From an uncultured delta proteobacterium (GTDB taxonomy: Bacteria; Desulfobacterota; Binatia; UBA9968), in contig CAVSLC010000028.1 in assembly GCA_963728565.1 (NCBI GenBank), positions 102,399-166,398 of the forward strand: a DNA stretch of 64,000 nt. Direction: 5' to 3'. Positions 1-64,000 of the stretch are shown piece after piece. The notes below the pieces were generated by a model. It was not told where the DNA came from and searched no databases. It saw only the letters and a program-made list of their open reading frames with translations. The position numbers were made by a program, and so were the translations under genes. The first letter of the stretch is position 1; every line of letters begins with the position of its first letter.

Positions 1-905
1 GTAAGAGCCGTTAAAGTATTCAAATATTCCAGAGGTGGCAGCACCGAATAATAAGTTAGTGCCCTCTGCGCTATCAAAGAGATCCGAACCGAATCCCGAT
101 TGAGAACCTAGACGGGTTAAGGAAGAAGTATGTTGTGTGTTTTGCAGGAAGTCGAAGCCAATCTCCCTTTCAGCTTACCCGTCGCTACTTCTGCAACAAT
201 CACATCAAGCTCGATTTGCCTAACCTCTTTAATTACAAGCAAATCAATGACTCCGGCGATGCTCCGCTTGTCACCCCATCTGTTCACGTCATCTAGGGAA
301 GATTCTTCATCAAATGCAATCTGCCCACCGCCGGCAATGCCGAATCCAGTGACGTTAGGACGATTTTGCCGCCCGCCACGGACATTAATATTGTTTGTTG
401 TTCCTGCCGGAGCCACAACGGCCGGTGGCTTAGGTGGGAGGTACGTCTGCACAATTTCCAAGACCTTGTCGTATATAACCTCATTGGAGACTTCACCCCT
501 GAGGAGAACGGCGGGCCCTGAGGTCGAAATCTCAACCTTCTCATTGGGAAGGACTACCCGAAGCTGGCTTCGTAAAGCGATAACGTCCGGCACAACAATC
601 AAATCGTAATTGGCAACTTCACCTTTCTCGTCGAATACGATCAACGACGTGGTACCGACTGCCTTTCCGTTAATCAGGAGTTGGCTGGGAGCGACAACAA
701 TTACGTCGGCCACCGCCGGCTGCGAAACCGAGACCCGCTTGGCTCTCTCAGCCAAGCGAAAGACCATCGATTTATTAACTGTGACTGAAATCGTCGGCGC
801 TACCTGCTGCTGAGCGGCGCCTTCGAATAAAGGTACAATTAACAAAGCAATAAGCGCTACCCTGAACCTGCCAGATCGCCGCCAAAGTGAAGCAATATAT
901 CCCAT
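1..905 (-). CDS. cpaC: Flp/Tad pilus secretin CpaC/RcpA, N-terminal part (runs off window start; frameshift near 165-170)
   Basis: Signal peptide, pilus-formation N domain (VSVSQPAVADV..LLINGKAVGTTSL), BON-like segment, then QIELDVIVAEV. The shifted frame reads ..REIGFDF.. and stays open to base 1. Lies downstream of cpaB. Confidence 0.85.
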
Positions 906-922
906 GAGCCGTTCCCTTCCTG

Positions 923-1762
923 CTAGAATTCCACTACGTTTCTGTTGGTGCCGTGAATTACCTCGACCTTATACTTGTCGGATCCCTGTTGGACCACGGA
1001 ACGCGCTCGCGCGGCTCCTACTGTCTTTCGGACACCTAAAGCCAACAAATCGTTTTTGTTACTTCCGATGGTTTTTGGTTCGGACTCGTCGCCCACTCCT
1101 CTGAGTGCCAAGACAATAGGTCCTTCCTGATAGGCCAGTGAGAGTTTTTCAGCTTCTTCAGGACTCACCTCGAGAGTAATCGACCGCGCCACCTGCGGCT
1201 TACCGTCTTTCTGCTCGGTGCTTTGTGCAACGGAGAGGACGCGCTTATTCTGAAGAACAATTTTTGAAAGTCTCGCATCCTTATTATCAGCTGTTCCAGG
1301 AGGTGTCGTCGTAACGATGACATCCACACGGTCATCCGGCACAATAAAACCGCTCACCCCGATGATTTCATCGACTCGAACGGCCATCGCTCGCTTACCC
1401 GGCTCCAAACGGACAGTCAATCCGGCACCCTCACCGGATAATCGAGATTCCAGAATCGGCTCATTGGCCATAATTTTTACTCGATTGACCTTTCCGATCA
1501 CCTCTTTGGGAGTTCCAAACGCGCCGGCCGGGACCGAAGCCTTCGGCCACTTGATGGCTCGCACTGTGCCGTCCTTCAACATTGCCTCAGCGATTGTGCT
1601 CCCTGCTGGGATATCTTTCGCCGCGATCACAACGTCCTGCGTTTGAGTTCGGAGCGCCTCAGCCGCCTGCCGCTGTTGGCGCAAGAAGTTAAATATTCCA
1701 TATGCGGCAATGAGTCCGAAAAACACAGCCACCACTAGCGCAATTTTGAGCCTATTTTGCAT
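923..1762 (-). CDS. cpaB: Flp pilus assembly protein CpaB/RcpC
   Basis: N-terminal TM, SAF domain (VVIAAKDIPAG), GKRAMAVRVDEIIGVSGFIVPDDRVDVI motif. Confidence 0.93.
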   Translation of the reverse strand: MQNRLKIALVVAVFFGLIAAYGIFNFLRQQRQAAEALRTQTQDVVIAAKDIPAGSTIAEAMLKDGTVRAIKWPKASVPAGAFGTPKEVIGKVNRVKIMANEPILESRLSGEGAGLTVRLEPGKRAMAVRVDEIIGVSGFIVPDDRVDVIVTTTPPGTADNKDARLSKIVLQNKRVLSVAQSTEQKDGKPQVARSITLEVSPEEAEKLSLAYQEGPIVLALRGVGDESEPKTIGSNKNDLLALGVRKTVGAARARSVVQQGSDKYKVEVIHGTNRNVVEF

Positions 1763-1844
1763 ACAGTTTCCTTTTTTGTGAGGTTAAAATTTCTCGTTTC
1801 AAGGAGAACTCTTACCGTTAGCTCCGCAATTTACTTGGTTAGTA

Positions 1845-2381
1845 CTAAAAGCCCGCCCACGTCCCCGCCGGGTCGAGATAATATGCCATTATTGTACCAG
1901 CACCGATTGCGACACCCCACGGCACCGAGTACCGACCGGAGTTGACGGCAGTACTATTCAGGAGGCCGATTCGCAAAGACAAAAACGTAAACTTACAATC
2001 GTTCCAAAAATGCTTGAAAGAGATTTGCCGGACCTGGCCCAAAGCCATAGCTATTAAAGCTATAACGCCAGCAACAATGCACGAATAGAAGAAGATCCGT
2101 GGCAGTGTTTTGTAACCTAAAAGAGCGCCGACAGCGGCAAAGAATTTAACGTCGCCGGCTCCCATCCATCCGAGGGCAAAGGGAATCATCAAAGCGAAAA
2201 TACCAGCGACAAATCCGGTGACACTAAAAATGAATTGCGTGCTACTCTGGAATGCTCCGAGAAGGAGCCCAACGATAAGCGAGAACAGAATTATCCAGTT
2301 CGGGATTCGTCGCTCTTTAATGTCAAAAAATGCTGCGCCACCGATGAGGGCAAACAATGTAAAATCTAGAACTAAATCCAT
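1845..2381 (-). CDS. cpaA: Prepilin peptidase, A24 family (CpaA/TadV)
   Basis: DIKERRIPN, GAGDVK and VPWGVAI motifs; hydrophobic; next to flp. Confidence 0.92.
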   Translation of the reverse strand: MDLVLDFTLFALIGGAAFFDIKERRIPNWIILFSLIVGLLLGAFQSSTQFIFSVTGFVAGIFALMIPFALGWMGAGDVKFFAAVGALLGYKTLPRIFFYSCIVAGVIALIAMALGQVRQISFKHFWNDCKFTFLSLRIGLLNSTAVNSGRYSVPWGVAIGAGTIMAYYLDPAGTWAGF

Positions 2382-2437
2382 GGCGATCTTTAAAGAGAAC
2401 TAATAAGGATGCGATTTGCGGGGTTATATTCGCAAAC

Positions 2438-2479
2438 GTGAGCTTGGGATGGAAAAGGCTCTTTCCACCCCAAGCTCAC
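2438..2479 (-). terminator. Strong stem-loop immediately downstream of flp
   Basis: GTGAGCTTGGGaTGGAAA-aggctc-TTTCCAcCCCAAGCTCAC inverted repeat; a second small hairpin at 2415-2436. Confidence 0.7.
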
Positions 2480-2499
2480 ACTGAAACAGCGATTCGATA

Positions 2500-2694
2500 T
2501 TATGATCCGCCGCAAGCTGTGGGCGTTGCGAGACAGTCCGAAACATCGCCCCACGAAGCCGTAAGCTGGTTGCCGATGTTCGTTCCCTTTACGGCAACCC
2601 AGAAAACCAATGCTACCAAAAGAACGATTAAGGTGTATTCGACCAAACCTTGACCTTCCTCTTCGACGACTAATCGTTTAAACAAGTTTATCAT
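2500..2694 (-). CDS. flp: Flp family type IVb pilin
   Basis: EEEG|QGLVEYTLI prepilin cleavage motif with E+5/Y+6, hydrophobic helix, 64 aa, C-terminal Cys pair. Confidence 0.95.
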   Translation of the reverse strand: MINLFKRLVVEEEGQGLVEYTLIVLLVALVFWVAVKGTNIGNQLTASWGDVSDCLATPTACGGS

Positions 2695-2751
2695 TATTAT
2701 TCACCCCCTTCCTTTTTAGTATCGTAGTAATCGAAACTGTAACCGCGATGG

Positions 2752-2767
2752 AGCAGAGTTCATGCCA
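2752..2767 (-). promoter_or_regulatory. Sigma54 (-24/-12) promoter of flp
   Basis: Minus strand TGGCATGAACTCTGCT = GG-N10-GC, about 60 nt upstream of the flp start. Confidence 0.75.
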
Positions 2768-3111
2768 GATATCAATAAGCTGCTTATTCCTGTACTTGCG
2801 CTCCTTGATACAGATACATTCGATTTCGTTTTGACACTGCTGTCATTTTGAAAAACCTAACTGTCACAAGTAGGATGGCAAACGCCGGACGCAACTTTAC
2901 TTTTGGTATCTTTAAAGAAACCTGATAGCATCTCCATTTTCGATCCGGCTGCGCTCGACCAAGTCTCTGCCCAATTGGAACACCTAAGTGCGGGGACCGG
3001 GTATGAGTTTTGCGTCGAGATTTCTGTCAATGCTTGACATTGCTCGGGTCGTGAGGCCGAGCGATCGCATCAGTCGAGATTAAACGTTCTCTTATTCGAC
3101 TCGAAATTCCA

Positions 3112-4062
3112 ATGGAAAATACTGAAAGTAAATCCCAACTATCAATCCTAATTATTGAAGATCATCCGGACCAGCGAGATCTTCTAGCCATCGTCCTTCA
3201 AAGAGAGGGCTACAAAGTGGTTACCGCCGCTAATGGCGTCGAAGCTCTGGACAAATTGGCGCAGGAGGAAGTTCATATCGCGCTTTCCGACATCATGATG
3301 CCAAAGATGGACGGATTTGAACTAATCAATAGGATCCGGAGCAATTCTGCACTAAGGCACATTTATATCATTCTAATCACTGCTCGCATTCAGGAGGGCG
3401 ACCGTGTACGCGGCCTTGATCTCGGCGCGGACGATTACATAACCAAACCTTTTTCCTTCTCCGAACTGCTGGCGCGAGTGCGTGTCGGCTCCCGAGTTGT
3501 CCAGTATCAACAGCATCTTGAATACCAAACTCAGATCGACTCGCTTACCGGCCTGTTTAATCGCAGAGCTTTCGAGAAGAAGATACTGGAGGAGTTCGAA
3601 CGATCCAAACGCTATGAACATCCATTATCGGTGATAATGCTCGACATCGATAACTTCAAGAAGATCAATGACACTTACGGCCATCACGGCGGAGATGCCG
3701 CGCTGGTGAAGATCTCAGAAATTTTGCGTGACAAAAGCCGCCGTAGTGACTTTCCCTCGCGGTTCGGCGGGGAAGAGTTTGTCCTGGTCCTTCCGGAAAC
3801 GGATCAAGACAGCGCCATCCAGGTAGCAAGGAAATTTCACGACGAGATTAGAACGTGCGCCTTCGGCACCGCCGATAAACCTTTCTCGTTAACCGTGAGC
3901 ATGGGACTCACTTCAAGCAACAAAAAGGCGTATTCAGATTGGCGCCAAATGATTGACGATGCCGACTCCGCTTTATATCAGGCAAAAAATAGCGGCAAGG
4001 ACCGCATCGAGATTTGTTTACCGAACGAGCACCCCAAAGTTCGTCACGCCGCTGCGCATTAA
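3112..4062 (+). CDS. Response-regulator diguanylate cyclase (REC-GGDEF, PleD/WspR-like)
   Basis: REC domain (IIEDH, SDIMMPKMDG, YITKPF); intact GGEEF with RRSD I-site five residues upstream. Confidence 0.93.
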   Translation: MENTESKSQLSILIIEDHPDQRDLLAIVLQREGYKVVTAANGVEALDKLAQEEVHIALSDIMMPKMDGFELINRIRSNSALRHIYIILITARIQEGDRVRGLDLGADDYITKPFSFSELLARVRVGSRVVQYQQHLEYQTQIDSLTGLFNRRAFEKKILEEFERSKRYEHPLSVIMLDIDNFKKINDTYGHHGGDAALVKISEILRDKSRRSDFPSRFGGEEFVLVLPETDQDSAIQVARKFHDEIRTCAFGTADKPFSLTVSMGLTSSNKKAYSDWRQMIDDADSALYQAKNSGKDRIEICLPNEHPKVRHAAAH

Positions 4063-4068
4063 GAGCCG

Positions 4069-5295
4069 ATGCGATCCCGCCATTTACTGACCGTCATTCT
4101 TGTCCTCTCGTGTACTTCAGCCTGGTGGTATTTGCTTGTGCCACAGCCCCAAATTCTTTCCTCGCGCTCGACCGTGAGTCCGCTCTCAGGTGCCCCGCGA
4201 TTTAACGCGGGAATAGTGGAAAGACGGTTAGTTCCTCCGTTAAGGGCGGAATTTACCGAAGCCATTGGAACTAATCTTATTTATATTTCCCGACTCGTGA
4301 GTGCCGACAAAGAATTAATCATTTACGCCGGTGCCGCGTTTTTTGGTTTGTTCATGATGGTTCTGGCACTTAAGAATCCGAATCCGGCCCGCCCTCGAAC
4401 AGCAGATGCAATGCTTGCCCTGCTAAAAGAGGAGAAGGAGAAGGCCGAGAATCTCGCGCGATTGAAATCAGAATTCCTGAACCAGGTTTCGCACGAATTG
4501 CGTACTCCTCTTGCCGTAATCATTGGGTACATCGAATGCCTCACTGATGGACTATACGGCCAGGTCGAGAATAGACATCATGATATTCTGCAAATCGTCG
4601 CAAAGCAGTCGGCTCATCTGAAAAATATGATAGATCAGATCCTCATCTATTCGCGCCTAGAAGCCAGCAAACAGCCGCTTCGCATCGAAGAATTTAGCCC
4701 AATGAACGTTCTACTCGATCTGCGGGATACCTTTGACTTTCTTTGCGCTCAAAAGGGTCTGCAACTGAAGTGGGAGCTTCCGCGAACGCCGCCAGCAATG
4801 AAAAATGATCCTCAAAGATTTAAGGAGATCGCTAGTAACCTGTTGCAGAATGCTGTGAAGTATACGGATCAGGGGCTGATTGTTGTGATGCTCCATGACT
4901 CCAAGATGCCGGATACCATTGTATTGGAAGTAAGCGATACGGGTGTCGGGATACCGGCGAACGCGATCAGCAGCGTATTTGACCCGTTCATCCAGGTTCA
5001 CAAAACTTCCACTGAACACTCCCGTGGAGGGATAGGATTGGGGCTCAGCATCGTCAAGAAACACATCGAACAAATGAATGGAAAGATTGCTGTCGAAAGC
5101 GAACTCGGAAAAGGATCTAAATTTAAGATTACCTTTCCTCGGAGCTACCAAAATCGCCGACAACGCAGATTTAAGTTCTTCTCTATGCTGATGCTTCCCT
5201 TCTCAAAAGCGAGCCCCACTGGTTTGTTCTTGCACAACACTTCGGCAAGCATGGGTGAACGGGCAAAAAAAGCACGCGATTTGCCGATCGTTTGA
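4069..5295 (+). CDS. Membrane-bound sensor histidine kinase
   Basis: Two TM segments, H-box SHELRTPL, N-box NLLQNAVKYT, DTGVG and GIGLGL boxes. Confidence 0.92.
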   Translation: MRSRHLLTVILVLSCTSAWWYLLVPQPQILSSRSTVSPLSGAPRFNAGIVERRLVPPLRAEFTEAIGTNLIYISRLVSADKELIIYAGAAFFGLFMMVLALKNPNPARPRTADAMLALLKEEKEKAENLARLKSEFLNQVSHELRTPLAVIIGYIECLTDGLYGQVENRHHDILQIVAKQSAHLKNMIDQILIYSRLEASKQPLRIEEFSPMNVLLDLRDTFDFLCAQKGLQLKWELPRTPPAMKNDPQRFKEIASNLLQNAVKYTDQGLIVVMLHDSKMPDTIVLEVSDTGVGIPANAISSVFDPFIQVHKTSTEHSRGGIGLGLSIVKKHIEQMNGKIAVESELGKGSKFKITFPRSYQNRRQRRFKFFSMLMLPFSKASPTGLFLHNTSASMGERAKKARDLPIV

Positions 5296-5386
5296 TGCTG
5301 CCCACGCTGATAAGCCAACAGCGAGAGCGACCGTTTTCATCACGCTGTCTCCTTGTGCTTTCAATCCAAAGGATGACTGTGCTTCC

Positions 5387-6907
5387 GTGAAACAATGGAA
5401 CTTGCTGCCATCCCCGGCAGAAATAATCTTTATTTCGATTTTCTTGAGGCTCGTATTCAACCCCGGGATATTGCTAAGTGACGGCGATACCGGCTATCAC
5501 ATACGAGCGGGTGAATTTATTCTACAGACTTATCGTATTCCAAAAACCGACATTTTCTCTCTCTGGATGCCCCCCCTTAGATGGACGGCTCATGAGTGGT
5601 TATCTGAAGTACTTATGGCACTAGTCCACCAACATACCGGGCTCATAGGAGTTGTTGTTCTTTTTTCGTTAACCATAGCGACGACGCATGTCCTTCTATT
5701 TAAGATGTTGCGCGGCCATAGTGAAGACGCTCTGATGCCACTACTCCTTACACTCGTGGCCGCGACTACATCTTCCATACATTGGCTCGGTCGACCTCAC
5801 ATCTTTTCTCTTATGTTAACAGTGATTTGGTATTCCGTACTAAATCGATTTTACTATCTGGGTAAGAACCAGCTCTTTGTCCTACCGCTTCTTATGCTCT
5901 TATGGGTGAATTTGCATGGCGGGTACATCTTTGGGTTGATACTCCTCCTAGTCTACGTTTTGGGAGATCTGGCAGGTTCATACTTCAATCAAAGACACCA
6001 AGCGCAGGAACATTCTTACAAACTAAAATCTATTGTGGCAATTTTCGCAGCGTGCCTGTTGGCGTCATTGTGCAATCCGCAAGGCTATCGCATCCTCATT
6101 TTTCCATTTGCCGTGGCATCTGAACCGTTCCTAATGGATAATGTTCGGGAGTTTCTGTCACCGAATTTTCACGAGCCGATAGCATTTAAATATTTACTAT
6201 TATCAACCATTGCTTTGTTCGCCTTTTCACGCTTCGCTTTGAATTGGATCGAAGTTGGACTCGTTATTCTAACCACGTATATGGCGCTGTACTCAGCGAG
6301 ATATATACCGCTTTACGCAATCGTAACCGCGCCTATTTTATTTCGACTTTTAAATCGCCTAAAGCACGACCTTCCACTAAATGCCATGAAGTGGCTAGAT
6401 CGCCGTTCGGAGACTTTTAGATTGATCGATCGAGGAAGCATGGGTTTCCTCTGGCTAACTGCAACGATCCTCGTTGTGCTCACACTCGGAGGCAGGAGCA
6501 GACTTCATGCGGACTTTGACGATAAACGTTTTCCGACAAAAGCTGTGGACTTTATATTGGCTGAAGATATTTCCGGCAATATTTTCAACAACGAGGAGTT
6601 CGGAGATTACATAATTTACAAGGCTTGGCCTAAGTACAGGGTATTCTTCGACGGCCGATCTGATATGTATGGTGGGATCTTAGGAAGTGAATATCTTAAA
6701 GTAGCACGCACGCTTCCTGGATGGCAAGATGTACTCAAAAACCGCCAAGTGAATTGGGTATTTTTTAATACTCACTCCACGCTTTCATCGGTGCTCAGCG
6801 CGAATCCTGATTGGCGATTAATATACTCAGATCCAGTCGCAAGAATTTTTGTCCGCGATAAACCCGAATATCAACATCTTATTGCCAAGTACAATCCTAA
6901 ATTGTGA
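5387..6907 (+). CDS. Multi-pass membrane protein, GT-C-like putative glycosyltransferase
   Basis: About 11-13 TM segments; DGDTGYH acidic loop after TM1, HEWL, WVNLHGG, soluble C-terminal domain with FFDGRSDMY. GTG start chosen within ORF 5255-6907. Confidence 0.65.
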   Translation: MKQWNLLPSPAEIIFISIFLRLVFNPGILLSDGDTGYHIRAGEFILQTYRIPKTDIFSLWMPPLRWTAHEWLSEVLMALVHQHTGLIGVVVLFSLTIATTHVLLFKMLRGHSEDALMPLLLTLVAATTSSIHWLGRPHIFSLMLTVIWYSVLNRFYYLGKNQLFVLPLLMLLWVNLHGGYIFGLILLLVYVLGDLAGSYFNQRHQAQEHSYKLKSIVAIFAACLLASLCNPQGYRILIFPFAVASEPFLMDNVREFLSPNFHEPIAFKYLLLSTIALFAFSRFALNWIEVGLVILTTYMALYSARYIPLYAIVTAPILFRLLNRLKHDLPLNAMKWLDRRSETFRLIDRGSMGFLWLTATILVVLTLGGRSRLHADFDDKRFPTKAVDFILAEDISGNIFNNEEFGDYIIYKAWPKYRVFFDGRSDMYGGILGSEYLKVARTLPGWQDVLKNRQVNWVFFNTHSTLSSVLSANPDWRLIYSDPVARIFVRDKPEYQHLIAKYNPKL

Positions 6908-7207
6908 GTCCCTGTATATCGAGGGTGCACAGGCTATTCGACGAAACCTATTACGATTTGACCGTCGATAGTAAGATAGTCAAGAACTTCAAATACACTA
7001 TCAAACGATTAGGGTGATTACATTTTTGTCCGGAGTGCCACAGATTGTTCTGAGTCGCTAGATGACCTCTGACGCTTAACATTGCAACTCGACAGTACCA
7101 GCGAGATTAGAGGTGCGAAGTTGGTTGTTCGTATGACATATAGGTAAAACAGGATAGTGCCCCAACAAGACCTCGATATGGAACCTTTGTCTATAGGTGT
7201 AACAATA

Positions 7208-7223
7208 TGGCATGCGCCTTGCG
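7208..7223 (+). promoter_or_regulatory. Sigma54 promoter of the EAL gene
   Basis: TGGCATGCGCCTTGCG = GG-N10-GC, near consensus, about 90 nt upstream of ATG 7314. Confidence 0.75.
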
Positions 7224-7313
7224 TTTAGCAAAATATGATTAGCCGTCGACTGTATACATCCACACCAATCGCTGAAATGTTACCTGCAGATAGCTAGCCG
7301 CAAGAGATCAATC

Positions 7314-8684
7314 ATGACTCAAAACATAAGCGATCTATCTGCCGATGCTGTATTTCAGCTACGGCTACAACAGGCAATATTGGTTGCGCAGCATACCGTC
7401 AAGCACGTGGGTTTATTACTCGTCGGATTCGATTGTCCAGACCATTCCACATCCGATCTCATGCGAATGCCAAATTTTTCGGACTTAGTTTGGGGTCGAC
7501 TGAGGAACACTCTGAGGGATTCTGATACTGTAGTGTGCCGGGAAAGTGGCGAAATGGCAGTACTGCTGCCCTCTGTAAATAGTCCCGATGACGTCGTTGT
7601 TGTCGCCAAAAAACTTCTCGGCAGTTTACATGAACCTATATCCATAGAGGGCCTAAAGACCGATATCCGACCGCGGGTGGGAATCTCATTGTTTCCCGAG
7701 CATGCGTCCAATGCCGTGACGTTGATGCAACGCGCGGAAAACGCCTTAGACTTCGGCCGGCGGAATAAAAATAGCTACACGCTGTACTCTCACGTAGGCG
7801 GCACTGTTAAACGAAGCACTCTGAGCATGGGCCAACTGAGGCAAGCCATCGTTGCCGATCAACTTTTTTTGCTTTACCAACCTAAAATCAGTTTTAAGGA
7901 GCAGTACGTCTCGGGTCTGGAAGTACTTACGCGGTGGCAACAGCCTGATCTGGGACTCATCTCGCCCGACGAATTCATACCGGTCGCTGAACGTACCGGT
8001 CTAATTATTCCGCTGACCCTCTGGGTTCTGAAACAGTCGCTCCTCCAATGCCGCACTTGGCGCGAAATCGGAATCGACATTGGCGTTGCTGTAAATCTTT
8101 CAATGTGGAATTTAGATGCGCAGGAGCTGCCCTCTCAAATCAGTAGCCTGCTCGAAAATACCGGGATCTCGGCGGATCGTTTAGAACTCGAGATAACGGA
8201 GAGCGCGATCATGAGCGATCCCCAACGCGCTATTCGGACTCTCTCTCTGATTCGCGATTTAGGCGTTCGATTTGCGATCGATGATTTCGGGACGGGCTAC
8301 TCCTCACTCGCATATCTGAAGAAACTTCCCGTTAGTAGTATCAAAATAGATAAGTCATTCGTGCGAAACATGGAGCACGATCGAGACAATGCGATCATTG
8401 TGCGATCGATTATCGATTTGGGTCACAATCTGGGGCTTAAGGTTGTAGCTGAAGGCGTCGAAACGCAGGAAGCGCAAGATATGCTCCGGAGTTTCGATTG
8501 CGACGAAATGCAAGGATACTACTACAGCCGTCCAATACCGGCGGATGCAGTCACTAAATATCTCAAAACGCCACCCTCTCAATCTATACAGCCATCAACT
8601 GTGGACGATCGGAGTTCCGCGGGAGCTCCACTATCGATCAAACGGAATGTCATTGACAATCCGAAATCACAACGCCTGCCATAA
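7314..8684 (+). CDS. c-di-GMP phosphodiesterase (degenerate GGDEF + EAL)
   Basis: GGDEF replaced by SGEMA; EAL domain with EVL, ELEITES, DDFGTGYSSL, IKIDKSF, AEGVE, QGYY. Confidence 0.9.
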   Translation: MTQNISDLSADAVFQLRLQQAILVAQHTVKHVGLLLVGFDCPDHSTSDLMRMPNFSDLVWGRLRNTLRDSDTVVCRESGEMAVLLPSVNSPDDVVVVAKKLLGSLHEPISIEGLKTDIRPRVGISLFPEHASNAVTLMQRAENALDFGRRNKNSYTLYSHVGGTVKRSTLSMGQLRQAIVADQLFLLYQPKISFKEQYVSGLEVLTRWQQPDLGLISPDEFIPVAERTGLIIPLTLWVLKQSLLQCRTWREIGIDIGVAVNLSMWNLDAQELPSQISSLLENTGISADRLELEITESAIMSDPQRAIRTLSLIRDLGVRFAIDDFGTGYSSLAYLKKLPVSSIKIDKSFVRNMEHDRDNAIIVRSIIDLGHNLGLKVVAEGVETQEAQDMLRSFDCDEMQGYYYSRPIPADAVTKYLKTPPSQSIQPSTVDDRSSAGAPLSIKRNVIDNPKSQRLP

Positions 8685-8789
8685 ATTTCTAAACTGCTCC
8701 TGATACCTGGCAGATCGTCAATCAAGCCTGACACTTGTGGTAAGCTCCCATAACCCAATCCGGCCGATTTTGCTCACGATGTTTTAGCG

Positions 8790-9761
8790 TCACTTAGCCG
8801 CCTTACGTTTTTTAAGCTCGTCCATCAACTGCGGAATGACTTTGAAAACATCGCCGACTACACCGAAATCCGAATACTGAAAAATTGGTGCATCCGCATC
8901 CTTATTAATTGAGATGATCGTCTTGGAAGTCTTCATTCCGGACAGATGCTGCACGGCTCCGGAAATTCCACAGGCTATGTACAAATCTGGTTTGACTGTT
9001 TTGCCTGTCTGGCCGACTTGCATGGAGTAAGGAACCCATCCTGCGTCGACTGCAGCTCGGGTCGCACCTACGGCACCATCGAGAAGTTCGGCTAAATCTT
9101 TCAAAATCGCAAAATTCTCCTCACCTTTAAGGCCACGCCCGCCAGAGACTATAATTTTCGCGCCGTCGAGCTGCGGACCCTCGCGTTTGACCGTTACTCG
9201 CTCCTTCACTCGAAGCTTACGTAAGTGATCGCCAGACGCAACCGGGACTTGTTCGATAGCGAGCGCTTGCTCATTGATTCTCGGCTCGAACGATTTAGGA
9301 CGTACCAGGAGAAGTTTGGTTCCATCATTAGTCAAGGTACTGGTATTTTGGTAGCTAGCGCCGAGAGCGGGAATTGTGGCTTCCACGCTGCTGCCTTTTA
9401 GCTCAAAATCTCCGACATCACTGATGGCACCGCAACCGAATCTGGCGCTCAAACTCGCGACTAAATCACGTCCGCTGTAACTCGACGCGAATAACATCAC
9501 CGCTGGCTTATATGTGTCAATCAGTCTGGCAACCGTTTCCGCTGCAGGCAACGTGAGGTATTCGCCATAGATCGGATCAGCGCAACGATATATTTTGCTT
9601 GCTCCATACTTCGCAAGTGTTTCGACAGCTTCTTCAGGAGCAGGGCCCAAGAGCACGGCCTCCGCTTTAGCAACGGCCGCTGCTTTGGCAAGCATTTCCA
9701 AGCTTGTCGCCGTGATTCTATCGTCACTTACTTCCGCATACACCCAAATAACGTCTGCCAC
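8790..9761 (-). CDS. etfA: Electron transfer flavoprotein alpha subunit
   Basis: VSGGRG, GATRAAVDAGW, QVGQTGK, GISGAVQHLSGM. Confidence 0.95.
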   Translation of the reverse strand: MADVIWVYAEVSDDRITATSLEMLAKAAAVAKAEAVLLGPAPEEAVETLAKYGASKIYRCADPIYGEYLTLPAAETVARLIDTYKPAVMLFASSYSGRDLVASLSARFGCGAISDVGDFELKGSSVEATIPALGASYQNTSTLTNDGTKLLLVRPKSFEPRINEQALAIEQVPVASGDHLRKLRVKERVTVKREGPQLDGAKIIVSGGRGLKGEENFAILKDLAELLDGAVGATRAAVDAGWVPYSMQVGQTGKTVKPDLYIACGISGAVQHLSGMKTSKTIISINKDADAPIFQYSDFGVVGDVFKVIPQLMDELKKRKAAK

Positions 9762-9762
9762 T

Positions 9763-10542
9763 TTAGATCACCTTGATTTCAGCAAGAAACTCTGCGATCT
9801 GCTTGCCGCCTTCCCCTTCATCGATGACGACTTTTCCAGCCTGGCGCTTCGGCGGGCGCCCAACAGTCAAGACTTTTTCTCTCGCACCCTTCTCTCCGAC
9901 TTGATCAGGCGGCAGCCCTAAATCAGCCGCCGTATAAATCTTTATCTCTTTCTTTTTGGCTGCCATAATCCCTTTGAGTTGCGGGTACCGTGGTTCATTA
10001 ATGCCGCTGCTAACCGCTACAAGAGCCGGCAATTTGGATTCAACCAGATCATAACCGCTCTCACTTTGACGCTTGATGGCGATACGATCGTCGTCAATGA
10101 GAATTTCTTTCGCGAATGTCATCGGCGGAACTCCCAGCAAATGGGCAATTTGACCGGGAACTATGCCGGAATAGCTATCGCTGCTTTCCGTGGCGCAGAT
10201 AACCAAATCGAACGGTTGTTTTTTGATAGCCGCGGCAAGAATCTTTGCGGTACCGAGTGTATCCGAACCGGCAACCGCATCATCTAAGATGTGCACTGCC
10301 GAAGTCACACCCATGGCCAAGGCGTTACGTATTCCAATCGTGGCATCGCTAATGCCCATGGTCACCAGCGTTACTATACCACTGTGTTTTTCGGTCAACC
10401 GAAGGGCTTCCTCAACTGCACTTGCCGCCGCAGGATCCAACTCGTGCGGCACACCCTTGCGCACCATTCGTCTCGTGTTCGGATCAATTTCAATGGTTAC
10501 CGAGCTGGCCGGAATAACCTTACCACAGACAACAATATTCAA
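9763..10542 (-). CDS. etfB: Electron transfer flavoprotein beta subunit
   Basis: MNIVVCGKVIP, ALAMG, INEPRYP, IMAAKKKEI; adjacent to etfA. Confidence 0.93.
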   Translation of the reverse strand: MNIVVCGKVIPASSVTIEIDPNTRRMVRKGVPHELDPAAASAVEEALRLTEKHSGIVTLVTMGISDATIGIRNALAMGVTSAVHILDDAVAGSDTLGTAKILAAAIKKQPFDLVICATESSDSYSGIVPGQIAHLLGVPPMTFAKEILIDDDRIAIKRQSESGYDLVESKLPALVAVSSGINEPRYPQLKGIMAAKKKEIKIYTAADLGLPPDQVGEKGAREKVLTVGRPPKRQAGKVVIDEGEGGKQIAEFLAEIKVI

Positions 10543-10578
10543 TGTTCACGTTCTCCTAAACTATCGGAGAGATGATAG

Positions 10579-10613
10579 ACAAAGGCGCCTAACTGATGGA
10601 TAGGCGCCTTTGT
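10579..10613 (-). terminator. Hairpin / probable intrinsic terminator between the small ORF and etfB
   Basis: ACAAAGGCGCCTA-N9-TAGGCGCCTTTGT, 13-bp perfect stem. Confidence 0.7.
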
Positions 10614-10643
10614 AACCTAATCTCGGTACTCTCAGTTAGGAAG

Positions 10644-10835
10644 TTAAGACACCCACTCCTTCACATTACCCTCAAGAACGACATCCAAAATCTCTTTACA
10701 ATCGGCGATTGCCTGATCGACGATTTTTGGATCGTCTTTGAGATGGGGCATTGCCGTTCCGACTGCTTTTTGGAGGGCCTGGATAAACTCTTTGAATTGC
10801 TGATCTAGTGCCTCAGTATTTGGAGCTTGCTGCAT
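10644..10835 (-). CDS. Small helical hypothetical protein (63 aa)
   Basis: AGAGG RBS, starts 13 nt after the di-iron gene stop, amphipathic helical composition. Confidence 0.7.
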   Translation of the reverse strand: MQQAPNTEALDQQFKEFIQALQKAVGTAMPHLKDDPKIVDQAIADCKEILDVVLEGNVKEWVS

Positions 10836-10848
10836 ATTTCCCTCTAGC

Positions 10849-11571
10849 CTACGTGTAAAGACGTCCCTTATTAGGATCCGGGATGGTTAGATTCATCTTA
10901 GTAAGAAGACCGTCGACCTCGTCTTTATATTGCTGACGGGCTACCGCATTCGGCCGCCTCTTCAACCCCCACTGCATGTAACGCTCAGATCGATAGGACT
11001 TGCTGTTACCAAACATATCCAGTCCTTTGACGTACCAGTAGTCCACCGCTTTCTGAATTCGTTCTTTCGCTTCCCCACCTTTGGCCGCGTACTCAGCAGT
11101 TTTATTTGTCCCGAAATCTATGTGCCCCTCTTCTTCACGAATTACATCCGGATCCTCAACAATCCGCGCCAGCGGTAAATAGGTGCATCCGATAAATTCC
11201 TCAAGTTGGAAACGACCAACTCGATCAATCAAAAATCCAAACACAGCATAATCTTCCCACGTATCAATGGAACCCCGGAATGCTTCGACATATCGCTCCT
11301 GGTTGGAACGGCTCAAAACGTACGATACGTCGAGGCCAATATCCCCCGCTAGCCGGGCCATCTTTCTGTAGTGATCCATCTCCTCAGCAGCCGTGCGCGC
11401 GACTATAAGCTGATCCAGTTTGGTTGGAGCTGACGGTAAAATATTCCTAATATAAAGATTCGGGCCACCAATCTCACAGTCGGCCTGAATCGCAAGGACC
11501 CGTTTAAGTAAGTCCTGATACTCCGGATCTTGTTTCTCAAAGTCTTCGAGATCAACCTTCTCTGTAAACAT
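10849..11571 (-). CDS. PaaA/PaaC-family ferritin-like di-iron protein
   Basis: PEY..LL, DCEIGG, AP, EEMDH, TWED, LID, EEEGH, LDMFG, WGLK, IPDP motifs follow the PaaA pattern. Confidence 0.85.
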   Translation of the reverse strand: MFTEKVDLEDFEKQDPEYQDLLKRVLAIQADCEIGGPNLYIRNILPSAPTKLDQLIVARTAAEEMDHYRKMARLAGDIGLDVSYVLSRSNQERYVEAFRGSIDTWEDYAVFGFLIDRVGRFQLEEFIGCTYLPLARIVEDPDVIREEEGHIDFGTNKTAEYAAKGGEAKERIQKAVDYWYVKGLDMFGNSKSYRSERYMQWGLKRRPNAVARQQYKDEVDGLLTKMNLTIPDPNKGRLYT

Positions 11572-11731
11572 GCTATGGGGCCTCCTGTGACTCGCTAATT
11601 ATGCGCAATTATTATAAAAATCATTAACAAAACAGTCCGGACAAATCAATAAGCGCCGACGCTTCAGACGCAAAATCCGGCTGTTTCGTCGTCTCGAAAT
11701 CAGTCAGCAGGAGAACGACTTGTGGTGTCTC

Positions 11732-13036
11732 ATGAACTACTGGCGCTATTGAAGGATCTCTATCAATTGACGATGGCAAGCTGATTTCGACGATCACAAA
11801 ACGGAGCGAGCTACTTTCAGTTTTTTTATCGAATATTATCCGCTAAACACAGGGTTTTTCGTTTCTGCAGGCCCGCATGACGTTGTCAAATTTTAGAGGA
11901 CTTTACACTGGTAGCCCTAGATTATCTCTCAATGGAGAATCTCTTTACGTATGACTTTTGAAGCCATGGAGAGATTACGTTTCACTGGAGACGTTTGGAC
12001 ACTACCGGAAGGCCGAGTGTTCTTCAAAGACGAACCCAGTTTCGTAGCTACTGCCCCATTATTGAAGCTCAGTTGGTCGAGACGTTTATCATCAACCAAA
12101 TCAACCGACAGTCGCTCATTGCCACGAAGGCAGCTAAGTGTGTTCATACCGCAGGCAAGCGGCCGTTGTGGATTTCGCTTTACGCCGACCCCATGGAATC
12201 GATGCCGCGACGAAAGTCCCCCGATCGAGTATCTTGCCGGCTTTGCCGGCACCAGCAATGTGTTGGCGGGCAAGACATATGAAATACCGACCGTCGAACA
12301 TGGCCCATTCTTTCGTCAGCAGCTTCGGAGATGAAATATAGATTCCTTTCGGAGTTAGCGGCAAGCTTTCCCGAAGCCGCAACTCTATTGATCGATACCT
12401 AAGACACAATTGCCGGCCCGCGCAATGCGGTCAAAGTCGCCAAAGAGATGGCTGCCCGTGCTCAGCGCCTGAAAGGCGTCCGTATAGATAGCGGCGATCT
12501 TGCAGGGCTGGCAATCAAGTTGGCTAAAATTCTTGACGACGCTGAATTTCCCGACATTAAAATATCGGAAGCGGCGGCTTGGATGAATACGATCGCACCG
12601 AGCTCTCCGGAGCGCGACTTGCTTTCGACAGCTACGGGGTGGGAACCAAGATGGGCACCTCGAGCCATGCGCAATGATCAGATATGCCTACAAACTTGTT
12701 GAATATGGCGACAAGCCGGTTTTGAAGACAAGCCCCGGTAAGATTTCCTGGCCGGGCGCTAAACAACTATTTCGGTAAAGAAGCAATCAAGGACAATTAG
12801 AAACAGGACACCATTGGATTGCGCGATGACCGTATCGCCGGCACGGAAGCGCTGGTGGGAAAGACGGCAAGACACTTGGAAGCCTCCCTACATTAGCCCA
12901 GAGCCGAGCCGGTTTAGCTAACGAGCTCGGGCATCTTTCCGATTTGACAACGGCAATCCGCAACAGTTCTTTATCCGTCGAGTTCAGTCCTGCACTCGTC
13001 CGGTTGCGTGAAGAGACTGAGCGAAAGCCCGATTAA
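11732..13036 (+). pseudogene. pncB: Nicotinate phosphoribosyltransferase, heavily degraded
   Basis: Fragments across frames: ALLKDLYQLTM, FTGDVWTLPEG, EAQLVET, TSNVLAG, MAHSFVSSF, GVRIDSGDL, GVGTKMG, YKLVEY; many frameshifts and in-frame stops. Confidence 0.88.
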
Positions 13037-13192
13037 GCCTTAACCGTGTCTGACCCTTCTCACTAGCTTGGAGACGTCAGAACTCCTCTAGAGACTCAGC
13101 TCCAAATGAACGATTGGACGGGTAAATAGTTAATAGTTGTGTAGATGAAAAGGGTAGCGCTTAATTGAAATTGTTAGAAGATGTTTAACGAG

Positions 13193-14185
13193 TCAAAACT
13201 TTATCACTGCTGCGCCCCAGGCAAATCCCGCACCAAATCCATTGAGCAAAACGACATCGCCCTTCTGGATCCGGCCCTGACGCTTGGCTTCATCCAGGGC
13301 CACTGGAATAGATGCTGCAGAGGTATTCCCGTACTTTTCGAGATTGACCATGACTTTGTCCATCGAAACACCCAGCCTCTCGGCTAGAGCGACGATGATA
13401 CGACGATTGGCCTGATGTGGAATCACCAGCGAGACTTCATCGATGCCGACACCCGCCTCTTCCAGCGCCTCCCGGCTAATATCTTCCATTGAACGCACCG
13501 CAATCTTAAATACCTCTTTCCCGTTCATAGTGATGGTATGCTCGTTTCTCTCTACGGTCTTGCAGTTGGCTGGTTTAAGAGAGCCTCCCGCCGGGACATA
13601 AAGAGTTTTCGCGTACGAGCCATCGGTGCGCAATTTGGTGCTTAAAATACCGTTGCCGTTTTCCGAGGCACCGAGTACCACGGCACCCGCCCCATCGCCA
13701 AACAGTATACAGGTTGTGCGGTCCTGCCAATTCAGCAGCCGGCTTAGAACATCAGAACCGACTACGAGAGCGTTACGGATTTTACCGAGCCGGATAAAAG
13801 AATCCGCGACCGATAACGCGTTGAGAAATCCCGAGCAGGCAGCGCCGACATCGAAGGAGAAAACTCCTCTAGCCCCGAGCATATCTTCAAGCACGCAAGC
13901 CGAACTTGGAAACGGATAATCCGCAGTGACCGTTCCCATAATGATCGCGTCCAAATCACCAGCGTCCAAACTCGCATCGTCAAGCGCTCTCGTTGCAGCA
14001 CGGAACGCCATATCCGCGTTGCCCTTACCCTCTTCAAGTATTCGGCGCTCTTTTATCCCAGTGCGGACTGTGATCCATTCGTCACTGGTCTCGACCATCT
14101 TCTCAAGGTCATGGTTTGTAATGACCTTGGACGGTAGTTCAGAACCCGTTCCGAGAATCACACTGCGCCGCTGTCCTCCACTCAT
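13193..14185 (-). CDS. fabH: Beta-ketoacyl-ACP synthase III
   Basis: [27 protein letters not shown]; ATGA overlap with fabF. Confidence 0.96.
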
Positions 14186-15435
14186 TCCGCCCTCCTCAAT
14201 ATGACACACGCATTCGTCCCACCGAAACCGAACGAGTTCGAGAGTACGACCTTGAGATCCTTCTTACGAGCTTCGTTAGGCACATAATCCAGATCGCACT
14301 GTGGATCAGGATTATCATAGTTGATCGTCGGCGGAATCAGACCGTGATGCAGGGAGAGCGCTGAGAACACGCCTTCAACAGCACCGGCTGCACCGAGTAA
14401 ATGGCCGGTCATAGATTTAGTGGAACTCACTGCTAGTTTGGCCGCCTGTTCGCCGAATACCTTTTTGATCGCCATCGTTTCGTTGGCATCGTTGTATTCT
14501 GTGGACGTCCCGTGTGCGTTAATATAATCAATGTCGGTGGGCGCGAGTCCGGCATCCTTTAATGCCAGTCTCATACAGCGAGCCGCGCCTTCGCCTTCCG
14601 GCGCCGGCGCGGTCATGTGGTGCGCATCGCCGTTTGCCGCATAGCCAACCACTTCGGCGTAAATCTTTGCGCCTCGTTGGAGAGCTCTCTCTCTTTCTTC
14701 GAGGATGAGAACACCGGAGCCTTCGGCAATCACGAACCCGTCGCGATCTCGATCAAAGGGGCGGCTGGCGCGTTCTGGCTCATCATTGCGGGTCGAGAGC
14801 GCCTTCATGGCGGCGAAGCCGCCAACGGCCAACGGAGTAATAGCCGACTCAGCACCGCCGGTAATCACCGCATCCTGCAAGCCGCGCCGAATCAAGTGAT
14901 AAGCCTCGCCGATGGCATGTGTACCGGACGCGCATGCAGACGTTGGTGTTAAGTTGATTCCCTTGGCACCATGGCGAATCGCGATCTGACCGGGAGCCAA
15001 GTTAGATATCACTTTCGGGATGAAAAAGGGAGATATTTTCCGCGGCCCGCCCTGCAGTATCGCCTCCTTGGTAGTCTCGATGGTATCGATGCCGCAAAGT
15101 CCAACACCAATGATAACACCTACCTGCTCAGCCAACTCAGTATCGATTTTCAAGCCGCTATCCGTCATCGCCATCGCTGCCGCCGCGACCGCATACTGGA
15201 TAAAAAGATCCATCTTCTTGATCTCTTTAGGCTCGATGAAATCTGTAGGAGAAAAGTCCGGCACTTCCCCCGCGATCTGCGAGGGATAAGCTTCAAGATT
15301 GGAAAATCGGCTGATTCGTCTGATCCCGGAGCGCCCGGCAATCAAAGCATCCCAATTCTTTTCAACGCCAGTCCCCAATGGAGTAACCAAGCCCATGCCT
15401 GTTACGACGACCCTGCGTTGTTCAGGTGTATTCAC
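14182..15435 (-). CDS. fabF: Beta-ketoacyl-ACP synthase II
   Basis: [43 protein letters not shown]. Confidence 0.97.
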
Positions 15436-15513
15436 GTTCTTACCGGCCTTGAAAAAATTTAAACCTTAACTTGAACACTAAAATAGATGACTCCGAGCGG
15501 AGGGTCAATACTT

Positions 15514-16539
15514 TCAGTGAAATTGATCGTGCGTTCCCAAAACTGCACGAATAAGAGGATCTATCTTCTCGCCGCCAACGTCGGCCGGAAACTTGTCGCC
15601 ACCAGATTCTTGGAGCCTTTCGAGAACACCGGCAACGGACGACTTAAGGGCGGTGAGATCGTAGCCGCCTTCGAGCAAAAACGCTATTTTCCCGCCGCAG
15701 TAAACTTCCGCTAGGTGCAGCATCGCACGGGCCATCTGCGAGAATCCAGCTTCGGTCACATTCATTCCTGCCAATGGATCCTGCCGATGCGGATCAAATC
15801 CGGCCGACACTAAAATCCACTGCGGTCGGAAGCGTTCGATAGCTGGAATGACGACGTCTCTAAAGACTCGCAAGTATTCCGCATCTCCGCAGCCGGCCGG
15901 GAGCGGAACGTTGATCGTGAAACCCGCGCCTTCTTTCACTCCCACTTCTGCGACGCCCCCCGTGCCCGGGTAGAAAGGATACTGATGGGCTGAGACAAAC
16001 AGAACAGAGGGATCAGAGTAGAACGCCTCTTGGGTGCCATTACCGTGGTGCACATCCCAATCAACGATGGCAATCCGCTTTGCTCCATGGGCAGTCTTCA
16101 GATACTGCGCACCGACAGCAATGGTATTAAAAAGGCAGAAGCCCATGGCTCTGTTTCTGAGCGCATGATGTCCTGGCGGTCGTATCATGGCAAAAGCGTT
16201 GCACGATTCGCCGGCAGCAACGGAGTCCAACAATTTCAGAAAACCTCCTGTCGCGAGCAAAGCAACAGCAAAAGAATCCTGACTAGTGATAGTGTCTCCA
16301 TCCAAAGCATACTGGGTCAGGCCCGCAGTCGATTCCACCAACTGGACATATTTCGGATCGTGACAAAGCTCGATTTCCGATCGCGAGGCAGCCCTGGCCG
16401 GCATCAGCTGAAAACGAGCGGGATCTAGGGTCTCGGCCAAGTCTAGCAAAACTCGCAACCGCTCGGGTCGCTCAGGATGACCTCGACCTGGCATGTGCTT
16501 GAGAAACTCTCGATCGATCAAGATCGCGGAACGTTTCAT
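15514..16539 (-). CDS. Zn-dependent histone deacetylase family protein
   Basis: HPERPERL, RPPGHHA, GFCLFN, DWDVHHGNGTQ, SAGFD, EGGY; start at MKRSAIL. Confidence 0.93.
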   Translation of the reverse strand: MKRSAILIDREFLKHMPGRGHPERPERLRVLLDLAETLDPARFQLMPARAASRSEIELCHDPKYVQLVESTAGLTQYALDGDTITSQDSFAVALLATGGFLKLLDSVAAGESCNAFAMIRPPGHHALRNRAMGFCLFNTIAVGAQYLKTAHGAKRIAIVDWDVHHGNGTQEAFYSDPSVLFVSAHQYPFYPGTGGVAEVGVKEGAGFTINVPLPAGCGDAEYLRVFRDVVIPAIERFRPQWILVSAGFDPHRQDPLAGMNVTEAGFSQMARAMLHLAEVYCGGKIAFLLEGGYDLTALKSSVAGVLERLQESGGDKFPADVGGEKIDPLIRAVLGTHDQFH

Positions 16540-16702
16540 TGTATTAAAATAGCATTCGGTGCTGCCGGTCACAACGTTGTGAGCCGGGCCAGCGACAGCA
16601 GTCGTCTGAAGTAATCCGCCGCTGGCAGGACTCGGTGTCGAGACATTTAGCTTGGTTGCCAACTGATAGAAAATCGCATAGCTTGACGCTGGAGGACGTA
16701 GC

Positions 16703-16978
16703 ATGTTTGGTATTGGGATGCCGGAGCTATTGCTGATTTTAGCTTTGGCGCTGATCGTCTTAGGTCCCAAGAAACTGCCTGAGCTCGCCCGGGCGCTCGG
16801 CAAGGGCATGGCCGAGTTTCGAAGGGCGACTGATGAGCTTAAAGACGAGTTTCGTCAATTGGAAAACGAACCGTCCGAATCCCCGGCTCAGGCGACTCAA
16901 AAAGACGATTCGTTGCTAACCAAGCAAGCTGATGCCTCGGCCGCTTCCCCCGCGGCTGCTAACCAATCACGTGAGTAA
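16703..16978 (+). CDS. Twin-arginine translocase TatA/TatB subunit
   Basis: [27 protein letters not shown]; GGAGG RBS; upstream of tatC. Confidence 0.92.
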
Positions 16979-17726
16979 CCAGCCCGCTAAAAGGCATTTG
17001 GAAAACGTCCAGATGCCTTTTAGCTCTCATCTAGATGAGCTCCGCACCAGACTGATTCGCTCCGTCCTTGCTGTCGCTATCGCGTTCATCTTCTGCTTTT
17101 ATTTCGCGGAGCAGATCTTTTTTGCTCTGGCGGAACCACTCCGGCGGTTGCCAATACCCGATCTGACTTTGATCGGCACGGCCGTGACCGAGGCCTTCTT
17201 CACAAAAATGAAGATTTCATTCTTTGCAGCTCTGATCGTGGCGCTGCCGGTGCTGTTGTGGCAAGGCTGGCAATTCGTCGGGCCGGGGCTATACGAACAT
17301 GAGAAGCGTTATACCCGCAGCTTTGTGCTTTTTGGCTCGTTCTTTTTTCTCGCAGGCGTGGTTTTTTGCTACGGCGTCGTTCTCCAGAAGGGTCTCGCTT
17401 TCCTGTTAAAGCGCTATCAGGTGCTGCAGATTCAGCCGGCGATTCAAATCGGTGATTATCTTTCCATGGTTGCCAGGCTGGTATTGGCATTTGGAGTAAT
17501 GTTTCAACTACCGGTGCTCAGTTTCTTTTTGGCTCGTGTGGGTTTGGTGGATCATCGGCTATTGATTCACTATCTTGGCTACGCAATCATCGGCATGGCC
17601 ATCATCTCGGCCGTGCTAACCCCGCCTGATGTGATCTCGCAAATCTTGTTAATGGTACCTTTGAGCTTGCTTTACGGCGTGAGCATAGGTGTGGCATACG
17701 TGGCAAGCCCGAGAAAGACCCGGTAA
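16971..17726 (+). CDS. tatC: Twin-arginine translocase TatC
   Basis: [30 protein letters not shown]. Confidence 0.95.
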
Positions 17727-17789
17727 TCGGTACAGACCTAACCGCCTGGACGCCGCGCTGCGGCGAGTCGATTAATTCTCAAATCAATT

Positions 17790-18341
17790 TTAGTTGTCGT
17801 CGTTTACGAAAGCGCAGGCAGCGAACACCGTGGTCCAAAGACCATCTTTATTACCGATGGCGGATTGCGTGATATTGGACGTACGAACGATTTTGCCGGA
17901 CATTTTGAAGAGGTTTTCCCTCTCATCCCAAGCGGTGTCAGGATCGAACTCTATACCCAGCGTTGTCGCAAGCATGCTGGCGGCTAGATCTTCGGCATAA
18001 TCGCCGGCTTTCTCCTCGGTTTCTCCGAATGAATGGTGCTCCGAAAGATAACCATGCTGCTCTTGGTCCGCTGGAATAGCGACACCGACCGAGGCAGCAA
18101 CCAAGCGGTTCGGTTCGTTTGTACTCTCACGGTCATAGACGCAGAAAACGATTTCGCCCGGACGTAACAGTTTGACACCCTCTTCTTTGGAAATGCGTTT
18201 GCAAAAAGGCGGATAGATGCTCGAGACCAGAACTAAGTTGCAGTAGGCGAGTCCTGCTGATCGCAACGCCAGCTCAAAAGAGGCCAGCTTCTCCTTATGG
18301 ACGCCAACACCCTTCGTGAAAAAACATTTTTTCGGAATCAT
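17790..18341 (-). CDS. pdaD: Pyruvoyl-dependent arginine decarboxylase
   Basis: [18 protein letters not shown] (Ser-Ser self-cleavage site), GYLSEHH. Confidence 0.9.
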
Positions 18342-18411
18342 TGTCCGGTGTCTATAACATTAAAGAAATTTGCTGACAACTTCGCAATTAGAATTCTTCC
18401 GCTTCAGAGTA

Positions 18412-18915
18412 TCATTCAACGATGAGCAAAACTGCGCCCCCTTCGACGGTTTCGCCGGGAGTCACTTTAATCTCTTTCACCTCGCCATTGATGGGGCTGC
18501 GCACTTCGTTTTCCATTTTCATCGCTTCGACGATGACCAGTCCCTGCCCTTTCTCGACGGTATCGCCTTCGGCCACCAGCACAGCAATCACCTTACCGGG
18601 CATCGGCACTGAAACCTTCTGGCGCCCTTGAAACTCGATTCCTGATTGGGTCCCGCCGATACGGACCCGCCGCTCATCCACCAAACTTACATGATAGTTG
18701 CGACCATCCACTAGTACTTGATAATCATCTTCCGTGTGATCCACTTCGATCTCAAACGATCGATTGTCGACAATCAACGAATAATTGGTCCGCCCGGTTT
18801 TTTTCCCGTCAATCAAGAATTCGTTGCCATCGATCGAAACCTTGTAAACAGATTTACCGACTTCATCGATATCGACCGTGTAGGTCTGTTCTCCCAGCTT
18901 TGCAATGAAGGCCAT
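18412..18915 (-). CDS. Biotin carboxyl carrier subunit
   Basis: PMPGKV and EAMKMEN biotinylation motif; start at MAFIAKL. Confidence 0.93.
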   Translation of the reverse strand: MAFIAKLGEQTYTVDIDEVGKSVYKVSIDGNEFLIDGKKTGRTNYSLIVDNRSFEIEVDHTEDDYQVLVDGRNYHVSLVDERRVRIGGTQSGIEFQGRQKVSVPMPGKVIAVLVAEGDTVEKGQGLVIVEAMKMENEVRSPINGEVKEIKVTPGETVEGGAVLLIVE

Positions 18916-18925
18916 AATGGACTGG

Positions 18926-20468
18926 CTATGACCGGCGCCAACCCCGCGAGCTAAATGCGGGCTGTAAACGCAGCGCATTGCGCTTGCCGCGCTCGCGCCA
19001 TTTTGAAGGTTCGGCGGCGCCTTTGGCTAGCAGCCCAAGCGTGCTTTCCTGTTCACGATGCTTGGCGGCGATGGCCGCCGACGCCAACGCAATTTCCTTA
19101 TGCGGAAAGACCTCCTCCTTGCTGGTAGAATGATACTCCTGGTCGATAAATCCGGTATGGACTTTGCCCGACATGAAATGAGGGTGACGCAGAATCCATT
19201 GATGGAACGATATGTTCGTCTTAATGCCGCGAATTTGATATTCCCGCAGCGCTCGGCGCATGCGCAGAATTGCCTCGACCCGGTTTTCACCCCAAGTAAT
19301 CAGCTTTGCGATCATTGGATCATAATAAATAGGCACCTCGGCGCCTTCGTAAACGCCGCAGTCGTTCCTCAAGCCAAGTCCTTCGGGTAAGCGCAAACCT
19401 TCGATTTTTCCCGGGACAGGGCATAAAATCGTTTTCAGCGTCCTCCGCATAGATCCGGCATTCGATAGCGTGACCGGTTTGGGTGATGTGACGCTGTCGC
19501 CAGGGAAGGTATCCGCCCGCCGCTATCTCGATCTGCGCCTTCACCAGATCGATCCCAACCACTCGTTCCGTCACCGCGTGCTCGACCTGTAACCGCGTGT
19601 TCATCTCAAGAAAATAGAAATTCTGCTCCTGATCCAGCAGGAACTCGAGGGTGCCGGCGCCAACGTATCGAACCGCGCGCGCGCCTTGGATGGCAATACG
19701 GCCGATGCGCCGCCTGGTGCGATCGTCCAGCCCCGGAGCGGGAGATTCTTCGATTACCTTTTGGTGGCGCCGCTGGATCGAGCACTCGCGATCGAAGAGG
19801 TGCAGGACACGGCCATAATTATCGCCGAGGATTTGAATTTCGATGTGCCGCGGTTTCTCGATGTACTTCTCGACATACAGCCGCGGATCGCCGAAAGATG
19901 ATGCCGCCTCCGATCCTACCGCCCGATATGCCGATGAGACTTCGCGTCGAGAACGAACCAGACGCAAGCCCTTACCACCGCCGCCCGCCACCGCCTTCAA
20001 CATACAGGGATAGCCGATGGCTTCTATGGTACTTAAGACTTCCGCTTCAGACGTCAGTATCCCGTCAGAGCCCGGAACAACCGGCACTCCTGCCGCCTTC
20101 ATGATCTCTCTGGCCTTCACTTTATCGCCCATTTGATCGATAACTTCAGGCGAAGGCCCGATAAAGACGATTCCCTCCTCCAGGCATCGCTTTGCAAAGT
20201 GGCTATTTTCAGCCAAGAAGCCATAACCCGGATGGACTGCCTCAGCGTGGCTTCGTTTTGCCACCTCGATCATGCGGTCGATATTCAGGTAGCTCTGTAC
20301 CGAAGGCGCCGGACCAATGGCGTACGCATAGTCGGCATATTTTACGTGCAAGGACTCGCGATCGGCCTCTGAATAAACCGCAACGGTTTCGATGTCGAGT
20401 TCCCGACAGGCTCGGGCGATACGAACCGCGATTTCACCACGATTGGCTATCAAAATACGTTTAAACAC
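18926..20468 (-). CDS. accC: Biotin carboxylase subunit of acyl-CoA carboxylase (single frameshift near 19405-19415)
   Basis: ILIANRGEIA, HPGYGFLAEN, EMNTRLQVEH, then YYDPMIAKL in the second frame. Confidence 0.9.
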
Positions 20469-20515
20469 GGTGAATTAAATTCTTCGCCGATACTCAACCG
20501 AATCAGCGTACCAGT

Positions 20516-22063
20516 TTATAGAGGAATATTTCCATGCTTTTTGGGCGGGTTGTAGTCTTGTTTATTTTTCAACATTTCGAGCGAGCGAATCAGCGTAGGC
20601 CGGGTGTCCTCGGGATAAATGACTGAATCGATGTAGCCGAACTCTGCAGCCTTAAACGGATTGGCAAAGGTGTTACGGTATTCTTGGGTCATTTGATCAC
20701 GCGCCTTGCCCGTGTCCTGCGCCTGTTGAAGCGCTTCACGAAAAACAATGTTGATGGCGCCTTCCGGACCCATGACCGCGATTTCAGCGGTCGGATAAGC
20801 TAAATTGATGTCGCCACGGAGGTGCTTGCTCGACATGACGATGTAACCGCCGCCGTATGCTTTGCGCGTGACGATGGTAATCTTGGGGATGGTAGCTTCA
20901 GCATAGGCGTAGAGCAGTTTCGCGCCGTGGCGGATGATGCCGTCAAATTCTTGCGAAGTGCCCGGCAAAAAGCCCGGCACGTCAACAAAAGTTATCACGG
21001 GAATATTGAAGCAGTCGCAAAATCGGATGAATCGCGCGCCTTTGACCGAAGCGTTGATGTCCAGACATCCGGCCAACGCCGCAGGCTGATTGGCGACGAT
21101 ACCTACAGGACGGCCACCTAGACGAGCAAACCCGATGAGCAGATTCGGCGCGAAATCTCGCTGAACTTCGTAAAAATAACCCTCGTCGATTACGGCGCCG
21201 ATCAGATCTCTCATGTCATACGGACGATTGGGATTGTCCGGGACCAAATCGCGTAGCTTTTTGTCGCGGCGCAATGGATCATCATTCGTCGGATGAAAGG
21301 GAGGATCTTCTTGGTTGTTACTGGGCAGGAACGCGATCAGCTCACGGATCATCAGTAAGCATTCTTTCTCACCATTCGCGGTAAAATGAGCCACGCCACT
21401 CTTGGCGCCGTGGGTTTCGGCGCCGCCCAATTCATCTTTAGTGACTTCTTCGTGAGTGACCGTTTTGATAACATCAGGCCCTGTGATGAACATGTAGCTG
21501 TTGGTTTTCACCATGTAGACAAAATCGGTAATCGCGGGAGAATAAACCGCTCCTCCGGCGCAAGGCCCCATGATGGCTGAGATCTGCGGGATCACGCCGG
21601 ATGCCTTCACGTTGCGCAAAAAAATCTCCCCGTAACCCGCAAGACTAAGCACGCCTTCCTGGATGCGCGCGCCGCCCGAATCGTTGATGCCGATAATGGG
21701 CGCGCCGTTTTTCATCGCCAGGTCCATTACCTTGCAAATTTTTTCCGCTACCACGCCGCTGAGACTACCGCCAAACACGGTGAAATCCTGTGAATAAACG
21801 TAAACCAGCCGGCCATCGATGGCGCCGTAGCCGGTAACCACAGCGTCGCCGAGAAACTTCTGCTCCTGCATTTGGAAATCAGTGCAGCCGTGTGTACGCA
21901 AACGATCGAGTTCAACGAAGCTACTGGGATCGAGAAGAATGTCCAGCCGTTCACGCGCTAGAAGTTTTCCCTGTTCATGCTGGCGGCGGGCCCGTTGTTC
22001 TCCTCCGCCAGCCTCGGCCTTTTCATTTAACTCACGAAGTCTCTCGAAATTGTTGATGGTCAT
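20516..22063 (-). CDS. pccB: Acyl-CoA (propionyl/methylmalonyl-CoA type) carboxyltransferase subunit
   Basis: [44 protein letters not shown]. Confidence 0.92.
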
Positions 22064-22121
22064 GTAGAAACGTTCCTTAGCCGCGCAAAGTCAGCGGGTG
22101 GCGGGGTTCACGAGTGGGAGC

Positions 22122-22149
22122 ATAATAGCAAAAGCGCCTAGTGTGTCAA
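22122..22149 (-). promoter_or_regulatory. Sigma70-type promoter of the carboxylase operon
   Basis: Minus strand TTGACA-N16-TATTAT with extended -10 TG. Confidence 0.55.
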
Positions 22150-22247
22150 CAGAATTTGGCTCTAGAACGCCTGTCTTCATTGAAGTTATATGATGGAATT
22201 GTTACCGTATGCTTCTCCGAATAGGAATTCGCCTGATACTGGAGAAA

Positions 22248-23444
22248 ATGCTTCAAACCAAATTCAACCGGTCTCACAATCAACTCCCTGCATCCTCGAA
22301 TACCGCCATTCGATCATTGAAAGCAGATGAAGCGTTGCTTCTTGTCGCCGCCAGTGAAGGCGACTCGAACATGCTCTATGCCGTGGGATTCTTTGTCCCT
22401 GATCCATTCATTTTTTTTCGGCACAAGAAAAAGAAGTACGTGGTGATGAGCGATCTCGAGCTTGATCGCGCAAAGCGACAGGCCACGGTGGACCAGGTGC
22501 TTTCGCTCTCCGATTATCAGCGAAAGCTGAGGAAGGCGGGCAGCCCTACGACAATGATCGGCATTCTCGAACTGCTGTTTCGCGAGCGCGGCATACGATC
22601 GCTGAGGGTGCCGGCGAACTTTTCAGCGCTTTTGGCCGACCAGTTACGAGCCAAAGGCTTCAATTTGGCGGTTATACCTGATCCCTTTTTTCCTGAGCGT
22701 GAAATCAAACGCGCCCAGGAAGTGCGGCACATAACCGAATCGCTGCGTGTGGCCAAATTGGGCCTTGATGCCGGCATCAGGATGCTCAAAAGGACCAAAT
22801 CCCGACCCGACGGGTATTTATATCTAAACGGCTCGAAGCTCACATCCGAAACACTGAAAACCGCCGTGAATACCACGATCATGGCTCAAGGATGGCTGCC
22901 CAGCCACACGATCATTTCATCCGGTAATCAGTGTGTCGATCCTCATCATGAAGGAACCGGCCCGATCAAGGCGAACACCTCGATCATCTTCGATATTTTT
23001 CCCCGCTCGCAAAAGAACGGTTATTTCGGAGATCTCAGCCGGACGGTGGTGCGTGGACGAGCATCGGACAAGCTCAAGAAAATTTACGCGACTGTGCAAG
23101 CCGGACAAAAGATCGGCTTTGACCTGATTCGCGATGGACTTAATGGCAGAGAGGTACACCAAAAGATCCTCGATCTTTTTGCCCGTGAAGGTTTTCCCAC
23201 CGGACAAATCAAAGGTCGCATGCAGGGATTCTTCCACGGCACAGGACACGGACTCGGTCTGGATATCCATGAGGCGCCTCGAATCGCGCCAGTCGATGCC
23301 ACGCTCAAGAGCGGGCATGTGGTAACGGTAGAACCCGGACTTTATTACCTCGGTATTGGCGGCGTACGACTGGAAGATGTAGTGCTGGTCACGGATCATG
23401 GCAATAAGAATCTCACCGACTGTCCTCAGTTTCTGGAAATCTAA
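22248..23444 (+). CDS. Xaa-Pro aminopeptidase, M24 family
   Basis: PHH, D..GYFGDLSRT, HGTGHGLGLDIHE, TVEPGLY, GVRLED. Confidence 0.92.
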   Translation: MLQTKFNRSHNQLPASSNTAIRSLKADEALLLVAASEGDSNMLYAVGFFVPDPFIFFRHKKKKYVVMSDLELDRAKRQATVDQVLSLSDYQRKLRKAGSPTTMIGILELLFRERGIRSLRVPANFSALLADQLRAKGFNLAVIPDPFFPEREIKRAQEVRHITESLRVAKLGLDAGIRMLKRTKSRPDGYLYLNGSKLTSETLKTAVNTTIMAQGWLPSHTIISSGNQCVDPHHEGTGPIKANTSIIFDIFPRSQKNGYFGDLSRTVVRGRASDKLKKIYATVQAGQKIGFDLIRDGLNGREVHQKILDLFAREGFPTGQIKGRMQGFFHGTGHGLGLDIHEAPRIAPVDATLKSGHVVTVEPGLYYLGIGGVRLEDVVLVTDHGNKNLTDCPQFLEI

Positions 23445-23508
23445 ATCGGTCTCTTGCGGGCCACCAGGCTTGTGCGCGAACCGCCCGATCTATAATCAGG
23501 ATTGAATA

Positions 23509-24264
23509 ATGGAAGAAGCAAAGCAGATTGCCGAATGGCTTGACGCGCTCGACCGGCCCAACAAGCAGATGCTTCGCGTCGCGGTGGACGGTTTGATCGC
23601 GGCGTTGCCGGACTCACCTGAAACGGGCAAGAATCTACAGGACCTGCTGCGCGATTCACAGCGAGGAAATCGCTGGCCTATCGCCTATATCCTCGCCCAC
23701 TTGCCTCAACCACCTGCCGAATCATTGGAGATCCTGCTCGATGCTCTTGACGATTCTGATCCAGACGTGCGCTGGGCCGTTATCTTACTCTTGGCACGCT
23801 TGACGAAGCCAGAAACGACAGTGATGCAGCTGACGACATCGCTAATGGCCACCGGCACGCCGACCCAACGCCGCATGATCATCTATTATCTAAAAGAGTT
23901 GAAGCGTCAGAACGAAGCTGTTCGGCAGACGCTGTTATCCGCGCTCGACGATTCGGATCCCACAGTTAGAGTTGCGGCAGTGATCAGCTTGAAAGAACAG
24001 GATGTGGATTCGGACGGCAAGACAACTTTATTGGACTTGCTGATGCGCGATCCTGATGTTCGGGTACAGCATGCGGCAGCGATCACCCTCGCAAGCTTAG
24101 GGTCACCGTCCGAAGAATTTTTATCGGTTCTGGATGATGCCACGAAAAATGCGCAGGGGCCGTTGAAGAAGGCTGCCGTCGCCGCGCAGCGTATCCTCCA
24201 GGAAAAAAAAGAGGTCCGTCCCATTAGGCGACTGACGTCGCCGGCGGGACGGACCCCGAGTTAA
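23509..24264 (+). CDS. HEAT-repeat protein
   Basis: Repeated L.D.DP.VR..A units (DDSDPDVRWA, DDSDPTVRVAA, RDPDVRVQHAA). Confidence 0.85.
   Translation: MEEAKQIAEWLDALDRPNKQMLRVAVDGLIAALPDSPETGKNLQDLLRDSQRGNRWPIAYILAHLPQPPAESLEILLDALDDSDPDVRWAVILLLARLTKPETTVMQLTTSLMATGTPTQRRMIIYYLKELKRQNEAVRQTLLSALDDSDPTVRVAAVISLKEQDVDSDGKTTLLDLLMRDPDVRVQHAAAITLASLGSPSEEFLSVLDDATKNAQGPLKKAAVAAQRILQEKKEVRPIRRLTSPAGRTPS
24203..24257 (-). terminator. Intrinsic terminator of the minus-strand small transcript
   Basis: GGGGUCCGUCCC/GGGACGGACCUC 12-bp stem with inner GGCGAC/GUCGCC stem, followed by U8. Confidence 0.88.
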
Positions 24265-24330
24265 CTTCGGTAGACTGAGGGGGATTGCTAGGCTTCAAGC
24301 TAGAATCCCCGTCAAAGATCCACTTGAAGC

Positions 24331-24375
24331 CTAAGTCTCAGTCACCTCGCAGACAAAACAATTATCATCAATCAT
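24331..24375 (-). CDS. 14-aa micro-ORF MIDDNCFVCEVTET
   Basis: ATG at 24375 preceded by AAAGGAGGTGGTCCAGAC; TAG at 24333-24331. Confidence 0.55.
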   Translation of the reverse strand: MIDDNCFVCEVTET

Positions 24376-24407
24376 GTCTGGACCACCTCCTTTCCCTGCT
24401 GACTTTT

Positions 24408-24436
24408 AGTTTAAGGAGCAAGGTGTCGGCTGTCAA
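24408..24436 (-). promoter_or_regulatory. Sigma70 promoter of the small RNA
   Basis: TTGACA (24436-24431) - N17 - TAAACT (24413-24408). Confidence 0.75.
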
Positions 24437-24496
24437 CAGGGAAGTGTCGCGTGCGGCCAATTTTCATACGCGGACAAATCGCGAAGCGATATAGAA

Positions 24497-25270
24497 CTAT
24501 GCCGACTGCCAGCCGATGAAACTGATCTGGCGGCCGGTTTCTTTTTTTTCTCGTCGATATGAAAAAAATTCATCTTTGGCGCAACTGGTACACGGACCGA
24601 CTCGAAAGATCTGGCTTTGAGGAATGCCGGCGCGATGCAGAATAGTTTTATTTAGATTACGTAAATGAAGGTAGTTCTTATTATCTCTGGTCTCGATTGA
24701 AGAAATCGCGAGTTCAGCCCATTGTTCGATCAACGGCTGCGCTACGTCACGACCGATTTCATAGCAACACGAGTCAATTGACGGTCCAAGGGCAACTTCC
24801 AGCTCCGAAGGCAACACGCCATAATTTTCCAGAAAGAATTTGACTGTCTTGCCGGCGATTCCTTTCAGGGTTCCGCGCCATCCGGCGTGAACGACAGCGA
24901 CGATCCTCTGTTCCCGAGCGAGGAAAAGCATAGGCACGCAATCTGCTGTTAGGACCCCAAGGAAAGTATTCTGCTCGCGCGTCGCCATCCCGTCGGCCTC
25001 GCCGGCTTCTTTGAGGTGTGCGTCTTTGACCTCGATCAGGCAATCGCCATGAACCTGCCTCATAGTGACGATACGGCCATCATGGATTCCAACAGCTAGC
25101 TTCATATCACAGACGTTCTGGCTGACGATCCCGGCATCGTCACCGACGCGGTACGAAACATTGAGCCCGGCATAAGCTCCGACGCTTTTCCCACCCTGCC
25201 GCCCTATAAAGCCGTGCAGTAAACCTGTGTCGTTTCCCCACTGCGGGACTTTCAACCAGTTGATTTTCAT
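24497..25270 (-). CDS. pgeF: YfiH/PgeF family protein
   Basis: QVHG, ADG, LTADCVP, HAGWRG, GPSI..CCYE, CTSC..FFSYRR. Confidence 0.93.
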   Translation of the reverse strand: MKINWLKVPQWGNDTGLLHGFIGRQGGKSVGAYAGLNVSYRVGDDAGIVSQNVCDMKLAVGIHDGRIVTMRQVHGDCLIEVKDAHLKEAGEADGMATREQNTFLGVLTADCVPMLFLAREQRIVAVVHAGWRGTLKGIAGKTVKFFLENYGVLPSELEVALGPSIDSCCYEIGRDVAQPLIEQWAELAISSIETRDNKNYLHLRNLNKTILHRAGIPQSQIFRVGPCTSCAKDEFFSYRREKKETGRQISFIGWQSA

Positions 25271-25395
25271 AGCCGGTATTATGTTTGGATCGTCCGCGCG
25301 ACGCAAGTCGATGGAAAAACTCCGGGCCGGTTATTCACTCTTGCATTGTGGCCCAATTTCGCCGAAATATACCCCCATAACTTCGGCAGTGCTAC

Positions 25396-28300
25396 ATGAC
25401 CAACGGACGATACATCGGCACGCTCAAACAAGCCGGCTTCTTCGCTTTCTTTTGTACCCAATTTCTCGGCGCCTTCAACGACAACTTTTATAAGATCGTC
25501 GTATCTCTGGTGGCGCTCAACGCCGCAAGCCCGCAAAGCGACAGCTTATATGTCGACCTGATCGCCTTCCTCTTTATCCTGCCTTCCGCGCTCTTCTCCG
25601 GCTATGCCGGCCATTTAGCGGATGTTTACAGCAAGCGATCGATTCTTGTCACGGTGAAGTGCTTCGAGATCGTGATCATGGGGTTGGGGTTTGCGGCCTT
25701 TTTGTCGGGCTATGTCGAGCCTATGCTGGTCATTGTTTTTCTCATGGGCCTTCATTCAGCGTTCTTCAGCCCCGCGAAATACGGCATTCTGCCCGAGATG
25801 CTGCCCGAGACTGAACTCTCGCGCGGCAATGGCTTGTTGGAGATGAGCACCTTTATGGCCATCATCTTGGGAGTTTCTCTTGGCGGGGCGATTTACTCGA
25901 TTTGGAAGGACCAGCTTCCCATGGTCGGTCTCATCATGATCGCCATCGCCGTACTCGGAACATTAGCTAGTTTGAAAATATCTCCGGTGCCTGCGTCGGG
26001 CTCGACCAGGAGTTTTAATCTCAATCCGTTCGGTGAAATCTGGCATGGCATAAAGCGGCTTTATCCCGATAGGCCGCTCCGCCTGACGGTGATTGGAATA
26101 TCGTATTTTTGGTTCTTGGGAGCTTTGGTCCAGCTCGCCATGCTGTTTTTCGGTAAAGAATTGCTAGAGCTCGATGAACTCCACATTAGTTTGCTGGGGA
26201 CTTTCCTGGCGATTGGCATCGGCATCGGCAGTTTGGCGGCCGGAAAGCTATCCGGCGATAAAATCGAGCTCGGCCTAGTGCCACTGGGTTCGATTTCGAT
26301 GGGAGTTTGTTTATTGCTTGTGTCGTATTCCGCATCATCCTATTTTTATACTTCGGCGTCTCTCGTTCTGCTGGGCTTTTCAGGCGGGCTCTTCGCGGTG
26401 CCGCTCAACGCGCTACTGCAACATAGAAGCGGGCGCGAGGAAAAAGGGCAACTGATCGCGACCAACAACTTTTTCAATACCATTGGCATTATTTTGGCTG
26501 CGACCATTCACTGGGTCTTAAATAGCGGCCTTCAACTATCGCCCGACTGGATCGTTTTTTTGATTGGAATACTCACGCTCATTGCCACGGCCATTGTCTT
26601 ACTGGTTCTGCCCGACTATTTCGTGCGCCTCGTCGCCTGGTTATTGACGCACACGCTTTACCAGAATACGGATTGCGGGCGAAGAAAACGCTCCCCTACG
26701 CAGTCCGGCGCTGTTGGTGTCAAATCATGTATCGTTTGCCGATGCCCTCCTGATCGGCGCGTGTCTGCCTGGTTTCGTTCGCTTCATGCTGCATCGCGAC
26801 TACTATGAGAACCGCTGGCTCAACTGGTTTTTCCGTTTGATGAAGTCGATTCCGATCCGGGCAACTCATCGCCGCGACGTCGTCAATTCTCTCAAGCGAG
26901 CTCGCCAGGAGCTCGAGGCCGGACACGTCGTTTGCATTTTTGCCGAAGGGGCAATCACCCGCACGGGCCACATTCTTCCATTCAAGCGCGGCTTCGAAAA
27001 AATTGTCGAGGGCACAAGCGCGCCGATTATTCCGGTTCACTTGGACCAAGTCTGGGGCAGTGTTCTTAGCTTTCATGGCGGGCGATTTTTCTGGAAATGG
27101 CCCAAGCTCTTTCCCTATCCGGTCACAGTCTCGTTTGGAAAACCGCTGCCAGCCAATTCGACCGCAATCCAAGTCCGCCAGGCGGTCCTGGAACTCGCCA
27201 GCGAAGCGGCGCGGTATCGCCGCAAGCCGGCCGATTTGTTGCCCGCCAAATTCGTTCAGATGGCTAAGCGTCGGTGGTTTTCCTTCTGTATGGCGGACAC
27301 CACCGGCACCGAACTTACTTTCGGCAAAACGTTGATCGGCAGCATGCTGCTGTCCCGTTGGATGGGCGAGCATTGCCAGGAAGACAGGATGGTAGGGGTC
27401 ATGCTCCCGGCTTCGGTTGGTGGCGCGCTGGCGAACATCGCGATCATGTTGGCGGGGAAGGTGCCCGTAAACCTTAATTTCACTGCCGGGCAAGACGCGA
27501 TGTTATCTGCCATCCAGCAATGCGGCATCAGAACAATTCTGACTTCACGACTATTTCTGACCAAAGCAAGCCTGGACGAGATGCCCGGAATGGTTTTTCT
27601 CGAAGAAGTTAGAAAGACATTCACTGCCGCGCTAAAAATAGTAACCGCCGCCAAAGCAGCGTTGTTGCCGGCGGGTTACTTGAACCGAAACGTGACGAAT
27701 AATGCGACGCCTGAAGATCTCGCTACAGTGATTTTTTCCAGTGGCAGCACCGGCGCCCCTAAGGGAGTGATGCTCTCCCATTCTAATATCCTCTCCAACA
27801 TCGAAGGTATCTGCCAGGTAATTCAATTCACGAAAAAAGACCGCATCATGGGGATATTGCCTTTATTCCACTCATTTGGTTTCACTGCGACAATTTGGCT
27901 GCCGCTCCTGGCGGGCTTTGGCGTGGTTTACCATCCAAACCCGATGGACGCCAAAACCATAGGAGAAACCGTGCAGAAGCATCAGGCTACGCTGCTGATC
28001 AGCACGCCAACTTTTTACGCGGGTTACCTGAGACGCTGTAGTCCTGAGGAATTTTCCAGCCTGCGCTATGCTATCGCCGGCGCAGAGAAGTTACGCGAAC
28101 AGATCACCCGAGGTTACAAAGAAAAATATGGAATCGATCTGCTCGAAGGCTACGGCTGCACAGAACTCGCGCCGGTGGTCTCGGTTAATATTCCGGACGT
28201 GATCGACGGCGACGAAAAACAGATCGGTCACAAGCCGGGTAGCGTCGGACATCCGATTCCCGGGGTTGCGGTTAAGGTGATCGATCCCGACACGGAGCTG

Positions 28301-28799
28301 CCCTTAGCCCTGCGGGCAAGAAGGTTTGCTTCTCGTTAAAGGCCCCAATTGCATGCTCGGCTATCTCCACCAGCCTGAGCTCACGGCGCAAGTCTTCAGG
28401 GATGAATGGTACATAACCGGTGATATAGCGACAATCGACGAGGATGGGTTCATACGAATCACGGATCGAATGAGTCGGTTCAGCAAAATCGGCGGTGAAA
28501 TGGTCCCGCATATGAGGATCGAGGAAATGATAAATCAGATCCTTGGTAGTGCCGAGGCTGTCGTCACAGCGTTGCCGGATGAGCAACGTGGTGAGAAGCT
28601 GATCGCCTTTTACACGCATAACGGCATTAGCAGAGACGAACTCTGGAACCGGCTCAACCAATCAGCACTACCAAAACTTTGGATACCAAAAAGAGAGAAT
28701 CTCTTCACCCTGGAATCCATACCACTGCTCGGATCGGGGAAAATCGATTTGAAACAAATCAAATTGCTAGCTCAGCAACACGCTGAGAAAGCCAAGTAA
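25396..28799 (+). CDS. aas: Aas-like fusion: LplT-type MFS + acyltransferase + acyl-ACP synthetase (frameshifts near 26660 and 28310)
   Basis: TQFLGAFNDN, FSPAKYGILPE; NHVSFAD and FAEG acyltransferase motifs; FSSGSTGAPKG, EGYGCTE, WYITGD, SRFSKIGGE. Confidence 0.88.
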
Positions 28800-28948
28800 A
28801 GCCCTCCTGCCTGCCAGTGATCATCGATCACATGGCAGGCACACAATTAGACCCCAAGAACTGGGAGTTTGATTTTCCTCCCGGATACGAACCCAAGATT
28901 TGCAAGGGTTTCAAACGCATGCTAGAAATTGCCACACCGGAGGCATTA

Positions 28949-29929
28949 ATGGATTTTGGGAAACTCGCTGATAAGTCGCTTCAAGGAGAACTCTTGGAAC
29001 GGGATGAGATGAAAGCTGTGCTCAATGCATCCGATGAACAGATTCCGGAGTTGGTCAGCGCAGCTTTTAGAGTGCGTCATCACTACTTCGGGAAGCGGGT
29101 GCAGATCCACATGCTGCAAAATGCCAAAAGCGGTTTATGCCCGGAGGACTGCCACTACTGCTCCCAGTCATCGGTTTCCGAGGCTCCCATCGAGCGCTAT
29201 CCGTTTCTTTCCAAAGAACAGCTGGTGGAAAGCGCCAAGCGAGCCAAAGAAGCAGGCGCAGTGCGCTACTGTATTGTTAACAGCGGCCGGGGTCCAACCC
29301 ATAAAGAGATCGAACAGATCGCCGAAGCGGTTAAAGAAATTCGCGCAAAAGTCGGCATCAATATCTGCTGCTCATTGGGTTTGATGAGCGAGGACAAGAT
29401 TCGCAGCCTTAAAGAGGCCGGTGTCGGCCGGATCAATCACAACCTCAATACCAGCCGCGAACACCATCCCGAAATTGTGACAACCCACACCTACGATGAC
29501 CGGGTTGCGACTGTTGAAAACGTCAAGTCCGCAGGTGTCGGCACGTGCTCCGGCGGCATCATCGGCATGGGTGAAAGCGACGACGACATCATCAATCTTG
29601 CCATTACTCTCCGCGCCATGGATATCGAGTCGATCCCGGTAAACTTTTTGCATTCCATCCCCAAAACTCCTTTTGAAGCCAAGAGACAGCTGACTCCGCA
29701 AAGGTGTTTGAAGACGCTTTGCCTGTTCCGGTTCGTAAATCCAAGCAAAGAGATTCGTGTAGCCGGCGGAAGAGAGGTCAATCTACGCTCGCTTCAGCCG
29801 CTGAGTCTCTACCCAGCAAATTCGATCTTCGTCAATGGTTATCTAACGACTCCGGGTCAAGAAGCGTCCGATGCGCATCGCATGATCGAAGATCTCGGCT
29901 TCGAGCTCGATCAACCCGCGGCAATCTGA
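28949..29929 (+). CDS. bioB: Biotin synthase
   Basis: CPEDCHYCSQS radical SAM motif, NHNLNT, CSGGIIGMGE, SIPVNFL, IRVAGGRE, ANSIF; GGAGG RBS before 28949. Confidence 0.95.
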   Translation: MDFGKLADKSLQGELLERDEMKAVLNASDEQIPELVSAAFRVRHHYFGKRVQIHMLQNAKSGLCPEDCHYCSQSSVSEAPIERYPFLSKEQLVESAKRAKEAGAVRYCIVNSGRGPTHKEIEQIAEAVKEIRAKVGINICCSLGLMSEDKIRSLKEAGVGRINHNLNTSREHHPEIVTTHTYDDRVATVENVKSAGVGTCSGGIIGMGESDDDIINLAITLRAMDIESIPVNFLHSIPKTPFEAKRQLTPQRCLKTLCLFRFVNPSKEIRVAGGREVNLRSLQPLSLYPANSIFVNGYLTTPGQEASDAHRMIEDLGFELDQPAAI

Positions 29930-30004
29930 GGATAACGCATTGGTTCTCGATGCTGCCGATGAATTCCATTGTTGATTGCGCATAGCTCTCGAACCCCGAC
30001 TTGC

Positions 30005-30743
30005 TCACTTGGCGGTGACCGTCGGCGCAATTGAGACGCCCTGAACACCGGCTTTCTCGAGCGCTCGGGCAACCAGCCCGGAAGCCTTTACATCCTCGAT
30101 GAATTCACGAAGATAACTTATGCCGGCCTCACGCCCTTTTGGAATGCCGAGCGCCTGTTGAATCGCCATGAAGCGGCCGTCGAGCACACGGGCTCCGGCA
30201 AGCTTCGCCGTGTTCGCCACCAGGTGTTGTCTCACGCCGCCAAGTACGTCCACCTTGCCTGCCAGGATTAAATCAAACGCCGCCTCAGGGCTGGACGCTC
30301 GTACCAGTTGAGCGTGTTTCAGATTCCGGCTCAAGAATAAGTCGTAGGCGCTCTTACTTGAGACCCCAACCCGAACATTCTCACGGTCAACATCTGCGAT
30401 GGCGACAAGCGCCGAGCCCGGCGGCAGAAGATAGGTACCTTCGATCTCTATGTACGGGGCAGTGAAATTGATTTCCCGTTCACGTTCTGGGTCGACCGCC
30501 AGGAACGCGACATCCCAAGCAGGCGACTTGTAATCCTTCAACCATTTTTCCGGCTGATTCAAAGCCGACCAGCTCGACCGGCAAATCAGTCCGTATGCCA
30601 AGTTCGCGCGCCAGATCGACAGCTACGCCACCCAGCTGCCCGCTGCTCCGATCTCTCGTCGCCAGCACCGGATTTCCATAGTTGATGCCGACGCGCAGCT
30701 TCCCTGTCGGCGCGAGATCAAGATGGAGAGAGGATAAGTTCAT
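30005..30743 (-). CDS. Family-3 ABC substrate-binding-like protein (frameshift near 30545)
   Basis: LAPTGKLRVGINYGNP..G..VDLARELG joined to WDVAFLAVDPER..FTAPY. Confidence 0.8.
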
Positions 30744-31082
30744 AGAATGGCCGCCTTTACCTTAGTGGATTTGCTGGACGAAGTTACTGGTTACGGAAAA
30801 CGCGGTCAAGCTCGATAGTGTCGTCTCATGCGTCCCATGGAATCAAAAGTCAAAAATGTCCGCTACTGGAAAACACTCGTCCGATCCCCTCGATCGCGCA
30901 ACTTGGTCGCGTTGCGCGTGATTCACTGAGCAAGAGCATTCTTCCGTTGCGGTCGCAGCTATGATCTAGCCGTCGAGCCTTCGGTGCTAATACTGAACTG
31001 AACCCGAAACATTGAGTTCGATCGCCTCACCTTATATGCTGGTCGCGTCCGCCCAGACGGACAATTTGATTGAGGTAGCGAG

Positions 31083-31835
31083 ATGCAGCTGGAACAATTC
31101 TCCGCGCAAATACGAAGCCACCGCAATATTGTATTTTTCACCGGCGCCGGCATCAGCACCGAGTCCGGCGTCCCAGATTTTCGCAGCCCGGGAGGTGTCT
31201 GGACCAAATACCAACCGGTTTATTTTCAAGATTTTCTAGCCAGCGAAGCCGCGCGCATTCAGCATTGGCGCTTAAAGAAAGCGACTTACGAGCTCTTCAA
31301 GACCGTCAAGCCGAACCTGGGTCACCATGCGATCCGCGACTTCGAACATCGCGGGCAGCTACTCGGCCTGATCACCCAAAACATCGACGGCTTGCACAAG
31401 CTCGCCGGAGTTACAGACGAAAAGCTGGTGGAACTCCATGGGACCGATCGCCTGGTCACCTGCCTCAACTGCGGCAAGCGCTTTGCTCCCGCCGACGTTT
31501 ATGAAAGTTTGGCAGAAGAGTTCTCGGCGCCTACCTGCGACGCTTGCGGCGGCTTTCTCAAATCAGCGAATATTTCCTTCGGTCAACAAATGCCCGCCGA
31601 ACCCATGCGCCGAGCGCAAATCTGGACCGAGGCGGCCGATGTTTTCATCGTCGTCGGTTCCTCGCTTCAAGTCCAACCCGCCGCTTCTTTCCCTGTTATG
31701 GCCAAACGCAACGGCGCCTTGCTTGCGATCGTCAACCGCGATGAGACGCCTCTGGATGATATTGCCGACTACGTTTATCACGGCGGCATCGGCGAATGGT
31801 TCGGAAAACTGGGTCCCTTGTTAACCGACGCTTGA
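31083..31835 (+). CDS. NAD-dependent protein deacylase, sirtuin family
   Basis: TGAGISTESGVPDFRS, TQNIDGLH, ELHG, two CxxC, GSSLQVQPAA. Confidence 0.95.
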   Translation: MQLEQFSAQIRSHRNIVFFTGAGISTESGVPDFRSPGGVWTKYQPVYFQDFLASEAARIQHWRLKKATYELFKTVKPNLGHHAIRDFEHRGQLLGLITQNIDGLHKLAGVTDEKLVELHGTDRLVTCLNCGKRFAPADVYESLAEEFSAPTCDACGGFLKSANISFGQQMPAEPMRRAQIWTEAADVFIVVGSSLQVQPAASFPVMAKRNGALLAIVNRDETPLDDIADYVYHGGIGEWFGKLGPLLTDA

Positions 31836-31859
31836 AGCCGATATATTCAGCTTTAGTTT

Positions 31860-32060
31860 ATGCGAGCAATATTTGTCCTTACCCTCACATTGACCGTGGC
31901 CGCTTGCGCAACCGAGCGAACCGTTCTGGTGAACAGTCAAGGCGACCTGCTTACCTGTGAAACCAGCGGTTCGGGGTTCTTCGGCGCTATCTCGGTCCGC
32001 AATCAGCAGCAACAATGCATCTCCGATGCCGAGACGCGCGGCTATCGGGTAAAGAATTAG
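31860..32060 (+). CDS. Small putative lipoprotein
   Basis: Signal peptide with lipobox VAA-C; two further Cys. Confidence 0.7.
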   Translation: MRAIFVLTLTLTVAACATERTVLVNSQGDLLTCETSGSGFFGAISVRNQQQQCISDAETRGYRVKN

Positions 32061-32328
32061 GGATCTCGCATCGTTGTCGGCGCTGACCCGAATGCGTCCG
32101 AGAAAAATATTCTTGCCGAAGTTCGACAGCCTCTCCGCGAGCACCGCCTCGATCCCGCGGCGCACTTGCTCGCCCCAGAGTCCGATCCTAATTGTTGCTG
32201 CTCGCGCCAGCGTGAGATCGCATCAGACAATTCGGAGGAGAATCATATTTGCAGTCTCCTATCAAGAAAATTTTGTCTCCAGTTCTAGACGCTGATGTGC
32301 GTTATTGGAGGGCATTGCCGTGCAATCG

Positions 32329-32730
32329 ATGAGCACAATAGAAGGAGGTTGCCTATGCGGCGCGGTTCGGTATCGCGCCTCGGGCCGGGCCTTCGGGATA
32401 ACTCATTGCCACTGCCGGACTTGCCGGCGCGCCAGTGGCGCTCCGTTCATGACATGGGCCGGATTCGATCGCGATCAGTTCACCTTTACGCAAGGTCGAC
32501 CCGCCTCGTATAGATCCTCGGCAAACGTCGTGCGAACGTTCTGCGGCCGCTGCGGCACTGCGCTAAGTTACCAGCGCCTCGATCTACCGGCTTCCATCGA
32601 TGTGACTCTGGGAAGTATGGACGATCCGGAGAAAATAACGCCGGAAGATCATACCTGGACGGAGAACCGGATCTCCTGGATTACACTAGATCATTTACCG
32701 GCATACCCACAGGAAAGAAAGACCGAATGA
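32329..32730 (+). CDS. GFA/CENP-V family protein
   Basis: GGCLCGAVRY, CHCRTCRR, RTFCGRCGT. Confidence 0.9.
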   Translation: MSTIEGGCLCGAVRYRASGRAFGITHCHCRTCRRASGAPFMTWAGFDRDQFTFTQGRPASYRSSANVVRTFCGRCGTALSYQRLDLPASIDVTLGSMDDPEKITPEDHTWTENRISWITLDHLPAYPQERKTE

Positions 32731-33429
32731 TGCGGCTGTCACCCTTCAGAGACTGCGTTCTTTCACATGATCGACCAGGTGAAGGAGGGCAAGATTATGG
32801 CTGGGCAAAAGAATTCATAGGACGTCTTCTGAAATCACCGAAGACGAACAGCCGTTTTCCCAGCCTTTGAAATCCGAAGTCTCAATTGATCGGGGTGCAA
32901 CTCGGTCGCGCCCTGAGCCTAAGGCGACCCGGCGTGAGCATCGCGCTCATACCACCCGGGAAGGAATCGATCCTTCTTTGGCTTGATTATCAACTCTCGT
33001 TATTCCGCTATATGAGGCCGATCGTTATCCCCTGGCCAACGCCCCTAAAGATTGGCCGAATACCGGCCTCTTGTTCTGGGCCTACGTGACGATGTCCCGC
33101 TTACGCTTCTGGCGTTGCAAATCTCATCGCTGCTTGGTTAGACAAGGGCGGAAGACGCAAATGGTGGCTGGGCGCAGTATTCATTATATTAATAGAGCGG
33201 ATTACAACTTTCTGCTATTTCATACCGGCCAGGCTCAACTTCGCTGCTTCGGATTTGCCTCATGCAGGGATTGCTGCAAGATTATTCACAATGGCTTCTT
33301 TTCAATCACGCGCGACATCTTCTTACCCTCGGAGGCTGGTTGATGGCGCTCAAAGCAAGGTCATTAGCCCCGACCATCGAAGGTAACGATCGCAAAAGCA
33401 CAAGCTAGAAAGATAACGAAGGTGAACTC

Positions 33430-34006
33430 ATGAAACTGTACTACAATCCTAAGAGCCGCGCCGTGATCGCGAAATGGATGCTCGACGAGTGCGGTGCTAA
33501 ATATGACATTGTGCCCATCGAATTTGAAAAGGGCGAGCACAAAACGCCGGAGTTTCTCAAGATCAATCCGGCCGGAAAGTTGCCGGCCCTGGTCGATGGT
33601 GAGTCGAAGATCTTTGAGACTGCGGCGATCTGTCTTTATCTCGGCGACAAATTTGCCGAAGCCAACCTGTGCTCCCAGGGTCGGCGCGCCGGAGCGCGGC
33701 CGATACCTCTCGCTCATGGTTTATTCGACGGCGCAGCTCGAGCCCGCCTTGGGTGACGCAATGCTGGGCGGCCAGACCTCGCCGCAGCGCGGGTGGGCGG
33801 ATTTCGAGACCGTGCGCAATGTTATCGAGGGTGAACTCGGAGCCGGTCCCTATCTATTCGGAGAGTGGTTTACCGCCGCTGACGTGATGATCGGCTCTAT
33901 GTTCATGTGGAGGAGGATGCTGGGTGGCCAGCCCGATCGTCCCAGGCTCGAAGCCTATGTCGATCGCCTGATCGCGCGCCCCGCGGCGCCAAAGCTGGGC
34001 GCTTAA
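33430..34006 (+). CDS. Glutathione S-transferase (frameshift near 33668)
   Basis: SRA..WML.E, INPAGKLPAL, ETAAICLYL; second frame GPYLFGEWFTAADV. Confidence 0.85.
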
Positions 34007-34135
34007 CTTTCCAGCACATCGAGAAGAAGCAGCGCTCGTGATCTTGTCTTGCCACCCGACGAGCACTCAAATTCAAAGCCGGGCAGGATCGTTCCTGAGA
34101 TCCGTTTAGGCACAAAACAAATCAGGAGGAGGCCA

Positions 34136-34508
34136 ATGACTACGTCACGTCCGTTACATCGTCAATGATGTCGATGCAGCGATTACCTTCTATACCGACA
34201 TGCTCGGCTTTAAACTCGAAATGCATCCTGCGCCAGGTTTCGCGAGCCTATCGCGAGGGAATTTGCGGTTGCTGCTCAATCGACCGGGCGCGGGAGGCGC
34301 CGGCCAAGCCATGCCGGATAGCCAACGCCCGGCACCGGGTGGGTGGAACCGGATCCAAATCGAAGTCGGCGATCTCGAAGCCATCGTTGAGAAACTGAAG
34401 AGCTCGGGAGCCCGATTTCGCAACGAGATCGTGAGCGGCAATGGAGGCAAGCAAATCCTCGTGGAGGATCCGTCGGGAAATCCGGTCGAGCTGTTTTGGC
34501 CCTTCTGA
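34136..34508 (+). CDS. VOC/glyoxalase family protein (frameshift just after start)
   Basis: GGAGG RBS and ATG 34136; VRYIVNDVDAA..FY, GGWNRI, EDPSGNPVELF. Confidence 0.8.
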
Positions 34509-34605
34509 CGCTGATTAACGCGAGTCTGGACGCGTGACGGTTCCAAAGAGCGTCATTTGCCAATGAACCGCCATGCAATATTTGGTTAGATAAGGAGATA
34601 CGAAT

Positions 34606-34983
34606 ATGCCGATCCTACTCGATCACACAATTGTGCCGGCGCGAGACAAGCTCGCCTCGGCCAAATTCTTTGCCGAAATTTTTGGATTGAACGTTAAACT
34701 TGGCGAAGGCTACTTTGCGCAAGTGCAGGTCAACGACAGTCTGACCTTTGACTTTGCCGATGAGACAGAACCTCAGAGCCATCACTATGCCTTCTACATC
34801 AGCGACGCGGAATTTGAGGCGATTTACCAACGGGTAAAGGCCAAAGGACTGCCGTACGGCAGCGGGCCCTACAACCACACCGATGGCAAGATCTACACTC
34901 GCCGCGGCGGGCGCGGCTTTTACTTCGAAGACCCCGACGGCCACCTGCTCGAAGTGATGACGGTGCCCGAGACGGGAAGTTGA
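34606..34983 (+). CDS. VOC/glyoxalase family protein
   Basis: LDHTIV, HYAF, GRGFYFEDPDGHLLEV. Confidence 0.9.
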   Translation: MPILLDHTIVPARDKLASAKFFAEIFGLNVKLGEGYFAQVQVNDSLTFDFADETEPQSHHYAFYISDAEFEAIYQRVKAKGLPYGSGPYNHTDGKIYTRRGGRGFYFEDPDGHLLEVMTVPETGS

Positions 34984-35088
34984 AGGTAACGGCAGAGCGC
35001 CGCGGCGAATGAAATCGTGCTGCTGATGATCTGTATCAGCGCACGGGGCGAGAAACCAACCTGCTCGATCGAAGGAGCGCGCGCCTGC

Positions 35089-35447
35089 TCAAACCGCGAC
35101 GAGTACCTTAAATCCGCCATAAAACATGCCTTGGCATCAAAGGGCAGCGCTTTCGGATCCATCATCTGCGCCAGGCGCGGATCTTTCATAACCTCTGGCG
35201 TTGACCTGATCACGATGGGTGCGCGACTTGATACGATCCAGGAGAACGCCACGGTCTCGCCCGCCTTAAGCTTGACGCTCTGCGGAAGCGACGTATGCTT
35301 TCCCGGCTTCGCATCGTCGGCGACGCCCTCCCGAACCTCAAGCGCGCCATGATCTCGCCAAACCTTTCCGGCCATTCGAGCGATGCGCGCATATGCCTGC
35401 AGGTTTTTCTTAGGTACCGGCAACACGTGGCCATCAACAGAGGGCAT
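35089..35447 (-). pseudogene. DUF1428 family protein with several frameshifts
   Basis: VDG..LPVPKKN..AY, W.DHGAL, FSWI, VMKDPRL, PFD..MFYGGF spread over frames (at least 3 indels). Confidence 0.72.
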
Positions 35448-35484
35448 GGGCTATTGCTCCATGATAGTTGAGTTGTTATCTAGA

Positions 35485-36318
35485 TCAGTCATTGAATGCG
35501 TTTTCTGCCTTGTGACAGCGCTCCAGGAGACGAGGATCTCCCAGACGGTCCACGCAGGCGGCAAATCCCTCGGGTGGTCCACGCCAGCGCAGCTCGTCGA
35601 TATCGCGGAACAAGCCCGCGTCGGTCCTGAGCGTCGCCAGATTTTTGAACAGTAGCGCCAGTTCGCGATTATCTCCCAGTACGGCAGATGGAAAATTCTC
35701 TATCATGCCGTGCCGGTTAAGCAGCCGCGCAGCCGTGATCGGTCCGATCCCGGCAATGCCCGGAAATCCATCGGCGGCATCACCGATCAGAGCGAGCAGG
35801 TCGGGGATTAAAACCGGATCAACTCCGAACTTCTCGCGAACTCCTTCGGCATTGCGCATCTTTTGAGTTCGACGGTCCACCTGCACTATCCGGTCGCCGC
35901 GGACGCATTGCGCCAGGTCTTTGTCGGGCGTCCAGATGCAAATCTTTTCCACGTCTACGTTTTCGGAAGCGGTCTGCGCCGCCGAAGCAAGCGCATCGTC
36001 AGCCTCCAATTCGATCATCGGCCAGACAGCCACGCCCATAGCGGCGAGTGCTTCTTCGAGCGGAGTGAACTGGGCAAGCAGTGCGGGCTCGATACCATCG
36101 CTTGTCTTGTAACCAGGCCAGAGTCGATTGCGAAACGACTCGATCACGTGATCGGTCGCCACGCCCACGTGCGTCGCTCCACTCTCAATCATCTGCAGTA
36201 CTGTATTGAGGACGCCGATGACGGCCCCCAAGGGTCGGTCCTCGCCCTTGTTGAACCGGCGCAAGCCATAGAAGTGGCGGAACAGCTCATAGGTACCGTC
36301 AATAAGATGAACGATCAT
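35485..36318 (-). CDS. Stand-alone 5'-3' exonuclease / flap endonuclease
   Basis: LIDGTYELFR, SFR..YK, EADDALAS, DKDLAQ, LIGDAADGFPGIAGIG (H3TH). Confidence 0.9.
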   Translation of the reverse strand: MIVHLIDGTYELFRHFYGLRRFNKGEDRPLGAVIGVLNTVLQMIESGATHVGVATDHVIESFRNRLWPGYKTSDGIEPALLAQFTPLEEALAAMGVAVWPMIELEADDALASAAQTASENVDVEKICIWTPDKDLAQCVRGDRIVQVDRRTQKMRNAEGVREKFGVDPVLIPDLLALIGDAADGFPGIAGIGPITAARLLNRHGMIENFPSAVLGDNRELALLFKNLATLRTDAGLFRDIDELRWRGPPEGFAACVDRLGDPRLLERCHKAENAFND

Positions 36319-36403
36319 GCTTCGTCAAAGCCGGCGCTCCACCGGCGCCTGCTCCCGGTTAACCCTTTGCGGCCATGTGGTCGGCGATAAGCCGCATCCA
36401 AAT

Positions 36404-36673
36404 TCACCTGCCGAATCTCCGAGCGGCGCGGGCAGCTGCTTTAGCAGCCTGTTCCTGCCGAGTCTTCGGGGCGGTCGTCGATTCCAATGAAGCCAGAAGG
36501 TGCTTTGAGATCATCGCGACCTCATTGACGGCCGAAAAGAATACGGTCTCATTGGTTTTCGAGGGCTTGTTGTAGCCGCTGATTTTCCGTACGAACTGCA
36601 GCGATGCTGCCCGGATTTCCGAGTCGGTAACCGGCGGTTCAAAATTGAATAGCGTTTTGATGTTTCTACACAT
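36404..36673 (-). CDS. DUF2277 family protein
   Basis: MCRNIKTLFNFEPP..EIRAASLQFVRKISG signature. Confidence 0.88.
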   Translation of the reverse strand: MCRNIKTLFNFEPPVTDSEIRAASLQFVRKISGYNKPSKTNETVFFSAVNEVAMISKHLLASLESTTAPKTRQEQAAKAAARAARRFGR

Positions 36674-36859
36674 GTCGTTTGACCTCAAGACCTGCGCTCG
36701 TCCAAAACTTCGGCGCGCATTCAATCGCAAATCGGCTCTGCCATTTGACAAGGAAGCATCATCAGGCGGCGACAAGTCATCGCCGGAAAAGCGGATCTCG
36801 ATTCCGCGGTTTTGATCTTCTGCGCCGGATATTTTCCTTGGCGTTCTGCTTGCTGAGAC

Positions 36860-37273
36860 CTAGGTGCGCTTTGCGCTTGGCTCAAGCCGCGACGGCTCAG
36901 CCGATCCGGGATACGGCGTCAGACGCCAGCGCCCGTAGGCGACCAAAGCGCATAAAAGCCCCACAACGAGCGGGATCAGCGCCATGGCGATATCGCCAGC
37001 GAGGATTGTGAAGATCACGGCTCCGATCATGACGATCACCAGCCCGGCAGCCGCCAAGGGTGTCAGACCCGGGCGAATACCCGTTAGCCAGGGAACAATC
37101 ACGCCGATCGCACCCAGCACCTCGATGACGCCGGTGAGACGCAAGAACCAGCCTGGCAGCGCGAGCGGCATTTGCTTCAGCATCTCCTCGATCGGCGTAA
37201 CCAGCTTCACGCCACCGGCGAACAGAAATAGGGCGGCAAGCAACACTTGAAGGATCCACAGTGCAACGTTCAT
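36860..37273 (-). CDS. DoxX-like membrane protein
   Basis: LWILQVLLA..F..AG..K, E.LGA.G..P, LAAAGL; four TM segments. Confidence 0.88.
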   Translation of the reverse strand: MNVALWILQVLLAALFLFAGGVKLVTPIEEMLKQMPLALPGWFLRLTGVIEVLGAIGVIVPWLTGIRPGLTPLAAAGLVIVMIGAVIFTILAGDIAMALIPLVVGLLCALVAYGRWRLTPYPGSAEPSRLEPSAKRT

Positions 37274-37381
37274 GATTGATCTCCTTCGTCCTCGATTGTG
37301 ACCCTCTTAACACGGGACGCTCCGGCAACCGGGAGCTTCGGTCGGGCATTCCTCATGGGGAAGTCGAGCCATGCCGGACGC

Positions 37382-37786
37382 TTACTTGGCGATCTCGTCA
37401 TAACCGCGCCCGACAAACTGCACAAAGCAAAAACCATGGCCAAACGGATCAGCCATGAGGGCGAGCTTGCCCCACCCGAATACCTGAACGGGCTTTTCTA
37501 GCACCGCTCCCGCTAAGACAGCTCGCTCAACCGCCGGCTCGATTTCATCGACGACAAAATCGAGATGCACCGGCGTCCAATGCCGCTGATAGGTTCGAGC
37601 CAGCGAAGTTGTCTCTGCAGGCGCAGTTGCTGATCTCTCCAGGAGATATATTGGAGACGAACAGCCAAGCATCTCCAATCCGCCGGCGCCGAGGCGGCGG
37701 CCGGCTCTCAATCCGAATACAGAACTGTAAAAGCGCGCCGCCTTATCAAGATCATCAACGTCCAAATTTACCAGGAGATCGCTCAC
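37382..37786 (-). CDS. VOC family protein
   Basis: NLDVDDL..A..FY, RHWTPVHLDF, ADPFGHGFC. Confidence 0.87.
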   Translation of the reverse strand: MSDLLVNLDVDDLDKAARFYSSVFGLRAGRRLGAGGLEMLGCSSPIYLLERSATAPAETTSLARTYQRHWTPVHLDFVVDEIEPAVERAVLAGAVLEKPVQVFGWGKLALMADPFGHGFCFVQFVGRGYDEIAK

Positions 37787-37814
37787 GCCATCGCCTATAT
37801 CCCACCGGACCCAT

Positions 37815-38162
37815 TCACAACGACCGCCCGTCGAAGTTCTGAACCGGAACGCTTGCCAGGTCAATCCCTTCGATGCAGCGAAGATTGATGGCGGCAATCT
37901 TGTTTCCGTTGGGATCGGTGCCTTCACCGTATGGATGGATGCCGCATGTCTGACAAAAGCGGTGTTTGATCACCCGCTTGTTGAACGTGTAGGTTCCGAT
38001 GTCCTTTTCCGGCGTGAGCACAATCAACTGTTCGCGGGGCACAAACCACAGGAGCGATCCCTTGCGCGAACAGATCGAACAATTGCATGCCATCGCCGCT
38101 TTAATTTCGCCTTCAGCTTCGAATGCAATCTTACCGCAGTGACAGCTGCCCTTATACTTCAC
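37815..38162 (-). CDS. GFA/CENP-V family protein
   Basis: GSCHCG, CNCSIC, HRFCQTCGIH, INLRC. Confidence 0.92.
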   Translation of the reverse strand: MKYKGSCHCGKIAFEAEGEIKAAMACNCSICSRKGSLLWFVPREQLIVLTPEKDIGTYTFNKRVIKHRFCQTCGIHPYGEGTDPNGNKIAAINLRCIEGIDLASVPVQNFDGRSL

Positions 38163-38245
38163 ATGAGCTCTCCTTATTCGGCTTTTGACGTCATTGTTAT
38201 CGCTTTATTGAAAATAAGCTTCGCCAGCATCTCTCTGCCAGCGAC

Positions 38246-38806
38246 TCAATGGTTTAATGTCACCCCGCTCTTGTTCGATGCCGCTTCCACGACCGACTTC
38301 ATTTGCGCCAAACCCTGCTCGAATTGAGCGCCAATCATTTTGTCCATATTCATGAACAGATGGATAGCCTTGGCAATGAAGTTGTTTTTGCCCGCCATGC
38401 TCCATGTCACCGATGTTTGATCGCCCTCGGGTCTAAATGTGAATTCCGCAAGATTGGTGGCGGCAAACGGGCTGAAGAACTCTAGGTTGATCCGGATCAG
38501 ATCGTTCGGACGGCTCTCAATGATCGTCATGCGGCCTTCTCCTACCTCTTTGTTACCAGTCCAGGTGTAGACAGCGCCAGTCCCGGCGGGGGCGCCCTGG
38601 TATGTTTGCTTCATCGTCGGATCCAATTTCCCCCATGGGTTCCATGCTTCCCATTTATGGAAATCATTGACCTGCGCAAATATCGCCGGGGCCGGCGCGC
38701 GCATCCTAGCCGTCCGCGCGACACGAAATTGCGGAGATTGCAGAGCCACGATGCCGGCAAAGACGACGACAACAATCGGCACGACCATGAGAATTTTAGT
38801 GATCAT
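38246..38806 (-). CDS. SRPBCC/polyketide cyclase family protein with N-terminal TM
   Basis: VNDFHKWEAWNPW, G.GAVY.W.GN..VGEG.M, FEQGL. Confidence 0.88.
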   Translation of the reverse strand: MITKILMVVPIVVVVFAGIVALQSPQFRVARTARMRAPAPAIFAQVNDFHKWEAWNPWGKLDPTMKQTYQGAPAGTGAVYTWTGNKEVGEGRMTIIESRPNDLIRINLEFFSPFAATNLAEFTFRPEGDQTSVTWSMAGKNNFIAKAIHLFMNMDKMIGAQFEQGLAQMKSVVEAASNKSGVTLNH

Positions 38807-38869
38807 AAGATCCTCTTCTGGGCGGTGCTAGTAGCGACAACCGATAACCGTTATTACGCCCTCACTTTC

Positions 38870-39292
38870 CTAGTTGATTGCCCTTAGCGGTTCTTTTACC
38901 TCGGTTGGGTCCATGTAGACCAGCTCCCATATGTGACCATCCAGATCCTGAAATCCGTGGGCATACATGAAACCATGGTCTTTCGCTTCATTGTAGGTTG
39001 AGCCTCCGCCGGCGATCGCCTTCGCAACCATCTGATCGACTTTTGACCGGCTCTCCAGAGATAAGCACACCAGCACTTCTGTATATTTACCGGTGTCGCA
39101 AATCTGTTTGGGCGTAAAGGTCTGAAACTTTTCTTCAGTTAACAGCATGACGAATATGTCCTCATTCACCACCATGCATGTGGCAGTCTCATCGGTATAT
39201 TGTTTGTCAAAACTGAAGCCAAGTTTGCTGAAAAACTCCACGGACCTTTCTAGATTCTTGACCGGTAGATTGACAAATATTTTTATTGGCAT
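38870..39292 (-). CDS. VOC family protein
   Basis: IFVNLPVKNL..S..FF, FMY..FQDLDGHIWE. Confidence 0.9.
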   Translation of the reverse strand: MPIKIFVNLPVKNLERSVEFFSKLGFSFDKQYTDETATCMVVNEDIFVMLLTEEKFQTFTPKQICDTGKYTEVLVCLSLESRSKVDQMVAKAIAGGGSTYNEAKDHGFMYAHGFQDLDGHIWELVYMDPTEVKEPLRAIN

Positions 39293-39425
39293 GTTTTCTC
39301 CTTCTGAAGGTTGTGCAGGATCGAGAAGTCATCAACGGCGTTAAGCCGATGCTGCCGGCTGAAGACGATCCCAGCCACGGGCCGCATCCGCTAACAATCG
39401 AACAATCAGCCCACTCAAACCTCAG

Positions 39426-39722
39426 CTAGCCGCCGGCAATGGCACCGACGATCATAAAAGGCTGCGTTCCGGTTGCGATCGCCTCCGGCAGCAGCGTATC
39501 CGGCGCTTCGTGAGACAGGTCCTCGCCGCAGGCGAAGAATCTAACGAACGCACGGCGCTTGCCGTTGGCGTGGTCCCGAATAGTTCCACGCAACATTGGA
39601 TAACGCGCTTCGAGCGCATCGAGAATTGATCGTTGCGTGATTTTACCCGCGACTTCGAGGGACACTTCGCCGTCAACGTGGGCGAGCTTGCGCAGATGTG
39701 CTGGCAGTACAACTCGTATCAT
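39426..39722 (-). CDS. MoaD/ThiS-family ubiquitin-like protein
   Basis: Beta-grasp pattern (MIRVVLP..L, L.ALEA.YP.L) ending in AIAGG. Confidence 0.9.
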
Positions 39723-39759
39723 GACTTATTACTCTCCTATAATAACAACTCCGTTTCCC

Positions 39760-39884
39760 GCGAGCGCTCAAAATGCCCCTTCCAGCCAGGCCGCAGCCAA
39801 GGAAAGTGCCGGAACGCCGGCTCGGAGCTACGTTGAGGACGCTTCAAGGCGCGAACGCTGCTGGAAGTCATTTTCAGCGCTCGC
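39760..39884. repeat. ~125-bp palindromic intergenic element (MITE/REP-like)
   Basis: Imperfect terminal inverted repeats GCGAGCGCTcAAAATG..CTTCCAGC / GCTGGAAG.CATTTTcAGCGCTCGC. Confidence 0.7.
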
Positions 39885-39885
39885 T

Positions 39886-41073
39886 TCATGGCAGTGTCTG
39901 CACCTCCACGGAGAGTACCGGCGGCAGATCGCGGACGATAGGCGCCCAATTGTCACCCGCGTCGGACGATGCATATACCTGTCCGCCGGTGGTACCGAAG
40001 TAAACGCCGCACGAGTCGAGCGAATCGACCGCCATCGCATCGCGCAACACGTTGACGTAACAATCACTTTGCGGCAGGCCTTTGGTGAGCGGTTCCCACT
40101 CATTACCGCCTGTGCGGCTGCGGTACACGCGTAGTTTTCCGTCAGGGGGGAAATGCTCCGAATCGCTCTTGATCGGCACAACGTAGATGGTATCCGGCTC
40201 GTGCGCATGCACGTCGATAGGGAAACCGAAGTCGGTTGGCAGGTTGCCGCTAATCTCTCGCCACGACTCACCGGCATCGTCGCTGCGCATCACGTCCCAA
40301 TGTTTCTGCATGAACAACACCCCGGGGCGGGACGGGTTCATTGCGAGGCGGTGGACACAGTGGCCCACCTCCGCCGTCGGTTCGGGAATATAGAGCGAAT
40401 GAAGGCCGCGATTGATTGGCTGCCAAGTGTTGCCTGCGTCGTCGGTTCGAAACGCGCCCGCCGCCGATATCGCGATGAACATCCGCTTGGCATTGCTCGG
40501 ATCCAGAAGGATCGTGTGCAGGCACATCCCACCGGCGCCGGGCTGCCAGGCCGAACCTGTGCCATGGCCGCGCAATCCGGCTAGCTCGTGCCACGTCTGA
40601 CCACCATTGACGGAGCGAAATAAGGCGGCATCTTCAACACCCGCGTATATGACATCCGGATCGTTCAGCGATGGCTCGAGATGCCAGACGCGTTTGAACT
40701 CCCACGGCCGCGCTGTGCCGTCGTACCATTGGTGTGTGGTGAGCGGTTTGCCGGTTTCAGGCGATGAGTCATAAATGAAGTTGTTGCTCTCGCCCTTGGG
40801 CGTTCCGTCCGGGGCGGTCGTCGGTTCGCCGGGCGGTGTTCCAGGTTGATGCCAGGTCTTGCCGCCGTCATCCGAGCGTTGAATGATCTGCCCGAACCAA
40901 CTGCTGCATTGCGATGCAAACAGCCGATCCGGATCAGCCGGAGATCCCTTGATGTGGTAGATCTCCCAGCCCGCAAAATGCGGGCCGCTGATATCCCATC
41001 GTTCGCGCTTCGCGTCCGCCGACAGGACGAACGCCCCTTTCCGTGTACCAACCAGCACTCGTACTTTGCTCAT
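39886..41073 (-). CDS. BNR/Asp-box beta-propeller protein (sialidase-like)
   Basis: At least six S/TxDxGxxW Asp boxes; no signal peptide. Confidence 0.9.
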
Positions 41074-41168
41074 CCCTTACTCCTTTTATATCAAGTTTAT
41101 TTCACAGTAGTTTCTAACGACGATTCGATCAGGATTTTGACCGCGACCGTTGATCTATTCAATAGTAT

Positions 41169-41195
41169 GACGAACGAATCGAAGACTTTAGGACA
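41169..41195 (-). promoter_or_regulatory. Possible ECF-sigma promoter of the BNR-Ubl-VOC gene run
   Basis: Minus strand TGTCCT-N17-CGTC preceded by an A/T tract. Confidence 0.45.
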
Positions 41196-41269
41196 TCGGC
41201 CCAAAAAAATATTTTGGTTTTAAATGCTGTTGAATGCGCGGCCCGCCGATACCTCGTAGATCGAATCCT

Positions 41270-42196
41270 TTATCGGAGTATGCGTTGCAATGTTTTACTC
41301 GCCGGTCGAAAACTTTGGTCGAGCAGCTTTAAGAAAGCTCTCATAGCGCTGTGAATGTATTTATCGCTTCTAAAAACCAGGCAGGAGTAAGCTTGAAGCT
41401 TTTCGCCCGTGACGTGCAGAGTCTTCAGGCTGCCTCGCCGGATTTCCTCGCTAACGAACCTTTGCGGCAGCAGAGAGATACCCAATCCCAGCTCAGCAAG
41501 TTTTTTGTGCAGCTCCAGTCCGAGAACCTCTACTTCTACCTTGATCGATTGACCGCGTTCTTTGAGCCGTGTCTCAACATAGCCGCGGTAGACGCATCCA
41601 TGATGATTTAAAATCCACGGCGCCTCTTTGAGGTCGTCCCAAGTAAGTCTTTCTTTCTTGGTTAACGGATTGTTGGCCGCTACAACAAACGCGAGATCCG
41701 TTGTTGCAAGCGGCACGAATGAAAGCCGCGGGAATCCGTCGAGTTTCGGCGCAACCAGAATAAGCAAACCCAAATCCAGAGCATGAGATAAAACCCGCTG
41801 GGTGATTTCCACCGACCAGGCCGATTCGATTAGAAGATTAATCTTGGGGTAAGCCGCTCTATAGGCTTCAATCAGTTGCGGCAACTCGTAAGTAGCGATG
41901 CTATGTGCAGCGCCGATCGAAAGTCTTCCCTGACGAAGATCCCGCAGATCTGAAATCTCTTCCTTGGCGACGGTGACAATGCGCCGCAATTGTTCCACAT
42001 GCTTGAGCAAAGCTGTTCCGGCCGGTGTGAGTTGCGCGGTTCGACCGCGCTCGAACAATCGCTGCTCGAGTTCCGTCTCCAGAGCTTGAATCTGTTTGCT
42101 GACAGCCGGCTGGGTTAGTGACAACAGTTCTGCTGCGCGCCGAAAACTGTGGGTGGTCGCCACGGTTTGGAATGTGTGAAGCTGGTCCAGAGTCAT
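41270..42196 (-). CDS. LysR-type transcriptional regulator
   Basis: SFRRAAELLSLTQPAVSKQI..LE HTH plus substrate-binding domain. Confidence 0.95.
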   Translation of the reverse strand: MTLDQLHTFQTVATTHSFRRAAELLSLTQPAVSKQIQALETELEQRLFERGRTAQLTPAGTALLKHVEQLRRIVTVAKEEISDLRDLRQGRLSIGAAHSIATYELPQLIEAYRAAYPKINLLIESAWSVEITQRVLSHALDLGLLILVAPKLDGFPRLSFVPLATTDLAFVVAANNPLTKKERLTWDDLKEAPWILNHHGCVYRGYVETRLKERGQSIKVEVEVLGLELHKKLAELGLGISLLPQRFVSEEIRRGSLKTLHVTGEKLQAYSCLVFRSDKYIHSAMRAFLKLLDQSFRPASKTLQRILR

Positions 42197-42214
42197 CGGA
42201 AGTATTCCTGTAAG

Positions 42215-42229
42215 TTATCAATCCGATAA
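42215..42229. promoter_or_regulatory. LysR recognition box
   Basis: TTATC-AATCC-GATAA dyad containing T-N11-A in the divergent intergenic region. Confidence 0.6.
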
Positions 42230-42304
42230 GAAAATACCATTTGTGATTATGTAAACTACCACCCCATAATCGGTGCAAACAAGGATAAGATTGAGAGGCC
42301 GATT

Positions 42305-42856
42305 ATGTTCAAATTCGAAACGAGCGCTGCCAAACGCCTATCTCCAATCCTGTTGTCACGGGAAAGTTTTCGTCCATTGCGGTGGCGCGCAGTGGGTTAT
42401 TGGCTAGTGATAGCGTTGTTTTTCATGCTGATCATTGCCGCATGGTTGCGACCGGAGTTCAACCGCCCGAAGGTTGCCGATTGGAAGTCTGTCCTCGCTC
42501 GCGCCGACCACGCTTGGGAAGCAGGCGATCTACAGCGCGCGAGACACCTCTACCTAAAAGTCGAAAAAATCGCATCTTGGAGCCGTGATTGGCAGGGCAC
42601 CGTGGCTGCGGCGTGTCGGTTTAAGCAGCTCGATGGGGCACCAGCCCGCTACTGGAAGGCTCACACATTACTGATACGGGCGGCGATTTTTGCGCAAGAG
42701 AAACAATCCCGTCAAGCTATGGCGACGATTGCCGAGGCGTTCAATATGCTGGGGCAGCACCAAACAGCCTCCTTGATTCTAGCTCGTATCGGCGCCGATT
42801 GGCGCAGTGAGAGTTCGGAACCGCTTGGATCTCTGTTACAAGCTTGCTCGACGTGA
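42305..42856 (+). CDS. Hypothetical membrane-anchored helical protein
   Basis: GAGG RBS, single TM (WLVIALFFMLIIAAWL), TPR-like helices; divergent from lysR. Confidence 0.7.
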   Translation: MFKFETSAAKRLSPILLSRESFRPLRWRAVGYWLVIALFFMLIIAAWLRPEFNRPKVADWKSVLARADHAWEAGDLQRARHLYLKVEKIASWSRDWQGTVAAACRFKQLDGAPARYWKAHTLLIRAAIFAQEKQSRQAMATIAEAFNMLGQHQTASLILARIGADWRSESSEPLGSLLQACST

Positions 42857-42955
42857 CGCAGATTCCAGAAACCCGGGAAGCGCTAACGCTGACAATCGTC
42901 CGTCTTTGCTCAGTGAGTTCTGTAGGATGAGGCAACAAAGAAGGCAACTCGCTGC

Positions 42956-43154
42956 CTAGGGCACGATTTCATCGGAACTTTGGCAAGTCTTGCTTCTTTC
43001 CAACTCCGCGCATTCGCGGCAGAGCCGTTCCAATGGCGGATTCACGGCGCTGCTGATCTCGTCGAAATCCTTGGCCGGCCAGTCTTTGCAGTTCATACAC
43101 GAAATGCCAGAATGCGCTGCTTCGTTCTTTGCGGTAAGTGGCTTGCGTGGGCAT
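42956..43154 (-). CDS. Small Cys-rich putative Zn-binding protein (one extra base at ~43100)
   Basis: GGAGG RBS; removing one base gives MPTQATYRKERSSAFWHFCMNCKDWP...LCRECAELE. Confidence 0.6.
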
Positions 43155-43297
43155 ACGGATATTTTTACCTCCGGCAAGAAGAATTGTGATTACCAGTCCT
43201 CTATTTCAGTCGTAAATAAACTTGACCGGCTTCAAAATCGAGTCTATTGGAAGAACAGCAGAGACACTAGCAGGTAAACTTAATGGAGGCGGCTTAC

Positions 43298-43780
43298 ATG
43301 TTTAGAGTGTCATGGATGACAGCGGCGATTCTAGTTATCTTCTTCATGCACGCAAGCGCCGGGGCGCAGACGCTTGAAGTCAAGCGTTACAATTATGCCG
43401 AGTGGACCAAGGGCCGTTTCACCGAAGTGGTCACCGTCACTGGCCCGGGGAAAATGATCTTCCTGGCCGGAGTCGGCGCCGAGGACGAAGACAAGCCCCA
43501 GGGCGCGATCCGCCATCTTGGCAATCCGTACCAACAATGCAAATACGCCTACGATAAAATGAAGCGCCACTTGGCCAAGCACGGCGGCACCCTCGCCGAT
43601 GTCGTAAAGCAGGTCGTGTATGTCACGGATATCCGATACCAGGCTGATGTCGGCAAATGCCGGCGCGAAGAGTACGGCGAAAAAGGTCCGATTCCCGCTA
43701 ACACGTTTCTCGTCATTTCCGGCCTTGCCATTCCGGGAATGCTCTTAGAGATCGACATTACCGCAGTGGTGCCGCAGTAA
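43298..43780 (+). CDS. RidA/YjgF family protein with signal peptide
   Basis: IFLAGV, LADVVK..VYVTD, P.NT..ISGLA.PGMLLEIDITAV; N-terminal ASAGA-QT. Confidence 0.88.
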   Translation: MFRVSWMTAAILVIFFMHASAGAQTLEVKRYNYAEWTKGRFTEVVTVTGPGKMIFLAGVGAEDEDKPQGAIRHLGNPYQQCKYAYDKMKRHLAKHGGTLADVVKQVVYVTDIRYQADVGKCRREEYGEKGPIPANTFLVISGLAIPGMLLEIDITAVVPQ

Positions 43781-43876
43781 ACGGCGAGAGATTCTTTTAG
43801 CCGATCTAGGCACAACGATTCTGCCATCCGGCGAATTTTACAGTATCAAATTGATGAAACATTCATCTAATTACCT

Positions 43877-43936
43877 AGATAACGCCGCGGTTCAGCCGCG
43901 CGAGGTACGAACGTCGGCTGGAACCGCCGGGTATGC
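43877..43936 (-). mobile_element. Integron attC-like site downstream of the GFA gene
   Basis: Minus: GCATACC-CGGC-GGTTCCAGCCGACG..CGCGGCTGAACC-GCGGC-GTTATCT; two extrahelical bases placed as in classical attC; one mismatch in R''. Confidence 0.75.
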
Positions 43937-43954
43937 AGCACGCGGACGCCCCCC

Positions 43955-44383
43955 TTATTCTGGAGGCGCTGAATACTCCGCGAATACCTCGGCTCCGGTC
44001 AGGTTCTTCGTTTGGTTTGCGAACGAATAGAACGACGGCTTTTCATCGATGAAAATCTGTTGATCAAAGACCCATTGTTCTCCGTCATCGAGTAGACCAA
44101 CAGGAACCGCGTAGTGGCCTTCTTTCTTTAGGCGGTAGAAAAGATGGCTTCCACACTTACTACAGAAGCCACGCTCGGCCCAGTCGGAAGAACTGAAGAC
44201 AGTTATGCTGTCATTGCGTTCAAAATGAACGTCGCTACCGCACTCAACGACGAGCAAAGCCCACCTGTCCATTTCCTGCACATACTGCAATGGCAGGCAC
44301 CCACACTCTTGCTGGTCGTCTTTATTGAAATACGGACTGCTCCCGCAAAGACAGCTTCCATTTCGTTCGGTTTCGCCTGCCAT
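43955..44383 (-). CDS. GFA/CENP-V family protein, cassette-like (two compensating frameshifts near 44340 and 44260)
   Basis: GSCLCG, alternative frame ACHCSMCRKWTG, AERGFCSKCGSHLFY. Confidence 0.85.
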   Translation of the reverse strand: MAGETERNGSCLCGSSPYFNKDDQQECGCLPLQYVQEMDRWALLVVECGSDVHFERNDSITVFSSSDWAERGFCSKCGSHLFYRLKKEGHYAVPVGLLDDGEQWVFDQQIFIDEKPSFYSFANQTKNLTGAEVFAEYSAPPE

Positions 44384-44399
44384 ACGTCCTCCTTAAATT

Positions 44400-44484
44400 G
44401 CCTAACGCTATGACGATGAGCCGTTGCTGAAACTCAAACTGTTCAAACGCAATCTTGTCACCGGCTCAAAGCGGCGAGTTATAG
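44400..44484 (-). mobile_element. Degenerate attC-like site upstream of the GFA gene
   Basis: Minus: CTATAAC..TGAGCCG..CGGCTCA..GTTAGGC followed directly by AATTTAAGGAGGACGT-ATG. Confidence 0.6.
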
Positions 44485-44640
44485 GGCTTCACACTCCAAC
44501 GCGTGTCTACGGCATCACCCACTCCTCCGCTTTTATTTGAAAGTAACATTCTACGTCTCAACAGCTTCATCAAGTGGTGCCACGTATCTCAACGTGATTT
44601 CCAAGACTCATCCTCCCGTAATGAGGGAAATACCCTGGGT

Positions 44641-44679
44641 CGCCGCTCTTAGCGATCGGTCTGAAGCGTCTGGTTAGAC
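44641..44679 (-). mobile_element. Truncated attC-like site (left half)
   Basis: Minus: GTCTAAC-CAGAC-GCTTCAGACCGATCGC.. starting 7 nt after a stop codon. Confidence 0.45.
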
Positions 44680-44686
44680 GCTGCCC

Positions 44687-44817
44687 TCAGGCAGCATAAC
44701 GAATCACTTGAAGCTCGGCAGTGCTGTCGCCCCAAGCGAGCAACGTATCAATCCGTGCCATGACGTCATCTTCGATGAGATACTCGCGACCAAACTTCGC
44801 ACTGCCACTTGAACCAA
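44687..44817 (-). pseudogene. 3' remnant of an unidentified cassette-like gene
   Basis: Open frame ..AKFGREYLIEDDVMARIDTLLAWGDSTAELQVIRYAA* ending just before the attC half-site; no start found. Confidence 0.35.
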
Positions 44818-45016
44818 CTCATCAAGAATATTCTGACCGCCAAACACCGCGCGGCATGGCGGCCTATCTCCCTACTGGCCCGCAGCCTATTTCGTCCGCT
44901 AGATTAGCGTCAAGCTCTTTAATCAACGTGAGATTGAATTTGATCGATCGATCCGTCGATTCGATTCAGCTCGCCCATAATGTAGAAGAAGATGTCAAAA
45001 TAGGTTGCGGAGGTGG

Positions 45017-45445
45017 CTATTGGATCCGGAATACTGGATGTCGTGACGCTTCGGCAACAAAATCCCGCAGATCCGACTTCGGTGTTACGTCAAAGAACGG
45101 CCGTACCACGGGTACTTGAGTCAGATACTTCTTTAGCACCGGGGCGGCGTCGTCCGCCGAGAGTTCTAGAATTCTTACGTTCTCAAATCTCCGACCCCGT
45201 GTTAAGGTTACCTGCTCGGCTGCACGAGCGTTTCGCACCCAGCCCACCACACCATATGGGGCCACTAGCCAGCGTTCCCCGCCCTCTTCCACCAGTGTCA
45301 CCGGCGTTGAATAGGGGTGACCGCTCTTTCTGCCTCGCACGGTCAGAAGATAGGTATGCGGAGGACTTACGCCGAGGCGCAGCAAGACACCAATCATCCA
45401 ATTGATTAGTCGGCGCCACAATCCTAACCGATAGGCTCGAGCCAT
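45017..45445 (-). CDS. Deazaflavin(F420)-dependent nitroreductase family protein
   Basis: LLTVRGRKSG..STPV, LVAPYG..WVRNARA, HPVFRI. Confidence 0.88.
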   Translation of the reverse strand: MARAYRLGLWRRLINWMIGVLLRLGVSPPHTYLLTVRGRKSGHPYSTPVTLVEEGGERWLVAPYGVVGWVRNARAAEQVTLTRGRRFENVRILELSADDAAPVLKKYLTQVPVVRPFFDVTPKSDLRDFVAEASRHPVFRIQ

Positions 45446-45527
45446 CGTGATCTTGTCTTTGCAGGAACCGAAACCCTCAACGCTCTTGCATCAAGGATTT
45501 GTGAAATCAGAAATCAGTTCAATGTAG

Positions 45528-45590
45528 GGTTAACGTTCGGGTTGAGTCGCGCGAGTTTTACGAGCGTTGGACTTCGCCCGGTTGTTAGGC
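45528..45590 (-). mobile_element. attC-like site downstream of the sulfotransferase gene
   Basis: Minus: GCCTAAC-AACC-GGGCGAAGTCCAACGC..GCGCGACTCAACCC-GAAC-GTTAACC. Confidence 0.6.
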
Positions 45591-45630
45591 AATCGTATCG
45601 ATATTCGAACTGGGCTTAACTCTTTTTTGT

Positions 45631-46740
45631 TCACAGAGCACCAGCCGTCGCTCTTGCTCTAGCGATATCCTCTGCACTGTACCTATAGGCGCGGAATACT
45701 CGATTGTGTTGCGCGTTTGACGGTCCGCCAAAATAGGGATTCACATATTCCCAAACCACCTCACCACCTGCGGTCACCTCGAAGAATCGACCGAAATCGC
45801 CTTCGCAGATCAGCGTGTTGCCGTTGGCTAACCGCTGCGCATTGGAAATCCTCGGACTGAAAAAATCGCTTTCTCGCTTTTCACGATACTCCCAGACGAT
45901 TTGCTTAGTTGCTGGCTCAACCTCGATGACCCGTGAAAAAGGCATCGGATGATCTAGCCGATGTGGCCCGTTGTCGAAGATGAGCAGGTTGCCATTGGGC
46001 AGCGGCGTGGGCGCGTGTTGACCGCATAGCGGCGGTGCGCCGAGTTTCCAGATAATCCTCCCGGTTTTTCGGTCGATAATGATGATGGTGGAGATCGTGC
46101 GAAAGCTCACGACGATGTCGCCATTAGGCAGCTCGGCGACGCCATTGGCGTGCGCCCATTCTTCCCGGCGTTCTTGAACCGCCGTGATGCAATCGGCTTG
46201 CGGATCGAGATGTTCCCAGGTGCGCCATTGCCAAACGACATCGCCTTTGGTTGTCATCTCGACGAGATAATCCGCGTACATCTCACCGTGGTGTTCAGTC
46301 CCGGGCATGCCACCTTTAACTTTCGCGACCAGATCCTGCGGAAGGCGATCCAAGCAGAGCAGCAGAACGTTGCCGTTGCGCAATCGTATGCCATCATGAT
46401 GATGATCCGGATGACGTACCTCCCAGAGAACGCGTCCATTCCAATCAGCTTCGAGCGCGGCACCGCCTTTCCACGGTTGCCGGCTGATGAAACGTTCTGA
46501 GTCCTCCACGGTCTTTCCATTGTAGAAGAGCGTGCCTCGATCGGTAAGATAACCATAGTTGCCTGGACTATAAGGCATCTGCCAACTATGGATTGCCTTC
46601 CCATCGAGATCGATGAGGTAGACATTGCCCCCGCCGCTCATCGGTGCGAACAAAGTCAAGCCCGGAAAGGCGCGGTCGTGATCTACCGCGCGCAAACCAG
46701 TACCCGCGCGCTTAAGCTTGTTTTGTTCCACGACCGGCAT
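45631..46740 (-). CDS. Arylsulfate sulfotransferase (ASST)-like beta-propeller protein
   Basis: HHD, WAHAN, GQH, IFDNG, SRVIE, SNAQRLANGNTLICEG, VFRAYRY. Confidence 0.85.
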   Translation of the reverse strand: MPVVEQNKLKRAGTGLRAVDHDRAFPGLTLFAPMSGGGNVYLIDLDGKAIHSWQMPYSPGNYGYLTDRGTLFYNGKTVEDSERFISRQPWKGGAALEADWNGRVLWEVRHPDHHHDGIRLRNGNVLLLCLDRLPQDLVAKVKGGMPGTEHHGEMYADYLVEMTTKGDVVWQWRTWEHLDPQADCITAVQERREEWAHANGVAELPNGDIVVSFRTISTIIIIDRKTGRIIWKLGAPPLCGQHAPTPLPNGNLLIFDNGPHRLDHPMPFSRVIEVEPATKQIVWEYREKRESDFFSPRISNAQRLANGNTLICEGDFGRFFEVTAGGEVVWEYVNPYFGGPSNAQHNRVFRAYRYSAEDIARARATAGAL

Positions 46741-46911
46741 AAGTCCTTCCCTGCATTCGTTTGTCTCCGGTTAAGTTGTCCCTTCTGCGAATAAACGTCC
46801 AGTTTGGCAAACGCAAAACTCCAGCGGTTCCCTTGGACGACCTCGGTAAGTTTCGTTTGCCGATTGCAGTTTCGGATATCGTCCTTCCTTCCAAGACCTC
46901 GAGCAATGATT

Positions 46912-47457
46912 CTACGGTAACGGGCGCTTGCCGCCGGGCACCGGCGCGTCAAACGCATTCAAGGTCATGGCTACCATCGTATAGAACCCGGCTGCGGCAA
47001 TTAGCTCGATCAGCAGATCCAAGCCGAGCGCCGCCAGCGCGCGGTCGTAGGCAGGCTGGCTCAAGGTGCGCGTTTCGTTCAGCTCGGTAATCGTGTCGTA
47101 GACCACGCGTTCATCTTCGCGGCAAAATTCCGGCGTCGAGCGCGTGCGGATCGCATCCACGACCGCCGGTGTGAGCCCAGCCTCCAATCCATTCTTTTCG
47201 TGCACGAACCACTCGTACTGCGCCGACCAGTGGCGCGCGACGACCAGCACCATCAGTTCAAAGAGCCGCTTGTCGAGCTTGCCGGATAGCCTGAATACGT
47301 TGCCGAACTGATTGGCCTGGTCCGCGAGTTGAGGATTTCTGAGCCATATCGCGAACGGACCGCGCACGACACCGCTGCGAGCGCCACCGATTTCGTGGTA
47401 GACACGACTTTGTTCCGCCGTCATTTCTTCTAAGGCTACATCAGGTACACGCGCCAT
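46912..47457 (-). CDS. Carboxymuconolactone decarboxylase family protein
   Basis: RGPFAIWLRNP, ELMVLVVAR.W.AQYEW..H, GFYTMVA. Confidence 0.87.
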   Translation of the reverse strand: MARVPDVALEEMTAEQSRVYHEIGGARSGVVRGPFAIWLRNPQLADQANQFGNVFRLSGKLDKRLFELMVLVVARHWSAQYEWFVHEKNGLEAGLTPAVVDAIRTRSTPEFCREDERVVYDTITELNETRTLSQPAYDRALAALGLDLLIELIAAAGFYTMVAMTLNAFDAPVPGGKRPLP

Positions 47458-47725
47458 GGAATCTCCTTATGCCGAGATCATTTCAAACTAAAGATATTTT
47501 TACTGGCTCTTCGGGTAAATCGAGTGGGTGCCGACTCTCTGGCGGATTCATCTCCCACCGATGGTTCCTCCCTTTTGCAAAGAGGGTGAATCCAATAAGA
47601 GCAGAATTCCGTATTTCACCTACTCGATTACGCGAAGAGCTTTTTTATTATGCATGCTCCCACGCGATTAGCTCAGCAAGCCAGCATGATTGATGCGATA
47701 ATACCCGTCTGGCGTGCCGGTCTCA

Positions 47726-48703
47726 TCAATGAGTCGATAGCGAGATGCCCAATAGACGGGCCGCGTTGCCGGCGTAAATAGCATCCTGTTCCGCATCGCT
47801 TAGGCCCAGTTCCTCAATATCGCGGAGCTGCAATTCGATATCTTCCCGCAATGGTATGTCGGTGCCGAACATGATCTGTCTCGCCCCAAACATGGACAGC
47901 GCCATACGGAGCGCCGGCACATTCCGGCAGACAGTGTCATAGTAAAAGCGCTTGAAGTAGAACTCGGGCGGGTTAGTAATATTTTCGCTGCACGGCGGAA
48001 AACGCTCGTAACCCCATTGCACCCGACCCATCAAGTACGGCGCGAGACCGCCCAGATGGGGGAAGATCATTTGGAGGCCAGGATAACGTTCGAAAACTCC
48101 GGCATACACCAATCGCACGGCAGCTAGGGTAGTCTCAAACATGAACCCAACGACATTGGCCAGATTCAACTCAAGCATGCAATCGAGGCCCGGCGGCGAG
48201 ATGGGATGCAGTAAAAACGGTAAACCGCGGCGTTCGAGCTCCGCATAAAACGGCATGAAGGCCGGATCGTTCAACTGCCGGCCGCCGGCACTTCCTGCGA
48301 TGATCACACCGACAACTTCCGAGCGGCCGGCGAAACGGTCCAACTCCTCTACGGCGAGTTCAGGGAACTGCAGGGGCATTACCAGCAGCGCCCGGAAATG
48401 TTGCGGATGACTGCGGGCGGCCTCGACCAGCACATCATTGGCTAACTGCGTTAGTTCAGCGGCCGCCGCCCGATCCTTCACCAGCGCGCCGTGGAATGGA
48501 ACCGAAAGAACCTGCATGTCGATTTTCAATCTTGCCATCTCTTCCAGTCGGCCCTCCACATCGATCATACGTGGATCACTGTTCATCCAGCGGATCACCC
48601 TCATTGCGTCCTGTCCGACCGGCGAGTTGTCATTGCCGAAGATCCGCTCAAGCCTGCGGATGTAGGCGGGTGAAAAAATGTGGGCATGCACATCGATCTT
48701 CAT
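47726..48703 (-). CDS. Amidohydrolase_2 family protein (ACMSD-like)
   Basis: IDVHAH, LLHP, ETT, PHLGG, FYYDT, FGTD.P. Confidence 0.9.
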   Translation of the reverse strand: MKIDVHAHIFSPAYIRRLERIFGNDNSPVGQDAMRVIRWMNSDPRMIDVEGRLEEMARLKIDMQVLSVPFHGALVKDRAAAAELTQLANDVLVEAARSHPQHFRALLVMPLQFPELAVEELDRFAGRSEVVGVIIAGSAGGRQLNDPAFMPFYAELERRGLPFLLHPISPPGLDCMLELNLANVVGFMFETTLAAVRLVYAGVFERYPGLQMIFPHLGGLAPYLMGRVQWGYERFPPCSENITNPPEFYFKRFYYDTVCRNVPALRMALSMFGARQIMFGTDIPLREDIELQLRDIEELGLSDAEQDAIYAGNAARLLGISLSTH

Positions 48704-48823
48704 CGTAAGGACCTCCGACAACTAAAAGATAGCCAGTGTGACTTCCAGTCGGCGAGCCATTGACTACTCAGGTGTGGCTTAATTCCGAAGCATGCGAACA
48801 GCCTGAAGTAACGGCGAGGTCTA

Positions 48824-50392
48824 TTAACCGGCCAGTTCTGAAAGCAAGCGCTGCAACTCACGGAAATCGATCGGCTTGACTAGGTGGGCGTCAAATCCCG
48901 CCGCTAATGCGCGTTGCTTGTCTTCCTCCTGGCCATAGCCGCTCGTGCTGATTAAATGGATTTCCGACAACTCGGAGCATTGGCGTAGCCGTCGAGCGAC
49001 TTCGTAGCCGTCAACTTCTGGCAATCCCAGATCACAGAGCACCACTTGCGGCCGAAACTGCTCGACGATAGCGATGCCTTGGATGCCATTGTGGGCAACT
49101 TCAGTTTGATGCCCAAGTTCATTCAGTAACATTTGGGTGCTTCGGGCCGCTATGACATTGTCTTCGATAACGACCATTCTGAAGGGACGAATCCTAGGTA
49201 AATGCCCATCCTCCCGAGAAACCGTTGAGATACTCGGAACATCGAGCGGCAGCCGCAATGTAAACGTTGAGCCCTTGCCAATTCCGGCGCTTTCAGCCTT
49301 AACTTCGCCTCCGTGCAGCTCAACTAATCCTTTCACCAGCGCGAGGCCGAGTCCGAGTCCGCCCCGGCTGCGGTCCACTGCTCGGTCGGCTTGAGTAAAC
49401 GTTTCGAAGATCCGGGGCAGCGTGTCGGCATCTATTCCGATGCCGGTATCCCGCACGGTCAAAATCGCGCTCTTACCATCCGAAGTTGCACTAAGGCCTA
49501 CCGTCACCTTGGCCCCGCTTTCCGTAAACTTGGTCGCGTTATGCAGCAGATTGCCGATGACCTGTTCCATCCGCGTTCGATCGCCGGTGAAAAACAATGG
49601 CTGATCCGGAAGTCTGATTTCCAGCGACAATCCACTAGCTTTGAAACTTTCGTGGTAGGCAGTCACAGTCTTTGAAATGATGCTCGAGAGCTCGCAACGC
49701 TCCTTCTCCAGGTGAATCTTGCCCGTCGTTATGCGGGTTACATCGAGCAAGTCATCAATCAACCGGCGCATATGCTGCACCTGCCCGTCGATCATGTAAC
49801 GCAATTCGAGCGACGCGTCAGTCACGTCTCTGCGGCGCATGAGCTCAAGCGCAGTTGTGATGATTCCCAATGGATTTCTAAGTTCATGGCCCAGCATCGC
49901 CAGGAATTCGTCTTTATGCCGGTTAGCTTCCCGCACCGCTGTTTCTGCCTTCTTGCGGTCCGTTATATCGAGGTTGATTCCACTGAAACGCATCGGCTGC
50001 CCTGTCGGGTTCCGTGAAATTGTGCCGACACCCATCACCCACCTTTCGCCGCGATCCGGATGTAAAATGCGATACTCTATTCGATAATCTGATTCCGAGT
50101 TAAAAACCTCACGACCATATTGAGCGACTCGATTACGGTCTTCGGGATGCACCAAATGGTTTAGCCATAAGTCATAAGTGAGCGGAACATCCGGCGCAAG
50201 TCCATACAGTTCCCGATACTCCGGCGAAACATAGACAATGCCCGACGCCAGGTCCCAGTCCCAAACGCCGGCACTTGCTGCGCGTTGGGCGAGCGATAGG
50301 CTCTCATTCGTACGCCTCAACGCTTCCTCGACATCCGCGGACATGGTTTCAAAAGTTAACTTACAATCTGAATTATTTCCGCTCGTACTCAT
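48824..50392 (-). CDS. Cytoplasmic hybrid histidine kinase (PAS-HisKA-HATPase-REC)
   Basis: GVWDWD PAS, GHELRNPL, NATKFT, GLGLGL, REC with CDLGLP and HLVKP. Confidence 0.93.
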   Translation of the reverse strand: MSTSGNNSDCKLTFETMSADVEEALRRTNESLSLAQRAASAGVWDWDLASGIVYVSPEYRELYGLAPDVPLTYDLWLNHLVHPEDRNRVAQYGREVFNSESDYRIEYRILHPDRGERWVMGVGTISRNPTGQPMRFSGINLDITDRKKAETAVREANRHKDEFLAMLGHELRNPLGIITTALELMRRRDVTDASLELRYMIDGQVQHMRRLIDDLLDVTRITTGKIHLEKERCELSSIISKTVTAYHESFKASGLSLEIRLPDQPLFFTGDRTRMEQVIGNLLHNATKFTESGAKVTVGLSATSDGKSAILTVRDTGIGIDADTLPRIFETFTQADRAVDRSRGGLGLGLALVKGLVELHGGEVKAESAGIGKGSTFTLRLPLDVPSISTVSREDGHLPRIRPFRMVVIEDNVIAARSTQMLLNELGHQTEVAHNGIQGIAIVEQFRPQVVLCDLGLPEVDGYEVARRLRQCSELSEIHLISTSGYGQEEDKQRALAAGFDAHLVKPIDFRELQRLLSELAG

Positions 50393-51050
50393 GTTTGCGC
50401 CCCACGAAGAGAATCAACAGGCATGTCACTTGTCGAATCTAATATAAAATGCGGCTCTGCAGTATCAAAGAAGGGCGGCGGATTTTTTGCGGCTCCATTA
50501 TGACTACCGTTCCCGTCCGCATCGAGAGCGACCTCTGGACTGCAGCTAGCACTTCAAAGGAGACGTGGCTTGATACTCCTCAAGCCAAGCGATGACACGA
50601 GAGGCTAGTCCTTAAAAGATACTGCAGGGTAGTTCAAACAGTTGAAGCGGCTATACGCTTATCTTCGTACCGCGTTATGACTCTCCGCTTGTGCTCCTGT
50701 TTAGCGGCTCGAATTGTGGCGTTTTCCTCGGCCAGGCCTTGCCTAAGGACGGCCAGAATAGAGGATCGAGCAAAACTTCATCACAAGAAAAGGTCGGCGG
50801 GCTTGAAACAAGTCCATGGTGCTCATCTATGACCTCAGCGAGTCTTTTATCTTCGAATCTTATCAACCGGACAGCACCGCGCCGCCGGTTTTATGTGTGG
50901 GCTTCTTTATGATGAGTTGTACGACACTGACGTTGGGAATTTGCTCCCCAGCATCAAGCGTAGAAGCTCTGGGTGCCTTGCCGTTCGTTAGGCTAATTGA
51001 CATTTCCGTAAGCAGCCATGCGTCCATCATCGTCAAAGCACGTCAGTGCG

Positions 51051-51545
51051 CTACGATGCAAGTAATTCCTTAATCCTGGACCTCACAGTTTCGAAGCGAT
51101 CTTCAATGTCTCTGACGGCCAAACCCGGTAGCTGCATAGACAGCAACAACAAGACCGCGCAACGAGCGTGCATGGCCTTTGATTTCACTGCCGCATGGGA
51201 GAGATGTTCATCGACCCAACAGCGACCAATGATTAAACCGAAACATAACGCTTGTTCCTCTCCCTCGAAGCTCTGATTGCCGTTCTTCATTTCATGATAA
51301 TAGGAGTTGTTCCAGTCATCGTCGCCGAAAACATCCTGAACAACACCGGCGTAGGGCATCCAGACTCCAAGGTGTTCATCATAGTAGGGTCGAGAAAATA
51401 AGGTATGTTTCCTATAGCGTGAGGCCGTCGTGCGAGGAACTCCCATATTCGAGGCGCGCGCTGGCCGGTTCGAACGATGGTCCATAGGTTTTGTTCCCTC
51501 CACCCACCACCCTCGCCTACTCAATGATTGATTGCTGTCTAACAT
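51051..51545 (-). CDS. Hypothetical protein (boundaries uncertain)
   Basis: 164-aa ORF with GGAGG upstream; protein-like core YRKHTLFSRPYYD..WMPYA..WVDEHL. Confidence 0.4.
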   Translation of the reverse strand: MLDSNQSLSRRGWWVEGTKPMDHRSNRPARASNMGVPRTTASRYRKHTLFSRPYYDEHLGVWMPYAGVVQDVFGDDDWNNSYYHEMKNGNQSFEGEEQALCFGLIIGRCWVDEHLSHAAVKSKAMHARCAVLLLLSMQLPGLAVRDIEDRFETVRSRIKELLAS

Positions 51546-51930
51546 TAGACACTTTCTAACGGCCTCCTTCTGTTTGCATTCGCGGGATCAAAAAGCACCG
51601 ATGGGCGTCCGAGGTAAAGTGAGCTGCCGGTTTAATCTGCTACACTGCGCAGCATGTCTTGCGGACACTTGGATTCCACTCTCGGCAAAACTTCATAACA
51701 GACGCAGGATGATCTCAAACAACCGCTCGCGCTTGAACGGCCAGCCAGGACCGGTGCTTGAAATAGGAGTCCTCGATGGGAGTCTGCTCTACAGATCACC
51801 ATATTCTCATTCTACAGCTCCTCAATTCACAACCGATGGGGCTGGTCGGTTGTCGCCTGGTGGGTGGAGGATGATCGGCAGAAGTTGGGTCGATCAAGAA
51901 CCGGTTTCAGCAAGTTGAGTCGATCGGCAG

Positions 51931-52596
51931 CTACTCAGCGTTGGGCGCTCGCCAACCCTCGGCGTAGCGAAGCTCGCTGAAAGCCAGTGGCTCAGCGCGA
52001 CCTGGCTCTCGGACAAGATGCCAGAGATGGTCGTATTCAGTGCGAGGGTAGCAGCTATTATCAGTGCAAGGTACGCACCTGCTACCGGCAGTGCAGGACT
52101 GGCCAGCTGCCGCAACGGGGATGCCCAGTCGATTCAGAATTGCAAAAATATTCTCGCTGTTCAGCGCGGCAAGCGCTACGCTCCCGGGTGGCAAGTTAAG
52201 CAAGGCTGTTGAGATCGGCTCTATCGGGGCTCGGCGAGAGGTTTGCTCTGTCACCGGTTCCGCATCGAGGGTTGAGCCGGGCACAGGCAACTGGATCACC
52301 GCGAGGCCCTGCGCCGACGCAATGGCTTCAACCATCTGGCGAGACCGACTGGTGTGGCTCGAGAAGATATGCGTAAACCTTACCCCGCGTAGCGTCTGAA
52401 CCAATAACTCCGCTCGCTGGCGCCCTGCCGCAGTCAGCGGCAAGGCCGGCTGCGAACTATCCGTCTCGGAGTGTCGAACAACGAAAATGGAAACCGGCTG
52501 CGCTTGAGCGTGCGCCTGATCCTGCGGTAAGAATTGGGCGCCGATGATGAGAAATGCGGTGACCAGGGTATTGCGACCAATGTTGCGAATGCGCAT
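51931..52596 (-). CDS. Secreted histidine phosphatase family protein
   Basis: Signal peptide (AHA-QA), VVRHSE, LTAAGRQRA, SSHTSRSRQ. Confidence 0.82.
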   Translation of the reverse strand: MRIRNIGRNTLVTAFLIIGAQFLPQDQAHAQAQPVSIFVVRHSETDSSQPALPLTAAGRQRAELLVQTLRGVRFTHIFSSHTSRSRQMVEAIASAQGLAVIQLPVPGSTLDAEPVTEQTSRRAPIEPISTALLNLPPGSVALAALNSENIFAILNRLGIPVAAAGQSCTAGSRCVPCTDNSCYPRTEYDHLWHLVREPGRAEPLAFSELRYAEGWRAPNAE

Positions 52597-52925
52597 ATAG
52601 CACCTCCAGTGCGTTGATGAATCGCTGTGAAAACTTTCGGGTGAGCGATCCCGCCTTCATTTTACCCGGGGGCTTAGCGTCCATTCAGTTGTCAATGTTT
52701 TCCGGGCCCGATCTCCGGCTCGACTTAAACAGCTCGGCCTCGACCGATCACGTGATGCGAACAAGAGTTCACCATACAAGGATCAGTCACGGATGCTGTC
52801 TTGTAGTGGACAACTTAGAGAGATTATCGTGAAACATAGATCTACTTACCGAATGCGGAGCATGTCACGCATCCTAAGGGGCTAGAACTATTAATTGCTG
52901 ACAGAGGAGTTCTGGGCGAGCGACC

Positions 52926-53715
52926 TCAACCAGGTAGCGACACTTCATCACCGACGCGTATCCGGCCGCCGGCGCCAGTCGGCATCATCGCCACGGCAAA
53001 TGTTGGGTTCTCCTGGCCTAGCTTCTGGGTCAAGATCGTGAGAATGGCTAGATCCCGTTGGCCTGTTGTGGGATTCGCATGGGTGGCGAGGCACCTGGTC
53101 TTCGGTTTGACAACGTCAAACTCGAGCGCGCCAATCCGGACCTTTCTACCTACCCAGGATTGCTCCTCCCAAGCTGTCAGACCGTCAATCGCAATGTTCG
53201 AGCGAAAGCGTAGCTCGCTAACCTCGTTGCCAACCGCGGCTTGTACTGCTTCAAGACTTCCCCGTCCGTGCAATGTGATCCGACCTGCCTGTTCGTCGTG
53301 GTATCGCGGTGAATGGCCGTCGCCGATCACGCGTAGAGGTAACCGCTCGGGGTGATCTGTGAGAGGATTGACGTCGAGCTTGATCACGTATCCGGCCAAC
53401 ACTGCGGCGAGGCGCTGCCTGCCTTGCGAATTCAATGGTTCATCGAACAAGACCGAAGTTCCCAAGCTGACGCGCAACCGAAGTGACTTTTCGTCAAACC
53501 TGACGTTGAGACGGGCCAAACCCGGCGTATTTATCAGCGCCACCATACCGAGTTTCCGGCTCCAGGCATCGTCAGCCGCTTCGCGTATCGGCAAACCTTA
53601 CGCCGAGAACTCGATCGCCGGCGATTCTCCCTTCATCGAGTACCGTCAGCGTATCGCAGGCTTCAGGCGTGAAACCCTTTACCGGATAGCGGTACAACGC
53701 GACTACATGCGCCAT
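52926..53715 (-). CDS. MOSC domain protein (frameshift near 53597)
   Basis: LYRYPVKG, GDR, RFRSNI, EQSWVG, RCLATHANP.TG.RD, IRVGDEV. Confidence 0.85.
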
Positions 53716-53846
53716 CGGCAACTCCTTTTCTGAAGTTCGTTCATGACACCTCACCATTACGTCAACAGGCGAGTGGCAGCATATAAAATGCCAACAGTAC
53801 CGACGATCAAATCGGTGGCGTGATCGCCGAGCACAATATGCAACCC

Positions 53847-54278
53847 TCACCCGATCTCGGCGACTAACTCCTCAACCCTACGTCGCACTTCTCGATAAAC
53901 CTGGTCGGCAGATTCGTCAGCCATGCCAACGGGATCCTGAATATCCCAGAACAGGAGCTTGTTACATTCTTGCAAGTAACTCGGCCATCTCTCCTTCTCC
54001 GCTATGACGACGACGAGATCCGCTGTGTTGATCATTTCAGGGATCAGTTGTTGCTTCTCTTTTTCGCCGATGTCTCTATCCAACTCTCTTTTGAGGTACC
54101 GCAATGAACTCTGGTTCGGATTATCTTTGAGTTTTCTGCTCGCAAGCTTCATTGCTGCCAGCTTCTCATTGACCGCGATTCCCGCGCTCTCGCAATCATG
54201 CTTCGACAGTTTTTCGAAATATGCATGAGCTACCTGACTTCGGCCGACATTGGCATAACAGATAAAGAGCACTTTCAT
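53847..54278 (-). CDS. LMW protein-tyrosine phosphatase / ArsC-like protein
   Basis: MKVLFICYANVGRSQ (CX5R), SAG, WDIQDP. Confidence 0.88.
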   Translation of the reverse strand: MKVLFICYANVGRSQVAHAYFEKLSKHDCESAGIAVNEKLAAMKLASRKLKDNPNQSSLRYLKRELDRDIGEKEKQQLIPEMINTADLVVVIAEKERWPSYLQECNKLLFWDIQDPVGMADESADQVYREVRRRVEELVAEIG

Positions 54279-54431
54279 ACGGTTCCTTGTAAGCTGAGGA
54301 TTGAGCTGACCACGTCTCCGTTCAACCCGTTGGAGACTGCGTTGAAGGGGAATTCCGTTAGACAGGGAAAGTCTGCCGCGCCTCGCGACCCGCTCACCGA
54401 GACGGATATCACCGGTCCATAGACATCTCTC

Positions 54432-55208
54432 TTATTCTGGCACCGTGCCGCGAACAGCCCAAGCTTTAGCTTTGAGCATAAATCGTCCATCAGTACGATC
54501 TCCAATAACATTCTGTCGTAACTGGTTGCGCAGCGCCGTTCGGTGATCTTCTGAAATACGGCGGACATAAGCTCCAGCAGGTCCTTGCCCTTCGGTGAGC
54601 GGTTGCCAGAGATCGTCGAAAGAGTCGAAGCCGCATTCGAAGACGATGTTCTTCACTTCAATGTTTTCAAGTCCGACCGAAGCCCACAGCGACGATAGCT
54701 CCTCTGCGGTGCCATACGAACCCGGCTGATCCTTGTCCTGAGGCGCGTTGGGATCAAATGGGAGTGCCGCCTCCCATAACGAATCATTCAAATCGTTGCC
54801 ACCAGTGTTGTCCCACATTGCGGTTGCAACTACGCCGCCGGGCCGGGTGACACGCCGCATCTCTTTCGCGGCTTGAGGCGCGTCGGGAATAAATCTCATT
54901 ACGAGCAAAGCCAAACATTGATCGAAAGAAGCATCCGAAAAAGGTAGATGCTGCGCATCTCCTGAGTCGAAACTTATGCGCGGATCGTCCGTCTTGGAGC
55001 GCGCATAAGCTACAAAGGCCTCGGACAGGTCGATCCCGACTATTTTTGATACCGACTGGTTTTTCGCGATAGCAAAAGTTAATGCGCCGGTACCGCAGCC
55101 GACATCGAGTATTTCACCTTGAACGCCGACAAACTCGGCGAACAATGGCGCCAACAGCTTACTTGAGCGCCCTCTTTGCCTTTCGTATGCTTCAGCAACT
55201 TCGAACAT
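54432..55208 (-). CDS. Class I SAM-dependent methyltransferase
   Basis: ILDVGCGTG, GDAQHLPF, EMRRVTRPGG. Confidence 0.92.
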   Translation of the reverse strand: MFEVAEAYERQRGRSSKLLAPLFAEFVGVQGEILDVGCGTGALTFAIAKNQSVSKIVGIDLSEAFVAYARSKTDDPRISFDSGDAQHLPFSDASFDQCLALLVMRFIPDAPQAAKEMRRVTRPGGVVATAMWDNTGGNDLNDSLWEAALPFDPNAPQDKDQPGSYGTAEELSSLWASVGLENIEVKNIVFECGFDSFDDLWQPLTEGQGPAGAYVRRISEDHRTALRNQLRQNVIGDRTDGRFMLKAKAWAVRGTVPE

Positions 55209-55285
55209 AACGCCTCCGTTAGATGTCGGCTATTCTTAGCGTTTATGAGTTAACGTTGAGGGCTTTTATTTCGTACCGCGCAGCA

Positions 55286-56257
55286 TTAATCGAATACGAA
55301 CAGCTCTTCCGGTTTGACCGCGCGAGGCGAGAAACCCTGCTCGTAGACATACTGGCCGATAGCCTCCAACGCGGGACGGTTCGCTTCCAAACCATAGGCC
55401 CAGAAATCCTTCCCCAACACGCGCCAGGTCTCCTCAAGATGGCTGATGAGCCAAGGAAGGGAGAGGCGCAGCGCGTCTGTGTCATAGAGTTCGTTGACTG
55501 CTAGATCGCGAGCCTCGCAGAAGGCCTTATATATACTCCCGGTCACCCATGGATGTTGCCGATAGATATCGTCCCGAACCACCACTGTGTGCATAATCGG
55601 AAAGATCCGTGTGCGACGATAATAATCCTGCTCCACCTCATAGTAGTTCGGAAACAGGCGCGCTATGCGCCGCGACTCTTTCTGAAAGATGGACGGGATG
55701 TACAACGCGAACAAAGCGTCGAGTTCTCCGGTTTCCAACATTCCCTCCAACGTGCGGTCCAAGGGTAGATAATCAACCTTGATTGTCGCTGGTAGGCTCA
55801 ATGGAAACAGGGGTGGCGAAGTCGGCGCATCCAATCCGCCAATGAACCAGTGGATATCCTCAAGCCGGACGCCGTACTCGTGGTGCATCATCCCGTTCAT
55901 GAAAACGGTTCCTGTCGACCCGAGTTGAGTAGTCCCCACCCGCTTGCCCCGCAAGTCCTGGGGACTCTTAATGCCTGCATCCGTCCGCACGTAAATACAC
56001 GAGTGACGGAAGATTTTGGACAGCGCGATGGGCACTGCCACGAACGGACAGCTGCCACGGCCTTTGAGAGTTACGTAGGAACCAAGCGATAGCTCGGAAA
56101 TTTCAAACTCTTTTTTCTCCAGCATCCGAGGGAACATTTCGCGAGGCCGCATGACCTTTATGTCTAGATCGATTCCTTCGGGTTTAACCCGCCCGTCGAT
56201 CAGCGGCCGAGTACGATCATAGTCCCAACATGCAAGAGTAAGTTTGAGATTTGACAT
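55286..56257 (-). CDS. 4,5-dihydroxyphthalate decarboxylase-like / PBP2-fold protein
   Basis: LTLACWDYDRTRPL, ELSL, FRHS, GELDA, IFPIMH, WAYG..NR. Confidence 0.8.
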   Translation of the reverse strand: MSNLKLTLACWDYDRTRPLIDGRVKPEGIDLDIKVMRPREMFPRMLEKKEFEISELSLGSYVTLKGRGSCPFVAVPIALSKIFRHSCIYVRTDAGIKSPQDLRGKRVGTTQLGSTGTVFMNGMMHHEYGVRLEDIHWFIGGLDAPTSPPLFPLSLPATIKVDYLPLDRTLEGMLETGELDALFALYIPSIFQKESRRIARLFPNYYEVEQDYYRRTRIFPIMHTVVVRDDIYRQHPWVTGSIYKAFCEARDLAVNELYDTDALRLSLPWLISHLEETWRVLGKDFWAYGLEANRPALEAIGQYVYEQGFSPRAVKPEELFVFD

Positions 56258-56544
56258 CTGGCACCTATTCTGCCCGCATCCGGGGTAAATCGAGTCGATA
56301 CATAGATACTTCGCTACTCATACTCCTCCACCCGGAAGAGCACACTCCGATCCGAACGCATCTCGTTATCCGCAGAGAAAATCCGAGACAATTTCAAGTT
56401 TCTGCTGTCGAATCCTAATACACTTTCGTGTGCCCAAATTTTAAGAGCCAGTTACGTCGTCGCGTTATTCGGCGACTCTTATTATGGCACCAAAGCTACG
56501 CTGCAGCACTACAAGAGGCGGAGAGGCACGCCGCAAGCGTAGGC

Positions 56545-56575
56545 TGTGGGCAGTCCGCTCAATACGCTGTTAGGC
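56545..56575 (-). mobile_element. Half attC-like site downstream of an O-methyltransferase gene
   Basis: Minus: GCCTAAC-AGCGT-ATTGAGCGGACTGCCCACAGC starting 11 nt after the stop; right arm not found. Confidence 0.45.
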
Positions 56576-56586
56576 ATATTAGTCGC

Positions 56587-57576
56587 TCACGTTGCTTTCT
56601 CGGCCACAAGCAAGCTGGTCGGACCCGCCAGCGGCTTGTGTTCTAGCATCCGCCATCCGGTTGCCTGAACCCAGTCACGCACTTCCTCTGCACTGTACAC
56701 GTCGCCTTCACCCGTCCCGAGCAAAAACGTGCCGGCCATGAGCGCTGCCATAACTGGCTGCGTATGAGTCGGATCCGTCCAGAAGTCGACAAGCAATAGT
56801 CGGGCAGCAGCCGGCGCACATGCGCATACACGCTCAAGCAAGATCCGGTTACGCTCTGGTGAAAAGTTATGAAAGACGTTGCCGAGGAGTATCACATCGT
56901 GATCATGTGGAATTGGGTCTGTGAAAAAGTCGCCCTCTATAATGCTCAGCCGCGTTGCTATGGCGTTGCCGGCCAGCCGCTGACGCGCCAGCGCTGCGAC
57001 TGCGGACATGTCAAACAGTGTCGCCTGTATGTTTGTATGCTCACGCAACACGGCAACCAGAAACGAACCAATGCCACCTCCAAGATCCAACAGCTTCCGG
57101 TGCCGAGCGAAATCATACGTCGTGGCCAGTGCCTGCGCAGTCCCTGCGGTTATCGCTTCGACACCCTGTGTATAGAGCTGTTGTTCCTCAGTGGTGAAGA
57201 CAAACTCCCCGAAAACGGCCTTTTCAGTACGTACTACCTCTTCCAATTGGGTCCACCGTGGGTAACCGAGATGATTCCAGTATCGCAAGGCTGGTCTTAA
57301 ATCCGAAGGCGTGCGGCCGCTCAGAAATGTGGACGACACAGGGGTGTTCTGGTACCGACCGTCCTCCCGCTCGAGCAACCCCACAGCGACCATCGCATCC
57401 GCGAGTATGCGGAGCGTGCGGCGCGGGACGCCTGTTCGTTGAGCCAAACCGTCCAGCGTGGCTGGCGATGCCGCAAGTGCCGCAAAGAGGCCGATCTCAT
57501 TGGCCACAAAGAGGTGCTTCGCCGCCATGAAACCATTAGCGATTTGAAAGATCAGATCAGGGGCGATGTCAGCCAT
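56587..57576 (-). CDS. O-methyltransferase (dimerisation + Methyltransf_2)
   Basis: Winged-helix N domain, LLDLGGGIG, GDFF, NVFHN. Confidence 0.9.
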   Translation of the reverse strand: MADIAPDLIFQIANGFMAAKHLFVANEIGLFAALAASPATLDGLAQRTGVPRRTLRILADAMVAVGLLEREDGRYQNTPVSSTFLSGRTPSDLRPALRYWNHLGYPRWTQLEEVVRTEKAVFGEFVFTTEEQQLYTQGVEAITAGTAQALATTYDFARHRKLLDLGGGIGSFLVAVLREHTNIQATLFDMSAVAALARQRLAGNAIATRLSIIEGDFFTDPIPHDHDVILLGNVFHNFSPERNRILLERVCACAPAAARLLLVDFWTDPTHTQPVMAALMAGTFLLGTGEGDVYSAEEVRDWVQATGWRMLEHKPLAGPTSLLVAEKAT

Positions 57577-57729
57577 AGCACACCTCCTTAATTCCTCGCA
57601 CGTCCTCGAATGCCTTTTGTGCTTTACCGTCAGTATTTACTAGTAGAGGACAGCTATGAGTCACCGTTGTGCGAGATTGAACGAGACGAGCTTCGCATGT
57701 CGCGCGAGTCATCTCTCTTGCCGATCGAT

Positions 57730-58509
57730 TTATGGAACTCTCCCCTTCACCGCCCACGCCTTTGCTTGAAGCGAAAACGGCCGGTCAGCGTCCCCGTGTA
57801 GAACATCGTGCCGCAATCTCTGTCTCAGCGCTTCACGATGATCGTCCTTCAGACCGAGCACGTAAGCTCCTCCAGGACCTTCACCAGTGAGAAAACGACG
57901 CCACAGCTCATTGAAAGACGAGTACTCGCACGGCATCGTTAACTCAGTTACTTCAATGTGGGTCAGACCGGCTCCGGTCAATAAAGCTGAAAGCGCTTCC
58001 GCAGAACCGTACGAGCCTCGCCTTGCCGAGGGCGGCGTCACTGTCGGATCGATTGCTACCGCGGCGTCCCACAGGCAGTGATTCAATTCATTAGCACGGC
58101 CGCCGGCCCACATAGTAATTGCGACTATCCCACCGGATTTCGTGACTCGGCGCATTTCTTTCGCAGCCTTAGGAGCATCGGGGATAAAGTTAACAACCAG
58201 CAGGGCCATGGTTCGATCGAATGACTTGTCCGGATACGGGAGGCTCTGGGCATCTCCGACGTCAAACGTCACATGAGGTTCTTTGACTTGAGCTTGGGCA
58301 TATTCAATGAATCCGCTGGAAGGATCGATGCCGATGATCTTTGACGCACGCGTGACTCTTGCCAAAGTCGCTGACAGGGAGCCGGTGCCGCAGCCGACGT
58401 CAAGCACCTTTTCACCATCCTGCACACCGACAAACTCCAAAAACAAAGGCGCTAACTGCCGGCTCCACCGCCCCATCATTTCTTCGTAACCTTCGGCAAC
58501 TTCGAACAT
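57730..58509 (-). CDS. Class I SAM-dependent methyltransferase (paralog of 54432-55208)
   Basis: Same MFEVAE start, VLDVGCGTG, EMRRVT..GG, AKAWAV.G.VP end. Confidence 0.92.
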   Translation of the reverse strand: MFEVAEGYEEMMGRWSRQLAPLFLEFVGVQDGEKVLDVGCGTGSLSATLARVTRASKIIGIDPSSGFIEYAQAQVKEPHVTFDVGDAQSLPYPDKSFDRTMALLVVNFIPDAPKAAKEMRRVTKSGGIVAITMWAGGRANELNHCLWDAAVAIDPTVTPPSARRGSYGSAEALSALLTGAGLTHIEVTELTMPCEYSSFNELWRRFLTGEGPGGAYVLGLKDDHREALRQRLRHDVLHGDADRPFSLQAKAWAVKGRVP

Positions 58510-58624
58510 CGGTCCTCCCGTGCACTCGATTGCTATGAGTGGTTTACATCATCAGCCAAGGGCAGACTTGAAACCGCATGATAGATTTAAAGACACTCAG
58601 TGCAACCGTACCAGACTCTTTCGG

Positions 58625-59662
58625 TCAGATTATTCTCGTTGTTTGAGATTTCCCTGACTCAATTCTCTTTCGCGCCGTCATCAGACCGCTGCCATCCTCC
58701 AGCAAAAAATTGGCGCGTTCGATATCAATGAATCCTGCGTCAGTTAACCAGCCTCGGTGTTCACTTTCGGTGTAAGATTCACCGGCATCGTAGTGGTTTA
58801 TAAAATTGAGATTGGTTCCTACGGCTCCTAGCGGAGATCTGCGAGAATCGTCAAGAATCTGACCGATAACGTAGATCTTGCCACCCGGTTTAAGCGCCGC
58901 GGCTATGTGCTTTAACGCGAGATTCGCATCCTGTGGAGACAAGACTTGCAGAAACGATCGCAAGATAGCAACGTCATACTCACCTGCTAACGGGCCGCTC
59001 AGCACATCCGCCGCGACAACTTTAACCCGCTCCGTCACTCCTTCCTCTGCGACAATCTTTTGCGCAATCGGTGCGACCTGCGGTAAATCAATTGCTGTTG
59101 CCGCTATCTTGGGGAAAGCCTTGGTTAACGTTATGGCGACCCCTGCGCCTCCGCTACCCACGTCTAGAAGTGTCCGGACAGATGAAAAATCATACTTCTC
59201 TACCAGGGTGCGCGCCGATGGTACGGTGTTCGCGTTGATGCTGCGGAGGAATGTTTCGACATCTTCTTGCGAAGAATTCGAAAAATCCATCTTTGCCTGA
59301 GGCGCTCCGCTACGAATAGACTCCGCGGTTTTCAGATAGGCCGTCCACGTCATCGCTATGGTAGCGTGTTTGTCGCCTAGGTAGGAGGGGCGACCCTTTA
59401 CCAGGAAGTGGTTGGCTTCGGCGGTGTTTGAGAAACGTCCGTCCTGCTCGGTCAACAGACCAGCAGTAACTAAGACATACAGGAGGAGACGCAATCGTGA
59501 TGGACCCACACCAATGGCAGCGGCAACCTGCTCTGCAGTCAGCGGGCCGTCTTTCATCGGCGTGAATACATCAAGCTGCATACCGGAAAGCATTGCGAAA
59601 GCTCCGTTAGCCGCAGATCTCAGCTTGTTAATCGTTTCGGGGCGAGGGGTTGAATCTTCCAT
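58625..59662 (-). CDS. O-methyltransferase (dimerisation + Methyltransf_2)
   Basis: MQLDVFT, LLDVGSGGAG, LKPGG. Confidence 0.9.
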   Translation of the reverse strand: MEDSTPRPETINKLRSAANGAFAMLSGMQLDVFTPMKDGPLTAEQVAAAIGVGPSRLRLLLYVLVTAGLLTEQDGRFSNTAEANHFLVKGRPSYLGDKHATIAMTWTAYLKTAESIRSGAPQAKMDFSNSSQEDVETFLRSINANTVPSARTLVEKYDFSSVRTLLDVGSGGAGVAITLTKAFPKIAATAIDLPQVAPIAQKIVAEEGVTERVKVVAADVLSGPLAGEYDVAILRSFLQVLSPQDANLALKHIAAALKPGGKIYVIGQILDDSRRSPLGAVGTNLNFINHYDAGESYTESEHRGWLTDAGFIDIERANFLLEDGSGLMTARKRIESGKSQTTRII

Positions 59663-59721
59663 GACGGCCTTTCTTATCAATGATCGTGCTCAGAGTAGAG
59701 AGAATATTAACGATCAACAGC

Positions 59722-60255
59722 TTAGTTAAACCTAAGCCATAAAAGCGTCGGAGCATCTTCGCTCTTTGGAGATAACACAAACAAGTTGTCGTACTCTGCC
59801 TCAGGGATTTTTATCTCGACCGTGTGTCCCAATGCTGTGATCAGAGCTGGGACAGTATTGGCGTGGCCGACAAACAACACAGTATCTTCACGGTGCTGAC
59901 TACGGAGAAGCTCGACGAAAGTCGCCATATCCCTCGGCTCAAATTTTGTGCTGAGCTGCGGGAGAGGCTTCGGCTCGATACTCGAGGCGATTGCCAACGG
60001 CTCCGCTGTCTTGACGGCCCGCTGCAGGCTGCTGGTAAAGATCGCGTCGATTTCAGCATCCTTCAGAACGCTAGCAAGTAGCGTCGCCCGTCGCTGTCCG
60101 GATTCGGTCAACGGACGGTCGACCACTTCCTTCGATCTCACATCTTCTGCGTGTCGCGCCAGGAAAATCGCCTGCTGCGCGTCGGCAAGTCGGACAACAG
60201 CGAGGACGCTGCTACGCATATGATCTTGAGCATTGCTTTGTTCATACGTCTCCAT
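59722..60255 (-). CDS. Histidine phosphatase family protein (start uncertain)
   Basis: LARHAE, LTESGQRRA, TSSLQRAVKTA, VGHANT. Confidence 0.85.
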   Translation of the reverse strand: METYEQSNAQDHMRSSVLAVVRLADAQQAIFLARHAEDVRSKEVVDRPLTESGQRRATLLASVLKDAEIDAIFTSSLQRAVKTAEPLAIASSIEPKPLPQLSTKFEPRDMATFVELLRSQHREDTVLFVGHANTVPALITALGHTVEIKIPEAEYDNLFVLSPKSEDAPTLLWLRFN

Positions 60256-60602
60256 CCGAAAATGGTTACTATTTTGGCGGCCGCGTAAGCGTATGATCGG
60301 CTCATCTCCACTGGCCGTTACGATCGCATCAACTTTGAGTCGAAGAGGTCAGCTGCGAAATCGTGGCATTGCTCAGATTTGCCATCTACGAAGCGCCGTC
60401 CAACCACATGTTCCGTCCCTCGATTAGCCGAGCTGGCCTAAAGCCTTGCGGGAACGCTTCAGGGTTGACGTCCAAGCCAGAGCCTAAAGCCAAGTAGCCT
60501 ATTCGGGGGACTTTCTTCAGTTCCTGCGCCTCAGATGAGGAGCAAAACATCAAAACCATTGCAGAGACTACTACTTACTGACGTTCGACTGCTAACGCGT
60601 CC

Positions 60603-61604
60603 TCATTTAATCACCTTGTCCGCGCGCGCCAGCACGTTGGGCGGAATCGTCAGACCGATCTGCCTCGCGGCAATCAAATTAATCATAAGCTCGAACTTCG
60701 CCGGCCGCTCGACAGGCAAATCGCCTGGCTTAGCCCCTTTCAGAATCTTATGAACATACGTCGCGGCGCGGCGATTCAAGTCGGACAAGTTCACCCCGTA
60801 GCTCATAAGCCCGCCATCTTCCACAATATCTGATCTCCAGTATATCGCAGGCATCCGGCTATTCACCGCCAGCTCAGGGAATTGTGATCGCTGAGACGCG
60901 AGCACAGGCCCGCCGAGTAGTAGGAGTGCGTCGGCACGCCCTTTCGATGCGGCTTTAAAGGCACTCGCGACATCCTTAGCAGTCCGTACGTCGATGTAGT
61001 GAAGATTGACTGCAGATGCCGCTGCGGCGAGTTCGGTTTCTCTTAAAGCTTGTGCGCTGCTCGGGGTTGTTGAGGTCCCCAGGACAGCAACGCGCGCAAG
61101 CTTAGGCAGCACTTCGTTTATAAGCTCGAGTCGCTTCCCGCTTATCTCCGGCGCAAGGGTGGACAGTCCCGTAATGTTTCCGCCCGGCCGCGCAAGGCTA
61201 GCGACAAACCGGTTGCTAACCGGGTCCTGATCCTGGGTCATGACAATGGGAATCCTACTCGTCGCTGCGCGAGCGGGACCCGTTGTCCCCAAACCAGCTG
61301 TGACGATGACATCTACTTTCAGACGCACTAACTCCTCCGCGAGAGCAGGTAGTCGATCGAGCTTCCCGTCTGCAGATCGCCGCTCAATGACAATGTTCTT
61401 TCCTTCCACGTACCCAAATTCACGAAGCCCCTGGGCGAGCGCCACGTCAAGGGAAAGGGAGCCCCCACTTAAATATCCTATACGGTAGATCTTCGCTGGT
61501 TGATCGCCCTGAGCGGATATGCAAAGCGGAAACAGCAAAACGCCCATAGCAAGGCTAACTGTTGACAAACACCGAGAAATTATTCGTGTGGTCACCTTCT
61601 CCAC
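60603..61604 (-). CDS. ABC transporter substrate-binding protein
   Basis: Signal peptide, RIGYL, GYVEGKNI, SLARPGGNITG, ILKGAKPGDLPVE, TIPPNVLARADKVIK. Confidence 0.92.
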   Translation of the reverse strand: MEKVTTRIISRCLSTVSLAMGVLLFPLCISAQGDQPAKIYRIGYLSGGSLSLDVALAQGLREFGYVEGKNIVIERRSADGKLDRLPALAEELVRLKVDVIVTAGLGTTGPARAATSRIPIVMTQDQDPVSNRFVASLARPGGNITGLSTLAPEISGKRLELINEVLPKLARVAVLGTSTTPSSAQALRETELAAAASAVNLHYIDVRTAKDVASAFKAASKGRADALLLLGGPVLASQRSQFPELAVNSRMPAIYWRSDIVEDGGLMSYGVNLSDLNRRAATYVHKILKGAKPGDLPVERPAKFELMINLIAARQIGLTIPPNVLARADKVIK

Positions 61605-61863
61605 CTTAATTGCAGGACCAAACGTAAGAATATTTTTCGCCTACTCGAAGCCGCGTCCAACAGAGCAAACTAAAAGCGCGACTGGTTAGAAATCAGTCGA
61701 TCCTAAATGGAATGGCGAGGTAAAGCTTGGAGCCTGAGCTCCTGGAGCCCCGGCCTCCTGAGATTTGTTTCCCGCCTTTTGCGCCCGGTACTTTGCATCG
61801 CCTTTATTGGACAGGTCCAGAACACGTTAATACATGGTCTTGAGGCGTGTTGCTTGCCGTAAC

Positions 61864-64000
61864 CTATATCGTGGCGGTTACCGGTAGCGTGAACGTAAAC
61901 CTCGAGCCTTTGCCAACTTCGCTCGTCAGCCAAATTTTGCCGCCGTGCAGCTCGACAAACTTCTTCGCCAGGGTTAATCCCAGTCCCGTCCCTTCGCTCT
62001 TGTGCTCATAGTCGAGCCCACCTGGCGAAACTCCTCGAAGATCCTGGGTTGGTCCTCAGGCGCGATGCCGATGCCTGTGTCGGTCACTGATATCTCTACA
62101 GAACCATTACTTTGCCTTGCGTCGATCTCGATCCGGCCTCCCTCCGGAGTGAACTTCACCGCGTTAGACAGCAGATTGAGAAGTATTTGCTTGATCTTGC
62201 GCTCGTCGCCGATGAAATCCCCGAGGCGCTCGTCAATCGCGACATCAACCGTGATGCCATGCCGGGTGGCGCGCTCGCGGACAAAGGTGCGCGCATTGTC
62301 TATGGCTAAAGGGAGATCGAATGATGTCAGCTCCAGTTCCATGCGGCCGGCCTCGACCTTGGCGAGATCGAGTATCTCATTGATCAGTGACAAAAGATGG
62401 CGGCCGGAAGACAGAATGTCTTCGGTGTATTCCGCCTGTTTCTCGTTCAATTCACCGAACAGTCTTTCGCCTAATACTTCGGAGAAGCCGATAATGGCAT
62501 TGAGCGGCGTACGCAGCTCGTGCGACATGTTGGCGAGAAATTCGGACTTGTGCCGGTTTGCGGCTTCGATCTGCCGGCTCTTGTCTTCGATCTCGCGAAA
62601 GAGCCGGGCATTTTGGATCGCCAACACGGACTGGGTCGCGAAAGTTTTCAACAGCTCGATTACTTCGGGGCGAAACTCGCCGGTCGATTTGCGCCGTACC
62701 ACCAAGCCGCCGATGATGCGGTCTTCACGAAGCAAGGGGACGCCCAGGCTGGCGCGGAAACCGAATCGCTCCAGTAATTGCCTCATGCGCGGCGTGTAAG
62801 CGTGCTCTTGCAGGATATCGGGAACTTGAACGGGCTCACGGCTCGCTGCGGCTCGTCCCACCACTCCGTCTCCTAGACGTGGTGGATGGGCCCGCAACGC
62901 AGTTATGAGTTCCTCTTCCATGTGATCGGTCGCCCGCAGGAGGAACTCTTCAGAAGACTCGTCGTACTCGTAGATCGCCCCGCCGTCGGTGCCGCTTAAC
63001 TGAACCGCGTGGGAAACGATGCGCGTCAGCACGGTCTCCAAATCCAATGTCGAGCTTACCGCTTGACTGACTTCGCCGAGGGCTCTTAGCTCGCCGACCG
63101 AGCGTGTCAATTCATTGGTTCGCTCAGCCAACTCTTGAAACAGCCGCACGTTCTCGATGGCGATCACGGCTTGATCGGCGAAGGTCTTTAATAAGGCAAT
63201 TTGTTTATCGGTGAACGGCCGAACTTCGGTGCGACGAACCCCAATCGCGCCGATGGCCATGCCCTCGCGCATTAACGGAACGGCAAGCATCGTGCGTAAG
63301 CCTTGTTGTACGGCGTTATTTTTAACTCGCCAGAAGTCGTCTTCTACCACCCGAACATCGTGGAGATGTATCGTCTGCCGATCGACAATTGCACGGCCAA
63401 TTACGGAGCCGCGGTCGAGCGGTCGGATTTCGCCGACCGCCCAGTTTGGTGCGTTGCCATATGCTGCGGCGATTCGATACGAGTTATCTTCGACGCGAAT
63501 GATTGAGACATCCGGTGTTCCACAAATCCGCGCAACATTTTCAGCGATGGTATCTACTACCGGCTGGATATCTGTCGGCGAGCTAGCTATAACGCCCAAG
63601 ATTTCGCTCGTCGCCGTCTGCTGCTCCAATGCTTCTTTCAGTTCGCGGAACAATCGCGCGTTCTCGATCGCTATGACGGCTTGGTCGGCGAAGGTCTCGA
63701 GTAGTTTGATTTGCGCCGGGGTGAAGAGTCGCACCTCGGTGCGACGTGCGATTAGCGTTCCAACGAGTTCCCGCTGCTGACGAAGAGGAACGATCAAAAA
63801 CGTCCGAGCGTCGCCGCCGAAACCCAACGTTGGGAAATCATTCTGCGCTTGAACGTCGGGAACGTGAACGGTGCCATGCTCCCGTATCTGACGGAACACT
63901 GGTGCATTGATATTGATCTGCCGGTTCAGAATGGGTATCGGCCCGAAATGAGCCCGCGCCACATTGGCATCGCCCTCGCGAAGTCGCAACAACACATCAT
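61864..64000 (-). CDS. Multi-GAF histidine kinase (5' end outside window; frameshift near 62010)
   Basis: Three GAF repeats ending [27 protein letters not shown]; shifted frame gives [21 protein letters not shown] to a stop at 61864. Confidence 0.92.

Follow-up and report, generated by a model that had tools for sequence, protein, structure and literature searches.

Genomic Context and Predicted Boundaries of the Transcription Unit

The window, by which we mean the whole 64-kb stretch of Binatia DNA that was analyzed, carries on its minus strand a candidate small RNA gene between two protein-coding genes. The upstream neighbor, a co-oriented Cu-oxidase_4 (PgeF/YfiH-like) gene at positions 24497–25306 of the minus strand (Pfam E value 4.5e-70), lies outside the element and stops 56 nt before its -35 hexamer. 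On the other side, a HEAT-repeat gene at 23509–24264 of the plus strand (Pfam HEAT_2, E value 2.3e-23), likewise outside the element, has a convergent orientation and shares its final ~60 nt with the terminator; both this orientation and the lack of a co-oriented gene downstream had been pointed out in a preliminary description made from the sequence alone, and both are borne out. A minus-strand ORF of 105 aa at 23907–24224, antisense inside the HEAT_2 gene, had no Pfam match.

The same description had proposed a TTGACA-N17-TAAACT promoter, a 14-codon ORF, long stems, and a terminator ending in U8, and each of these is present on the minus strand where it had been placed. The -35 hexamer TTGACA is located at 24431–24436 and the -10 hexamer TAAACT, separated from it by a 17-nt spacer, at 24408–24413; together they score 10 of 12 in a promoter scan and are the sole promoter-like site in the interval 23400–25400. 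Because shuffled sequence yields 1.5 ± 1.2 such sites in that interval, the hexamers alone are not significant. Among the 38 order-level homologs with 55 nt or more of sequence upstream, all have an exact TTGACA in the same place and all have a TANNNT motif 17–18 nt from it that ends 16–18 nt ahead of GGAGG. The position of the -10 hexamer predicts that the RNA begins with the leader AGCAG (24396–24400, minus strand), which places the 16S-complementary tract described later ~5 nt from the predicted 5' end. At the other end, folding reveals an intrinsic terminator (24203–24257, minus strand) with a stem of 12–13 bp, whose arms are formed by 24257–24246 and 24222–24213, an inner hairpin, and a U8 tail (T8 at 24210–24203). 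A consensus terminator scan overlooked this terminator because its loop is large. A terminator-like hairpin followed by a T run is found in 35 of the 38 homologs and, together with the conserved promoter, supports the earlier suggestion of a discrete small transcription unit. The 211-nt stretch as a whole folds at -90.6 kcal/mol, compared with -64.5 ± 4.2 for shuffled sequences (z = -6.25; none of 200 shuffles equaled it). Between the terminator and the ORF, the folds contain a hairpin, P2 (UAGGCUUCAAG / CUUGAAGCCUA; 24289–24333, minus strand), that begins at the stop codon of the ORF, and relatives carry a hairpin of different sequence in this place.

Four RNA libraries from soil yielded contigs over the element. 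A contig end falls at 24389–24392 in three of the four, with adapter-like letters beyond it in two, one contig (X3) spans 24059 to 24535 and thus crosses the promoter, and another (X1) reaches 200 nt beyond the terminator; contigs of this kind cannot prove transcript ends. Contig depth was 60.4, 20.7, and 70.1 over the element versus 7.3, 4.8, and 2.7 over the upstream gene, values that cannot rank genes and that come from libraries that may hold DNA, and in the fourth run a single contig extends across both the element and the upstream gene.

Complementarity to the 3' Tail of 16S rRNA

Immediately downstream of the leader is the tract GGAAAGGAGGTGGTCCAG (24378–24395, minus strand), which by sequence comparison and duplex prediction is an 18-nt contiguous complement, including two G-U pairs, of the 3' tail of 16S rRNA from the same genome (..GCGGCTGGATCACCTCCTTTCTAAGG). 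A complement of 16 nt with one G-U pair (AAAGGAGGTGGTCCAG, 24393–24378, minus strand) had been claimed in the preliminary description; comparison with the genome's own 16S terminus confirms it and lengthens it by two pairs (G-C and G-U), on the assumption that mature 16S rRNA ends in ..CCUUUCU. The 4.5-Mb assembly has 6444 GGAGG sites, and the longest contiguous complement to the 16S tail is found at this one, the runners-up reaching 15, 14, and 14 nt; the only longer complement in the assembly is the 16S gene's own antisense (22 nt). The predicted duplex has an energy of -33.7 kcal/mol versus -8.7 kcal/mol for GGAGG alone.

To follow this tract across lineages we used two sets of sequences. 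The cross-phylum set came from a search pattern in which GGAGGTGRTC and GAGGTGNCTG were fixed, so that these blocks are in part conserved by design; the flanking positions and the 40 order-level loci, which BLAST retrieved, alone escape this bias. All 40 order-level loci contain the tract RGAAAGGAGGTGGT(C/T). In the cross-phylum comparison, positions -5 to +11 around GGAGG can pair with the 16S tail in 88–100% of 136 unique homologs, which amounts to 17 positions that remain pairable across phyla. This includes the positions that the pattern left free: -5 is pairable in 93%, +10 in 88%, and +11 in 93%; position -4, also left free, is G in 135 of the 136 sequences and lies opposite the sole C near the 3' end of the 16S tail; and positions -3 to -1, free as well, are purines opposite U in 100%. 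Pairability falls to about 35% from +12 on. The 16S tail itself was identical in five genomes of three phyla. The most conserved feature of the element is this complement, which spans the 16S 3' tail in its entirety and sits right at the RNA's 5' end, and these comparisons support the conclusion, in line with the preliminary description, that 16S complementarity is selected well beyond an ordinary Shine–Dalgarno sequence.

Retention of a GRUCCAG extension on the start codon side, which the preliminary description had made a test of its reading, held in part. GRUC(C) followed by a purine is kept and reaches as far as the two pairs that close helix 45, and the final AG is variable, as one family of the same order carries GGTCAAAAT. 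Conservation of GUCC is by itself no proof of 16S pairing, because GUCC is also a strand of an internal helix with the ORF (P0, see later), and 16S pairing is therefore not the sole constraint on the extension. The start codon follows GGAGG at a spacing of 7 to 12 nt, depending on the homolog; therefore, the full duplex and the placement of the start codon may not coexist in every lineage.

A Conserved Mini-ORF Whose Codons Form Predicted RNA Helices

The tract is followed by a mini-ORF (24331–24375, minus strand), identified by reading of the frame and comparison with homologs, that consists of an ATG (24375–24373), 14 sense codons in all (MIDDNCFVCEVTET), and a TAG stop (24333–24331). All 40 order-level loci have an in-frame start, and across phyla an in-frame ATG, GTG, or TTG is present in 135 of 137 unique sequences, many homologs using UUG or GUG. 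The length of the ORF is 11, 12, 13, 14, 16, or 19 codons with the frame always kept, and all 137 sequences have their stop at the same codon; the control frames of the frame test are not clean, since TGTGAG yields a GTG in frame +1. In 102 unique sequences, the stop is TAG 96 times, TAA four times, and TGA twice, and never a sense codon.

The encoded peptide behaves differently. Its N-terminal part is variable in length and sequence, and although peptides retain M-x-D...C..CEV[TAP]ET within the order, conservation at the amino acid level did not go beyond that of the nucleotides across the wider set: Cys/Arg/Ser and Trp/Arg/Gly interchange through single transitions that keep or compensate RNA pairing. 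With a pattern that placed no constraint on Cys, the codon ahead of GAGGUG was mostly CGT and otherwise TGT, AGC, or CGA. The Thr codon before this Cys/Arg codon is ACA in 31, ACT in 30, and ACG in 6 of the 102 unique sequences, and its variable third base is the lone unpaired base between two helices, whereas every conserved codon sits in a strand of one of the helices P0, P-L, or P1.

The 5' strand of P-L is the GCAG of the leader, which pairs with CUGC (24349–24352, minus strand; the last base of codon 8 plus Cys codon 9) in 36–37 of 37 unique Binatia-type sequences. Its equivalents in other phyla, ACACA:UGUG, ACACG:CGUG, and ACGCA:GCG, represent compensatory changes, and in the first two of these the leader covaries with the codon preceding GAGGUG. 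Overall, 375 of 452 cells are paired in P-L versus 54–272 when the partners are slid against each other. P0 joins the 3' end of the tract, which is GUCC in most phyla, to the ORF, with 525 of 565 cells paired versus at most 275 with the partners slid; the actinobacterial form of P0 was found in none of 37 Binatia minimum-energy folds. The pairing observed at three variable pairs was reached by none of 5,000 shuffles, a count that overstates significance because the sequences are related. The third helix, P1, is long-range and was delineated by folding and covariation. Its 5' strand GGUGACUGAG (24337–24346, minus strand) holds a second Shine–Dalgarno-like motif, GAGGUG, and cross-phylum comparison places its 3' strand CUCAGUCUACC, preceded by AAUCCCCC, at 24269–24286 of the minus strand, within a block AAUYCC..CAGnCACC that is common to several phyla. 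The variable base of P1 covaries with its partner: of 123 unique sequences, 114 have a canonical pair here, and these pairs are of five types. The check for covariation in related genomes that the preliminary description had suggested thus gave a positive outcome for P-L, P0, and P1 in sequences from the pattern-gathered set. Conservation of the mini-ORF codons is, as judged by these alignments, explained by the three covarying helices and not by conservation of a peptide: the tiny ORF appears to be preserved as a reading frame and its codons as RNA helices.

In the isolated 5' domain, the core of the 16S-complementary tract has a mean predicted probability of being unpaired of 0.64–0.70 and the extension one of 0.24–0.25. 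This domain folds at about -9 to -10 kcal/mol, compared with the -33.7 kcal/mol of the 16S duplex. The minimum-energy fold of the RNA from the window itself has some of the tract paired either to the U-rich ORF or to the U tail.

Relationship to the Ms_IGR-5 Family and Phyletic Distribution

At gathering thresholds, no Rfam model matched in the 64-kb window, including those for 6S, tmRNA, SRP, RNase P, and riboswitches, so the known-family match, for example, to 6S, that was considered at the outset did not appear. In E-value mode, the matches were the sRNA families Ms_IGR-5 and CC2171, the remainder being noise. The earlier remark that the RNA could not be matched to a known family does not stand, given that it aligns end to end with RF02471 (Ms_IGR-5, model positions 1–184) at 21.4 bits, below the gathering cut-off of 45. 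This match has an E value of 0.0067 on 451 nt and 0.016 genome-wide and is the only RF02471 match in the genome. Scores for other lineages form intermediates: Mycobacterium (167.6), Pseudonocardia (95.9), Streptomyces (86.5), Dehalococcoidia (54.8), and Ignavibacteriales (47.5) lie above the cut-off, and Terriglobales (32.7, from a genome flagged as unpublished), another Binatia family (27.3), and Leptospira (24.7) lie below it, the alignments being full-length throughout the series. Based on the full-length alignment, even though it is subthreshold, and on these intermediates, sequence comparison identifies the element as a distant, divergent relative of Ms_IGR-5.

Ms_IGR-5 is an actinobacterial sRNA that was first reported in M. 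smegmatis, and its conserved sequence blocks are present in the same order in the Binatia element: the short leader, GGAGGUGRUCC, the loop with the start codon, YGUGAGGUGRCUG, the stop, one or more hairpins, AAUYCC..CAGnCACC, and a terminal GC-rich hairpin. Ms_IGR-5 is a stand-alone transcription unit, and the Binatia element is probably one too. The Binatia RNA differs in its leader (AGCAG here, ACACR there), with the helix register shifted by one base, in having a bulge in P1 and a U-tailed terminator, and in its middle hairpins, which are unrelated in sequence. The Rfam consensus structure has a GGUGGU:GCUGCC pairing and a single-stranded CAGUCACC; covariation favors GGUGRCUG:CAGnCACC over that pairing.

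BLAST identified the element in 55 of 60 relatives from the same order (E value at most 2.7e-7). Outside the order but within the phylum, the strict pattern, which may miss divergent forms, matched in none of 299 genomes besides the genome under study and one family mate. The RNA type extends past Actinobacteria to Binatia, Dehalococcoidia, Ignavibacteriales, Terriglobales, and one Leptospira. There is one copy per genome in all five genomes checked. Among 50,697 phage records there was no match, and the plasmid collection gave a single one, in a 2.66-Mb Nocardia record that has no annotated feature at the match. No neighbor gene is conserved across phyla among the loci compared; hence, no function can be assigned by association.

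Similarity to CC2171 (RF01867), an sRNA of Caulobacter and other Alphaproteobacteria, is of another kind. The CC2171 consensus opens with GAAAGGAGGUGAUCCAG followed by GUG, that is, with a 17-nt complement of the 16S tail that adjoins a possible start codon. The element scores 15.2 bits against a cut-off of 75 and ranks only third in its own genome, behind a match on contig C13 (16.2) and the strand antisense to the 16S 3' end (16.0). Because 16S antisense scores as well, the similarity corresponds to the anti-tail motif alone; moreover, no GAGGUGRCUG / CAGnCACC helix is visible in the CC2171 consensus, and we rejected homology to CC2171 as unsupported.

In the literature that we searched, which did not include the original description of Ms_IGR-5, both families occur as catalog entries or in mentions of expression and ribosome profiling, and we found no assigned function for either and no description of a 16S-tail complement or ORF in Ms_IGR-5. 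Searches by nucleotide strings and by mini-ORF peptide strings returned no relevant paper, papers retrieved by presumed sRNA names dealt, apart from one on cold stress, with another locus, and one review does not mention the Ms_IGR-5 family. According to one report (PMC4974804), which refers to underlying data presented elsewhere, Ms_IGR-5 homologs have significant ribosome-profiling reads in two mycobacteria. A study of transcript boundaries in Streptomyces places a match to Ms_IGR-5 among its sRNA transcription units (PMC8780764), and for CC2171 a Northern blot in Methylorubrum is reported to show expression of a discrete RNA (bioRxiv 10.1101/2022.01.24.477521).

A Probable Ribosome-Docking Mini-mRNA and Its Alternatives

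Taken together, the locus is probably a stand-alone RNA gene of ~200 nt, a divergent relative of Ms_IGR-5, that works as a ribosome-docking mini-mRNA. From the anatomy, conservation, covariation, and homology presented above we infer the following order of events and cellular purpose. The near-consensus promoter would start the RNA ~5 nt ahead of the purine tract, whose possible partners are the single-stranded 3' tail of 16S rRNA over its full length and the two pairs that close helix 45. As long as the RNA is free, the core of the tract would be mostly unpaired and flanked by the short helices P-L, which ties the leader to the codon preceding GAGGUG, and P0. A 30S subunit would dock on the exposed core, and formation of the full duplex of 17–18 bp would displace the internal helix. 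The docked subunit would then initiate at the start codon in the loop, and the ribosome would read 11–19 codons, unzipping P-L and the long-range helix P1, before halting at the stop codon, at the base of the hairpin that follows. Given that the codons are conserved as RNA and not as amino acids, it would be ribosome binding and the act of translation that matter rather than the peptide. These might serve to protect the RNA, to remodel it, or to occupy ribosomes transiently.

Several features also suit a nontranslated ribosome sponge or chaperone of the 16S tail, in which the RNA holds the 30S subunit or the 16S 3' end and the ORF is incidental or an exit for the ribosome. The complement is conserved to the very 3' end of 16S rRNA, with an invariant G opposite C, which exceeds what initiation needs; the predicted duplex is about four times as stable as that of the core Shine–Dalgarno; the tract lies close to the RNA 5' end; the peptide varies; and the unrelated CC2171 consensus has GAAAGGAGGUGAUCCAG. 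However, such a purely nontranslated trap or chaperone, the function originally proposed for this RNA, leaves unexplained why start, frame, and stop are kept in 135–137 of 137 unique sequences despite changes in length, why variants of the stop codon are always stops, and why ribosome footprints are reported on Ms_IGR-5 homologs (PMC4974804), and a single gene copy per genome also speaks against it; we consider it unlikely. A little less likely again is a micropeptide gene, whose product would be the peptide of 11–19 residues and whose promoter, extended Shine–Dalgarno sequence, and 3' structure would boost its yield. The conserved start and stop, the varying third base of the Thr codon, and the peptide motif retained within the order would all be expected of it, but the conserved codons all lie in helix strands, the free Thr base is unpaired between helices, radical replacements keep or compensate pairing, the N-terminal part differs in length and sequence, no maturase or transporter is among the conserved neighbors, and the search with peptide strings returned no relevant paper.

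It is very improbable that the element acts in cis, as a leader-peptide attenuator of a downstream gene or as a processed 3' untranslated region of the PgeF-like gene. Its short ORF, alternative stems, and terminator recall an attenuator, the co-oriented gene ends a short distance upstream, and one RNA-run contig joins the two; yet the gene that follows is convergent and reaches into the terminator, other loci have different or convergent genes downstream, neighbors vary between phyla and between families of the order, the element has its own consensus promoter in 38 of 38 homologs, and the Streptomyces match is counted as an sRNA transcription unit (PMC8780764). The chance that this is an ordinary strong Shine–Dalgarno beside a spurious ORF is practically negligible: the promoter scan alone is within shuffle expectation and complements of 13–15 nt are present elsewhere in the genome, but conservation across the order and across phyla, covariation, and the full-length family alignment contradict this explanation. 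On reading the sequence, we found no feature in support of programmed frameshifting at the stop codon, of a further ORF beyond GAGGUG, of a type I toxin, of a PqqA- or MftA-like precursor for a RiPP or cofactor, or of a tRNA-like or tmRNA-like molecule, and these candidates were rejected.

Read as a ribosome-docking mini-mRNA, the element suggests what an orphan RNA of cultivable laboratory species may do, namely dock on the ribosome and switch its structure as it is translated, a hypothesis that is concrete and can be tested. If true, it would represent a new mode of engagement between a small RNA and the ribosome and a natural duplex of Shine–Dalgarno and anti-Shine–Dalgarno of the maximum possible length; a mini-gene that is merely very well translated would be of modest interest. 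A bolder reading, to which we give some credence while regarding it as unlikely, is that RNAs of the Ms_IGR-5 type, and perhaps by convergence those of the CC2171 type, form a widespread ribosome-docking class that captures 30S subunits through a toehold and strand invasion and uses the mini-ORF as an exit ramp. With normal initiation and elongation, the ribosome would leave by translating and would remodel the RNA on its way. During starvation or stress a stalled subunit might stay locked, turning the RNA into a condition-dependent trap for 30S subunits or a sensor of translational capacity that could shift the balance between Shine–Dalgarno-led and leaderless initiation.

Comparison with Known Ribosome-Binding and Translated RNAs

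Among described systems, the extended Shine–Dalgarno sequences of Staphylococcus aureus are similar in making additional pairs on the start codon side: in the section that describes them (PMC13009471), two extra pairs in ordinary mRNAs are formed with the A and U of ..GAUCACC.. and go together with weak start codons. The frequent UUG and GUG starts of the homologs studied here are reminiscent of this, and the difference lies in the extent of pairing, which in our element covers 17–18 nt and reaches the extreme 3' end of 16S rRNA and the base of helix 45, and in its setting, a tiny ORF in a structured sRNA.

Translated short ORFs in small RNAs, or downstream structures altered by translation, are known from SgrS/SgrT, RNAIII/hld, and the trp and tnaC leaders. 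Unlike these dual-function sRNAs and leader peptides, the element encodes a peptide that is not conserved as such, and the Binatia locus has no downstream gene controlled in cis. The STAB-SD of Bacillus thuringiensis cryIIIA is a Shine–Dalgarno-like 5' stabilizer that functions without a start codon on a long mRNA; by analogy, a ribosome retained by a strong 16S complement near the 5' end could guard the RNA against 5' decay. Entrapment of the 30S subunit on rpsO mRNA requires protein S15, and our element would resemble it in that a structured RNA presents the binding site.

A conserved small RNA gene on the minus strand

The element is a conserved gene of its own among the wider kin of the catalogued small RNA Ms_IGR-5, and the observation made in the preliminary description is confirmed and far from chance. 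Reading of positions 24000-24700 places a -35 hexamer TTGACA at 24436-24431 (minus strand, as for all parts of the element) and, 17 nt after it, a -10 hexamer TAAACT at 24413-24408, followed by a 16S-complement tract (AAAGGAGGTGGTCCAG, 24393-24378), a mini-ORF with ATG at 24375, 14 sense codons (MIDDNCFVCEVTET) and TAG at 24333-24331, and, preceded by two stems, a terminator hairpin of 12–13 bp with T8 (24257-24203); all of these were present as originally described. A promoter scan found one site in 2 kb, and because shuffled sequences reach 1.5 ± 1.2 sites the hexamers alone prove nothing. The terminator hairpin was missed by a simple terminator scan because of its large loop, but folds do show it, and the 211-nt stretch folds well beyond its shuffles (z -6.25, 0 of 200 as good). 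A family search identified a Cu-oxidase_4 (PgeF-like) gene upstream of the element; downstream, a convergent HEAT-repeat gene (23509-24264, plus strand) overlaps the terminator and contains a minus-strand ORF that matches no family. The HEAT-repeat ORF extends about 60 nt into the hairpin (24203-24264), and therefore one hairpin may terminate both transcripts, whose 3' ends would be mutually antisense.

Conservation and phylogenetic spread

BLAST analysis of 24195-24445 against 60 relatives gave E values of 2.7e-7 or less in 55 and a shortened match in one more, and the best E value in the other four was 0.12 or worse (genome completeness 99% for one and 71–90% for three). The sole near-complete family mate lacking a match (G022, 99% complete, best E 0.28) may have lost the element or may carry a diverged copy. 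We examined 40 loci: that of the window and those of 39 relatives, of which two belong to genomes flagged as unpublished. The tract RGAAAGGAGGTGGT(C/T) and an in-frame start 3–6 nt past GGAGGTGGT (39 ATG, 1 GTG) are present in all 40, and the ORFs, which encode peptides of 11–14 residues, end in ..TGY GAG GTG NCT GAG ACY TAG. An exact TTGACA, a 17–18-nt spacer and TANNNT precede GGAGG by 16–18 nt in all 38 loci with enough upstream sequence, and a strong hairpin with a T run lies 135–204 nt past GGAGG in 35 of 38.

One genome per species was scanned for the pattern GGAGGTGRTC-N18-48-TGYGAGGTGNCTG, and at least 119 stretches carry it. The majority of the matches listed are from Actinomycetota (Mycobacterium, Streptomyces, Kitasatospora, Pseudonocardia, and others), and the others listed are from Candidatus Binatia, Terriglobales, Dehalococcoidia, Ignavibacteriales, and one Leptospira. 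Of 301 genomes sampled in the window's own phylum, two carry the strict pattern (the window's and that of one family mate); a relaxed pattern was present in 63 of 101 sampled genomes of the class of Mycobacterium, one of which looks like chance and six of which are flagged unpublished. All five genomes checked carry a single copy; phage records contain no match to the element, and a plasmid collection contains one, in a 2.66-Mb Nocardia record.

Record titles and element type disagree for five loci (L099, L047, L101, L060, and L082): a contig titled Gammaproteobacteria holds a Mycobacterium-type element, and contigs titled Syntrophobacter, Syntrophobacterales or Deltaproteobacteria hold Binatia-type elements, which are probably labelling or binning differences rather than a broader distribution. 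At the Terriglobales locus L053 (genome flagged unpublished), the element (4478-4668) has a tmRNA gene (1024-1385, 161.6 bits) some 3 kb upstream on the opposite strand and a tRNA gene (4832-4903, 71.2 bits) some 160 nt downstream.

Relationship to Ms_IGR-5

At gathering thresholds no Rfam family matches the window. In E-value mode all 184 positions of RF02471 (Ms_IGR-5, an actinobacterial family) align, though at 21.4 bits against a cut-off of 45, and the element is the sole match in its whole genome (E 0.016); the preliminary description, which could match it to no family, is thus superseded on this point. Full-length alignments were likewise obtained with sequences from Mycobacterium (167.6 bits), Pseudonocardia (95.9), Streptomyces (86.5), Dehalococcoidia (54.8), Ignavibacteriales (47.5), the unpublished Terriglobales genome (32.7), another Binatia family (27.3), and Leptospira (24.7), and the order of blocks is common to the scored sequences of all these groups. 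From the full-length alignment, the graded scores and the common block order we therefore read the window RNA as a divergent relative of Ms_IGR-5 that falls below Rfam's membership score. The original interpretation is right in part: the RNA is real, conserved and built on a complement that spans the 16S tail in full, but it is kin of a catalogued RNA and carries a mini-ORF.

The alphaproteobacterial family CC2171 (RF01867), whose consensus opens with GAAAGGAGGUGAUCCAG, also aligns weakly. In a CC2171 search of the element's own genome the element ranks only third, and antisense sequence from the 16S terminus does equally well; we therefore regard kinship as unsupported and attribute the likeness to the anti-tail motif alone.

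The complement of the 16S rRNA tail

The genome's own 16S gene ends in ..GCGGCTGGATCACCTCCTTTCTAAGG. The 16-nt pairing first proposed holds against it and extends by two bases to 18 contiguous pairs, of which two are G-U. This is the longest contiguous 16S-tail complement among the 6444 GGAGG sites of the assembly (next 15, 14, and 14 nt), exceeded assembly-wide only by the antisense of the 16S gene, and the predicted duplex has -33.7 kcal/mol versus -8.7 for GGAGG. Pairing was tabulated by position in 136 unique sequences, for most of which positions 0 to +9 relative to GGAGG were imposed by the search pattern. Position -5 is a purine or pairable in 93%, position -4 is G in 135 of 136 and faces the sole C near the 16S 3' end, and positions -3 to -1, which face U, are always A or G (100%); beyond -5 the rRNA has ended, and the purine rule with it. 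Position +7 is G (126) or A (10), either of which pairs with U, position +10 is pairable in 88%, position +11 is a purine facing U in 93%, and from +12 onward pairability is about 35%. The free positions of the tract match the predictions of pairing with the 16S tail, and on this comparative evidence the complement is selected position by position.

Five genomes (the element's own, a second Binatia family, a Streptomyces, a Mycobacterium, and a Dehalococcoidia) have the same 16S tail. In one family of the order GGTCCAGAC is replaced by GGTCAAAAT; consequently, conservation does not include the last CAG of the tract originally described. Five further 13–14-nt complements containing GGAGGTGRTCC occur in the window's genome (C2 ~24997, minus; C20 ~50986, plus; C26 ~38621, minus; C4 ~76788, minus; C13 ~428159, plus), a number that rough arithmetic puts close to what chance would give for an 11-mer.

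The mini-ORF keeps its frame while its codons follow RNA helices

Of 137 unique sequences, 135 have a start codon in frame (ATG, GTG or TTG). The ORFs comprise 11, 12, 13, 14, 16 or 19 codons, so their length changes in threes, and all 137 stop at the same codon, which among 102 unique sequences is TAG (96), TAA (4) or TGA (2) and never a sense codon. Where Cys was not imposed, the codon before GAGGUG is mainly CGT (Arg), with TGT, AGC, and CGA also found, and the codon two before it is NGG (Trp, Arg or Gly).

These changes track pairing in three helices. In P-L, the leader pairs with the codon before GAGGUG (ACACA with UGU, ACACG with CGU, ACGCA with AGC), and 375 of 452 cells are paired in 113 unique non-Binatia sequences, compared with 54–272 when slid; Binatia have GCAG:CUGC with the register shifted one base in 36–37 of 37. 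In P0, the 3' end of the tract pairs with the ORF (GUCC+x with N+GGAC; 525 of 565 cells, at most 275 when slid), and its end pair is of four types (G-U 48, G-C 23, A-U 13, U-A 5). None of 5000 shuffles matches the observed pairing at three variable pairs, a count of a kind that kinship inflates. In the long-range helix P1 (GGUGNCUG with CAGnCACC), the 3' strand of which was locatable by pattern in 132 of 154 loci, the variable base is canonically paired in 114 of 123 unique sequences (G-U 62, G-C 35, A-U 15, U-A 1, U-G 1), and RNAalifold recovers P1 from an order-level alignment. The Thr-like codon is free to vary at its third base, the sole unpaired base between P0 and P-L. Each conserved codon thus has its explanation in a helix strand, and the ORF is kept, though not as a peptide; it is very probably translated.

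In the curated RF02471 structure GGUGGU pairs with GCUGCC and AAUUCCCCGCAGUCACC is single-stranded, whereas covariation in the element and its cross-phylum relatives favours GGUGRCUG:CAGnCACC. The two pairings are mutually exclusive and could represent alternative states.

A literature search by peptide, nucleotide blocks and related phrases, supplements aside, returned no account of the 16S-tail complement or the ORF, and within that literature the position-specific anti-tail, the conservation of the ORF as RNA rather than peptide, the three-helix model, and the spread over several phyla were not found in print.

Proposed mode of action

The tract and the predicted 5' end are no more than about 5 nt apart. 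When the 5' domain is folded in isolation, the core of the tract is mostly open (mean unpaired probability 0.64–0.70) and the extension mostly paired (0.24–0.25), and the domain gains only about -9 to -10 kcal/mol from its own folding. In our model, the open core would be the landing site for a 30S subunit, and the duplex would then zip to full length and open the internal helix. Initiation would take place at the loop codon, and translation would then cross P0 and P-L on their 3' strands and P1 on its 5' strand and terminate at the stop codon, whose three bases are the first of the next hairpin. Six bases upstream of the last sense codon there is a second SD-like motif, GAGGUG, which might, speculatively, retain the ribosome at termination. 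The purpose may be to shield the RNA, to let translation switch its 3' half, or to occupy ribosomes for a time. The original proposal, a pure trap for 30S subunits or chaperone of the 16S 3' end, leaves the mini-ORF unexplained, and it survives in a weaker form in which the ORF would be the exit from the trap.

Expression

Eighteen RNA runs labelled soil metatranscriptome contain 12–20% of the words sampled from 23300-25500, and contigs cover the element in all four runs aligned (X1, X2, X3, and X13). The X13 contig corresponds to 24257-24390 with zero differences. Contigs end at 24392 (X1), 24389 (X2), and 24390 (X13), which cannot prove transcript ends but fits fragment ends 8–11 nt inside the predicted transcript; the letters past the ends in X1 and X13 resemble sequencing adapter. 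Three observations speak against a clean transcript: the X3 contig (24059-24535) crosses the promoter, the X1 contig (24003-24392; 28 differences in 390, from a related strain) covers the element and 200 nt past the terminator, and flanking genes are also covered. The extension of the X1 contig into the 3'-terminal part of the HEAT gene could reflect terminator read-through, convergent mRNA or library DNA. Contigs cannot prove levels.

CC2171 is reported to be visible on a Northern blot in Methylorubrum, where no condition is known to affect it (bioRxiv 10.1101/2022.01.24.477521). Published descriptions of Ms_IGR-5 include a match in S. lividans validated by RNA-seq (PMC8079986), its presence among two S. 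avermitilis sRNA transcription units with an Rfam match (PMC8780764), an overlap with M. smegmatis ncMSMEG15794c (PMC10454040), and "significant ribosomal reads" for its homologues in M. abscessus and M. smegmatis (PMC4974804).
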